The notes beneath the pieces were generated by a model, which saw only the letters and a program-made list of their open reading frames with translations, did no database searches and was not told where the DNA came from. A stretch of 64,000 nucleotides of DNA from Scyliorhinus canicula (lineage: Eukaryota), in contig NW_024055654.1 in NCBI RefSeq assembly GCF_902713615.1, positions 310,001-374,000 of the forward strand, given 5' to 3'. Position 1 is the first letter of the stretch. The number at the start of each line of letters is the position of its first letter. This document shows positions 1-64,000 of this stretch, piece by piece. The translations under genes and the position numbers were made by a program.

Positions 1-380
1 TCGGTTCTTTTTTAGGATTTGCGGTTTGCAGAACATATTTAGGAAGCCGTTTCGCCCACCCACTGGGTCCTTTGCTCCCTCTGAACCGCCATACGCACCG
101 ATTGCGGATCAGAAAAACAAACATCTCACCCCCGCCATTACGCACACTGCGTATTCCCATCTCCCAGCTTGGTCCCGCCCCTTCTTCAGTCCGATTGGTT
201 GGAGGACCAGCCGCTCCCTTTCGGTCTTCCCGCCCTCCCCCGCCTCCTATTGGTTCAGATCTGCCGCCAATCATTCCTCGGCAACTTGAAGCATGCGCAG
301 TGTCGCTGCTGGAGCTGGACAACGGTGCGCAGGCGCATTGGCAAAGAATTTCGAGCATGCGCAGTGTGATTGATGCCTCG
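1..380 (+). promoter_or_regulatory. CpG-rich ZNF promoter cassette (copy 1)
   Basis: GC box (tcccgcccc ~173), inverted CCAAT boxes (gattggttggaggaccag ~193; ctattggt ~247), NRF1-like GCATGCGCA at ~291 and ~356; homologous to 28730-29320 and to the reverse complement of 55555-56190. Confidence 0.65.
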
Positions 381-1108
381 GCCCTTGTTTGTCCCGGAGA
401 AGCGGAGTCAGCATCAGGCGGTGGGTGGGAGGATTTGGAAACACTTTGTGGGTCCGCAAACCCTTCACCATCATTGTCAGCTCCCTGGTTTGCAGCTGCG
501 GGGCTTCTCCCTCCCTCCCGGGAACAGGCCCAGGTTAACGGGCACCATCCTGCTTCACACACTGGAGGGTGGTTCACATCACAGGATGGGGGAGGTGGGA
601 TAATAAATAAGAGCTGACACTTTGCACTCAAATCAATGAGGACTCTGATCTCTGGCAAGGAAGGAAACCCTGGCAGGTGGGCGGGGAGGATTCACAAACA
701 CTGGCTTGAGGCTCCAAACCCCCCTTTGACTGTCGGTGATGGATTTTGTGAAATTATTTTTACAGGATGTTAGCAGAATTTTCGGATGTGAAACTCAAAC
801 CAAACTTCACATCAAGATGCTTCAGTGATTTGATTCACCAGAACCTGAATATCATCAACCTTTGTATACAGAAGGAGAAATTTTTGTTCCGCCTGTGGGA
901 AAAGATCTGATCCATCAGTGTTACTGAGAAAGCACCGAGATACACAAATACCCGAGAGAGAGTTTCCAATGTGCTGAACCTGGAAAGAGCTTTCACCAGC
1001 CTGAAAGAAAAACCACAGCATTCACAGTGAGTAGTCACCCTGGACATATTCTGTCTAAACGAGGCTTCAACATTATCCAAGCTGGAGACACACGAGGACA
1101 TTCACATC

Positions 1109-2341
1109 ATGGAGAAACCTTTGAAATGTGGGGACTGTGGCAAGGGATTCAATTACCCATCTGCATTGGATATTCATCGACGTATTCACACTGGAGAGAG
1201 GCTGTTCACCTGTCCTGTGTGTGGGAAAGGATTTGCTTACTCATCCAGCCTGTATACACATCAGCGTGTTCATACTGGCGAGAGGCCATTCACTTGCCTC
1301 GAATGTGGGAAGGGATATCATGCTTTATCAAGCCTCCTGATTCACCAGCAAGTTCACTCTGATCAGAGACCATTTCAATGTTCTGATTGTGACAAAAGCT
1401 TTAAAAGCACAAAGGACTTGCTGAGACACCAGCGCACTCATATGGAGGTGAGGCCTTTCACCTGCTCAGTGTGTGGGAAGGGATTCACTCAGTCATCCCA
1501 CCTTGTAACACACCAACTTGTTCACTCTGATAAGAGACCTTTTCAATGTTCGCACTGTGAGATGTGTTTTAAAAGTAAAAATGATTTACAAGCCCATCAG
1601 CGCACACACACTGGGGAGAAGCCATTCACCTGTTCTCTCTGCGAGAGGAGATTCGGACGTTTATCTCAGCTACAGACACACCAGCGAGTTCACTCTGATC
1701 AGAGACCATTTCAATGTTCTGACTGTGGGAAGAGCTTTAAAAGCAAACAGGATCTGGTGACACACCAGCGAGTTCACACTGGAGAGAGGCCATTCACCTG
1801 CTCTGTGTGTGGGAAGGGATTCACCCATTCATCCCACCGTCTGAGACACCAGCGAGTTCACACTGGAGAGAGGACATTCATTTGCTCTGTGTGTGGGAAG
1901 GGATTTATTGATTCACCCCACCTTCTGATACATGAGCGAATTCACACTGGGGAGAGACCGTTCACTTGCTCCATGTGTGGGAAAGGATTCACTCAGCCAT
2001 CCCAGCTCGCTGTGCATCAACTTGTTCACACTGATCACAGACCTTTTAAATGTTCTGACTGTGAGAAGAGCTTTAAGAGCACAAAGGACCTTCTGAGACA
2101 CCAACAAGTTCACACTGGGGAGAGGTCATTCACCTGCCTGATATGTCGGAAGAGATTTGCTCAGTCTTCCCACTTGCTGAGCCACCAGCAGGTTCACACG
2201 GGAGAGATGTCATTCACCTGCTCCATATGTGGGAAGAGATTTGCTCGGTCATCCAATCTGCTGAGACATCAGCGAGTGCACAAGTCACTGCAGGGGTTAG
2301 ATTCTGCTTTAGCTGCTGCTGTTAATCCCATGCAGGACTGA
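1109..2341 (+). CDS. C2H2 zinc-finger protein ZNF-1, 14 tandem fingers, no KRAB/BTB/SCAN domain seen
   Basis: 410-aa ORF of C-x2-C...H-x3-H repeats with TGERP/SDQRP linkers; upstream acceptor ttttacag| at 765; C-terminal tail LQGLDSALAAAVNPMQD. Confidence 0.93.
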   Translation: MEKPLKCGDCGKGFNYPSALDIHRRIHTGERLFTCPVCGKGFAYSSSLYTHQRVHTGERPFTCLECGKGYHALSSLLIHQQVHSDQRPFQCSDCDKSFKSTKDLLRHQRTHMEVRPFTCSVCGKGFTQSSHLVTHQLVHSDKRPFQCSHCEMCFKSKNDLQAHQRTHTGEKPFTCSLCERRFGRLSQLQTHQRVHSDQRPFQCSDCGKSFKSKQDLVTHQRVHTGERPFTCSVCGKGFTHSSHRLRHQRVHTGERTFICSVCGKGFIDSPHLLIHERIHTGERPFTCSMCGKGFTQPSQLAVHQLVHTDHRPFKCSDCEKSFKSTKDLLRHQQVHTGERSFTCLICRKRFAQSSHLLSHQQVHTGEMSFTCSICGKRFARSSNLLRHQRVHKSLQGLDSALAAAVNPMQD

Positions 2342-2389
2342 ACTATGTTCATTCTGTTATTAAGGAGGTTGGAGTGGGCACTTAGATAA

Positions 2390-3617
2390 TCTCAGTGCAA
2401 TTAGGCAGAATCAATATAATTTATGAAAGGGAAATCATGTTTGACTAATTTATTGAAGTTCTTTGAGGAAGTAACAAGCAATGTGGATAAAGGGGGACCT
2501 GTGGATGCGATGTATTTAGATTTCCAGCAGGCACTTGACAAGGTGCCACTTAATGTTCACTCCACAAAATAAAAGCCCATTGTGTAGCTGGTAACAGCAT
2601 GGACAGAGGATTGGTTAGCAAACAGGAAACATTGTGGAGGTAAAAACGAGTCATTTTTGATGTAACCTGTGGACTACCACAGGGATCAGGACTGGGCCTC
2701 AACTATTTTCAGGACTTGGTTGACAAGATCAAAAGTACTGTTGCAAAATTTACTGTTGCTACAAAGGTATGGAGTAAGATAAGTTGTGAGTGACCATAAG
2801 GAGTCTGTAAAGGGTGCAGATAGGCGAAATAAGTGAGCTACAATTTGGCAGATTGAACATAATGTGGAGAAATGTGAATTTGTTCACTTTGGCAGGAAGA
2901 ATAAAAAAGCAACATATTGGATTGAATTTATTTACTGTCACGCGTAACGAGGTACAGTGAAAAATATTGCTCTGCGCACAGCTCAGGCAGATCATTCCGT
3001 ACATGAAAAGAAAATACATAGAGCGAACATAAAATACACAATGTAAATATATAGACACAGCCATCGGGTGAAGCATACAGGAGTGTAGTATTACTCAGTA
3101 GAGAAGATGTGTGAAGAGAATGTAAAAGAGAAAGGTTAGTGATAGTGTTAGTGTTAGAATTAAGTTTTAAGAGATAGTATGATTATCGGAGATGTAAGAA
3201 GTGGATCTGTGTGAGAGAGCTCACAGAGAGTCACCACACTCCGGCACCATCTTGCATTGCTTATTTAAATACACAGAGATTGCAGCTCCGAGGTACAGAG
3301 GGATCTGGGTGTATTGATACATGAATCAGGATCAGTTACTGTGCAGATACAGTACATGATCGGGAAGGTAAAGGGAATTTTGCTGTTTATTGCAAGGGGA
3401 AAGTACTGCAGTTGTACAGGGTATTGGTGAGACCACATCCAAAGTACTGTGTACGGTTTTGGTCTCCTTATTTCAGAAAGGACATAATTTAATTTGAAAC
3501 TGGTCAGAGAAGATTTACTTGACCGGGTGAGGGGTTATCATAGGAGGAAAACTTGGCGAAGCTGTGACTGTATCCACTTGAGTTTGGAAGAATGAGAGGG
3601 GATCTGATTGAAACATA
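2390..3617 (+). mobile_element. Degraded CR1-like LINE ORF2 fragments interrupted by a Rex-Babar 3' end (~2915-3120, minus strand)
   Basis: CR1 RT motifs (SCLTNLL, VDA.YLDF..A.DKVP, FWSPY) readable in pieces; Rex 3' end matches 22090-22300. Confidence 0.7.
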
Positions 3618-4150
3618 TGGGGCTGGATTCTCCCATTCTGGGGTTATATCCCCACGCCGGCGTGGGAACGGTGGCATTTTACACCAGACAGAATGGTGTA
3701 AAACGGCTACTGATTCCCTGTTTTGCTGGGTGCTAGCAGGTCGGCTGCGTAGAGCACACGGCTCTAGCTGCCAATATGTCCTGGAAAATTGCCGGGTCTG
3801 TGGCCGCACATGCGCTTGGCGGCCCCTGAGCGGCTGCGCTGTGCTACTTGGCAACGGCCGCTTGCGGACCCGGCTTGCAAAATAATGCCTCCCCTTTGGC
3901 TGGCTCGCACGTCCCGGACCACCCCGACAGTGCCCCCAGCCACAAATAAAGAACTCCCTGCCCATGGATCAGCCCTCCCCCGACTGTGGCGATGCTGGAC
4001 TGAGTCCACAGCTGCCATGCCGAGTTCCCAACAGGATGGGACCACACGCGACCCACACCGTCGGGAACTTGGCTGGTCGGGGGCGGAGCATCCGGAGGCA
4101 GATCTCAGGCAAAGTTCTGAGGCCATCGATACGTGGCGCGGCGTACCATT
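3618..4150. mobile_element. GC-rich putative non-autonomous DNA element fragment
   Basis: Abrupt switch to CpG-rich sequence starting ggggctggattctccc inside a CR1 fragment; second terminus not found. Confidence 0.35.
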
Positions 4151-4201
4151 GTGATTTAAACAGTGATTGATAAAGGTTCAGCATAACTTACCTGCTTTTA
4201 A

Positions 4202-4423
4202 AAAAAATAAATTTAGAGTACCAAACTCATTTTTTCCAATTAAGGGGCAATTTAGCATGGTCAATCTACCTACCCTGCACATGTTTGGGTTGTGGGGGTG
4301 TAACCCACGCAGACACGGGGAGAACGTGCAAATTCCAAACGGACAGTGACCCAGTGCCGGCATCGAACCTGGGACCTCAGCGTCGTAAGGCAGAATGCTA
4401 ACCACTGTGCCACCGTGCTGCCC
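4202..4423 (-). mobile_element. tRNA-derived HE1/V-SINE-like SINE, A-rich tail variant, 14-bp TSD
   Basis: Head GGGCAGCACGGTGGC, B-box GGTTCGAT, V-core; TSD TTACCTGCTTTTAA at 4188-4201 and 4427-4440. Confidence 0.85.
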
Positions 4424-4461
4424 GCTTTACCTGCTTTTAACTCAACGACTCTACATGTTAT

Positions 4462-4667
4462 CCGTGTCTGCGTGGGTTTCCTCCGCGTGTTCCGGTTTCC
4501 TCCCAAAAGTCCCGAAAGATGTGCTTGTTAGGTGAATTAGACATTCTGAATTCTTCCTCAGTGTGCCCGAACAGGCGCCAGTATGTGGTGACGAGGGGAT
4601 TTTCACAGTAACTTCATTGCTGTATTAATGTAAGCCGCCTTGTGACACTAATAAAGATTATTATTAA
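4462..4667 (+). mobile_element. 5'-truncated SINE, (ATT)n tail variant
   Basis: V-core plus tail ...cagtaacttcattg...tgtgacactaataaagattatt. Confidence 0.75.
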
Positions 4668-5009
4668 TATCCACCTTGTTAATGTGCAATCAATTTTTAC
4701 CTCTCTTTATTTCTTTAATATTAATCAGTATTGACGAGCTGTGGTGTAACCCTGTGTTTGGAGTTTGTCTCATGGCGGTAACATTGAACATCGAGGTGAT
4801 AGAAGAACCCAGACCGTGGATATCTGAAGAACTATACCAAACTGCACTGTAGGCTCAAAATGCAAAGTATGGTGGTCAATTTAGTCAAGTCACAGCCTTT
4901 CCAGAATTAGCAATGGCTACAAATGAGTTGAATTGTGCAGGAGAACTAGCCTCAACCTGTGAGAAAGATGTGTTTGTTTGACGTGATAAAAGTGGTTGGA
5001 GCAGTCAAT

Positions 5010-5186
5010 GCTTATATAGTACATTGTATATCTTATGTTGCCCTATTATGTATTTTCTTGAATTTTATTTAATTCCCTTTTCTTCCCATGTACTGAATGA
5101 TCTGTTGAGCTGCTTTCAGAAAAATACTTTTCACTGTATCTCGGTACACGTGACAATAAACAAATCCATCCATCCATCCATCCATC
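5010..5186 (+). mobile_element. Rex-Babar LINE 3' end with (CCAT)n tail
   Basis: Matches the reverse complement of 22090-22250. Confidence 0.75.
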
Positions 5187-6445
5187 TGTGGATTGATAAC
5201 AGTGTCAGAGGTCACAAAGTAGAGTTAGGCTCACTCAATTCGTTCAGACATCACCTTGTAAGAGGCCCAGGACATAAGAACAATGGAGAAGACAATGATG
5301 TCATTGAAAACCAATTAAATGGGCTTAAAACAGGTCTTACCTAATAGTTTTTATTCCTTTACCGAGGTCAAAGCCCACATCCCGTTAATGAATGAAACAA
5401 AGGTGTGTGTCTCTATCTAAGTCAGCATTTATTGCCCATCCCTAATTGCCCTTGAGAAGGTGGTGGTGAGCTGACTTCTTGAACTGCTGCAGTCCCTATG
5501 GTATCACCCACAGTGTGGTTAGGGAGGAAGTACCAGGATTCTGACCCAGGGACAGTGAAGGAACGGCGATATATTTCCACAGCAAGATGGTGAGTGTTAC
5601 AATCCCAGTGATGTAATAACTGAATGGGAAGATCCCAGAATGGGAACCCTGGCTCAAAAGACTCTAACTTTGTTTAGAAAATGTGAAGCAACAGAGTCAC
5701 AGGATTGCCAATTAGCTTTCAAAAACAAACATTTATTAAACATGAAAAGTCTGGCTAAGATACAAAATTCCTTCACTCCTACTTATCTTCACAAACGTGC
5801 ACAAATTTCAAGGACAACACAGGTTACTACATATCTTTTGCTTTAATGTTCTCAGTGGACACACAGTCCCTTTAAACCCATAGGTTGGCCATGATCAGAC
5901 AACCCCCCCCCCCCCCCCCCACACCCCCCCCCCCCCCACTCATTTCTCGAGTTGGAGGGGAATTTGGCCACACAGTCATAGGTGTGTAAGGAGTATAGTG
6001 GGTGCTCTAAGTTGCCTATCCTCACTGATTGTGGCCTGTGGGTTAGAAAGTTCAGGATCCAGTCGCAGAGAGAGGAGCCAAGGCCAAGGCCACGGAGTTT
6101 GGAGATGGGTTTTGTCAGAATGATGGTGCTGGAGGCTGAGCTTCAGTCGATAAATAGGGAGTGGGAAATAGGTGTCTCTGGGTGTTCCAGGGTAGAGTGC
6201 AGGATGAAATGTGAAGTGATGGATTCTGGTCAGAAGAAAGGGTTCAGTTCTGAAGGGAGGGCCTTGTAGTAAGGGGAGTAGCATCCCTGCCTCTACAGGC
6301 ACAAGTTCCGTGTTCGAATCCCGCCCCAGGACTTGGTGACCAAGCAAGGCGTGTTCGCAAGGCGACCAAAAGAGGGTGAGTGTCAACCTGGGCAACGTTT
6401 ACGAACACGCCAATAACAGATGGTAAGAGCAGGAGAGGTTCCCGG

Positions 6446-7304
6446 TGTCGTGTTATGTACTCTGGGGAAACACGGGCTGCAACTGGATGCAGCTTTCACC
6501 AAAAGATACTCCAGACCTTGAAGTTAGTTCAATCTGATTTATTGAACCTGTCGCACAGTTAGCATAGTTCTCTATGAGTTCGACTCTCTGCTAACCTGAG
6601 TGTGGTTACTCTGTCTGACTGAACCAGACTACCTCTTAGCGACGTGCTGGAGGTGTGATACTGTACATACACCCTGACTCACTCTGTCTATGTTCATCGG
6701 TGGAAAGAGGCGGAGTGTGAGTGTCTCGTGCCTTTTATCGTCAGATCCCACCCCTAAGTGTCCTGCCTGCTCATTGGGCATGTCCTGGTCTCTGTGTTCA
6801 TTAGCTGCCTGTCTGTATATCATTATCTGCATATCATGACATCTCCCCTTTTTTTATGTTTTGTTGGCACATGTGACCATACTTACATGTGGTGGCATAT
6901 ATTAACATATTTACAAGCGATGGCATATGTGAATGTATTTACATGTGAAGACAGTTGTCTAATGTGAGAAAACAGAACATAGCAAACAAAGCAAATGTTC
7001 ATAAGTCCAGTCTCTGGGGCTGGCGTCTGATCCTGGTTGACCGCCGGAGAAAGGTGGTGGTGGGGACGACGGTACCTTGACTGGTGGGATGGAAGCCTGT
7101 CTGATGGCCTCGTGAGTCGAGGTATCAGGAGGTGGCAAAACAACAGACGGAAACGGAGAAGAAAACGGTTGCGGGCAGGCAACTTTGCGCAGTGCCCGTC
7201 TGTTTCGACGCACAACAGAACCTGCTCATTGGGCATGTCCTGTTCTCTGTGTTCATCAGCTGCCTGTCTGTAAATCATTATCTGCATTTCTGCATATCAT
7301 GACA
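6446..7304 (-). mobile_element. Internally deleted Gypsy-like LTR retrotransposon
   Basis: Full 3' LTR 6446-6841 with TG..CA inverted ends; PPT 6842-6855; integrase C-terminal remnants RRNRRALR and LRRSTRIRRQPQRLDL*; partial 5' LTR 7221-7304; 5-bp TSD CCCGG/CCTGG. Confidence 0.85.
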
Positions 7305-7589
7305 CCTGGTTGATCACAGTGGGGCCCCAAACAAAATAAAGGACCCCGGCGACAGACTCGCGACCGGCTCCGGGGATTAATAGCCACGGAAACGTGCCTC
7401 GGTGCTCAACCGGTTGCCTAGTTGCCGTCGAGAAGGTGGCGGTGGAGCGCCATCTTGAAACGCTGCTGTCTCACGTGGTGTAGGTCCGCCCACTGTGCTG
7501 GTGGGGGGGGGGGGCAGTGGATATAGGAACAGACATCGTTGAGGGCACTTGAGAGTTTGGGGGGACAAAACATTGGGAATGTTGGGGGG

Positions 7590-7923
7590 GGGGATAGACA
7601 GAGTGGATAGTCAGAGGCTTTTCCCCAAGAGTAGAGGGGTCAATTACAAGGGGGCAGAGGTTTAAGATGCGAGGGGCAAGGTTTAGAGGAGATGTACGAG
7701 GCATGTTTTTTACACAGAGGGTAGTGGGTGCCTGGAACTCGCTGCCGGAGGAGGTGGTGGAAGCAGGGATGATAGTGACGTTTAAGGGGCATCTTGACAA
7801 ATAAATGAATAGGATGGGAATAGAGGGATACAGACCCAGGAAGTGTAGAAGATTGTAGTTTAGATGCGCAGCATGGTCGGGCCGAAGGGCCTGTTCCTGT
7901 GCTGTACTTTTCTTTGTTCTTTG
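7590..7923 (+). mobile_element. CR1-like LINE 3' end
   Basis: FFTQRVVGAWNSLP motif and 3' tail gggccgaagggcctgttcctgtgctgta. Confidence 0.8.
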
Positions 7924-8147
7924 TAATAATCGCTTATTGTCACGAGTAAGCTTCAATGAAGTTACTGTGAAAAGCCCCTAGTCGCCACATTCCGGTGCCT
8001 GTTCGGGGAGGCCGGTACGGGAATTGAACCCACGCCGCTGGCATTGTTCTGCATTACAAGCCAGCTGTTTAGCCCACTGTGCTAAACCAGTCCCTATGGC
8101 TGCTTGAGAGCGCTGTTGATGACCTCTTTCATCACTTTGCTAATAAT

Positions 8148-8522
8148 CAGGGCCGGCCCAAGGCACCGGCAACTCGGGCAGTCGCCCGGGGCGCCATGTG
8201 CTAGGGGGCGCCAGAGACTCGGGTCCCGCGCATGCGCAGTTGGGCCGGTGCCAACCAGCGCATGCGCGGTGGCCGCCCTCCCCAAGGGCGGCCCCCTCCG
8301 CCCCCCCCTTCCGACCGTCCCCCCCCTCGGGCCCGCCCCCCCCGCCTCAGGCCGGCCCGCCCCCCCCCGCCTCGAGCCGGCCCGCCCCCCCCGCCTCGAG
8401 CCGGCCCTGCCCCCCCTCGGCCCCTACCCCCTCCCGGCCCCTACACCCCCTGGCCCCGCCCCCCCCAAAGGGCGCCGAAGTTCAGCTTGCCCGGGGCGCC
8501 AGCAACCCTAGGGCCGGCGCTG
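8148..8522. mobile_element. Non-autonomous hAT-type MITE
   Basis: TIR CAGGGCCGGCCCAAGG vs CAGCGCCGGCCCTAGG (14/16); 8-bp TSD CTAATAAT (8140-8147) / CTGATAAT (8523-8530); splits a CR1 fragment. Confidence 0.8.
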
Positions 8523-8689
8523 CTGATAATGAAGGTTAGGCTAATGGAGGGGCGGGGGGGGGGGGGGGGGGGGGAAAGAGAGATAATTGTCCTGTTTCTT
8601 GAGTACAGGACAGGCCTGGGGAATTTCCCACATACAATGGGTTAACACTGCGACCTCAGCCACAAGACTCGATTTCTGGCTTGGGTTAT

Positions 8690-8900
8690 TGGGGGCGGGG
8701 CTGGGGTACAGGGGCCTGGGGGTTGAAGGGGCGGGGCCGGGGATTGGGGCCAGGGTGGCTGGGCTACAGGAGGCGGGGCTGAGGGTACAAGGGGCGGGGC
8801 TGGGGGTATTAGGGGCGGGGCGGGCTCTGGGGGCGGGCCTGAGGTTACAGGGGGCGGGGCCGGGCTCAGCGGGCGGCGCCAGCCCCAGGGGGCGGGGCCT
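8690..8900 (+). promoter_or_regulatory. Degenerate ~20-bp GC-box (GGGGCGGGG) repeat, likely CCNB1IP1 promoter
   Basis: Many Sp/KLF-type GC boxes immediately upstream of the start-codon repeats. Confidence 0.5.
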
Positions 8901-9648
8901 GCACACGCTATGGCGCTGTGAGAGGACTCCCTTCTCTTCAGCCTGCCCCGCTGCCGGGGGGCGGGACTGGGGGCGGGGCCGGGCTCAGTGGGTGGGGCCA
9001 GTCACAGCGAGCGGGGTGGGGCTGCGGTGGCGCTGTGGCGGGGTCTGGTTCCCGCCATGGCGCTGTGTGAGGACTCCCTCCTCTGTGACCTGCCCGGTTG
9101 CCTGGGGGCGGGGCGGGCTCAGTGGGCGGGGCCTGGTTCCCGCCATGGCGCTGTGTGAGGACTCGCTCCTCTGTGACCTGCCCGGCTGCCGGGGGGCGGG
9201 GCTGGGCTCAGTGTGCAGGGCAGGGGGCGGGGCCTGGTTCCCGCCATGGCGCTGTGTGAGGACTCGCTCCTCAGTAACCTGCCCGGCTGCCGGGGGGCGG
9301 GGCTGGGCTCAGTGCGCAGGGCCGGGGGCGGGGCCAGCCCCAGGAGGCGGCCGGGGGCGGGGTCTGTTTCCCGCCATGGCGCTGTGTGAGGACTCTCCTC
9401 TGTAACCTGCCCGGCTGCCGGGGGGCGGGGCTGGGCTCAGTGCGGGGGTCCGGTTGCGGGGCCAGACCCAGGAGACGGGGGCGGGGCCTGGTTCGCGCCA
9501 TGGTGCTGTGTGAGGACTCTCTCCTCTGTGACCTGCCCGGCTGCCGGGGGGCGGGGCTGGGCTCTGTGCGCAGGGCCGGGGGCGGGGCCTGGTTCCCGCC
9601 ATGGCGCTGTGTGAGGACTCCCTCCTCTGTAACCTGCCCGGCTGCCGC
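8890..9648 (+). repeat. Tandem copies (~90-150 bp) of the CCNB1IP1 GC-box + Kozak ATG + first ~15 codons
   Basis: ATG copies at 8910, 9057, 9145, 9246, 9376, 9500 and the true start at 9601. Confidence 0.92.
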
Positions 9649-9897
9649 TCCCGCCTGTCCGGCTTCGCCTGGGTCACCGCCTGTTCGCACGTGTTCTGTG
9701 ACCAGCACGGCAGCGGGCAGTTCAGCCGCTCCCCGGCCCTGTGCCCGGCCTGTGGCACCGCCCTGTCCGGCAAACGGGACATTGTCCGAACCGACCTCAA
9801 CCCGCCCGAGGACTACAAAGGCATGGTGCTGTCCGGCCTCCGGCCACACACCGTGCTGGAGATCGCCGGCCGGGCACTGGCCTTCTGGGGCTACCAG
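9601..9897 (+). CDS. CCNB1IP1: CCNB1IP1/HEI10 E3 ligase, coding exon 1 (RING domain, 99 aa)
   Basis: MALCEDSLLCN...AWVTACSHVFCDQHGSG.FSRSPA.CPAC...RALAFW.YQ matches the vertebrate HEI10 N-terminus; ligands C10,C15,C28,H30,C33,H36,C48,C51; donor CAG|GTCAGC, phase 0. Confidence 0.95.
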
Positions 9898-10400
9898 GTC
9901 AGCACCCAGCACCCACCCAGCACCCCGGGGTACCCCACCCAGTACCCTGGGGTGCCCAGCACCCATCCAGCACCCCGGGGTGCTGTCCGGCCTCTGGCCA
10001 CACACCGTGCTGGAGATCGCCGGCCGGGCACTGGCCTTCTGGGGCTACCAGGTCAGCACCCCGGAGTGGCCACACCCAGCACCCGGGGTGCTGTCCTTCC
10101 TCCGGCCACACACCATGCTGGAGATCGCTGGCCGGGCACTGGCCTTCTGGGGCTACCAGGTCAGCACCCCGGGGTGCCCCACCCACCCACCCAGCACCCC
10201 GGGGTGCCCCCCATCCAGCACCCCGGGGTGCTGTCCGGCCTCCGGCCACACACCGTGCTGGAGATCGCCAACCGGGCACTGGCCTTCTGGGGCTAACAGG
10301 TCAGCACCCCGGGGTGCCCCACCCCATCAGCACCCCGGGGTGCCCCTCCCACCCAGCACCCCAGGGTGCACCACACCCAACACCCCAGGGACCCCTCCCC
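9826..10400 (+). repeat. Tandem copies of the last ~24 codons and splice donor of CCNB1IP1 exon 1, with CAGCACCCCGGGGTG spacers
   Basis: Donor copies after 9897, 10051, 10159 and 10299. Confidence 0.92.
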
Positions 10401-10829
10401 CGTCTGCCCGTCGCAGGGTGCTGACGTCTCCCCGTCCTTGGGAGTCAATACCTCCCGCCCCACCCAACAACTCCCCTCGTGCCCCCCTCCCAGGCTACTG
10501 AACCCCTTCCTCCCCAAGCCCCTCCGCTCCCGCCCCCGATCACCCAATAACGGGGAGAGCGCAATTCGATTCTGTTTGTGTTACCGCAGGGGGGAACTGG
10601 ATGACAAAGGGGATGGATCAACGGTAGACAGCGGCACACGGTTTTGCCCCTGTGCCACCTAAAGCACTGGCCTCGGTCATGGGCACCCCCTCCCTGAGTT
10701 GTGGTATTGTTGGTGGGGGAGGTGGGGTGAGGAACGGATATAGGGCAGATTCACGACAGGCCGAGGTTCATACTCTCTCCGGTGTAGGAGAATAAACGAC
10801 AACCCAGAGGAGGAATCTAGTCCACGTCT

Positions 10830-12270
10830 ACTTTGTCAAAACCTTTTATCATCTTACACATGTCAATTAGATCTCCTCTGCTTCTTCTGAACTTGAGACA
10901 GTCTCAGCCTAAACTGCTCATAAGATAAACCCTTCATCTCTGCAATCAATCTAGTGAACCTCCTCTGTACTGCCTCTCACACAACTACATCCCTCCTCAA
11001 ATAAGGGGATCAAAACTGTACTCCAGATGCGGTCTCCCCAATGCCCTGTACAGTTGTAGCAACAACCCCCGACTTTTATACTCTATCCCTCAAGCTATTG
11101 TTATGGGCCAGGGTTTAGAGAACCCCAAAGTGTATCATGGAGTTCACCTGACCCACAACTTTTACTAGATTGTGGTATGAGGAGCACACAGCCCACTCCA
11201 CAGGTGAGGTACAGCAGAAATGGAAAAGTATTTTTTAAAGCAAAACAATGTTTATTCTATGAACTCACCTTTTTAAAACATACAGTGAACATCTTAGCAA
11301 CCATTAATTCAAATACAACCCCCAAAGAATACAACACTAAATAATCCTTTAAGCTTTCCATTTAACATCCATAAGACTTAAAACACCTTTTACCAGAAGC
11401 ACACCAGGTTAAAGTCACTACTGTTATTAGTTTTAAATCACCAGGATTGATTTACAGCCTTTAGATTACAGAGAGAGATTCATACCCCTTCTGTCTGCGA
11501 CTGCAGCTATCTAGCTCTGAAAGGGAAACTACAACACACCCTGCAGCAAACAACCTAAAATGAAAGTAAAAAGCTGACAGACAGCCCAGCTCCACCCACT
11601 CTCTGACATCACTGCAGTAGTAAAAACCCATTTCTTAAAGGTACTCTCACTACAGATATTTATAAACACACCCATTTATAAACACCCATTTTTTTTTTTA
11701 AATTTAGATTACCCAATTATTTTTTCTATTAAGGGGCAATTTAGCGTGGCCAATCCACCTACTCTGCACATTTTTGGGTTGTGGGGGCGAAACCCACGCA
11801 GACACGGGGAGAACGTGCAAACTCCACACGGACAGTGACCCAGAGCCAGGATCGAACCTGGGACCTCAGTGCCGTGAAGCGGTTGTGCTAACCACTAGGC
11901 CACCGTGCTGCCCTTAAAACACCCATTTTTTAAAGGTAGTCACTACAGATATTTATATATACACCCATTTATAAACACCCATTTCTTAAAGGTACTCTCA
12001 CTACAGATATTTGTATACACACCCATTAATCAACACCCATTTCTTAAAGGTACTCTCACATGACATTACAAAGGCTAGAATCCCACTTGCCTTCCATATT
12101 CCCTGCTGTACCGACGTGCTAATTTCCTGCGATTGATGCACGAGTACACCCAGATCCCTCTCCAACGAAACACTTTGAAGTGTCTCTGCATTGATAATAA
12201 ATTGCCTTTCCATCTTTCTGTCCAAAATGGATAACCTCATACTCATCCACGTGAAACTCCGTCTACCACA
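10830..12270 (-). mobile_element. CR1-like fragment interrupted by a solo-LTR-like insert
   Basis: Reverse-strand CR1 RT C-terminal motifs on both sides of 11099-12065. Confidence 0.65.
11099..12065. mobile_element. Solo-LTR-like element with internal 58-bp tandem repeat and a nested SINE (11690-11913, minus strand)
   Basis: TGTTAT...ATGACA termini; repeat ggtactctcactacagatattt...; SINE flanked by duplicated aaacacccatt; TSD of the outer element is imperfect. Confidence 0.6.
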
Positions 12271-12551
12271 TTGGCCCAATCACCTAACCTATCTACAACC
12301 ATTTGTATTATTTCCTCATTGCAAAGGTGTCAACTATCTACCTTATCGATCGATGCTCCTCGTTATTTTATAGACCTCTATAAGATCGCCCCGAAGCCTC
12401 CTACGCTCCAGGAAAAAAGTCCCAGCCCATCCACCCTCTCCTTATCACTCAGACCATCAAGTCCTGGTCGCATCCTCGTAAATCTCTTCCACACTCTTTC
12501 TCGTCTAACAATATCCTTCCTGTCATAGGGTGACCAGACCTGAACGCAACA

Positions 12552-12836
12552 CTGTGGCTTCACCGCGCCAGGGTTCCGGGTTCGATTCCCCGCTGGGACG
12601 CTGTCTGTGCGGAGTCTGCACGTTCTCCCCCGTGTCTGCGTGGGTTTCCTCCAGGTGCTACGGTTTCCTCACACAGTCCAAAGACGTGCAGGTTAGGTGG
12701 ATTGGACTTGCTAAATTGTCCCTCAGTATCCAAAAAAGGTTAGGGGGAAGGGGGTTATTAGGTTACGGGGATAGGGTGGATGTGAGGGCTTAAGTGGGTC
12801 AGTGCCGACTCCTTCTGCACTGTATGTTCTATGTTC
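12552..12836 (+). mobile_element. HE1/V-SINE-like SINE, CR1-type tail
   Basis: B-box GGTTCGATTCC, V-core, tail gttctatgttc. Confidence 0.8.
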
Positions 12837-13217
12837 AGGGATCGCTCACCCCACCCTCCCACATATAGACCACACACAGAACAGACAGTGCAGAAGGAGG
12901 CCATTAGGCCCATGGACGACTTCAACAAGAAGTTATTTAGTTGTCCCGATTCTTGGGGAATGGTTTGAGGGGACTGGTTTGGGGAAGGTGGATAAACACG
13001 AGAGAGTGAGGAAGAGAAGAATGTGGTGTTGGGGTGAGATGGAGAAGGGGGTAGCAGGAGTTGGGCTGAATGGCCTGTTTGGTGGTGGCAGTCCGGTCTA
13101 ATTCGATGATTTCAGTCCAGACGGGTCAGTTAGAGCTGCTTCCACTCTCCCCCCAACGATTCCATGGAATCCAGTCTCCGTTTGGCTGGGGCGAATTTTA
13201 ACCTGCGGTTCTTTCAG

Positions 13218-13548
13218 ATCCACCAGGAGCGGATGTACCAGGAGTCCGCCTACAGCAAAGCGGAGGGCCGGCTGAAGCAGATGGACAAACTCTACACTCA
13301 GCAGCTGCAAGGCAAGGACATGGAGGTGAGCAACAGCCGCAGCGAGGTGTCCTCGCTCAAGAAGATGCTGGAGGAGTACAAGAAGAAGTACAGCGAGGTG
13401 TCGGAGAAGCTGATGGACAGGAACCGGCAGTACCAGAAGCTGCAAGGCTTCTACGACAGCCTGCGCCTGCGCAGCATGGCCATGGTGGGCGGGGGCGATG
13501 CCCCGGCGGCAGTGGGCCCCGCCGGAGCCCTGTACGGCATGCCTTTAG
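13218..13548 (+). CDS. CCNB1IP1: CCNB1IP1/HEI10 coding exon 2 (coiled-coil region)
   Basis: Acceptor ttctttcag|; IHQERMYQE...KAEG.LKQM.K.YTQQ...LEEYKKKYS..SEKLM.RNRQYQKLQG.YDSLRLR; donor TTAG|GTACGA, phase 1. Confidence 0.95.
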
Positions 13549-13870
13549 GTACGAGCGCCGCAGTCACGTCCCACGGAAAACCCTCCTTGGCAACCCGCGT
13601 TCAGTTGCCCGCGCCATTTAGTCAACGTGACCTCGAGTGCTTTCGAGTTCCAGCCCGAAATCCCACCGGCCGTCACGTCCATGTCCTGGAGAAGACTTTT
13701 TTCTATCATCTCTGCTTTCGCCCACTGGAGATGTCAGTGTTCCTCCCCATTACCTGAGAACCGTAGAACCGCAACAGTGCTGTGGGAGGCCGTTCGGCCC
13801 ATTGAGTCTGCAACGACCCTCGAAAAAAGCATCTTACCCAAGTCCACACCCCAACCCTATCCCCGTAACC

Positions 13871-16800
13871 CCACCTAACCTGCACATCATTGGACACTAA
13901 GAGACAATTTAGCATGGCCAATCCACCAAACCTGTATACCTCTGAACACTAAGAGGCAATTTAGCACGGCTAATCCACCTAACCTGCACATCTTTGGACA
14001 CTAAGAGACAATTTAGCATGGCCAATCCACCTAACCTGCACATCTTTGGACACTAAGGGACAATTTAGCACGCCATTCCACCTAACCTGCACATTTTTGG
14101 ACACAAAGGGACAATTTAGCATGGCCAATCCACCTAACCTGCACATCTTTGGACACTAAGGGACAATTTAGCACGTCATTCCACCTAACCTGCACATCTT
14201 TGGACACAAAGGGACAATTTAGCATGGCCAAGCCACCTAACCTGCACATCTTTGGACACTAAGGGACAATTTAGCACGGCCAATCCCCCTAATCTGGACA
14301 TCTTTGGACACAAAGGGACAATTTAGCATGGCCAATCCACCTAACCTGTACATCTTTGGACACTAAGGGACAATTTAAAATGGCGAATCTACTCAACCTA
14401 CACATCTTTGAACACTAAGGGACAATTTAGCACGGCCAATCCAATCCACCTATCCTGCACATCTTTGGAGACTAAGGGACAATTTCACATGGCCAATCCA
14501 CTTAACCTACACATCTTTGAACACTAAGGGACAATTTAGCACGGCCAATCCACCTAACCTGTACGTCTTTGAACACTGAGGGACAATTTAACACGGCCAA
14601 TCCACCCAACCTACTCATCTTTGAACACTAAGGGACAACTTTGCACGGCCAATCCACCTATCCTGCATATCTTTGGAGACTAAGGGACAATTTCACATGG
14701 CCAATCCACTTAACCTACACATCTTTGAATACTAAGGGGCAATTTCACACGGTCAATCCCCCTAACCTGCATATCTTTGGTCACTAAGGGACAATTTAGC
14801 CTTCCAATCCACCTAACCTGCACATCTTTGGACACGAAGGGACAATTTAGCCCGGCCAATCCACTTAACCTGCACATCTTTGGACACAAAGGGGCAATAT
14901 AGCACGGCCATTCCACCTAACCTGCACATCTTTGGACACGAAGGGACAATTTAGCCCGGCCAATCCACTTAACCTGCACATCGTTAGACACTAAGGGACA
15001 ATTTAGCATGGCCTGTCCACCTAAACTGCACATTGTTGGACACTAAGGGACAATTTAGCAGCGTCAATCCACCCAAACTGCACATCTTTGAACACTAAGA
15101 AGTGACAATTTAGCACGGCCAATCCCCCTAACCTGTACATCTTTGGACACTAATGGACAATTTAACACGGCCAATCCACCCAACCCTGTACATCTTTAGC
15201 CACTAAGGGACAATTTAGAACGGCCAATCCACTTATCCTGCGCATCTTTGGACACTAAGAGACAATTTCGCATGGCCAATCCACCTAACCTACACACCTT
15301 TGGAGACTAAGGGACAATTTAGCACGGCCAATCCACCTAACCTACACACCTTTGGAGACTAAGGGACAATTTAGCACGGCCAATCCACCTAACCTACACA
15401 CCTTTGGAGACTAAGGGACAATTTAGCACGGCCAATCCACCTAACCTACACACCTTTGGAGACTAAGGGGCAATTTAGCACGGCCAATCCACCTAACCTG
15501 CACATCTTTGGACACAAAGGGACAATTTAGCATGGCCAAGCCACCTAACCTGCACATCTTTGGACACTAAGGGACAATTTAGCACGGCCAATCCCCCTAA
15601 TCTGGACATCTTTGGACACAAAGGGACAATTTAGCATGGCCAATCCACCTAACCTGTACATCTTTGGACACTAAGGGACAATTTAAAATGGCGAATCTAC
15701 TCAACCTACACATCTTTGAACACTAAGGGACAATTTAGCACGGCCAATCCAATCCACCTATCCTGCACATTTTTGGAGACTAAGGGACAATTTCACATGG
15801 CCAATCCACTTAACCTACACATCTTTGAACACTAAGGGACAATTTAGCACGGCCAATCCACCTAACCTGTACATCTTTGAACACTGAAGGACAATTTAAC
15901 ACGGCCACTCCACCCAACCTACTCATCTTTGAACACTAAGGGACAACTTTGCACGGCCAATCCACCTATCCTGCATATCTTTGGAGACTAAGGGACAATT
16001 TCACATGGCCAATCCACTTAACCTACACATCTTTGAATACTAAGGGACAATTTCACACGGTCAATCCCCCTAACCTGCATATCTTTGGTCACTAAGGGAC
16101 AATTTAGCCTTCCAATCCACCTAACCTGCACATCTTTGGAGACTAAGGGGCAATTTAGCACGGCCAATCCACCTAACCTGCACATCTTTGGACACTAAGG
16201 GACAATTTAACACGGCCAATCCACCTAACCTGCACAGCTGTGGAGACTAAGGGGCAATTTAGCACGGCCAATCCACCTAACCTACACACCTTTGGAGACT
16301 AAGGGGCAATTTAGCATGGCCAATCCACCTAACCTGCACATCTTTGGACACTAAGGGACAATTTAACATGGCCAATCAACCTAACCTGCACAGCTTTGAC
16401 ACTAAGGGACAATTTAGCACGGCCAATCCACCTAACGTGCACATCTTTGGACACTAAAGGATGATTTAGCACGGCCAATCTACCTAACCTGCACCTCTTT
16501 GACACTGAGGGACAATTTAGCACGGCCAATCTACCTAACCTACACATCTTTGGAGACTAAGGGACAATATCGCACGGCCAATCTATCTAACCTGCACCTC
16601 TTTGACACCGAGGGACAATTTAGCACGGCCAATCTACCTAACCTACACATCTTTGGAGACTAAGAGGCAATTTAGCAGGGCCAATTCACCTATCCTGCAC
16701 ATCTTTGGACACAAAAGGACAATTTAGCATGGCCAATCCACCTAACCTGCACATCTTTGGACACAAAGGGACAATTTATCATGGCCAATCTACCTAACCT

Positions 16801-18857
16801 ACACATCTTTGGAGACTAAGGGACAATATCGCACGGCCAGTCTACCTAACCTGCACCTCTTTGACACTGAGGGACAATTTAGCATGGTCAATCTACCTGA
16901 CCTACACATCTTTGGAGACTAAGAGGCAATTTAGCAGGGCCAATTCACCTATCCTGCACATCTTTGGACACAAAGGGACAATTTAGCATGGCCAATCCAC
17001 CTAACCTGCACATCTTTGGACACTAAGAGACAATTTAGCGTGGCCGATCCACCTAACCTGCACATCTTTGGTCACTAAGCAACAATTTAGCACGGCCAAT
17101 CCACCTAACCTGCACATCTTTGGACATTAAGGGACAATTTAGCCTGGCCAATCCCCCTAACCTGCACATCTTTGGACACGAAGGGACAATTTAGCACGGC
17201 CAATCCACCTAACCTGCACATCTTTAGACACTCAGGGACAATTTAGCATGGTCAATCCACCTAACCTGCACATCTTTGGACACTAAGGGACAATTTAGCA
17301 GCGCCAATCCACCCAAACTGCACATCTTTGAACACTAAGAAGTGACAATTTAGCACGGCCAATCCCCCTAACCTGTACATCTTTGGACACTAATGGACAA
17401 TTTAACACGGCCAATCCACCCAACCCTGTACATCTTTAGCCACTAAGGGACAATTTAGAACGGCCAATCCACTTATCCTGCGCATCTTTGGACACTAAGG
17501 GACAATTTCGCATGGCCAATCCACCTAACCTACACACCTTTGGAGACTAAGGGACAATTTAGCACGGCCAATCCACCTAACCTACACACCTTTGGAGACT
17601 AAGGGACAATTTAGCACGGCCAATCCACCTAACCTACACACCTTTGGAGACTAAGGGGCAATTTAGCATGGCCAATCCACCTAACCTGCACATCTTTGGA
17701 CACTAAGGGACAATTTAACATGGCCAATCCACCTAACCTGCACAGCTTTGACACTAAGGGACAATTTAGCACGGCCAATCCACCTAACGTGCACATCTTT
17801 GGACACTAAAGGATGATTTAGCACGGCCAATCTACCTAACCTGCACCTCTTTGACACTGAGGGACAATTTAGCACGGCCAATCTACCTAACCTACACATC
17901 TTTGGAGACTAAGGGACAATATCGCACGGCCAATCTACCTAACCTGCACCTCTTTGACACCGAGGGACAATTTAGCACGGCCAATCTACCTAACCTACAC
18001 ATCTTTGGAGACTAAGAGGCAATTTAGCAGGGCCAATTCACCTATCCTGCACATCTTTGGACACAAAGGGACAATTTATCATGGCCAATCTACCTAACCT
18101 ACACATCTTTGGAGACTAAGGGACAATATCGCACGGCCAATCTACCTAACCTGCACCTCTTTGACACTGAGGGACAATTTAGCACGGTCAATCTACCTGA
18201 CCTACACATCTTTGGAGACTAAGAGGCAATTTAGCAGGGCCAATTCACCTATCCTGCACATCTTTGGACACAAAGGGACAATTTAGCATGGCCAATCCAC
18301 CTAACCTGCACATCTTTGGACACTAAGAGACAATTTAGCGTGGCCGATCCACCTAACCTGCACATCTTTGGTCACTAAGCAACAATTTAGCACGGCCAAT
18401 CCACCTAACCTGCACATCTTTGGACATTAAGGGACAATTTAGCCTGGCCAATCCCCCTAACCTGCACATCTTTGGACCAGAAGGGACAATTTAGCACGGC
18501 CAATCCACCTAACCTGCACATCTTTGGACACTCAGGGACAATTTAGCATGGTCAATCCACCTAACCTGCACATCTTTGGACACTAAGGGACAATTTAGCC
18601 TCGCCAATCCCCCTAAACTGCACATCTTTGGACACTAAGGGACAATTTAGCATGGCCAATCCCCCTAACCAGAAAGCGCAATTCAGCGCGGTCAATCCCC
18701 CTAACCTGGACATCTTTGGATACTAAGGGGCAATTTAGCACGGCCAATCCATCTAACCTGGACATCTTTGGACACGGAAGGGGCAATTTAGCACGGCCAA
18801 TCTACCTATCCTGCACATCTTGGTCACTAAGCGCCAATTTAACATGGCCAATTCACG
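13871..18857 (+). repeat. ~5-kb tandem array of a 52-bp SINE-derived unit (roughly 95 copies) in CCNB1IP1 intron 2
   Basis: Unit ccacctaacctgcacatctttggacactaagggacaatttagcatggccaat equals an internal segment of the local SINE (reverse strand). Confidence 0.95.
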
Positions 18858-18884
18858 TAACGGTGCGGGGGGGAGTGGGATACG

Positions 18885-20165
18885 GACTAGACTGGCTGTG
18901 GAGAGGGGATCAGACTGGGTGTGGAGAGGGGATTAGCCTGGGTGTGGAGGGGGTCTTAGCCTGGGTGTGGAGAGGGGATTAGCCTGGGCGTGGAGAGAGG
19001 ATTAGACTGGGTGTGTAGATGGGATTAGACTGGGTGTGGAGAGGGGATTAGACTGGGTGTGGAGAGGGGATTAGACTGGGTGTGGAGGGGAATTGACTGG
19101 GTGTGGAGAGCGGATTAGACTGGGTGTGGAGAGGGGATTAGCCTGGGCGTGGAGAGAGGATTAGACTGGGTGTGTAGATGGGATTAGCCTGGGTGTGGAG
19201 AGGGGATTAGACTGGGTGTGTAGATGGGATTAGACTGGGTGTGTAGATGGGATTAGACTGGGTGTGGAGAGGGGATTAGACTGGGTGTGGAGAGGGGATT
19301 AGACTGGGTGTGGAGAGGGGATTAGACTGGGTGTGGAGAGGGGATTAGACTGGGTGTGGAGAGGGGAATAGACTGGGTGCGGAGAGGGGATTAGACTGGG
19401 TGTGGAGAGGGGAATAGACTGGGTGTGGAGAGGGGAATAGACTGGGTGTGGAGGGGATTAGACTGGGTGTGGAGGGGATTAGACTGGGTGGGGAGAGGGG
19501 ATTAGACTGGGTGTGGAGAGGGGATTAGACTGGGTGGGGAGAGGGGAATAGACTGGGTGTGGAGAGGGGATTAGACTGGGTGTGGAGAGGGGATTAGACT
19601 GGGTGTGGAGAGGGGATTAGACTGGGTGTGGAGAGGGGATTAGACTGGGTGTGGAGAGGGGATTAGACTGGGTGTGGAGAGGGGATTAGACTGGGTGTGG
19701 AGAGGGGATTAGACTGGGTGTGGAGAGGGGATTAGACTGGGTGTGGAGAGGGGATTAGACTGGGTGTGGAGAGGGGATTAGACTGGGTGTGGAGAGGGGA
19801 TTAGACTGGGTGTGGAGAGGGGATTAGCCTGGGTGTGGAGAGGGGATTAGACTGGGTGTGGAGAGGGGATTAGACTGGGTGTGGAGAGGGGATTAGACTG
19901 GGTGTGGAGAGGGGATTAGACTGGGTGTGGAGAGGGGATTAGACTGGGTGTGGAGAGGGGATTAGACTGGGTGTGGAGAGGGGATTAGACTGGGTGTGGA
20001 GAGGGCATTAGACGGTGTGGAGAGTGGATTAGACTGGGTGTGGAGAGGGGATTAGACTGGGTGTGGAGAGGGCATTAGACGGTGTGGAGAGGGGAGTAGA
20101 CTGGGTGTGGAGAGGGGATTAGCCTGGGTGTGGAGGGGGGATTAGACTGGGTGTGGGGACTGGTT
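18885..20165 (+). repeat. 23-bp G-rich minisatellite (~55 copies)
   Basis: Unit ttagactgggtgtggagagggga. Confidence 0.95.
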
Positions 20166-20265
20166 TAGACTCCACGCACAGAGGGGTGAGATTGGGTGCG
20201 GATAGAGGGATTAGCCTCCGTGCGGCATTAATGAAAATGCTGGTCACACGTTTGTTTCTCACCAG

Positions 20266-20483
20266 CAGGCAGGACCTCCCAGTTCGTTCCGATGGAGAAT
20301 CCCCTGAGGGAGGAGTCCTCCGAGGGTGACTTCCGCCTTCGGCCGTCCTTCTTTGGCTCGCCGGCGCCCGATGGCCCATGGGGCTTTTTCGGCTTCTCTC
20401 CAGGTGAAGACCGGGCTCCACATCATCACCAGCCTCAGGGCCCCAATCCAGGGCCCTCCAGCTCCTTCAAGATGAAGATGTAA
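20266..20483 (+). CDS. CCNB1IP1: CCNB1IP1/HEI10 last coding exon
   Basis: Acceptor tttgtttctcaccag|cag| (20266 or 20269, both in frame with the phase-1 donor); EGDFRLRPSFFGSP...FFGFSP...FKMKM* resembles the HEI10 C-terminus; total ~281 aa. Confidence 0.85.
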
Positions 20484-20757
20484 TGGGCAGAGCGCGGGGC
20501 CGAGCGGTGGATGTTGTGAACCAGAGGGACATCCAGTCTCACTTCAGACGCAACGGAATCTAACCAGCGTGGCTGTCGGTAAACGTTTTGTGCCGGGTGG
20601 TGAGTCGCCTTTTGCTGACGGGCCATAACCTTTTGGTAGCAGCCAGCTCCCCTTGGCCTGTCTCCCCCATCCTCAGTAAGAATCTGTCAGAGCTGAGAAT
20701 CATCCCTCAGGCTGACGGCCTTTCACCATGTTGCTTTGTTCTTTTAAGGGTTCAATG

Positions 20758-20763
20758 AATAAA
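20758..20763 (+). terminator. Candidate polyadenylation signal of CCNB1IP1
   Basis: First AATAAA, ~275 nt after the stop codon. Confidence 0.55.
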
Positions 20764-21072
20764 AGTTTCTCTCTTCCAAGTGAATTCTGGTCTTCTCGTC
20801 ATTTTACCTCCATGTCTGCAAACACCGTCTGCCCTCAAACCATCTCCAGAACCCGCCCAAGGAGGCACAGCATCAGAAAGCTCGGAATGAGGCAGTTCAG
20901 CTCATCCACAGAGGAAGTGCGACCCCTATTCATGCCAGGCCCCTCCTTTTGGCCGCCCCCAGGGACCTGCCGTTTTCTCGTCATGTGCTTTTTGAAACTA
21001 CTTACTGAATCTGCTCCCGAGTGCCTCGTACGGCAGCACACCTCAGCTCAGCACAACAATCAACCTAATCCT

Positions 21073-21460
21073 TTTGAGGAAGGATGTGGAAGCTTTGGAA
21101 AAGGTGCAAAGGAGACTTACCAGGATGTTGCCTGGAATGGAGAGTAGGTCTTACGAGGAAAGGTTGAGGGTGCTAGGCCTTTTCTCATTCAAACGGAGAA
21201 GGATGAGGGGCAACTTGATAGAGGTTTATAAGATGATCAGGGGAATAGATAGACAGTCAGAGACTTTTTCCCCGGGTGGAACAAACTATTACAAGGGGAC
21301 ATAAATTTATGGTGAATGGTGGAAGATATAGGGAGGATGTCAGAGGTAGGTTCTTTACCCAGAGAGCAGTGGGGGCATGGAATGCACTGCCTGTGGAAGT
21401 AGTTGAGTCGGAAACATTCGGGACCTTCAAGCGGCCATTGGATAGGTACATGGATTAGGA
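21073..21460 (+). mobile_element. CR1-like LINE 3' ORF2 fragment
   Basis: KDVEALEKVQRR.TRMLPGM...SYEERL..LGLFS...RRMRG.LIEVYK. Confidence 0.85.
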
Positions 21461-21495
21461 TAGAATTATGGAGTGTAGATTAATTTGTTCTTAAG

Positions 21496-21611
21496 GGCAG
21501 CACGGTAGCATTGTGGATATCACAATTGCTTCACAGCTCCAGGGTCCCAGGTTCAATTCCGGCTTGGGTCACTGTCTGTGTGGAGTCTGCACATCCTCCA
21601 CATGTGTGCGT

Positions 21612-21642
<31 letters not shown>

Positions 21643-21803
21643 ACAGTCCAAAGATGTGCAGGTTGGGTGGATTGGCCGTGATAAATTGCCCTTAGTGTCC
21701 AAAATTCTATGATAATCTATGATTAACCTAGGACAAAAAAAGCAACATAACATTGTGGGCCGAAGGGCCTGTTCTATGCTGTATTTCTCTATGTTCTATG
21801 TTC
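21496..21803 (+). mobile_element. SINE, CR1-type tail
   Basis: Head, B-box, V-core, (TTCTATG)n tail. Confidence 0.85.
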
Positions 21804-22089
21804 TAACCCCTCGAATATCTTCGTGCACTCAGCTCGATCTGCAACAACAACCCATTAGTCTCCGGCACGGAAGACACAGGGTCGCAGCGGAAGGGTGCTT
21901 TTCTGAATGGAAGGCTGTGACTAGCGGCGTTCCACAGGGGGATCAGTTCTAGGACCTTTGTTGTTCGTCATGTATATAAATGATTTGGATGAAAATGTAG
22001 CTGGTCTGATTAGTAAGTTTGCAGACGACACTGAAATTGATGGAGTTGCAGATAGTGAAGAGGATTGTCAGAGGATACAGCAGCACATA

Positions 22090-23600
22090 AATTGGATTGG
22101 ATTGCATTTGTTTATTGTCACGTGTACCGAGGTACAGTGAAAAGTATTTTTCTGCGAGCAGCTCAACAGATCATTCAGTACATGGAAAAAAAAGGGAATA
22201 AAAGAAAATACATAATAGGGCAACACAAGGTACACAATGTAACTACACAAGCACCTGCATCGGGTAAAGCATACAGGGTGTAGAGTTAATGAGGTCAGTC
22301 AATAAGAGGATCGTTTAGGAGTCTGGTGACAGTGGGGAAGAAGCTGTTTTTGAGTGTTCGTGCGTGTTCTCAGACTTCTGTATCTCCTGCCCGATGGAAG
22401 AATTTGGAAGAGTGAGTAAGCCGGGTGGGAGGGATCTTTGATTAGGCTGCCCGCTTTCCTCAGGCAGCGGGAGGTGTAGATGGAGTCAATGGATGGGAGG
22501 CAGGTTCGTGTGATGGACTGGGCGGTGTTCATGACTCACTGAAGTTTCTTGCGGTTCTGGGCCGAGCAGTTGCCATACCAGGCTGTGATGCAGCCCGATA
22601 GGATGCTTTCTATGGTGCATCTGTAAAAGTTGGTAAGGGTTAATGTGGACATGCCGAATTTCCTTAGTTTCCTGAGGAAGTATAGGCGCTGTTGTGCTTT
22701 CTTGGTGGTAGCGTCAACATGGGTGAACCAGGACAGATTTTTGGAGATGTGCACTCCTAGGAATTTAAAACTGCTAACCATCTCCACCTCGGCCCCGATG
22801 ATGCTGACAGGGGTGTGCCACTACAGTACTTTGCTTCCTGAAGTCGATGACCAGCTCTTTAGTTTTGCTGGCATTAAGGGAGAGATTGTTGCCGCAGCAC
22901 CACTCCACTAGGTTCTCTATCTCCCTCCTGTATTCGGACTCGTCGTTATTCGAGATCCGGCCCACTATGGTCGCATCGTCAGCAGACTTGTAGATGGAGT
23001 TGGAACCACGTTTTGCCACGCAGTCGTGTGTACAGGGAGTAGAGTAGGGGCTAAGTACGCAGCCTTGCGGGGCACAGGTATTGAGGACTATTGTGGAGGA
23101 GGTGTTGTTGTTCATTCTTACTGATTGTGGTGATGGTCAGAAAGTCAAGGATCCAGTTGCAGAGTGGAGAGCCAAGTCCTAGGTTTTGGAGCTTTGATAT
23201 GAGCTTGGCTGGGATTATGGTGTTGAAGGCGGAGCTGTAGTCAATAAATAGGAGTCTGATGTAGGAGTCCTTGTTTTCGAGATGCTCTCGGGATGAGTGT
23301 CGGGCCAGGGAAATGGCATCTGATGTAGACTGGTTGCAAAGGTATGCAAATTGCAGTGGATCAAGGCGTTCTGGGAGTATGGAGGTGATGCGCTTCATGA
23401 TCAGCTTCTCGAAACACTTCATTACGACTGAAGTCGGGTCCACCGGACGGTAGTCATTGAGGCATGTTGCCTGGTTCTTCTTTGGTACCGGTATGATGGT
23501 GGTCTTCTTGAAGCAGGTGGGGGCCTCAGAGTGGAGTAGGGACAGGTTAAAGATGTGAATACCTCTGCCAGCTGACAGGCTCTGAGTGCACGACCAGGGA
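22090..23600 (-). mobile_element. Rex1/Babar-clade LINE, 5'-truncated, frameshifted RT
   Basis: [66 protein letters not shown]; 3' (CCAAT)n-like tail. Confidence 0.9.
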
Positions 23601-24034
23601 TCCGGTCCGGGCCCGTCGCCTTCCGAGGTTTCCAAAGAGCAGGGGAGATCTCCCTGGTTTACTGCTTAATATTCATCCCTCAACAAACATCACTGAACAG
23701 ATTCTCTGGTCACAATCACATTTCTGTTTGTGGGATCTTGGTGAATTGGCTGTGCTAAATTGCCCCTTAGTGTCCAAAGGTGATGTGGAGTTGCAGGGAG
23801 AGGGCGGAGGAAGGGGTAATGGGGGGCTGCTCTTTTGTAGGGTTGGTGCAAACTCGATGGCCGGATAGCCTCCTTCGGCACTGGAGGGATTCTATGATGC
23901 TGCCAGAGCTGTTGAGTTAATCTAGAATTTTCTGCTTTTATTCTATATCACACACCTTTTTAATCCACTGATTATATTTATTGAACCATTGTACCCACGA
24001 CTACCAGGAGCAGTGTGTTGATGTTTCAGCTATT

Positions 24035-24652
24035 CCGGCCTTGGGTGACTGTGTGGAGTTTGCACGTCCTCCCCGTGTCTGCGTGGGTTCCCTCCGGGTG
24101 CTCCAGTTTTCTCCCACAGTCCTAAGATGTGCAAGTTAGGTGGATTGGCCGTGCTAAATTGCCTTTAGTGTCCAAAAAAAAGTTAGGTGGAGTTACTGGG
24201 TTACGGGGATTGGTGGAGGCATGGGTTTAAGTAGGGTGCTCTTTCCAAGGGCTGGTGCAGACCCGAATGGCCTCCTTCTGCACTGTAAATTCTCTGATTC
24301 TGTATGATTTTCTCTCTCAATGTCTGATCCAATGGGTCTGTCTGGTAGCACTTACTTGATGGTAGCACAGTGGTTAGCGCTGTTGCTTCACAGCGCTAGG
24401 GTCCCGAGTTCAAATCCCGCTTGGGTCACCGTCTGTGCGGATTCTGCACGTTCTCCCCGTGTCTGCGTGGGTTTCCTCCGGGAGCTCCGGTTTCCTCCCA
24501 CAAGTCCTCAAAGACGTACTTGTTAGGTGAATTGGACATTCTGAATTTTCCCTGTGTACCCGAACATGTACCAGAGTGTGGCGACGATGGGCTTTTCACA
24601 GTAACTTCATTGTAGAGTTAATGAAAGCCTACTTTGACAATAATAATAATCT
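24035..24652 (+). mobile_element. Two SINE copies (24035-24310 CR1-type tail; 24360-24652 (ATT/AAT)n tail)
   Basis: V-core and tails. Confidence 0.75.
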
Positions 24653-24676
24653 TTATGTGTTATGGTGTTTGGTATA

Positions 24677-25010
24677 TTAAGGAGCAGGTAGAACTATCTT
24701 GATTCGGATTGTTGTCCCCTCAGATATTTGATCTGTTTTTGGCGAATGTGTCTGGAGTCTGAGTTCTTCCAGTCTGTCTGTCTCCAATTCTCCTTCCTGT
24801 CTGGGGTATATGGGTCTAGATAGCTTGGTGTTGTTTAGTTGTCTGTCTGTTTCCAGCAGGTATTGTTGTCTCTCGATAATGACTGTGCTGCTGTCCTTGT
24901 CTTCTGGTCTTATGAACATATTTGTGTTGGAGCCAAGCTCCCGGATTGTCTCTCTTTCTCTCCGGGTGAGATTCTGTTTGTCTCTTGTATTTCACTGTGA
25001 CAGGGCAGAG
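24677..25010 (-). mobile_element. Penelope-like RT fragment
   Basis: IRPEDKDSSTVIIERQQYLLETDRQL resembles the PLE motif IKPADKG..VVIMD...Y..E..RQL. Confidence 0.6.
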
Positions 25011-25014
25011 ACCT

Positions 25015-25560
25015 GATTGAAGGGATTCAAACATGGGAGTTCTGGGAAAGATAGGCAAGGATTTGGGAGGTGGCAATATGTTCAAAGAGTTTGGAGAGGA
25101 GAGGGAGGTTGAAGATGGGGCAGTAATTTGTAAGGATGGCAGGGTCAAGGGTTTGTTTTATTGAGGAGGGGGCAATGATGGCAGATTTGAAGGACAGAGG
25201 GACAGTACCTGAAGAGTGAGAAATGTTGACAATATCCGTGGACACAGGGTAGTTGGCTGATCAGTAGCTCAGTGGGAATAGGGTCGATGGAGCAGGAGCT
25301 GTGTCTCATGGACAAGATGAGCTCTGAGAGGGCATGAGGGGAGATGGGAGAGAAACTAGAGAAAGATGTGGGTTCAGGGCTCGGGAAAGGATAAAATTTA
25401 AAGACAGTTTGGTCCGGTGGGCTCGTGGAAGGGAGGGAAGCAGCAGAGGCAGCTGATCGGATTGACTCAATCTCAGTCACAAAGAAGCTCCACAAGCTCC
25501 TCACACTTCTTGTTGGAGGTGAGGATGGAAGAGACAGGGGAGAGCGAGAGTACTTCAAAA
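25015..25560 (-). mobile_element. L2-clade LINE fragment
   Basis: SGTVPLSFKSAII.P...TLDP..L.NY.PI.NLP.LSKL.E and SC.IDPIPT.LL motifs. Confidence 0.7.
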
Positions 25561-25750
25561 GGAACTAACTTGTGTCAGAGATATTAGAAAGTTTCAACAC
25601 ACTGTGTATGTCGCACAATCTAATTTATTTGACTTTTAGCCAGAATATTAGCCCCTGTAAATGGGCTGGAGTTTGTCATCAGCTGAAAGAGACCCAAATG
25701 AACATGGTTCAGTCCTGAGTGTGAGTAACAGCAAAACCCAATCACTGTCG

Positions 25751-26620
25751 TTACTTGTGGCCTCGTTGGTGTCTCAGCAGGGAGGATGACTGAGTGAATC
25801 CCTTCCCACACTCCGAGCAGGCGAATGGCCGCTCTCTGGTGTGAACTCGCTGGTGTGTCTGTAGGTTAGACGACTGGGTGAATCCCTTCCCACACTTGGA
25901 GCAGGTGAATGGCCTCTCCCCAGTGTGAATTCGCTGGTGCTTCTGCAGGACGAATGAAGTGGTGAATCTCTTCCCACACTTGGAGCAAATGAACGGTCTC
26001 GTCCCAGCGTGAATTCGCTGATGTACAGTGAGGTGAGATGAGTGTCTGAACCCAGTCCCACAGTGAGAGCACCTGAATGGTCTCTCGTCAGTGTGAACAC
26101 GTTGATGGAGCATCTGTTCCCCAGAACTTTTAAAGCACTTCCCACAGTCTGGACATTGGAACGGTCTCTCCCCAGTGTGAATTCGCTGGTGTCTCAACAG
26201 GTGGGATGACTGAGTGAATCCCTTCCCACACTTGGAGCAGGTGAATCGTCTCTTCCCTGTGTGAATTCGCTGGTGTCTCAACAGGTGGGATGACTGAGTA
26301 AATCCCTTCCCACACTTGGAGCAGGTGAATGGTCTCTCCCCAGTGTGAATTCGTTGGTGTGTGGACAGAGTGGATGACTGAGTGAATCCCTTCCCACACT
26401 TGGAGCAGGTGAATGGTCTCTCCCCAGTGTGACTGCGTCGATGAATTTCCAGCTGGGATGGGGAAGTGAATCCTTTCCCACAGTCCACACATTTCCACGG
26501 TTTCTCCTCAGTGTGACTACATTTATGGCTTGTGAGGCCTGATGATCGAGCGAATCCTCGTCCACACACACAACACGTGTACGGTTTCTCCCCACTGTGA
26601 ACAATATTTTTTCCTTCCAT
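25751..26620 (-). CDS. C2H2 zinc-finger protein ZNF-A, 10 fingers (289 aa from ATG 26620)
   Basis: Open frame of tandem fingers; the ORF-track start at 26824 lies upstream of the acceptor tttcacag| (exon begins 26728), so MEGKNIVH is the likelier start. Confidence 0.88.
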
Positions 26621-27024
26621 GTTCAAAATCCGATGATATTCAAGATATGATAAATTGAGGACTCGGTCAGATCCTGATGTGATGCTTGGTTCGAGTTTCC
26701 AGACTTTGAAGCCTCCCCTTCGAACACCCTGTGAAACTGATTTAAAACAGAAAATAGGGAGTGAGAGACAACCCACAAAAACACAAAGGCAGGTTGTCAA
26801 ATTGAGCTGAATGAATCTCGTCATTTGTGGGGCCGGCTCTGGGAAAAAGTGACCATGAAAACTGCTTGATTGTCAGAAAAACCCACCTGGCCTCTTTGGG
26901 AGGAGAGAGAAAGAGGCGAAGAGGGATTTTGTATATCTACAAGATATATTAAGAGAGTAGTTGGCAAAGCAAATTTGATCTTGAGCTTCATAAACAGTAA
27001 TATTGAAACCAAAACTATGCTTCT

Positions 27025-27337
27025 GGTGGCACAGTGATTAGCACTGCTGCCTCACAGCGCCAGGGACCCGGGTTCAATTCTGGCCTTGGTGACTGTGTGG
27101 AGTTTGCACTTTCTCAACATGTCTGCGTCCAAAGAAGGGCAAGTTCAGTGGATTGGCCTTGATAAATTGCCCCTTCATGTCCAGGGATGTGCAGGTTAGG
27201 AGGGGCTATGGGGTTACAAGGAAAGGGTAGAGTGTGGGCCTAGGCAGGATACCCTTTCAGAGAATCAGTGCAGACTCGATGGGCCGAATGGGCTCCTTCT
27301 GCACTGTAGGAATTCTATGGTTCTAATTCTATTCTAT
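27025..27337 (+). mobile_element. SINE copy, shared by duplication with 62720-63058
   Basis: Same position relative to the ZNF in both inverted copies. Confidence 0.75.
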
Positions 27338-27459
27338 GAATCTTTATGAAGCTCTGGCCACCACTCTTCAGGAAGAATGTGAAGGTTCTTGGAGACGGTG
27401 CAGAGGAGATTTACCAGAATGGTTCCAGCAAAGAAGGTTGAGGGGAGATTTGGTCTAAT

Positions 27460-28426
27460 GCAGGTAGGGAATATACAGTGAATAGAAGAACCCTGAAGAG
27501 TATTGAAAGTCAGAGGGATCTAGGTGTACAGGTCCATAGGTCACTGAAAGGGGCAACCCAGGTGGAGAAGGTAGTCAAGGAGGCATACGGCATGGTTGAC
27601 TTCATTGGCCGAGGTATTGAGTATAAGAAACAAAAGGGAAAATGCTGGAAAATCTCAGCAAGTCTGGCAGCATCTGTAGGGAGAGAAAAGAGCTAATGTT
27701 TCGAGTCTGATGACTCTTTGTCAAAGTTGAATATTGGCAAGTCATGTTGCAGCTCTATAGAATCTTAGTTAGGCCACACTTGGAGTATAGTGTTCAATTC
27801 TGGTCGCCACACTACCAGAAGGATGTGGAGGCTTTAGAGAGGGTGCAGAAGAGATTTACCAGGATGTTGCCTGGTATGGAGGGCATTAGCTATGAGGAGA
27901 GGTTGAATAAACTTGGTTTGTTCTCACTGGAACTAAGGAGGTTGAGGGGTGACTTGATAAGAGGTCTGCAAAATTATGAGGGGCATAGACAGAGTAGATA
28001 GTCAGAGACATTTTTCCCAGGGTAGAGGGGTCAATTACTAGGGGCATAGGTTTAAGGTGCAAGGGGCAAGGCATACCTCTTCATTCACCTGAGGAAGGAG
28101 TAGTGCTCCGAAAGCTAGTGTTTGAAACAAACATGTTGGACTTTAACCTGGTGTTGTAAGACTTGTTACTAAGGGGCAAGGTTTACAGATGTACGAGGCA
28201 AATTTTTTTTATACAGAGAGTAGTGGGTGCCTGGAACCCGCTACCAGAAGAGGTGGTGGAAGCAGGGACGATAGTGACATTTAAGGGGCATTTTGACAAA
28301 TACATGAATAGGATGGGAATAGAGGAATACAGATCCAGGAAGTGTAGAAGATTTTAGTTTAGTCGGGCAGCATGATGGGCACGGGCTTGGAGGGCCGAAG
28401 GGCCTGTTCCTGTGCTGTACTTTTCT
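27460..28426 (+). mobile_element. CR1-like LINE 3' part with nested Penelope-like terminal fragments
   Basis: [41 protein letters not shown]; inserts at ~27627-27727, ~28072-28168 and ~28426-28545. Confidence 0.85.
28086..28120 (+). ncRNA. Minimal type I hammerhead ribozyme motif (Penelope-like), copy 1
   Basis: CAC-CTGAGGA-A-GGAGT(agt)GCTCC-GAAA-GCTA-GTG. Confidence 0.7.
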
Positions 28427-28427
28427 T

Positions 28428-28462
28428 CACCTGAGGAAGGAGCAGTGCTCCGAAAGCTCGTG
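28428..28462 (+). ncRNA. Minimal type I hammerhead ribozyme motif (Penelope-like), copy 2
   Basis: CAC-CTGAGGA-A-GGAGC(agt)GCTCC-GAAA-GCTC-GTG. Confidence 0.72.
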
Positions 28463-28729
28463 TTTGAAACAAACCTGTTGGACTTTAACCTGGTGTAAGA
28501 CTTCTTACTGTGCTCACCCCAGTCCAACGCCGGCATCTCCACATCACGTACTTTTCTATGTTCTTTTAGTTTTATATAGACAGATTTATTCTGTTAAAGA
28601 CACAATATAAACACAAATGATCGTCATTGACCTGATATCATTGTTCAGCGCCATCGATAATAAATTGGAGGTGAAAAGTGAAGCTGTTTAATGAACAATT
28701 TATTCGCTGTCACTGGGTAATTTCAAAAA

Positions 28730-29320
28730 TATTGCCCCTAACAAAGATGGAGGGTGCGCATGCGCTGTCGCCACCATTACCTTCAATAAAGATATCGATT
28801 GCGCATGCGTCCTGCTCCCAGTGCCCCCGACAAAGATGGCGGACATTAACCCGGGTTTGGAACTGTGGAAAGCTGCGGCCCTGCTCTGTGCAAAGGGCGG
28901 GAACCCATCCCGGATATCGGTAGGTTATTTTTCATGGGTTTGCGTTTCATAGAACATGTTTACAAAGCTTCTCCAAATCCCCGCCTGATCCATAGCTCCC
29001 CCCGGTTCCGCCATACCCACCTCTGCGGATTATTGAACCGAGAAAGAACCGACTCTGTGCCGCCATTAATCACTGCGCATGCCTCACACGACCGAGCCCA
29101 GCCCGGCCCTCGTTCACTGGGATTGGTTGGAGGACCAGTCACTCCCGCTCGGTCCTCCAGTCCCGACTCCTCTTTCCCTATTGGCCGGAGATGCCGTCAA
29201 TCATTCCCCGGACATTGTGAGTTACCAGGTGAGAGGTCAGTGATTATCCGCCGCTTCCGGTTTCGCTCCACAAACAACCTCATAGAGACCAGGGGGGAGA
29301 CACTGACCCAGTGACAATGT
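28730..29320. promoter_or_regulatory. Putative bidirectional promoter cassette between ZNF-A (-) and ZNF-B (+)
   Basis: NRF1 TGCGCATGCG at 28755 and 28800, YY1 AAGATGGCGG at 28833, inverted CCAAT boxes, donor CAG|GTGAGA after 29228. Confidence 0.7.
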
Positions 29321-29958
29321 CACTGCATTAGTCATCCAGAGAGACAGGAAAATGTTCTGGGGACATGAGCTCCAATCCATTCAATTAATAAAATCTGGAA
29401 TTTAAAGTTAGTCTCAATGATGGTGACTGAGAAAATCTCCAGAGTCAGTTCTGGACACAAGGTTAACGTCTGTTACTGTGTCTGCTCAGTCAGGGTGATT
29501 CAGATTCATGTCTGTGACAAATCATGAGTGAATTTATCTCCAGATCGTTAAAAGGATCTGGAAACAATTCGCCAAAACATTTTTGGATTTCAGCCCAATA
29601 AAGAGGGAGAGTGTGTGGGATGGGGATTCACAGTTCTGGGAGAACGAGAAGGAAAAAATGTTCTAGAGAAACTGGAATTGTCTGTTCAAAATTTCTATTC
29701 TGGACTGACACTGGGTACTCCTGTAATCTCCTTTTACAGGATATTTATTGGGAAGGATTTGCAGATGGGAAACTCAAACCAATACATCACATCAAGATCT
29801 GACACAGGCACTCAGTTAATGAGGATCTGAATATCACGGACCTCTGAATCTAGAAAAATACATTTATTGCCTTGCTGTCTGTGGGAAAAGCTTTCAAACT
29901 CGTGTGACTGGAAAAACACAGAGGCACACACACATCAGAGTGAGAATGGTTCAGTAAA

Positions 29959-30297
29959 CGCACGGTAGCATGGTGGTTAGCATAAATACTTCACAGCTCC
30001 AGGGTCCCAGGTTCGATTCCCGGCTGGGTCACTGTCTGTGTGGAGTCTGCACGTCCTCCCCGTGTGTGCGTGGGTTTCCTCCGGGTACTCCGGTTTCCTC
30101 CCACAGTCCAAAGATGTGCGGGTTAGGTGGATTGACCATGCTAAATTGCCCGTAGTGTCCTAAAAAGTAAGGTTAAGGGAGGGGGTTGTTGGGTTACGGG
30201 TATCGGGTGGATACGTGGGTTTGAGTAGGGTGATCATGGCTCGGCACAACATCGAGGGCCGAAGGGCCTGTTCTGTGCTGTACTGTTCTATGTTCTA
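29959..30297 (+). mobile_element. Young SINE (CR1-type tail) inserted in the 5' part of the ZNF-B exon
   Basis: Near-identical to 40230-40570 (reverse) and 58659-58995; lies after the acceptor at 29739. Confidence 0.85.
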
Positions 30298-30418
30298 AAC
30301 TGACTGTTGAAAGAGCTTTTACCACTTCCACCTGAAAATAACATTGCACCAGTGTCAGTGTGGAGAAATATTAAATGTGTTCTGTGTATGGACATTGTGT
30401 TAACTAGGCTCCGGCTGT

Positions 30419-31186
30419 ATGGAGAAACTGTGGAAATGTGAGGACTGTGGGAAAGGATTCAATTAGCCATCCCATCTGGAAATCCATCGACGTCGCCATA
30501 CTGGACCCAGCACCACAGAGAAACTTTGTAAATGTGGGGATTGTGGGAAAGGATTCTATTACCTATCCCTGCTGAGAAACCATTGACGCATTCACACTGG
30601 GGAGATGTCATTCACCTGCTCAGCGTGTGGGAAGGGGTTTACTCAATTAGCAGGCCTTGCAATACACCAGCGAGTTCACACCAGGGAGAGGCCATTCATC
30701 TGCTTGGAGTGTGGGAAGGGATTCACAAATTCATTCCACTTGCTAACACACCAGCTTACTCACACTGAGGAGAAGTCATTCAACTGTACTCACTGTGGAA
30801 ATAAGTTCAGGTCTTCAGCCAACCTCACCGCACACCAGCGTGTTCACACTGGGGAGAAGCCGTACACCTGCTCCGTGTGTGGGGAGGAATTTGCTCAGTT
30901 ATCCAGCCTCCAGTACCACCAGGGAGTTCACAATCAGGAGAGGCAATTCAGCTGCACTTTGTGTGGAAAGAATTTCACGTCTTCATCCAATCTCATTGAA
31001 CACCAGTGAGGTCACACCGGGGGAAGGCCTTTATCTGCTCTGTGTGTGGGAAGGGATTCACGAAGTCCACCAACTTGGTGATACAAGCGAATTCACACTG
31101 GGGAGAGACCGTTCACCTGCTCTGTGTGGGGGAAGGAATTCACTGAGGCAGCTAAAGAGCGGCGACATCAGCAAGTTCACAAGTGA
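30419..31186 (+). pseudogene. C2H2 zinc-finger pseudogene ZNF-B
   Basis: ATG GAG AAA start, in-frame stops at 30464 (TAG), 30584 and 31007 (TGA), later frameshifts. Confidence 0.85.
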
Positions 31187-31599
31187 CTTAAGGGATTGGA
31201 TTCTGTTCCTTTTGCTGCTGCTAATCACATCCAGGATTGATCATCTGACAATATCCGGTTTGATTCTGCTGATATTAACAATCCCTGGAGTTTAATATTC
31301 TGGAGATGTCACTGATTTTCAGGGCTGCTGTGTCCCTTTTTAAAAGCACCACCTGTGATCTCTCTCCCTAATTCAAAAACTGACAAGAGGAATTTGTGTA
31401 CAATAAAATTATTAACTTTGACTTCAATCCTAAACTGAATTTAAGTGCAAAATCTACAATTGAGTGTGTGAAAGGTTCCACTGATTAACATCTCCAATGA
31501 GAAAGTGTTGGTTGATCCTGCTGACTATTCTCACTGACTTGTGCATTCTTCAGTGACGCCTCCATGATGAAATTATATTGTGAAGGAACATGAAATTAA

Positions 31600-32400
31600 A
31601 CGGTAACAATTTTGCAGAAACATTGGTAAAAGCTGAAGGCAAAGTCTACCTCATGCAGAAGATAAACCCAACAGCTGGAACACTGCATCACTCGAAAGTC
31701 ACCAAGAGAGTTGTGTAAAATACAGAGACATGGTGTGTAAATAAACAATGGATCAGCCGACATCGGGAAATCCAAACTGCCTGTGACAGTGAATATGTGC
31801 TTGCTGTGCATGAGGGATTAAGAGGCTGCTTGGTTCTCCCATCAACAAAGATATTGACAAATGGTGAGCTTCTCACAGTCAGAAGAAACCAGATGTCCCA
31901 TTGGGTTGACCATGTCTGTGTGCTGTACCCCTGTGAGACGGACATCTCCCAGTCTCTGTTTCGAGTCTCCTGCAGCTTCCTGTCATGGTTGAGTTAGACA
32001 AGGAATCCTCGCCATGCGTTCGAAAAAGCCATTGATCGCTGAGCAAGCAGAGGCACCCGGCAAGGATGGAATTCCAGCTGAACTGTGCAAACATGGAAAG
32101 TCCCATCGACTGTCACACCTTCATGATGTCTTGTTGTTTATGGATGTAAGACTGGTTCACAGAACATGTGTGATGCAATAACCATAGCAATCTGCAAAAG
32201 GAAAGGTGACAGAGAAGACCACAACAACTCCAGGAACATCTCACTCCTTAAAGTCACTGTGAAGGCCTTCACTCGGGTCATGGTTACAAAATCTTCACTG
32301 TCCTGCAGACTGAGTTTATCCAGAAGCACAGTGCGGTTTCTGTGCTGACAGATCTACAATGAACATGATCTTCTCCACACACCAGCTACAAGATAAGTGA
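31600..32400 (+). mobile_element. Degraded RTE-clade LINE fragment
   Basis: DA.I..I.K.KGDR.D.NN.R.ISLL and QCGF.ADRST..MIF remnants. Confidence 0.6.
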
Positions 32401-33439
32401 ACAATTGGAATTTAATCTAAAATGCTGCCCGTTCCTGTGCTGGGAAAAGTGAAATGTTTTAATTACGGAGTGAAAGTAAACCTTTCAGTGTGAATCACAA
32501 TTTACTGGTACAATTGGAAATGGCACCAAAATGTTTGAATCCCTGAAGATAAACGTCAGCCCTGAAGTTATGTTTCGGAGTTCACAAGCTGTGGGAAGCT
32601 CCACTCTCTTTTACACTTGTTGGTCTAAGAAGGTTGAAGTTTACCTTGAAAGCTAATTTTTATTTTCCTTCAGTTTATTCCAGTCATTTAGAAAGGTGCC
32701 TGAAGCAGAATGAAAAGAAAAACAATTGGGCAAAACTAAAAAAACAAAAACCCAAAAGAACTGGCGCTAAAAGTTGAAAATGGTTCACCTTTGATCTGAA
32801 AAGTCATTTAAAGTTGACACAGTTGACAATGTTTGTTTGTCCCGTTTGGAAACAGAAGTTAACCCTTTCCACTGACGGCATGGGGATAACTTGAACTAAA
32901 GACTTTTGTCTTCTAAAGATCTGACTTCATCCCATTTGTTATCTTTCAGGACAAAGTGTTTGCGAACAGGAGATATGGGAGTTATCTCCAAACTGATCGC
33001 AAATACTTCTGTTTCTGATGAAAAAACACCAGATTATGTGAATATTGAATTGGAAAGGAAAGTTTCTCCGGGGCTCAGAATGGTAATTAATGTAATGTTT
33101 CACTGAGAATAAAGGAGAAAAATCACAGCAGCAAATGGGAATGACTCAGCCTGAGTATTGTTGATGGAATCTGTCAATCTCTGAGGGAAGATGATGGTGT
33201 TGTGAAATGAAATGAAAATGAAAATTGCTTATTGTCATGAGTAGGCTTCAAATGAAGTTACTGTGAAAAGTCCCTAGTCGCCACATTCCGGTGCCTGTTC
33301 GGGGAGGCTGGTACGGGTTTATCTGGTGTTGTGGTAATGTCACTGGGTCAGTAATCCACAATCATGTGGCTGACTCCTAACTGCCTCTGAATTGGGCTGA
33401 GGGACATTTGCATTCCCTGAAAGAATGAATTTAAAAACA

Positions 33440-33748
33440 TAATAATCTTTATTGTCACAAGTAGGCTTACATTAACACTGCAATGAAGTTTCTGTGAAAA
33501 ACCCCTAGTCGCCACATCCCCTAGAAGCCCGTTCGGGTACACAGATGGAGAATTCAGAATGTCCAATTCACCGAACAGAATGTCTTTTGGGACTTGTGGG
33601 AGGAAACCGGCGCACCCGGAGTAAACCCACGCAGACACGGGGAGAACATGCAGACTCCACACAGACAGTGACCCAAGCCGGAAATCGAATCTGGGACTCT
33701 GGCGCTGTGTATCAACAGTGCTACCCACTGTGCTACCCATGCTGCCCA
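33440..33748 (-). mobile_element. SINE, (ATT)n tail variant
   Basis: Full head-core-tail on the minus strand. Confidence 0.8.
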
Positions 33749-34269
33749 ATCTAGATTCAGAAGAGCTGGGGAATTTTTTTAAGTCCGTGCATGAACTTTT
33801 GTTCAATTGATATTTCCAACATATTTTATGTTATATTTGTGGCATGACAAGAATTTAGAATTGTCAGGCATGATCTGCAGGTGGGGAGGATGAATCTGAG
33901 TCGATGGTTATCACATTTTACTGCTCACAGCTTAGAAATAGCTGGGTTAGTCAGAAATCAGTTGTGTGTAGTCAGTAAGGATATTCCCTTCTCCAGGTTG
34001 GGAGATCTGTAAGACGTCCTTGTCCAAGAACCGTATAAAATCTTAAATGTATTGCCTCTGTTCGGAATAGCTCCCTCTCTCTCTCTTGTGAAGAAAGCTT
34101 CCTGGGTTGACAAACACAGGACAGTGTTGGCCTGTTTTCTCTGCCAAGGACTTGTCTCGAGCACAGAACCTGAAACAAGATAAATGTGAGAGGGTGTGAG
34201 GATCTGAGGACCCATATGTAAACCTGCAGCTGTGTAAAGGTTAAACATAGATCCGAGCAAGCAATGAAC

Positions 34270-35700
34270 CACAAAATGACCATAAGATATAGGAGCAGAA
34301 TTAGGTAATTCAGCCCATCAAGTCTGCTCTGCCATTCAGTCATGGCTTACATTTTTCTCATCCCCATTCTCCTGCCTCCTCCCCATAACCCCCGATCCCC
34401 TTATGAAGAAGAACCTGTCTATCTCTGACTTAAAGACACTCAGTGATTTAGCCTCCACAGCCTTCTGCGGCAAAGAGTACCACATAATAATAATCTTTAT
34501 TAGTGATACAAGTAGGCTTTCATTAACACTGCAGTGAAGTTACTGTGAAAATTCCCTAGTCGCCACACTCCGCCGCCTGTTCGGGTCCACTGAGGGAGAA
34601 TTAAGAATGTCCAATTCACCTAACAAACATGTCTTTAGGGACTTTCATTTCATTTTCATTTCATTTCATTTCATTTCATTGTGGAAGGAAATCGGAGCAC
34701 CCAGAAGAAACCCACGCAGACACAGGGAGAACGAGCAGACTCCACACAATCAGTGACCCAAGCCGGGAATCAATCCCGGGTCCCTAGCGCTGTGAAACAA
34801 CAGTGCTAACTATTGTGCTACCATGAGAGGGTGAGAAAGAGAGAGAGTGAGAAAAGAAAGAAATTCCTCCTCATATCAGTTTGAAAGGTTCGTCCCTTCA
34901 GTCAGAGGCTGTGCCCTCGGGTTCTAGTTTCTCCTACTGGTGGAAACATCCTCTCCACGTCCATTCTATCCAGGCCTCGCAGTATTCTCTAAGTTGCAAT
35001 GAGAATGGCATGGTGGCAGAGGGGTTAGCACTGCTGCCTCAAAGCGCCACAGGTTCAATTCCAGTTTTGGGTGGCTGTCTGTGACCTTTGCACTTTGTCC
35101 CAGTGTCTGCGTGGGTTTCCTCCGGGTGCTCCAGTGTCCTCCCATAGTCCAAAGATATGTAGGTTAGGTAGATTGGCCATGCTAAATTGTCCCTTAATAA
35201 TAATAATCTCTTATTGTCACAAGTAGGCTTCAATGAAGTTACTGTGAAATGTTAGGTGAAGTGGGGTTCGGGGGATAGGGTGGGGCATGGGCCTAGATAG
35301 GGTGCTCTTTCAGAGGGTCCATGAAGACTCAATGGGCTGAATGCCTCCTTCTGCACTTTTAAGATTCTATCCCCCTCTAATCCTTCTAAACTCCATCGAT
35401 CACAGACCCAGAGTCCTCAACTGCTCCTAATAGAAGTTCTTCATTCCATAACTTCATGGTTTCTGATGGAAATAGGAAGCATTACCTTGAGTATCTGTTC
35501 CTTTCTAATAAATAGTTAAATAAATCCCGGCTCTGGGTCACTGTCCGTGTGGAGTTTGCACATTCTCCCCATGTCTGCGTGGGTTTAACCCCCACAACTC
35601 AAAGACGTGCAGGTTAGGTGGACTGGCCACACTAAATAGCCCCTTAATTGGAAAAAAAATAATTGGGTACTCTAATTTTTAAAATAAATAAATAAATAGA
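34270..35700. mobile_element. Nest of CR1 3' end and SINE copies (34488-34825 minus with internal (TTTCA)n; 35008-35370 plus; 35526-35700 plus)
   Basis: Recognisable SINE cores and tails inside a minus-strand CR1 3' region. Confidence 0.7.
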
Positions 35701-35740
35701 TAGTGAAATAAATGATCAGAACCTCCAACCATGGAGATCT

Positions 35741-36135
35741 TCACCCTCCTGATCCGGGATCAGTAATCCATTCCGAGGAGACGGTTACTCCCAGCCCCGG
35801 ATATCACCATCCTCCTGATCCGGGATCAGTAATCCATTCCGAGGAGACTGTCACTTCCAGCCCCGGATATCACCATCCTCCTGATCCGGGATCAGTAATC
35901 CATTCCGAGGAGACTGTCATTTCCAGCCCCGGATATCACCATTCTCCCGATCCGGGATCAGTAATCCATTCCGAGGAGACTGTCACTTCCAGCCCCGGAT
36001 ATCACCATCCTCCTGATCTGGGATCAGTAATCCATTCCGAGGAGACTGTCACTTCCAGCCCCGGATATCACCATCCTCCTGATCTGGGATCAGTAATCCA
36101 TTCCGAGGAGATCGTCACCTCCAGCCCCGGAGATC
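35741..36135 (+). repeat. 66-bp tandem repeat, 6 copies
   Basis: Period 66 (gatccgggatc at 35751, 35817, 35883...); one frame reads (HPPDPGSVIHSEETVTSSPGYH)n. Confidence 0.92.
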
Positions 36136-36197
36136 AGCATTCAAACCAGCAGGAACTAGTATTCTCTCCAGTAACTTCTGAATTCTACCGCTTAACT

Positions 36198-37092
36198 TAA
36201 AGACACTTGTCCATTAATCCTGCTTGATTTAAAGATACATGTCCATTAATCCTGCTTGACGTAATCTTTGGGGTAGCTTCGGAGCCGGGAGTGCAGGAGG
36301 CGAGAGAGGCCGGCATTCTGGCCTTTGCGTCTCTAGTAGCCCGGCGCAGGATTCTGTTTCAGTGAAGGGATACGCGGCCCCTGAGTTCGGAGGCCTGGAT
36401 CAACGACATGGCCGGGTTCATCAAGTTGGAGAGGATGAAGTTTGCCCTGAGGGGGTCGGTACAGGGGTTCTTTCGGCGGTGGCAGCCCTTTCTCGACTTC
36501 CTGGTGAAGGGGTCGAGAGTGGTCGGTCTCAGCAGCAACTTTGGGGGGGGGTTTGGGGATGGTTAGGGGGGTTTTTTTTTTACGGCGGTGGGTTTGCTAT
36601 GTTGTTATTTTCTTCGGTCTTGTATTGCTGTTGGTTTTTTGTTATTATTTATTTTGTGGGGGTGAGTTATTTTCTTGTGTTGGTGTGGAAACACGCCTTG
36701 TTTGTTTTAAATTGTGGGGAGAAAATTTGTTATTGAAAAACTTGAATAAAAATTATTTTTAGAAAAAAATCCTGCTTGACGTAAAGATACATGTCCATTA
36801 ATCCTGCTTGATTTAAAGATACATGTCCATTAATCCTGCTTGACGTAAAGATACATGTCCATTAATCCTGCTTGATGTAAAGATACATGTCCATTAATCC
36901 TGCTTGATTTAAAGATACATGTCCATTAATCCTGCTTGACGTAACGATACATGTCCATTAATCCTGCTTGGCGTAAAGATACGTGTCCATTAATCCTGCT
37001 TGATTTAAAGATACGTGTCCATTAATCCTGCTTGACGTAAAGATATGTATCCATTAATCCTGCTTGATTTAAAATACATGTCCATTAATCAT
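36198..37092 (+). repeat. 32-bp minisatellite split by an L1-type insertion
   Basis: Unit taaagatacatgtccattaatcctgcttga(tt/cg); ~2 copies left and ~10 right of the insert. Confidence 0.92.
36265..36767 (+). mobile_element. 5'-truncated L1-clade LINE 3' end with 17-bp TSD
   Basis: ORF2 C-terminus AFASLVARRRIL...W...M..FIKLERMKFALRGS..GF...WQPFLDFL; T-rich 3'UTR, AATAAA, A-tail; TSD AATCCTGCTTGACGTAA at 36248-36264 and 36768-36784. Confidence 0.85.
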
Positions 37093-37447
37093 CCTTGGAT
37101 CAAAAATAATAACGACAAAATAAGAGATAGTGAAAATAAGGGAATAAACAGGAAGGAGCCTTACAACTGTTATGGGTCACATGTATTTTCTGCCAATTTA
37201 GCTGGTGTACCATATCTAACCTGTTGTTTTTCATAAACTCTTCAAAATTATCAATGACATGGACCCCCCTTTTTGGGTAAACTCTGACTCCCGGACTAAA
37301 ATCATAAGTTTCCAGCATTCATCATTAATCTTGTTGCCTCTAAATACAGTTGTAAAGGAGCCTTCTGTCTGTATCTAGGAGCTCTGAACCATGGAAGAGA
37401 GCGACTGTGGCGCGTTTCTTACACACCTCAGTATTAACCCACACATT

Positions 37448-38497
37448 TCAGTCCTGGATCTGATTGACAGCAGCAAAAACAGCCGAATCCAATCCCTGCA
37501 GACACTTATCAAGTCGCTGGTGTTTCAGCATAAGCTGTAAGTCAGTGAATCCATTCCCACACTCAGGGCAGATGAACAATCTCTCTCCAGTGTGAACTTG
37601 CTGGTGTTTCATTAGACTATTGCTGCTTCTAAAGCTGTGCTCACAGGCAAAACATTGAAGAGGTTTCATATCAGAATGAATTTGTTGGTGTTTCAGCAGG
37701 TTGTATGACTGTGTGAAGCCCTTCCCACACACAGAGCAGGTGAATGGTCTCTCCCCAGTGTGAATCCGCTGATGCATTACTAGACCGTTGCTGCTTTTAA
37801 AGCTCTGCTCACAGACAAAACATTTAAAAGGTTTTAGATCAGAGTGAATTTGTTGGTGTTTCAGTAGGTGATATGACTGAATGAATCCCTTCCCACACAC
37901 AGAGCAGGTAAACGGTCTCTCCCCAGTGTGAATTCGCTGATGTACAGTAAGTTCAGATGATCGCCTGAAGCCAGTCCCGCAGTGAGAGCACCTGAATGGT
38001 CTCTCGTCAGTGTGAACACGTTGATGACAGGTCACTTCCCCGGACGTTTTAAAGCACTTCCCACAGTCTGGACATTTAAAAGGTCTTTTATCAGTGTGAA
38101 CTCGCTGGTGTTTCTGCAGGTTTGATGTAGCAGTGAATCCCTTTCCACACAAGGAGCAGATGAATGGCTTCTCCTCACTGTGAATGTGTTGGTGTCTCAA
38201 CAGATACTTTTTGCTTTTAAATCTCTTCTCACATTCAGAACATTTGAAAGGTGTCTGTTCTGTGTGAACATACTGGTGTGTCAGCAGGCTGGATGACTGA
38301 GTGAATCCCTTCCCACAGGTGGAGCAGGTGAACGGCCTCTCCCCAGTGTGACTGCGTCGATGCATTTCCAGTTCAGAAGGGTAACTGAATCCCTTCCAAC
38401 AGTCCCCACATTTCCACGGTTTCTCCATGGTGCCGGTGTCCTTGTGTCTCTCCAGGTTGAATGACAAGTTGAACTCTTGTCCAGACACACAACACAT
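37448..38497 (-). CDS. C2H2 zinc-finger protein ZNF-3, 10 intact fingers plus 1 degenerate (alternative start MEKPWKC at 38428)
   Basis: 349-aa ORF; acceptor ttttacag| (exon begins 38782); tail LQGLDSAVFAAVNQIQD. Confidence 0.9.
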   Translation of the reverse strand: MCCVSGQEFNLSFNLERHKDTGTMEKPWKCGDCWKGFSYPSELEMHRRSHTGERPFTCSTCGKGFTQSSSLLTHQYVHTEQTPFKCSECEKRFKSKKYLLRHQHIHSEEKPFICSLCGKGFTATSNLQKHQRVHTDKRPFKCPDCGKCFKTSGEVTCHQRVHTDERPFRCSHCGTGFRRSSELTVHQRIHTGERPFTCSVCGKGFIQSYHLLKHQQIHSDLKPFKCFVCEQSFKSSNGLVMHQRIHTGERPFTCSVCGKGFTQSYNLLKHQQIHSDMKPLQCFACEHSFRSSNSLMKHQQVHTGERLFICPECGNGFTDLQLMLKHQRLDKCLQGLDSAVFAAVNQIQD

Positions 38498-39099
38498 GGA
38501 CGGTTTCTCCCCACAGTCAATGGTGTGATGGTTTTTCTGTCTATGTAACTGGTTAAAGCTCTTTCCACGGTCAGTTCATGGAACACTTAATGTGTGTGTG
38601 CGTCTCGGTGCTTTTCCAATCACACTGATGTTTAAAATCTTTTCCCACAAACTGAACAGACAAACATTACTCCTTCCACATTCAAAGACTGTGATATTCA
38701 GGTTCGAAAGAATTGAGTGACTCTGTCAGATCTCGATATTTGGTTTGAGTTTTCTGACAGCCAATCTTCCGCTTTGAACCCCCTGTAAAAGTAGTTTATA
38801 AAAGCCATCACCATCAGTCCAGGATATAAATTCTGAACAGGCAATTCTAGTTTCTCTGGAACATTTTTCCCTCTCTTGTTCCCCCAAAGCTGTAAATCCC
38901 CGTCCCACACACTCCCTGGGCTGAAATTCAAACCCATCTCACCATCTGCACCATTTCTTTCCTCCACTCCCAGTTTTCTCCCTCCCTCTCCTCTGCCTGG
39001 GTTCAGTTCTCCAGCTCCTGTTTGCAGACTGACAATAAAACCAATGGGTCTTATTGGGGGGTTTGGGGCCTCCACTCACCCGCCTGAATCCAGCTTCAT

Positions 39100-39480
39100 A
39101 TCCAGACTACGCATGCTCCAACTCACAATGGCTGGGGATTGACGGTGGCTACTGACCAATAGGAAGAGTGCAGTCCAGGAGTGGCTTTACCGGCCGCCAT
39201 CTTGGGAAAGGGAGGCGGTTCTTTTTTTCCTGGAGCGGAACGCTGGGGCGGCCATCTTAGTATGGGAAGAGGGAGTGCCCGGTGACAGGCCGCGGGGCAA
39301 CCGGCGACCGCCGCCATCTTTGGAATGGAAGACGGGTCTTTTGTTCGGGGAGCGGAGCGCTGGGGCGGCCATCTTAGTACAGGAAGACGGAGTGGGCGGG
39401 ACTTTCTCCCCGGTAACAGGCCCCGGGTCACCCGGCGGGCGCCGCCATCTTATGGCGGGATTTTCTATCCGGGTCTTCAG
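39100..39480. promoter_or_regulatory. CpG island with clustered YY1 motifs, putative bidirectional promoter of ZNF-3/ZNF-4
   Basis: GCCATCTT at ~39196, 39251, 39313, 39368, 39444; CCAAT ~39156; ACGCATGC ~39108. Confidence 0.7.
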
Positions 39481-39619
39481 TGAAGGACAATGAGCTGGAG
39501 CTGAGGTTGCAAAGTGTTCAGAGGAAGGTCTGGAATCAGAATTACAGCCAGATATCTGTAAGAACCACAAAGTTCACCTTCATTATGTTTGTCAAATGAA
39601 ATCATAATGCTGCAAACAC

Positions 39620-39745
39620 TCACTTCTGAAGAAGAATCAGATTGCATTGGAAATGTTAACTCTCTCTCTTCACAGAAGCTGCCAAACCTGCTGAGGATTT
39701 CCACAACTTTCTGTTTTCACTTCACATTTCCAGCTTCCGCAGGGC
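39620..39745 (+). mobile_element. Degenerate Penelope-like terminal repeat with decayed hammerhead core
   Basis: CTGAAGA (39626-39632)...GAAATGTTA; similar to the reverse complement of 27627-27727. Confidence 0.5.
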
Positions 39746-40087
39746 TTTACTCAAATTATTATTATGTTTTTGAAATGTTGTTACATAACCTGTTCAGAGT
39801 AAAATAATTGTCATTATTTAAATGTCCAAATCAGTGAGATTTAGTTGTTTAACTGAGACTGGGCTGTTCAGGAGCAATGTCAGAAATCACTTCATAGAAA
39901 ATATCGTGAAACCTGGAATACTATTCAGATTGTCAGTAGAAAGTTTAAAAACTGAGATTGATTTAAGTTTGTGAGACAAGATTATTAAGGGTTATTAAAT
40001 TAAGGTAGCCGGGTGGGCTGAACAGACACGTCAGACATCTGCACGCTGTATCTTAATGTCTGTGGTTGGACTGATTCTGGTTTTCTT

Positions 40088-40725
40088 TTAATAATCTTTA
40101 TTGTCACAAGTAGTCTTACATTTGCATTGCAATGAAGTTACTGTGAAAAGCCCCTAGTCACCACATTCCGATGCCTGTTCGGGTACACAGAAAAAGAATT
40201 CAGAATGTCCAAATCACCTAACAACACGTACATAGAACAGTACAGCACAGAACAGGCCCTTCGGCCCTCGATGTTGTGCCGAGCAATGATCACCCTACTC
40301 AAACCCACGTATCCACCCTATACCCGTAACCCAACAACCCCCCCCCCTTAACCTTACTTTTTAGGACACTACGGGCAATTTAGCATAGCCAATCCACCTA
40401 ACCCGCACATCTTTGGACTGTGGGAGGAAACCGGAGCACCCGGAGGAAACCCACGCACACACGGGGAGGACGTGCAGACTCCGCACAGACAGTGACCCAG
40501 CCGGGAACCGAACCTGGGACCCTGGAGCTGTGAAGCATTTATGCTAACCACCATGCTACTGTGCTGCCCCGTCTTTTGGGAGGAAACTGGAGCACCAAGC
40601 GGAAACCCACACAGACACGGAGAGAACGTGCAGATTCCACACAGTCAGTAGCCCAAGCCAGGAATCGAACCTGGGACCTCAGCACTGTGAAGAAACAGTG
40701 CTTACCGCTGTGCTACCGTGCCACC
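40088..40725 (-). mobile_element. SINE (ATT-tail) with a nested younger SINE (CR1-tail, 40230-40570)
   Basis: Older copy resumes after the insert. Confidence 0.8.
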
Positions 40726-41607
40726 CTTTAATTGGAAGAAAGGAAACCTCCCTGATCAGTCCTGACTTCCTATTTCATTGGCAGTCCCTTGGGACCGTGA
40801 TTAAGTTCTGAGGTGGCTCGGCAGGAAATTTACCCTGGAAACCGGCCGCCATCGGTTGTAGGGTGGACGCACGCAGACACGGAGAGAATGTTCAAACTCC
40901 ACATGGACAGCGACCCGGGGCCGGGAGCGAAACTGGGTCTTCGGTGGCTTGGAGCAGCAGTGCATCACCACTGCATCACCGTACTGCCCTGAGCTTGGGG
41001 AGTCTTGTCCAGCCAGCAGGGTACATGTGGGGTCATCTTAGTGAAGGGATGTTGGGTAGGTGGGCTTCAGGCCCCAGTGACCTGGAGAGAAAATGATGGA
41101 CTCATTGATTTTATTCTCAGTCTGCAAACAGAAGCTGGAGAAGTAAACCCAGTCAGAGAAGTGGGAGAGGGAAAACTGGGAGTGGAGGAAATAAACTTAA
41201 CTGCATTCTGCATTAGGAAGAGGGATGGGGAACAAAAATGTTCCACTGAAACTGGAATTTCTGTTTTGAATTTCTATCCAGGACTTAGAATAATGACATT
41301 TGTCAACTCCTTTTACAGGATATTAGAAGAGGATTCAAGATCTGACAGAGCTATTTGATGCATCACGTTTTTTATATGGAAGGAGAAATGTTTGTTCTGT
41401 CTGGGAAAAGATTTCAAACATCAGTGTGACTGGAAAAGCCCCGAGACACACACACCCGAGTGAGAGTGTTCCAGTAGGTGGACTGTGGAAAGAGTTTTAA
41501 CCAGTTGCCCAGCCTGAAAAATATTCACAGCGGGAGAAACATGTATTTTGTGTGGACAACGATTTAACTGATCTTTCAACCTGGAGAGACACAAGGACTC
41601 TGGCACC

Positions 41608-42450
41608 ATGGAGAAACGATGGAAATGTGCTGACTGTGGGAAGGGATTCAATTGGCCATCCAAGCTGGAAATTCATCGACGCAGTCACACTGGGATAAGG
41701 CCGTTCACCTGTTCCATGTGTGGGAAGGGATTCAGAGAGTCATCCAACCTGCTGCAACACCAGCGAGTTCACACTGACCTGAAACCTTTTAAATGCCCAG
41801 GCTGCGGGAAGTGTTATAAAAGTTCTGGGGACCTGATGTCCCATCAACGTGTTCACACTGACGAGAGACCATTCAAGTGCTCTCACTGCGGGACTGGGTT
41901 CAGGAAATCATCTGAACTGACTGTACACCACCGAATTCACACTGGGGAGAGGCCGTTCACCTGCTCCATGTGTGGGAAGGGCTTCATTAATTCATCCAAC
42001 CTGCTGAGACACCAGCGTATTCACTCCGATATGAGAACTTATAAATGTCCTGATTGTGAGGAGAGCTTTAAAAGCAGCGACAATCTGCTGAGACATCGAC
42101 GCACTCACAGTGGAAAGAGGCCATTCACCTGCTCCCTGTGTGGGAAGGAATTCACTCGATCAGCCGCATTGTTGACACACCAGCGAGTTCACAGTGGAGA
42201 GAGGCCGTTCTCGTGCTCTGTGTGTGGGAAGGGATTCACTTGTTCATCCCACCTGCTGAAACACCAACGCACTCACACTGGGGAGAGGCCGTTCACCTGC
42301 TCCGAGTGTGGGAAGAGATTCACTGCTTCATCCCACCTGCTGACACACCAACGCTCTCACACTGGGGAGAGACCGTTCACCTGCCCAGTGTGTGGGAAGG
42401 GATTCACTCAGTCGTCTAACCTGCTGACACATCAACGGGTTCACAGGTGA
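41608..42450 (+). CDS. C2H2 zinc-finger protein ZNF-4, 10 fingers
   Basis: 280-aa ORF, good Kozak (accATGg), acceptor ttttacag| at 41318. Confidence 0.92.
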
Positions 42451-42784
42451 CTGCAGAGATTGGATTCTTGTGTTATTGCTGCTGTAACCAGATTGAGGAC
42501 TGAATGTGTGGGTTAATCCTGAGGTATGTAAGAAATGTGTCCCAGCCGCTCTCTCTCTAGGGTTCAGAGCTCCTAGACACAGAACAGAAGCTCCTTTACC
42601 ACTGTGTTCAGAGTCAGGAAGGACATTGGAGAATGATGGAAACGTGCTGTCAGATCCGAGATTGGTGTAAAACTAGGACCTGTTCCTGACTGAAAGTGAT
42701 ACAGCAGCTTTAAGTTTATAGTCTGAAACTTTAACATCATAAAATGTCCCAAGCTGTTTCACAGGTTATTAAACGTTTGATCAG

Positions 42785-43410
42785 GTGGCATGTAGCGCAA
42801 TGGCTTGCACTGGGACTACGGCACTGAGGAGCTGGGTTTGAATCCCAGCCCTGGGTCACTGTTCGTGTGGAGTTTGCACATTCTCCCTGTGTCTGCGTGG
42901 GTCTCACCCCCACAACCCAAAGATGTGCAGGTTAGGTGGATTGGCCACGCTAAATTGTCCCTTCTGGTTGCCTTCTGAGGAAAGGTTGGAGAAGTTAGGT
43001 TTATATCTACTGGTGTTTAGAAGAGTAAATGGTGAATTGGGCGATCCTTTCAGATCCTGAGGGGTTTTACAAGGTGGGTGTGGAGAGGATGTTTCTTGTC
43101 GGAGAATCTAGAACTCGGTGTCACTATTTAAAACAAAGGAGTCTCTCAATAAAGACGGAGCTGAGGAGATTTTATTTCTCTCCGTGGGTTGAGAGTCTCT
43201 GGAACCCTCGTCTTCAAAAGACATTAAAGCAGAATCTTTGAATATCTTTAAGATAGAGTTAGATATGTTCTTGATCAACGTGGAGATGAAAGGTTATCCA
43301 GGTGTGGGCAGGAATGTGGGGTTGAAGTTACAATTAGATCAGTCGTTATCTTATTGAATGGCGGAGCAGACCCGAGGGGCCGAGTGGCCCATTCCTGCTC
43401 CTATTTCATA
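42785..43410 (+). mobile_element. SINE fragment followed by a degraded CR1-like 3' end
   Basis: V-core; CR1 3' motifs and tail ggccgagtggcccattcctgctcctat. Confidence 0.65.
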
Positions 43411-43659
43411 TGTTTGAAGAATTGGAGGCTGTCGGAGTTTCCAGAGACCGTGTCATGGAGAGAGTGGCTGCCTCCATGGAGTCCTCAAGCCCCATGTTTA
43501 CCCTGTCTGCCGACGATGACAGGCCCGGGGCAACGGGGTTCACCGGCCACCATCCTGTGATGGGAGTCAGGACTGATCATGAGGCAGGGCTTCCTCCCCA
43601 GTGACAGGCCCAGGTTACCCAGCCAACCAGCGGCCATCTTGGCAGGAAGTAGTTTGCAT

Positions 43660-43925
43660 GAGTGGCCACACCTTTGTGAGGAAAGAGGGAGTGGCCACAC
43701 CTTTGTGAGGAAAGAGGGAGTGGCCACACCTTTGTGAGGAAAGAGGGAGTGGCCACACCTTTGTGAGGAAAGAGGGAGTGGCCACACCTTTGTGAGGAAA
43801 GAGGGAGTGGCCACACCTTTGTGAGGAAAGAGGGAGTGGCCACACCTTTGTGAGGAAAGAGGAAGTGGCCACACCTTTGAGGAAAGAGGGAGTGGGCGGG
43901 GCTTTGTGAGGAAAGAGGGAGTGGG
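43660..43925 (+). repeat. 29-bp minisatellite (~9 copies)
   Basis: Unit gagtggccacacctttgtgaggaaagagg. Confidence 0.92.
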
Positions 43926-44392
43926 AGGGGCTTCAGGAACACACTGGTCTGAGCAGCATTTTAAAACAGAATTTACTTCCCCAGAGAGGAGGGAAGACTG
44001 GGTCACTGGCTGAGTTAGTAACTCTGAGATTTGATCCACTGGGCAGTCATAGGTTATGGGGACGGGGAGAGAAGTGGAATGAAGGGCAGAATCAGATCAG
44101 CCATGAGGGGCTGAATGGCCCATGCTGTTGCCGTTTCATATGACCTTATAAAGCTGGCACTGTTCAGCGAGCAGGGCAAGTGTGTGACCATCTTGGTGAG
44201 GGAACAGACTGAGTGGAACTTCAACAACCCAGTGACCAGCGGAGAAAATGATTGAAGGAGAGTTTGGGAGACGGAGTTAAACCTTTGGGGAACCAAGAGA
44301 GGGGAAAAAAATACCCAACAGAAACGAGAATTGTCTGCTCTGAATTTCTGCCCTTTACTGACAGTGGGAACTTCTGTAAACTCCTTTTACAG

Positions 44393-45063
<671 letters not shown>

Positions 45064-45374
45064 CTGCGGTGTTGGGGTTCTGCTGTTAATCACGTCCAGG
45101 ATTGACAGTCTGACAATATTTACTTTCTTCCTTCTAATGTGAACTGACTGGTGTTTAATATTCCAGATATATCGCTGCTTTTTGTAATAACAGTGTCCAT
45201 TTTAAAAGCATCGTCTGTGATCTTATCCCTCAATTCAAGAACTTCCAAAGGAACCGGTGGACAATAAAATTATAAATTTTTCCTCCACTCCTATATTGGT
45301 CTTTTATATAAACTCTACAATTCAGTGTCTGAACGCTTCCTCTGATTAACATCTTCAATTAGAAAATGCTGTGG

Positions 45375-45665
45375 ACACGGTAGCACAGTGGTTAGCACAG
45401 TTGCTTCACAGCGCCAGGGACCCAGGTTCAGTTCCTGGCTTGGGTTACTGTCTGTACATTCTCCCATGTCTGCGTGGGTTTCTTCCGGGTTCTCCAGTTT
45501 CCTCCCACAAGTCCTAAAAGACGTGCAGGTTAGGTAAATTGGACATCCTGAATTTTCGCTCTGTACTCAAACAGGCGCCGAAATATGGCGACTAGGGGCT
45601 TTTCACAATAACTTCATTGCAGTGTTAATGTAAGCCTACTTGTGAGAATAAAAGATTATTTTATT
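45375..45665 (+). mobile_element. SINE, (ATT)n tail variant
   Basis: Head, core and tail present. Confidence 0.8.
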
Positions 45666-46195
45666 TTAAAATATTTTCCTTTAAAAGTTCATTGATGAAA
45701 CAGAACATGTTTCAAAAAAACTAACAGAAAATTACTTGAGGATGAAAAACAATCAGAGTAACAGGATGTTTACAATGTTCTGGGTCCCAAATGGTTTCCC
45801 TTCAGCTCCTCTGTACCCTGTTCCTGTGACTCCCCGCTATGGACACGGGGGCACTGAACCCTGGGGGTCACATCACCATCAGCCCTGGTCACCCTTCCAG
45901 CCCCGAACCCTGATTGGCTGGAGGTCCAGTTCCCAGTCAGGCCTCCAGCACCTTCCTGTCTCTATTAGCGACGCCCATGGCAGTTTCCCAACTGGGGCAC
46001 AGGCCCCGTTATTCTCAGCTAAATTCAGCCCTCAGCTCCATCACCTGGCTGTCACTGACACGGGAAACAGAGACAGAAAGGTGCCCGAGGCTCAAATGGG
46101 AAGACAAAACCTGTGGATTAGGATCTCCATAAAGGTCAGCAACTTCTTAGAAAAAAAAATCAAATTCTAAGTGAGCACAAAGAGACTTCAAGTTT

Positions 46196-46433
46196 TTTTT
46201 TTTTTTTTTTTATTATAAATTTAGAGTACCCAATTCATTTTTTCCAATTAAGGGGCAATTTAGTGTGGTCAATCCACCTACCTGCACATCTTTGGGTTGT
46301 GGGGGCGAAACCCACGCAAACACGGGGAGAATGTGCAAACTCCACACGGACAGTGACCCAGAGCCGCGATCGAACCTGGGACCTCGGCGCCGTGAGGCAG
46401 CAGGGCTAACCCACTGCGCCACCGTGCTGCCCT
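46196..46433 (-). mobile_element. SINE, poly(A) tail, 14-bp TSD
   Basis: TSD GAGACTTCAAGTTT at 46182-46195 and 46434-46447. Confidence 0.88.
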
Positions 46434-46597
46434 GAGACTTCAAGTTTCATGATGTTTAATGCAACAAACAAACTAGAAGCTACTTTAACTCGGAAACCTA
46501 CACAGTAAACTATAAAATAGAACTTTGCCCAATACACAATCTAAAATCACACGCCACGATTACAGTTCACTGTCCTGGAAGTCAAAACTTAATTGTC

Positions 46598-46835
46598 AGG
46601 GCAGCACGGTGGCCTAGTGGTTAGCACAACCGCCTCACGGCGCTGAGGTCCCAGGTTCGATCCCGGCTCTGGGTCACTGTCTGTGTGGAGTTTGCACATT
46701 CTCCCCGTGTCTGCGTGGGTTTCGCCCCCACAACCCAAAAATGTGCAGAGTAGGTGGATTGGCCATGTTAAATTGCCCCTTAATTAGAAAAAATAATTGG
46801 CTAATCTAAATTTATAAAAAATAAAAAAAAAATAA
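46598..46835 (+). mobile_element. SINE, poly(A) tail, 14-bp TSD
   Basis: TSD AAAACTTAATTGTC at 46584-46597 and 46836-46849. Confidence 0.88.
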
Positions 46836-46974
46836 AAAACTTAATTGTCTCAGAACCTGTTCAAAGTGATGATTCATTCCCAAGGATTTACTCCCATTGT
46901 TTTCACAGTCTGGCAGCCTTTAATCCCAGAATTGACTTTCAGTGAAAGATTAGCCAGCTGCCAGAAAACCGAGA

Positions 46975-48810
46975 GGAGGCACAAATAGGCCATTTTCTGG
47001 TTGGTGAGATGTAATGAGTGATGTGTCACAGGGATCAGTGCTGGAGACTCAACGTTTTACAATGTATATCAATGACTTTGATGACGGGACCAAAGGTTTG
47101 CTGAGGAAGTGTAGGCACTGTTGTGCTTTCTTGATCGTAGCGTCGATGTGTGTGCACCAGGACAGATTGTTGGTGATGTGCACACCTAGAAATTTGAAGC
47201 TGTCAACCATCTCCACCTCGACACCATTGATGCAGACAGGGGTGTGTACGACACTTCCTGAAGTCAATGACCAGCTCCTCAGTTTTGCTGATGTTGAGGG
47301 AGAGATTGATGTCATTGCACCACTCCACTAGGTTCTCTGTCTCCCTCCTGTACTCTGACCCATCGGTGTTCAAGATCAAAACAGTAGGGGTAGTGTGGGA
47401 CATGGTATTAATCGGAGATTAGAGAAGTATGTAGCATGGGTAAAACAGTAATGGGTGACTTCAATCTGCATATAGACTGGGTTAACCTAATGGGCACTGA
47501 TGCTGCTCAGGACAAGTTTCTGGAGTGTGTTAGGGACAGTTATCTACAGCAGTAAGTTGAGGAACCGACTAGAGAACAGGCTTTGCAGATCTAATATTAT
47601 GCAATGATAAAGGGCTAATTGATAATCGCGCTGAAAACAACCTTTCGGGATGAGTGACCAGAATATTGAATCTGAGGTATTCCAATCCGAAGCCAGGGTA
47701 TTAAGTTTGAAGGAAATTATGAAGGTAGAAGGGACAAATTAGCTGAGGTGGATTGGGGTAAATACATTAAAAGGTGTGACAGTCCACAGGCAATAGATAG
47801 ACTTTCAATAATTATTACACAGTTTACATTCCTTCAGAGCACAAAAACCCTAAAAGGTCAGAGAACCGTGACTACCAGAGGAAGTGAAGTTTTGTATAAG
47901 ATTGAAAGAAAAGGCTGATAAAGTTATCAGAAATAGGAATAAACCTGAGGATTGGGAGGATTTTAGAATACAGCAAAGGACCAAAAGACTGAGAAAGCGA
48001 GGGAGACAGAATATGAATGTGAACCAGCAAATCACATAAAAATGAACTGTAAAAGTTCCTACAGGTACGAAAAAAGGAAACGTTTAGCTAAGACAAAGGA
48101 TTGTCCGACGCAGATAGAGGCAGGAGAATTTATTGGGCAGCACAGTAACACAATCGTTAGCACAGTTGCTTCACAGCACCAGAGTCCCAAGTTCGATCCC
48201 CTGCTGGGTCACTGTCTGTGCTGAGTCTGCACGTTCTCCCCGTGTCTGTGTGGGTTTCCTCCAAGTACTCCGGTTTCCTCCCACAGTCCAAAGATGTGCA
48301 GGTTAGGTGGATTAGCCACGTTAAATTGCCATAAGTGTCCAAAAAGGTTAGGAGGGATTATTGGGTTTGGGTGGAAGTGAGGGCTTAAGTGGGTCGGTGC
48401 AGACTCGATAGGCCGAATGGTCTCCTTCTGCATCGTATGGTCTATAATGAGGAATAGAGATCACAGCCACATCGTTCAACACTCTGGGATGCAGATCATC
48501 AGCTTTTGGGGATTTATTCACTTTCAACCCCATTAATGTCTCCAGTACGACATTTTCACCAATACTAATCTCTGCCAGTCCCTTAGTTCTCTGGTGTTTT
48601 GGGGACAGTTTCTGTATCTTCCTCTGTGAAGACAGACTCACATTGTTTAGTTTCTCTGCCATTTCCTTACACCCCATTATAAACTCTCCTGTCTCTGCCT
48701 GGAATGGACCAACATTGGTCTTTGCTAATCTTTTCCTTTTCACATTCCTGTCGAAGCTTTTCCAGTCGGTTTTTATGTTTCTCCCCAGTTTGCTCTCATC
48801 AGTTTCTTGA
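46975..48810. mobile_element. Mosaic of CR1 fragments (both strands), a Rex-Babar fragment (47095-47370, minus) and a SINE (48136-48445)
   Basis: RT/endonuclease remnants; FKFLGVHITNNLSW motif. Confidence 0.65.
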
Positions 48811-48959
48811 TCCTCCTTTGCTGAAGTCTAATGGATCTCATGGAATCTTTAACTTTTCTTGTTCGCCAAGATTGCATCATTTTTTATGTTGGATTGTTGT
48901 TCCTTAAAGGAATCTATATTTGTTGTATATGTGCAAAATACAAATTGCAAAAATTCCAG

Positions 48960-49160
48960 AGGACCAGAGGCTGCTCTCCCCTTTGACAGAGAGAGAGCTG
49001 ACTGGAGGTGATTTAACCCGAGGGTCAGTACACCTCAGGCGAGGGGCCTGGTTCAGAAGGCGGGGCCTTCATGAATAAACTCAGCCAGTACGGGAGTTGA
49101 ATCCTCACTGTTGGCCTTGCTCTGCATCACCAACCAGCCGTCCGGCCAACTCAGCTGACC
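48960..49160 (-). mobile_element. Second tRNA-derived SINE family
   Basis: A-box-like agctgagttgg, B-box-like gattcaactcc; homologous to 53992-54200. Confidence 0.6.
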
Positions 49161-49640
49161 AACCCCTGATAAATATGTAATAATTCCTTAAATATTAGGT
49201 ATTCCCTGTACCAATCAGTTTCCCAGTCCACCTCAGACAACTTGCCCCTCATACCCTGATTGTTTTCTTCTGTGAGAAACACTCAGGTAAATTAAACAAA
49301 AGAACCAGGTAACCACCAGGGCCCATCTCCATGGCAACATGGCTGAGGCGAGGGGGGGGGGGGGTTCCAAACAGAAATGGAAACGAAATATCTTCAAACT
49401 TCCAAACACCCTTTCACTCGGAGATCCTTGTGCAATTTGAAGCCGGGTATTAGCAACAAAGCTCAAAGAGAATCAGCCCACTGGAGGCAAAGTGGTGAGA
49501 CCGGCCAGTCCAGCAGAAAGAAACCCTCCGACCATCCCCACTGACCACCTGTCAGAATGAACAAAATGCAGTCCTGGCTGTAGAGCAGAAACAATAACAG
49601 CAGAATCCAACCCCTGTAATAGATTGTGAAATTGTGGGTG

Positions 49641-50291
49641 TCACAGCAGGTGTGGTGCAACATGCAATCCCGTCTCACATTGAGGGGTGAATGGCCTCTT
49701 CCCAGTGTGAACTCGCTGGTGTGACTGCAGGTTGAATGCTCGAGTAAATCCTTTCCCACACTGAGAGCAGGTGAATGGCCTCTCCCCAGTGTGAACTCGC
49801 TGGTGTCTTCGCAGGTGAGATAACTGAGTAAATCCCTTCCCACACTGAGAGCATGTGGATGGCCTCTCCCCAGTGTGAACTCGCTGGTGTGTCCGCAGGG
49901 TGGATGAATCAGTGAATCTTTTTCCACACCGAGGGCAGGTGAATGGCCTCTCTCCAGTGTGAACTCGCTGATGTCTCTGCAGGTTGGATGAATCATTGAA
50001 TCCCTTCCCACACTGAGAGCAGGTGAATGGTCTTTCCCCAGTGTGAACTCGCTGATGTGTCTGCAGGCTGGAAAACTGAGTCAATCCTTTGCCACATTTT
50101 GAGCAGGTGAATAGCGTCTCCCCAGCGTGAGCTCGCTGGTGTGTCTGCAGGCTGGAGAACTGAGTGAATCCCTTCCCACACTTGGAGCAGGTGAACGGTC
50201 TCTCCCCAGTGTGACTGCGTCGATGAGTCTCCAGCTGAGATGGGAAACTGAATCCCTTCCCACAGTCCCCACATTTCCACGGTTTCTCCAT
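49641..50291 (-). CDS. C2H2 zinc-finger protein ZNF-5, 7 fingers plus a broken 8th (216 aa from ATG 50291)
   Basis: [10 protein letters not shown]...; last finger lacks its first Cys and ends at TGA; acceptor ttttacag| (exon begins 50707). Confidence 0.8.
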
Positions 50292-50400
50292 TTTTTTGGG
50301 TCTCCAAATCAGTTGAAGCCTCGTCCACAGACACAACACGGGTAAGGTCCCTCCCCACTCTGAATGTTGTTTTTCAGGCTGTGTAACTGGTCAAAGCTCT

Positions 50401-50562
50401 TTCCACAGTCAGTTCACTGGAACTCTCTCACTCGGGTGTGTGTTGTGTGGGTCTCGGTGCTTTTCCAGTCACACTGATGTTTCCACAGTCGGTTCACTGG
50501 AACACTCTCACTCGGGTGTGTGTTGTGTGGGTCTTGGTGCTTTTCCAGTCACACTGATGTTT
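50401..50562. repeat. 80-bp direct duplication of a degenerate finger in the ZNF-5 leader
   Basis: ttccacagtc...acactgatgt repeated at 50401 and 50481. Confidence 0.85.
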
Positions 50563-51019
50563 CAAATCTTAAGCCGACAATTTGGGTAAATGTTTCATCT
50601 TATCAACTCAAAGGCCAATGATAATCTGGTTCTAAGGAATCGAGTGATTGTCAAATTGAGACTTGACTGTTGAGATTTCTGTCTGTAATTCCTCCTCACT
50701 TAATATTCTGTAAAAAAAATTACAAAATTCATCACTGTCAGTACAGGATAGAAACTCAGAACAATAATTCTCAATAAATGGAACATTTTTTTCCTCTCTC
50801 TTATTCCCCGAAAGCTGGAAATCTCCACCCCACACACTCTCCCTCCATTCTCACTCTGCTGTATCTAATATTCACCCTCCCTATTCCCCTGAAGGTGCTG
50901 ATTCAGGCTGATTGACAGATCCAAGCTCAGCTCACTGCTTCCTGTCCAGGAGGTCACAAGAAATATGAGCTGCAGTCAGCCATTCGGCCCATCCAACCTG
51001 AACCATTCAATGGGATCAT

Positions 51020-51327
51020 TGAAGCCTGGGAGTTTAAAATTAGAAAGTGTGCATCATATCCTGTCTCTGAGGCTGAGGGATAGTTTTCATCCCAGGCCTG
51101 TTATCATTCGCTTCCACAACCTGAAAGAAGATTCTGGAGATGGTGAGGTGGCACCTGGCCCACAGAGAGGGGGAGGATTCAGGACTTTTCGGCAGCAACA
51201 CAAACAAAGCGTCAAGGCATCGATGAAGTTCAAAGGCAGCTCATGGCTGTGGAGAGTGAATTCCGTCAGGCTTTATCCTGCAACCCGTAAAACGGTATCC
51301 AACAACTCCGTCAAGTCTTTCAATAAA
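51020..51327 (+). mobile_element. L1-clade ORF1 remnant
   Basis: LE..H......PRPVIIRFHN and FQDFS / LYPA motifs across frames. Confidence 0.55.
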
Positions 51328-51676
51328 TCATAGAATTTACAGTGCAGAAGGAGGCCATTCGGCCCATCGAGTCTGCACCGGTTCTTGGAAAGAACACCCT
51401 ACCCAAGGTCAACACCTCCACCCTATCCCCATAACCCAATAACCCCACCCAACACTAAGGGCAATTTTGGACACTAAGGGCAATTTATCATGACCAATCC
51501 ACCTAACCTGCACATCTTTGGAATGTGGGAGGAAACCGGAGCACCCGGAGGAAACCCACGCACGCACGGGGAGGATATGCAGACTCCGCACAGACAGTGA
51601 CCCAAGCCGGAATCGAACCCGAGACCCTGGAGCTGTGAAGCGATTGTGCTGTCCACAATGCTACCGTGCTGCCCCA
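51328..51676 (-). mobile_element. SINE, CR1-type tail
   Basis: Full head-core-tail. Confidence 0.85.
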
Positions 51677-51809
51677 ACTATTGCCTTGATCTTCACTAAA
51701 TCCATGAAGGGCAAGGATCTGGAGGGATGGTTTGCAGCTCAGACTAACTCAGGTTCTAATCCGGACTCTTTCCCTGTCATGGTGGTGTCTGAATTTCACA
51801 GAATCACAG

Positions 51810-53460
51810 AAATACACATTGGGACAGGAGTAGGCCATTCAGCCCCTCAAATCTGTCCTGCCATTTAGTGAGATCATGGCTGATCTGTGACCTAACTCCA
51901 TATTCCTTTGTATCTTTGCTCAACAAAAATCTATCTATTTCAGATATAAACTTAACAAGTGATCCAGCTTCACCTGCTGTTTGTGGGAGAGTTCCAAACC
52001 TCTCCCACCCTGTGTGTGAAGAAGTTCTTCCGAACATCTCCTGAACGGTCCAGCCCTGATTTTTAGACAATGACCCCTAGTTTTCGAATCGCCAATCAGT
52101 GGAAATAGTTTATCTTCATCAACCCTGTCTTTCCCTGTTAATATCTTAAATACTTCAATCAGATCACACCTTAACCTTCTAAATTCTAGCGAAAACAGGC
52201 CTAATTTGTGTAATCTCTCCTTGTCACGTAACCCCCCCGTAGTCAGTGTATTGTGGGGTGCCGTTTTAGTAAACCTTAGTTGCACTCCCTCCAAGGCCAA
52301 AATATCCTCCCGAAGTTGTGGTGTCCCAGAACTGCTCACAGTTCTCCAAGTGGGGTCTTACCAGGGTTTTGTATAACTGCAGTCTTTATACTGAAATCCT
52401 CTAGATATGAATGGCTTTCGCCTTTTTAATTATGTTCTGGACTTGATTGTGACATTTTAAGGATCTGTGCACCTGTACCCCAAGTCTCTTTGAACATCCA
52501 CTGTCTGCTGACCTCTTTCCATTTAGAAAATACACTGCTCTATCCTTTTTTGGTCCAGAATTGCTTACATTCAATTCGATCTGTCACAAATTTGCCCATT
52601 CACTTAATCTGTCAATATCTCCTTGCAATTTAATGCCATCATCTGAGTTGTCTGCAATGCCACTTAAATTTGTTTCATCAGCAACAGTGCAGAAGAGGCC
52701 CTTGGGGCCCATCAAGTCTGCACTGACACATAGAACATAGAACAAGGTGTTGTGAACCAGTATTCGGATAATGTACAACGTTGGTGGAAAGGGCAAAAAC
52801 ATGGCAGATTGATTTAATGCGGAGAAGTATGAAGTAATTCATATGGGAGGCAGAATACAGAAAGGCAAAATAAAATAAATGGAATGATTTTCAAGATGGT
52901 GCAGGGGTAGCGGGACCTATGCGTAGATACATTATTGATGGTTAAAATGACAGATTGGGTGAACGGTTGATATAGCACCGAATGAAGGTAATTATCAATG
53001 GGGATATAGCATACAGAGGAAAGGACGTTATGTTAAACCTGTCTGAAACTCTGGTTCAGACTGAACTGAGGTATTTGGGGATTCGCACATAGGGAGAATT
53101 CGGGTGGATGCAGAAAATATTTATGGGAATGGGTTCAGAGATTAGGAACTTTATTCAGGAAGATAGATTTGAGAAGTTGCGACTGTTTCCCTTGACGAGC
53201 AGGTTAAAAAGTGACCTGAGAGAGGTATTAAAAATCACCAGGGTTCTAGACAGAGTAGATAGGAGGAATTGATCCCATTGGTGGGAGGGTCGAGTACCAG
53301 AGAGCACAGGTTGAAGGTAATTGGGAAAAGAGTCATGGAGACATGAGGAGAAACATTTTCACCCAATGAGTGGTTAGGATGTGGACTGGACTGTTTGAGG
53401 GTGTGTTAGAGGCCGGGTCAGTTAACGCTTTCATAGGGGAATTGAATTGTTCTCTTAAAA
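51810..53460. mobile_element. CR1-like LINE fragments (51810-52680 minus; 52770-53460 plus, degraded)
   Basis: [36 protein letters not shown]. Confidence 0.75.
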
Positions 53461-53991
53461 GGAAAACCAATGCTAGGTTACAGAGAAATTAGAAGCATTG
53501 CATCAACCGCCCCTTTTGTTAGTCAGCACATGCATGCTGGGTGGAAGGGCCTTCGGCTGCATTGGAAACACTCTCAGACTATTTTAAAAGGACGACAGTG
53601 GGTTAGCTGCGATGTCACTGGGCTAGTAATTAAGATGCCCAACCTAATCCTTTGAGGCCCTGTGTCCAAATTCTACAACAGCTGAAAGTTGAATTTTAAA
53701 ATGCAAACAAGAGACCCAATAAGCTAATCAGCTCATGGGTTTAGAGATGGCCAATAAATGTTGGCCTCGCCACTGAGGCCCACGTCGCATGACTTCTTTG
53801 TGTTTAAATCAGAAACTGCAATAGAACAGTTTGGCCAGTTGGTGGCTGTGTTGCAGCGAAAGATGGGTGGGCCTGGACCCAATCAGTGACACCGTGATTG
53901 CTGACACTACATGAAGCAGAGATTGTCTCAATTATTACGACAATGGACTCTGTCGGTGTTCAAGTCAAACGAGACACCGTCTTTGAATATA

Positions 53992-54200
53992 TTCGGCTAG
54001 CTCAGTTGGTTAGACAGCTGGTTTCTGATCCAGAACCAGGCCAACAGCACTGGGTGAATTCCCATACCGGCTAAGGTTATACATGAAGGACTTGCCTTCC
54101 CAACCTTATCCCCAGCTTCAGGTTAAATCACCACCAATTAGCTCTCCCCCTCAAAAAGGAAAGCAACCTATGGTCATCTGGGACTATGGCGACTTTACCG
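53992..54200 (+). mobile_element. Second tRNA-derived SINE family
   Basis: A-box TAGCTCAGTTGG; body homologous to 48960-49160. Confidence 0.6.
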
Positions 54201-55554
54201 ATAATGCTCGGTCATGTTTCTGATTTTATGACTGCAGGTCTCAGTTGTTACCGTACTCTACTCAATCCCAGCTGTTAACATGTTGAACATGAATTTATAT
54301 TACGCTCAGTACTCAGTAAGTTACAATTGCACTGAATCATCTCTCGGATAATATGAGAATGGTTTGTGTCCCAATTCTTACTTCACTGATACGAAACCAG
54401 AAAATGTTCCTGTTTGTATTACATGAGGCTCTGTCTCAGTTATTACTGTAATATAACCTGCCACATTCCTCAGGGTAGGGGCCGAGGCCCTACCATCTTT
54501 AGCTACATGGTTAATGATCTTCATTAACTCATAAAGTCAGAAATGAGGATGTTCTCTGGTGATTGCACAATTTAAACCACCATTCGCGACCCCTCACATA
54601 CTGAAGCAGCCTATTACTAAATGCAACAAGAACTGAAGTATATTCAGGTTTGACTGGCAAGTGACAATTACAGGCAATGTCCATCTCTGACAAGAGAGGA
54701 TCGAACCATCGCCCCTGACATTCAATGGAATTACCATCGTGCAATCCCCCAGCATCATTATCCTAATGATGACCATTGACCAGAGACTGAAATAGAATAG
54801 CCCAATAAATACGGTATCTACCAGAGCACGTCAAGTCTAGGAATACAGGACAAAGTGGTTTCTTTGAGTGTCATCACTTCCACAAACATCCAATCCCTCA
54901 AGCACCGACAAACAGTGGCAGATTTTGTAATATATACAAGATGAACTCTCGAAAGTTACCACGGCAACTGAGGCAGCATCTTCCAAACCTACGACCACTG
55001 CCATCTAGAAGGACAATGCTACAATACGCATGTAATTGTGTGATCCTAATTGTAGAAATACTTTCTACAATAATAACCGGAATAGGTCAAAGGTAGCAAT
55101 ACAGAAAACAGCCTCACATTCCAAACTGGCAGGGATACAGATTCCAGAAATCCTAATAGAGAATTAGAGCATTGAAGCATGAATGAACGGTGGTCTATTG
55201 TACATACAACACCGAGGCAGCGTTTTTGACACTCGTATTTTATAAGACGTAACTAAAATAGCGAAGTCATTGCTGACTATGAAGGTACAAAATACAGGGA
55301 TTGATGCAATTTTAACAGTTGCAACCTTCAGTGTATTACTGAACACATCTCAGGATCGAGTCTGAGGATAACTGAGTCAGTATGTACTGCAGCCAATCGA
55401 AGTTGTGTCTCAAATAACCGTGTCTGTGTGAGAGACCGTGCCTATTAGAACATAGAACAGTACAGCACAGAACAGGCCCTTCGCCCCTCGATGTTGTCCC
55501 GAGCAATGATCACCCTACTCAAACCCACGTATCCACCCTATACCCATAACCCAA

Positions 55555-56190
55555 CATTGTCACTGGGTCAGTGTCTCCCTCCCCTGGTCTCTATGATGTT
55601 GTTTATGGAGAGAAGCCGGAAGTGACGGACAGTGAGTGGAGAATGTTCATTGTTCGGCTCTGGGGCCGCACTGGGGTTTGTATTAAAATCCCCCGACAGA
55701 CCTCTCACCTGACACCTCACAATGCGCGAAGTGATTGACGGCAGCACTGACCAATAGGTAAAGAATAGGTTGGAACGGAGGACCTGTGGGGAGTCAGGGG
55801 TCCTCCAACCAATCAGCGTGAATGAGGGGGCGGGACTGGGCTTAATGAAGCATGCGCAGTGTGATTAATGGCGACAAAGAAAAAACGTTCGTTCTCGGAT
55901 CCACAATCCGTAAAGGTGGGAATGACGGGACCGAGGGAGAGATGAATCAGGCGCGTCGTTGGACACACTACATAAATATGTGATATAAACCGAAAACCCG
56001 TAAAAATAACCTACCGGTACCGGGGGCCCTGAGCGAGGCCTGCAGCTTTCTCACAGACGGGACGATGGAGCCGCCATCTTTAACTTTATTTGGGCATTAG
56101 TAGCAGTGCGCACGCGCACCCACCATTTTTATTGGGGGCAGCAGCAGCGGAGTTCAGGCTCAGTCGCCATCATTGTTGAGGGCAACATTT
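55555..56190 (-). promoter_or_regulatory. Inverted copy of the ZNF promoter cassette, likely driving ZNF-5
   Basis: Reverse complement aligns by eye to 28730-29320, including NRF1, YY1, CCAAT and the CAG|GTGAGAGG donor (~55710). Confidence 0.7.
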
Positions 56191-56449
56191 AGAATTGTTT
56201 CATTATTACAGACTGTTTCACTCTGGAATTACAAATTCCTATTTATGAATCAGAACAATGATACATTTCCAGGGCTGTGACAATAATTCATATTTATTTT
56301 GACAGAATAAAGCTTTTTGAGACATTTCAGAGAAATGTTACAAAATAACAATTGACACAGCCTCGAGGAGATATTGGATTTTAATGATAATCGTAATAGA
56401 GGAAAGTGAGTGAGAGATTTGGAGATTTTTAAGGAGGAAATTCCAGAGC

Positions 56450-56755
56450 TAGTGTGGAGCATGCGCAGTGTCACTTTGCTCGGGCCCTGTGCGTGCGGGA
56501 GACGCTTTTCTGAACGGGTGAGAGTCGGTGGGCCGGAGGTGGGGGTGGGGAGGGAGCCGAGGCTTCATAAACACCCAGTGCAGGTCTCACAACCTCAATA
56601 GGAAGCTGGAGGCCCCGGGTTTGTAATACCCAGGCTTTTCCCCAGGAACAAGCCCAGGTGACCGACCGCCATCTTGGATCAGTGGGGAGTGACGGGCATG
56701 CGCCATTATGTGACGCAATAGTGTGGGCGGGGCCTCAGGGTTCCGGTGACCAGGG
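56450..56755 (+). promoter_or_regulatory. CpG-rich promoter-like segment, candidate for ZNF-6
   Basis: GCATGCGCA ~56459, CCGCCATCTT ~56666, TGACGCAA ~56711, GC box, TTCCGG. Confidence 0.5.
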
Positions 56756-57169
56756 GAGAGTCGCCTTTGGGACATTTCAGTTCTCAGAGCTGGATTCAGG
56801 TGGACGCAGAGGCAACACTGGTTCAGGTGGTGATGGGCATCCTGGTGCATCCTCAGCCACCGAGAGTAATTATGCAACATGTCGAGGATTTGAAAGAGAG
56901 AAACATGCCCAATTTGATGCATTTTATTTATGAGGCATCGAGGTGTCGCCCAATTCTCAGCAACATTTGACACTGAGCCATACAGGGAGATATCAGAGCA
57001 GGTGGACAAAAGCTTGTATATAAGGTAGGCTTTAAGGAGATTCTGAAAATAGGAAAGTGAAGGAGTGAGCAGGAGAGATTTAAGGAAGAATTTCCACAGC
57101 TTGGCTCTCAGGCAACTGAAAAAATAGGCACCAGTCATAGTGATTAATATTGCAAATGCTAAGTACAGC

Positions 57170-58085
57170 ATTGTGGCGCAGTGATTAGCCCTGCTGCCTC
57201 ACAGCGCCGAGGTCCCAGGTACGATCCTGTCTCTGGGTCCCTGTCCGTGTAGAGTTTGCACATTCTCCCCGTGTTTGCGTGGGTTTCGTCCCCACAACCC
57301 ATCTTTGGTGGATTGGCCACGCTAAATTGCCCCTTAATTGGAAAAAATTGGGTACTCTAAATTTATTTTAAGAAGCAAAAATATTGAGAATGCTCATGAC
57401 CATAACATGTAAGATGTAGAGCAAAGTAGGCCATTCGGCCCATTGAGTCTGCCCTGCCATTCCATGAAATGGTAGCTGATCTGATATCCTCAATTCCACT
57501 TTCCTGTCTTATCCCCATAATTCCTTGATTCCATTCCTGAATTTGCAATTGTCTATCTCAGTTTGAGGCCAGAATTAGATGAGAGCAAACATCTCGGTGG
57601 CTGGATGAGATGACAGAGACAGGGAGACACAACCCTGGAGGAAAAGGTGGCTTCTTAAACAGGAAATTTATAGGTCACTGAGCCACTGGATTAACTCAAT
57701 ACTACAGGGGGTTGAATGTGGGAGGTCTCTGAGGGTGCGTTAGGATAGTGGTCTAGAGGAAATAAGAGAATGGATTGGGCAGCATAAGTCGATAGCACTG
57801 TGGCTTCACAGCATCAGAGTCCGAGGTTCGATTCCCCGCTGGGTCACTGCCTGTGCGGAGTCTGCATGTTCTCCCCGTGTCTACGTGGGTTTCCTCCGGG
57901 TGCTCCTGGTTTCCTCCTATGTCCAAAGATGTGCTGTTAGGTGGATTGGCCATACTAAATTGCCCTTATTGTCCAAAAAGGTTAGGAGGGGTTTTGGGTT
58001 ACGGGGATAGGGTAGAAAATGAGGGCTCAAGTGGTTCGGTGCAGACTCGATGGGCTGAATGGCCTCCTTCTGCACTCTATGTTCA
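57170..58085 (+). mobile_element. SINE copies (57170-57370 A-tail; 57777-58085 CR1-tail) and a CR1 3' end between them
   Basis: Head and V-core motifs. Confidence 0.7.
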
Positions 58086-58658
58086 TGTCGGCCAGACCAG
58101 GTAAGGATGGAAGATTTTCTTTTCTGTTCATTCACGGGATGTGCGTGTCACTGGCTGGACCAGCATTCACTGCCCAGCCCTAATTGCCCTTGACTAGAGG
58201 GCATCTCAGAGCATTTTAAGGGTCAACCAGCTGACTGGGATCTGGTGTCATGTGTAGGCCAGACCAGATAAGGAGAGAAGATTTCCTTCACTGAAGGACA
58301 TGAGTGAACCAGATGGGTCATTATAACAATCAACAATTGGCTGAGCAAGCCACTCAGTTTAAGGGAAATTAGGAATGGGCAATAAATGTTGGCCCAGCCA
58401 GTGACTCCCACAAATCATAAAATAAAACCCTGGAGTCTCCAGTCAGTCAATCCGGGAGAGTTGGCATCCGGTCCAGGCTCGCAGCGCATGCCATCGTGGT
58501 CATCACCAGACTTCCAATGAATTAAAATGTTACCGTTCTGCCTTGGTGAGATTCATGCATGGGTCTCTGGAAAATCATTTAGAACAGTAAAAAGATTTTG
58601 GATCTTGAAAAAATAGTTGGCCCCTCGAGCCTGCTTCCGACACACAAACTTGTGGTAA

Positions 58659-58995
58659 GGGCAGCACGGTGGGTAGCGTAAATGCTTCACAGCTCCAGGG
58701 TCCCAGGTTCGGTTTCCCAGGCAGGGTCACTGTCTGTGCGGAGTCTGCACGTCCTCCCGGTGTGCGTGGGGTTTCCTCCGGTGGCTCCGGTTTCCTCCCA
58801 CAGTCCAAAGATGTGCGGGTTAGGTGGAATTGGCATGCTAAATTGCCCGTAGTGTCCCTAAACAGTAAGGTTAAGGGGGGATTGTTGGGTTATGGGTATA
58901 GGGTGGATACGTGGGTTTGGAGTAGGTGATCATTGCTCGGCACAACATCGAGGGCCGAAGGGCCTGTTCTGTGCTGTACTGTTCTATGTTTCTAT
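58659..58995 (+). mobile_element. Young SINE inserted after the first unit of the 39-bp array
   Basis: Same subfamily as 29959-30297. Confidence 0.85.
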
Positions 58996-60458
58996 AAACT
59001 AGGAGTCAGCCCCTCGAGCCTGATCCTTAACACAAAACTACGAGTCGGCCCCTCGAGCCTGCCCCTTACATACAAACCAGGAGTCGGCCCCTCGAGCCTG
59101 CTCCTTACACACAAACTAGGAGTCGGCCCCTCGAGCCTGCTCCTTACACACAAACCAGGAGTCAGCCCCTCGAGCCTGCTCCTTACACACAAACCAGGAG
59201 TCGGCCCTCGAGCCTGCTCCTTACACACAAACCAGGAGTCGGCCCCGTGAGCCTGCTCCTTACACACAAACTAGGAGTCGGCCGTCTCGAGCCTGCTCCT
59301 TACATACAGACTAGGAGCCGGCCCCTCGAGCCTGCTCCTTACACACGATCTAGGAGTTGGACCCTCGAGCCTGCTCCTTACACACAAACTAGAAGCCGGC
59401 CCTCGAGCCTGCTCCTTACACACAAACTAGGAGTCGCCCCTCGAGCCTGCTCCTTACATACAAACTAGGAGTTGGCCCCTCGAGCCTGCTCCTTACATAC
59501 AAACTAGGAGTCGGCCCCTCGAGCCCTGCTCCTTACACACAAACTAGGAGTCGCCCCTCGAGCCTGCTCCTTACACACAAACCAGGAGTCGGCCCCTCGA
59601 GCCTGCTCCTTACACACAAACTAGGAGCCGGCCCTCGAGCCTGCTCCTTACACACAAACTAGGAGTCAGCCCCTCGAGCCTCCTCCTTACACACAAACTA
59701 GGAGCCCGGCCCTCGAGCCTGCTCCTTACACACAAACTAGGAGTCAGTCCCTCGAGCCTGCTCCTTACATACAAACTAGGAGTCGGCCCCTCGAGCCTGC
59801 TCCTTACACACAAACTAGGAGTCTGTCCCTCAAGCCTGCTCCATTGCACACAACACTAGGAGTCGGCCCCTCGAGCCTGCTCCTTACACACAAACTAGGA
59901 GTCAGCCCCTCGAGCCTGCCTCCTTACACACAAACTAGGAGCCGGCCCATCGAGCTGCTCCTTACACACAAACTAGGAGCCGGCCCTCGAGCCTGCTCCT
60001 TACCACAAACTAGGAGTCGGCCCCTCGAGCCTGCTCCTTACACACAAACTAGGAGTCAGTCCCTCGAGCCTGATCCTTACATACAAACTAGGAGTCGGCC
60101 CCTCGAGCCTGCTCCTTACACACAAACTAGGAGTCAGTCCCTCGAGCCTGATCCTTACATACAGACTAGGAGTCGGCCCCTCGAGCCTGCTCCTACACAC
60201 AACCAGGAGTCGGTCCCTCGAGCCTGCTCCTTACACACAACTAGGAGCCGGCCCTCGAGCCTGCTCCTTACACACAACTAGGAGTCAGCCCCTCGAGCCT
60301 GCTCCTTACACACAAACTAGGAGCCGGCCCTCGAGCCTGCTCCTTACACACAAACTAAGGAGCCGCCCTCGAGCCTGCTCCTTACACACAAACTAGGAGC
60401 CGGCCTCGAGCCTGCTCCTTACACACAAACTAGGAGTCGGCCCCTCGAGGCTGCTCCA
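58996..60458 (+). repeat. 39-bp minisatellite (~37 copies) derived from a CR1 3' tail
   Basis: Unit aaactaggagtcggcccctcgagcctgctccttacacac; orphan unit at ~58615-58650; array runs into a reverse-strand CR1 3' end. Confidence 0.92.
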
Positions 60459-61330
60459 TCACTCAAAAGTTTAACCTCAATTCCACATTCCTGCCGATCC
60501 CGATAACCTTGCTTATCAAGAATCTATCCATCCCTGCCTCAAAAATATTCAAGGACTCTACTTCCACTGCTTTTTAAGGGCGGTAGTTCCAAAGTCATAG
60601 AATTCCTCCAGTGCAGAAGGAGCCCAATCGACCTCCATCGAGTCTGCACCAACCTTCTGAAAGAGCACCCCACCCAGGCCCACCCTATCCCACCCCTCAT
60701 CCTCATAACCCCACCCAACGTCCATATCCTTGGAGATGAAGTGGCAATTTCACATGGCTAATCCACCTAACCTGCACATCTAAAATAATCTTATAATAAT
60801 CTTTATTGTCACAAGTAGGCTTACATTAACACTACAATGACGTTACTGTGAAAAGTCCCTTTGAACTGTGAGAGGAAAACGGAGCTCCCTAGGGAACCCA
60901 CACAGATACAGTGCAAACTCCACACAACTACCCAGGGTTAGAATTGAACCTGGGTCCCTGGTGCTGTGAGGCAGTAGTTCTAATCACTTTGCCACCTCCT
61001 GTCTTACGAACCTCAAGAGAAAAGAAAATCCTCATCTCCATCTAAAATGGGTGACCCCTCTCTTTGCAATATTGACCCCCTTGTTCCAGATTCTCCCACA
61101 AGAGGAAACATCCACCCTGTCAAGACCCATCAGCATCTTATATCGTTCAATCCAGGTTTTACCCAAAACTTTAAATCTGTTTCCCGACTGCTTGTACGAT
61201 CAGTGAATGGAAACAGTTTCTTTGTCCACCTGATCGAAACCTGGCATAATCTTGTGGACCTGAATCAAATCTCCCCTCAACCTCCTTTGCTGGAACCATG
61301 TCTGGTAAATCTCCTCTGCAACTTCTCCAA

Positions 61331-62625
61331 GAACATAGAACGATACAGCGCAGTACAGGCCCTTCGGCCCTCGATGTTGCACCGACATGGAAAAAAAAAC
61401 TAAGGCCATCTAACCTACACTATGCCCTTATCATCCATATGCTTATCCAACAAATTTTTAAATGCCCTCAATGTTGGCGAGTTCACTACTGTTGCAGGTA
61501 GGGCATTCCACGGCCTCACCACTCTTTGCGTAAAAAACCCATCTCTGACCTCTGTCCTATATCTATTACCCCTCAATTTAAGGCTATGTCCCCTCGTGCT
61601 AGCCACCTCCATCCGCGGGAGAAGGCTCTCGCTGTCCACCCTATCTAACCCTCTGATCATTTGTATGCCTCTATTAAGTCACCTCTTAACCTTCTTCTCT
61701 CTAACGAAAACAACCTCAAGTCCATCAGCCCTTTCCTCATAAGATTTTCCCTCCATGCCAGGCAACATCCTGGTAAATCTCCTCTGCACCCCGTCCAAAG
61801 CTTCCACGTCCTTCCTATAATGAGGCGACCAGAAACTGTACGCAATACTCCAAATGCGGCCGTACTAGAGTTTTGTACAACTGCAACATGACCTCATGGC
61901 TCCGGGAACTCAATCCTCTACCAATAAAGGCCAACACACCATAGCCTTCTTCACAACCCTATCAACCTGGGTGGCAACTTTCAGGGATCTATGTACATGG
62001 ACACCGAGATCCCTCTGCTCATCCACACTAACCCAGAATTTACCATTAGCCAAATATTCCGCATTCCTGTTATTCTTTCCAAAGTGAATCGCCGCACACT
62101 TCTCCACATTAAACTCCATTTGCCACCTATCAGCCCAGCTCTGCAGCTTATCTATGTCCCTCTGTAACCTGCAACATCCTTCCGCACTGTCTACAACTCC
62201 ACCGACTTATAGTGTCGTCTGCAAATTTACTCACCCATCCTTCTGCGCCCTCCTCTAGGTCATTTATAAAAATGACAAACGCACGGCCCCAGAACAGATC
62301 CTGTGGTACACCACTCGTAACTGAACTCCATTCGTGAACATTTCCCATCAACTACCACTCTCTGTCTTCTTTCACTAGCCAATTTCTGATCCACATCTCT
62401 AAATCACCCTCAATCCCCAGCCTCCGTATTTTCTGCAATAGCCGACCGTGGGGAACCTTATCAAACGCTTTACTGAATCCATAGACACCACATCAACTGC
62501 TCTAACCTCGTCTACCTGTTCAGTCACCTCTCAGAGAACTCGATAAGGTTTGTGAGGCATGAACTACCCTTCACAAAACCATGCTGACTATCCTAATCAT
62601 ATTATTCCTATCTAGATGATTATAA
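61331..62625 (-). mobile_element. CR1-like LINE, ~1.3-kb 3' portion with (TTCTATG) tail
   Basis: SGVPQ, FINDL, SKFADDT, MEFNVEKC, RDLGVHVH, FFTQRVV..WNALP. Confidence 0.9.
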
Positions 62626-62719
62626 ATCGTAATCTTTAAAATCGTATCTTAAATCGACCTTCACATCCTTCCTGAAGAGTGGTGAGCCAGAGCTTTAGAA
62701 GATTCATCGAATAGAATTA

Positions 62720-63058
62720 GAACTATAGAAGTCCTACAGTGCAGAAGGAGGCCAGTTCGGTCCATCGAGTCTGCACTGATTCTCTGAAAGGGCACCCTGC
62801 CTAGGCCCACACCCCTACCCTGTCCCTGTGACCCCATAGCCCCATCTAACCTGCACATCCCTGGACACTAAGGGGCAATTTATCAAGGACAATCCACCTA
62901 ACTTTCCCTTTGGACTGTTAGAGTAAACCTGAGCACCGGGTGGAAACCCACGCAGACATGGGGAGAAAGTGCAAACTCCACACAGACAGTCACCAACGCC
63001 GGAATTGAACCCGGGTCCCTGGCACTGTGAGGCAGCAGTGCTAATCACTGTGCCACCA
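62720..63058 (-). mobile_element. SINE, paralogous insertion to 27025-27337
   Basis: Shared flank (ccagaagcatagttt). Confidence 0.8.
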
Positions 63059-63458
63059 GAAGCATAGTTTATTTCTCAATATTACTGTTGATGAAGTTCA
63101 GATCGAATTTCCTTTGCCAACTACTCTCTCAATATGCCTTGTAGACATACAAAATCCCTCTTCACCTCTTTCACTCTCCTCCCAAAGAGGCCAGTTGGTT
63201 TTTTATGACAATCCAGCAGTTTTCATGGTCACTTTTTCCCAGAGCCGGCCCCACAAATACCAGATTCATTCAGCCCAATTTCACAACCTGCCTTTGTGTT
63301 TTGTGCTTCTCTCTCACTCCCTATTTTCTGTTTTCAATCAGTTTCACAGGGTTTTCGAAGGGCAGGATTCAAAGATCTGGAAACTCAAACCAAGCATCAC
63401 ATCAGGATCTGACAGAGTACTCAACTTATCACATCCTGAATATCATCGTACTTTGAAC

Positions 63459-64000
63459 ATGGAAGGAAAAAGCATTGTTCACAGTGGGGAGAAACCATAC
63501 ACGTGTTGTGTGTGTGGACGAGGATTCGCTCGATCATCAGGCCTCACAAGCCACAAATGCAGTCACACTGAGGAGAAACCGTGGAAATGTGCGGACTGTG
63601 GGAAAGGATTCACTTCCCCATCCAAGCTGGAAACACATAGACGCAGTCACACTGGGGAGAGACCATTCACCTGCTCCAAGTGTGGGAAGGGATTCACTCA
63701 GCCATCTGGTCTGTCCAACACCAGCGATTTCACTCCAGGGAGAGACCATTCACCTGCTCCAAATGTGGGAAGGGATTCCCTCATCATCCGCTCTGTCCAC
63801 ACCAGCGAATTCACACTGGGGAGAGACCATTCATCTGCTCCAAATGTGGGAAGGGATTCATTCAGTCATCCGCTCTGTCCACACACCAGCGAATTCACAC
63901 TGGGGAGAGATCATTCACCTGCTCCAAGTGTGGGAAGGGATTTGCTATTTCATCCAACCTGCAGAACCATCAGCGAGTTCACACTGATGAGAGACCGTTT
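63459..64000 (+). CDS. C2H2 zinc-finger ZNF-6, close paralog of ZNF-A; frameshifted near 63718 and truncated by the window end (pseudogene or sequencing indels)
   Basis: [44 protein letters not shown] nearly identical to ZNF-A; acceptor at 63349; small deletions in fingers 3-4. Confidence 0.65.

Follow-up and report, generated by a model that had tools for sequence, protein, structure and literature searches.

The 64,000-nt window analysed here (Scyliorhinus canicula, assembly GCF_902713615.1, contig NW_024055654.1, positions 310,001 to 374,000 of the forward strand; all coordinates below are window positions) carries on its plus strand the gene for HEI10 and, running into its first coding exon, an array of tandem copies of the gene's own start-codon region. 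When spliced, coding exons 1 (9601-9897), 2 (13218-13548) and 3 (20266-20483, where the stop codon ends) give exactly the protein XP_038644165.1, annotated as 'CCNB1IP1-like isoform X1', and an alternative acceptor of exon 3 at 20269 leads to isoform X2. The coding sequence spans 10,883 nt of genomic DNA, the same as in the annotated gene on a 4.13-Mb unplaced scaffold of GCA_902713615.2. Exon 1, with 99 codons and the RING finger, is 73% identical to a mammalian HEI10, and the domain PF14634 (zf-RING_5) is recorded for XP_038644165.1. The gene is the S. canicula HEI10 (CCNB1IP1), as an initial annotation of the sequence had recognised.

Long ORFs for C2H2 zinc-finger proteins flank HEI10 on both sides (1109-2341 on the plus strand, 410 aa; 25751-26824 on the minus strand, 357 aa), fragments of a LINE reverse transcriptase lie at about 22.7-23.6 kb, and the head of a tRNA-like SINE at 7960-8090 stands immediately upstream of the CpG island. 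Within intron 1, an alternative first coding exon (11177-11203) encodes MRSTQPTPQ, followed by GT, and matches the N-terminus of isoform X3 (191 aa) from two paralogues.

Seven HEI10 start-codon cores were read directly from the sequence, with their ATGs at 8910, 9057, 9145, 9246, 9376, 9500 and 9601, the last of which is the true start. A 22-nt core around the ATG, allowing up to three mismatches, is found seven times (at 8908, 9055, 9143, 9244, 9374, 9498 and 9599) and was never found in 100 shuffles. The repeated unit is composed of a GC box, a Kozak-type ATG and about 15 codons, as the initial annotation had described it, and successive ATGs are 147, 88, 101, 130, 124 and 101 nt apart. TRF reports periods of 101 and 128 over the array (84-87% matches, scores 403 and 581), its GC content is 0.74-0.78, and the observed/expected ratio of CpG in the units is 0.5-0.66. 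Being built head-to-tail from GC-rich units in the size range of 10-150 nt, the array belongs to the minisatellite (VNTR) class.

The true start and five of the six upstream AUGs share the initiation context gccATGG. The exception is unit 1 (8910-9056), which reads gctATGG and, owing to a 1-nt deletion, stops after 3 codons; it is the oldest and a decayed copy. Unit 2 (9057-9144, 88 nt) opens an ORF of 33 codons whose stop ends at 9158, and unit 4 (9246-9375, 130 nt) one of 47 codons with a stop ending at 9389. Two units are in frame with the true start, namely unit 3 (9145-9245, 101 nt) and unit 5 (9376-9499, 124 nt), and both run into the stop that ends at 9405, the former after 86 codons and the latter, which has suffered a 2-nt deletion, after 9. 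Unit 6 (9500-9600, 101 nt), in which the start reads ATGGTG, lies in frame +1, with an ORF that extends over the true start; after splicing this ORF would comprise 151 codons and reach a stop in exon 2 at 13275, leaving 273 nt to the last exon junction. Unit 7, finally, is continuous with the remainder of coding exon 1. The contexts and stops first given for the six upstream ATGs proved exact in every case, and their stops and frames confirm that no upstream copy yields an N-terminal extension of HEI10. A database look-up found no record identical to the product of the unspliced exon 1 ORF or to that of the 86-codon upstream ORF, and no catshark transcript fragments were found among proteins of 54-173 aa.

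In all six upstream copies coding base +47 (…GGCTGCCG) is joined to a GC box (GGGGGGCGGGG) at one identical breakpoint, a junction that did not occur in the shuffles; since the breakpoint is common to the six, all of them descend from one founding duplication. According to the alignment of the units, their differences in spacing stem from GC-box sub-repeats lost or gained in the spacer. The core of unit 1 is the most diverged, differing from the other cores at 19-25 positions, and the cores of units 4 and 7 differ at only 4. Moreover, a block of 169 nt (9124-9292) recurs with 95% identity at 9479-9647, suggesting that two units were recently duplicated together. About two thirds of the core columns (~67%) are invariant across the units anyway, so the conservation of the ATG among them is not evidence of selection. 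An Rfam search of 8000-10700 gave no match, and the predicted RNA fold of units 6-7 was no better than that of shuffles (z = -1.08).

Upstream, the start-codon array is directly preceded by a GC-box minisatellite with a period of about 21 nt (8690-8900, plus strand), detected by TRF and in the repeat families, in which GGGGCGGGG recurs on the same strand at 8692, 8728, 8791, 8812, 8851 and 8889. Boxes of this type number 19 in 8000-10500, and the plus-strand form occurs 17 times within 8692-9579, in line with the earlier claim that GC boxes multiply together with the units. Further away, two perfect NRF1-type palindromes GCGCATGCGC at 8228 and 8258 (8228-8267) lie 1.34 kb upstream of the ATG at 9601; the palindrome has three matches in the window against 0.01 expected, these two being the only ones near the gene, and the pair is probably a remnant of the ancestral HEI10 promoter. 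The interval between these sites and the start consists of about 1.1-1.3 kb of tandem repeats, that is, C-rich units of 17/25 nt (8298-8466), a G run, the 21-nt GC-box array and the start-codon array. GC skew is positive from about 8450 through to 9650.

A second array covers the other end of exon 1. It contains four copies of the exon's 3' end with its splice donor (9808-10329, plus strand), the repeated piece comprising the donor and the 90 nt of exon 1 that precede it, and the donors stand after 9897, 10051, 10159 and 10299. As a result of the two arrays, the single-copy part of exon 1 is reduced to 9649-9807. Pseudo-exons of 81 nt, bounded by AG and GT and in phase with exon 1, are present at 9971-10051, which is open, and at 10219-10299, which carries a TAA.

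The start region was compared with that of three other elasmobranchs, zebra shark (L001), bamboo shark (L002) and thorny skate (L003). It is single copy in all three, indicating that the array arose on the catshark lineage, and the upstream AUGs, when assessed as uORFs by their conservation, are not conserved in zebra shark, bamboo shark or thorny skate. The homology shared by zebra shark and catshark sets in precisely at the ATG and extends 6 nt past the donor; the alignment of the two found no promoter homology. NRF1-type sites (GCGCNTGCGC or GCATGCGC) are present in each of the three species, 3-6 per species, between -40 and -262 of the single ATG (in zebra shark they lie at L001 2740-2956). 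Judged by these sequences, NRF1-type palindromes are a conserved feature of elasmobranch HEI10 promoters that in catshark appears to have been moved 1.34 kb away by the tandem repeats. In zebra shark and skate, minisatellites are found on both sides of exon 1 and end short of the exon; in catshark the repeats have overrun both of its ends. The skate minisatellite in intron 1 (L003 2314-3156) has a 20-nt unit GGGGGCTGGGGTACAGGACA, whose motif GGGGCTGGGGTACAGG also occurs in the catshark GC-box array at 8697-8712; this may reflect a common minisatellite family or a coincidence between G-rich repeats.

HEI10 is not a single-copy gene in this species. At least eight HEI10/CCNB1IP1-like loci are present in S. 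canicula, each on a different unplaced scaffold of 0.15-4.1 Mb, with proteins (P0154, P0279, P0273, P0277, P0276, P0271, P0151 and P0153) that are 84-100% identical to XP_038644165.1, or 96-100% if intact copies are considered. The copies carry distinct substitutions, for example Ser-Arg, Cys-Arg or Cys-Cys at residues 17-18, just past the repeat boundary, where the locus in the window has Ser17-Arg18. Some of them are damaged: P0153 has no exon 1, P0151 continues into intron 2, and P0271 is a diverged partial copy. In S. torazame there is an annotated HEI10 copy on a 330-Mb chromosome. A literature search on HEI10/CCNB1IP1 in sharks found nothing relevant, and the amplification of HEI10 in catshark is unreported in the literature found.

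The upstream AUGs can form a ladder of uORFs, as the initial annotation had proposed, only if the upstream units are in the mRNA. RNA evidence on this point was drawn from the shares of sampled 31-mers held by each sequencing run, the sample being about 1 in 10 words and identical for every run; the type of each run is a guess ('RNA?'), words are not assignable to one paralogue, and contigs drop rare or unstable transcripts. The observed shares were set beside a model in which exon 1 extends from a given start to 9897 and words common to the units are counted. For a start at 9601 this model gives a share of 0.27 of the words of 8880-9900 and 0.155 of those of 8600-10600; for 9580 the two shares are 0.33 and 0.18, for 9500 they are 0.43 and 0.24, for 9376 they are 0.56 and 0.30, and a transcript starting at 8910 would reach 0.97 and 0.51.

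In the seven small RNA-like runs X1, X2, X3, X6, X7, X8 and X12, drawn from four studies, the share of the 8880-9900 sampled words lies at 0.19-0.33. In X6, X7 and X8 the shares are 0.30, 0.26 and 0.27 of 8880-9900 and 0.16, 0.15 and 0.14 of 8600-10600; the number of words is equal in the two intervals, and therefore none is held in the intron or upstream. This pattern fits what is expected of spliced RNA that holds exon 1 only. The junction words are identical in four units, so mRNA from an upstream unit of any paralogue should also raise the share. The word shares thus suggest a transcript start at about 9575-9601, inside the last unit, in which case the ATG at 9601 would be the first AUG, with the qualification that shares of 0.33 and 0.43 are only about two standard deviations apart. 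The distant NRF1 sites and the positive GC skew from about 8450 count against a start in the last unit, because both would agree with transcription beginning ahead of the entire array. The share reaches 0.44 in X15, a run of unknown kind. In X1, X2 and X3 about 15-35 sampled words fall outside 8880-9900, most likely in the intron region at 9808-10329.

We favour, with a probability of roughly 55%, the explanation that the array is a young, lineage-specific promoter and start-codon minisatellite of which the last unit makes the stable mRNA. The minisatellite would have grown from the GC-box repeats of the HEI10 CpG-island promoter and would have expanded to include the short leader and, with the start codon, the first 47 bases of coding sequence, a single founding duplication having placed a promoter GC box directly after coding base +47. 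Unequal exchange or replication slippage may later have produced the six upstream copies, internal deletions the periods of 88-147 nt, and a recent single event the copy of the two-unit block.

As for function, only the last unit can make HEI10, because it alone is continuous with the rest of exon 1, and the stable mRNA would most likely begin there, with a leader of about 0-30 nt. The upstream units would act as extra promoter DNA, offering up to 17 same-strand GC boxes of the Sp1 type, and the ancestral NRF1 sites would have been pushed 1.3 kb off. A transcript begun further upstream would meet one to six strong AUGs. Usually, a stop lying more than 50-55 nt before the last exon junction marks an mRNA as a target of nonsense-mediated decay, and the position of the stop of the 9500 ORF would mark upstream-started transcripts in this way. 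Since the AUG at 9500 is out of frame over the true start and its stop lies in exon 2, such transcripts are predicted to give no HEI10 and to be degraded. They would behave as an on/off waste that is dead for HEI10, and no graded ladder would result. On present evidence, it is more probable that the decoy start codons arose as a side effect of minisatellite growth across the boundary between promoter and coding sequence.

The first alternative takes up the uORF ladder. Transcription would proceed from several units or from a point before the first, a considerable fraction of HEI10 mRNAs would carry one to six strong upstream AUGs, and the number of units would tune both translation and transcription. 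We regard this as possible but unlikely. The strong AUG contexts claimed for the ladder do exist, gccATGG having been kept in five of the six upstream copies; each unit holds GC boxes and possibly the ancestral start site, and both the NRF1 sites and the switch in GC skew lie upstream of the array. The word shares of the seven RNA-like runs, however, fit an exon 1 that begins at about 9575, the ORF at 9500 would nearly abolish translation of HEI10 rather than grade it, the ATGs are no more conserved than the ~67% of invariant columns predicts for young units, and the three other elasmobranchs have no ladder. The initial annotation had itself named transcription starts confined to the last unit as part of what would speak against it, and the word shares fit that part, indirect as this evidence is. 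Because the RNA evidence is indirect, the translational role of the ladder is disfavoured but not refuted.

A second alternative holds that the locus is a silent or redundant copy among the eight or more, that the array reflects neutral decay at the 5' end of that copy, and that the mRNA in the RNA-like runs comes from other copies. The dispersal of the loci over eight unplaced scaffolds and the clear damage of some of them would agree with this, as would exon 1 words that cannot be traced to one paralogue. Against it, the coding sequence at this locus is undamaged and yields precisely the annotated X1 and X2 proteins, and the CpG ratio of the units fits an unmethylated island; we therefore consider this reading quite improbable.

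It is very unlikely, in our opinion, that a non-coding first exon begins close to the NRF1 sites (about 8270-8535) and joins an acceptor lying within the array or ahead of it, with the choice of acceptor setting the number of upstream AUGs. The sequence does offer some material for such splicing: AAG|GTTAGG at 8535 is the only passable donor in 8200-9600, a good acceptor exists at 8940 in unit 1, and a weak tgcgcag|G stands 26 nt before the ATG at 9601 and recurs in other units. An exon boundary near 9575 would likewise agree with the start obtained from the word model. The acceptor near 9575, though, has almost no pyrimidine tract and failed a simple filter, and splicing to 8940 would place strong upstream AUGs in the mRNA, which the word shares contradict. 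That the array is an artefact, a simple repeat inflated by a long-read assembler in a GC-rich, repetitive region of an unplaced scaffold, is scarcely credible given that the units carry distinct substitutions and indels and that 0.46-0.56 of the 8880-9900 words are present in short-read DNA runs of two samples, far above the 0.27 of exon 1 alone, which supports the array outside the assembly.

The favoured minisatellite can be placed beside several known systems. The human TYMS gene has 28-bp repeats (TSER), a VNTR of the promoter and 5'UTR beside the start codon, whose copy number is variable and thought to modulate expression (PMC7712088). Like TSER, the catshark array lies in a CpG-island promoter immediately before the ATG and is made of GC-rich units, arranged head to tail, that each carry transcription-factor sites; unlike TSER, whose units have no start codon or coding sequence, the catshark units of 88-147 nt comprise a Kozak ATG and 47 coding bases. 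Promoter and 5' minisatellites are thus known, and what is new here is a unit that includes the start codon and coding bases.

The TISU element (AAGAUGG, versus RCCAUGG for the Kozak sequence) is a YY1 element at the start site of genes whose 5'UTRs are very short (PMC2518114, PMC3177215). The catshark gene resembles TISU genes in the ATGGCG at its start, in the palindromic core GCCATGGC and in a leader that is probably very short. In TISU, AAG precedes the AUG and GCGGC follows it, whereas the catshark flanks are GCC, of the Kozak type, and GCGCT; TISU was rejected on sequence, the catshark start being cgccATGGCGCT.

GCN4 and ATF4 are under translational control by multiple conserved uORFs in a mapped leader. 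If the catshark array is transcribed, it would likewise present several AUGs ahead of the main start and, as in ATF4, the last of them would overlap that start out of frame, but these AUGs are young duplicates of the main start, absent in three relatives and probably upstream of the main transcription start. The protocadherin and UGT1A genes have variable first exons, each with its own promoter and each ending in a splice donor. The catshark locus shares with them tandem units of promoter and start codon upstream of common exons and differs in that its units have no donor. A scan between 8600 and 9600 found no splice donor scoring at least 7 of 9, and alternative (variable) first exons were rejected, as units that lack a usable donor cannot join exon 2.

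Dosage effects of HEI10 are known in mice as well as in plants. The level of HEI10 sets crossover number and spacing in the species in which it has been tested, as in the coarsening model of Arabidopsis (PMC8333306) and upon HEI10 overexpression (PMC9556546). The catshark gene belongs to the same protein family, that of the RING E3 ligase CCNB1IP1/HEI10; the comparison differs in that dosage effects were shown in plants and the catshark gene exists in at least eight copies. The initial annotation had seen in the array a means of tuning a dosage-sensitive recombination gene. Its identification of the gene as HEI10 holds, and the dosage argument is weakened by the presence of at least eight near-identical HEI10 loci in the genome. 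One could go further and suppose that HEI10 has been amplified at least eightfold with a fast-evolving promoter and decoy-start array at each copy, so that HEI10 dose and crossover number would express a balance between amplification and attenuation in cis that varies between individuals; we consider this a long shot.

As an example of tandem repeats that have overrun an exon at both ends, the locus is a clear one. A repeat that multiplies HEI10's own promoter and start codon, in a genome where the gene itself exists in at least eight copies, would lend itself naturally to studying how the dose of a crossover factor evolves.
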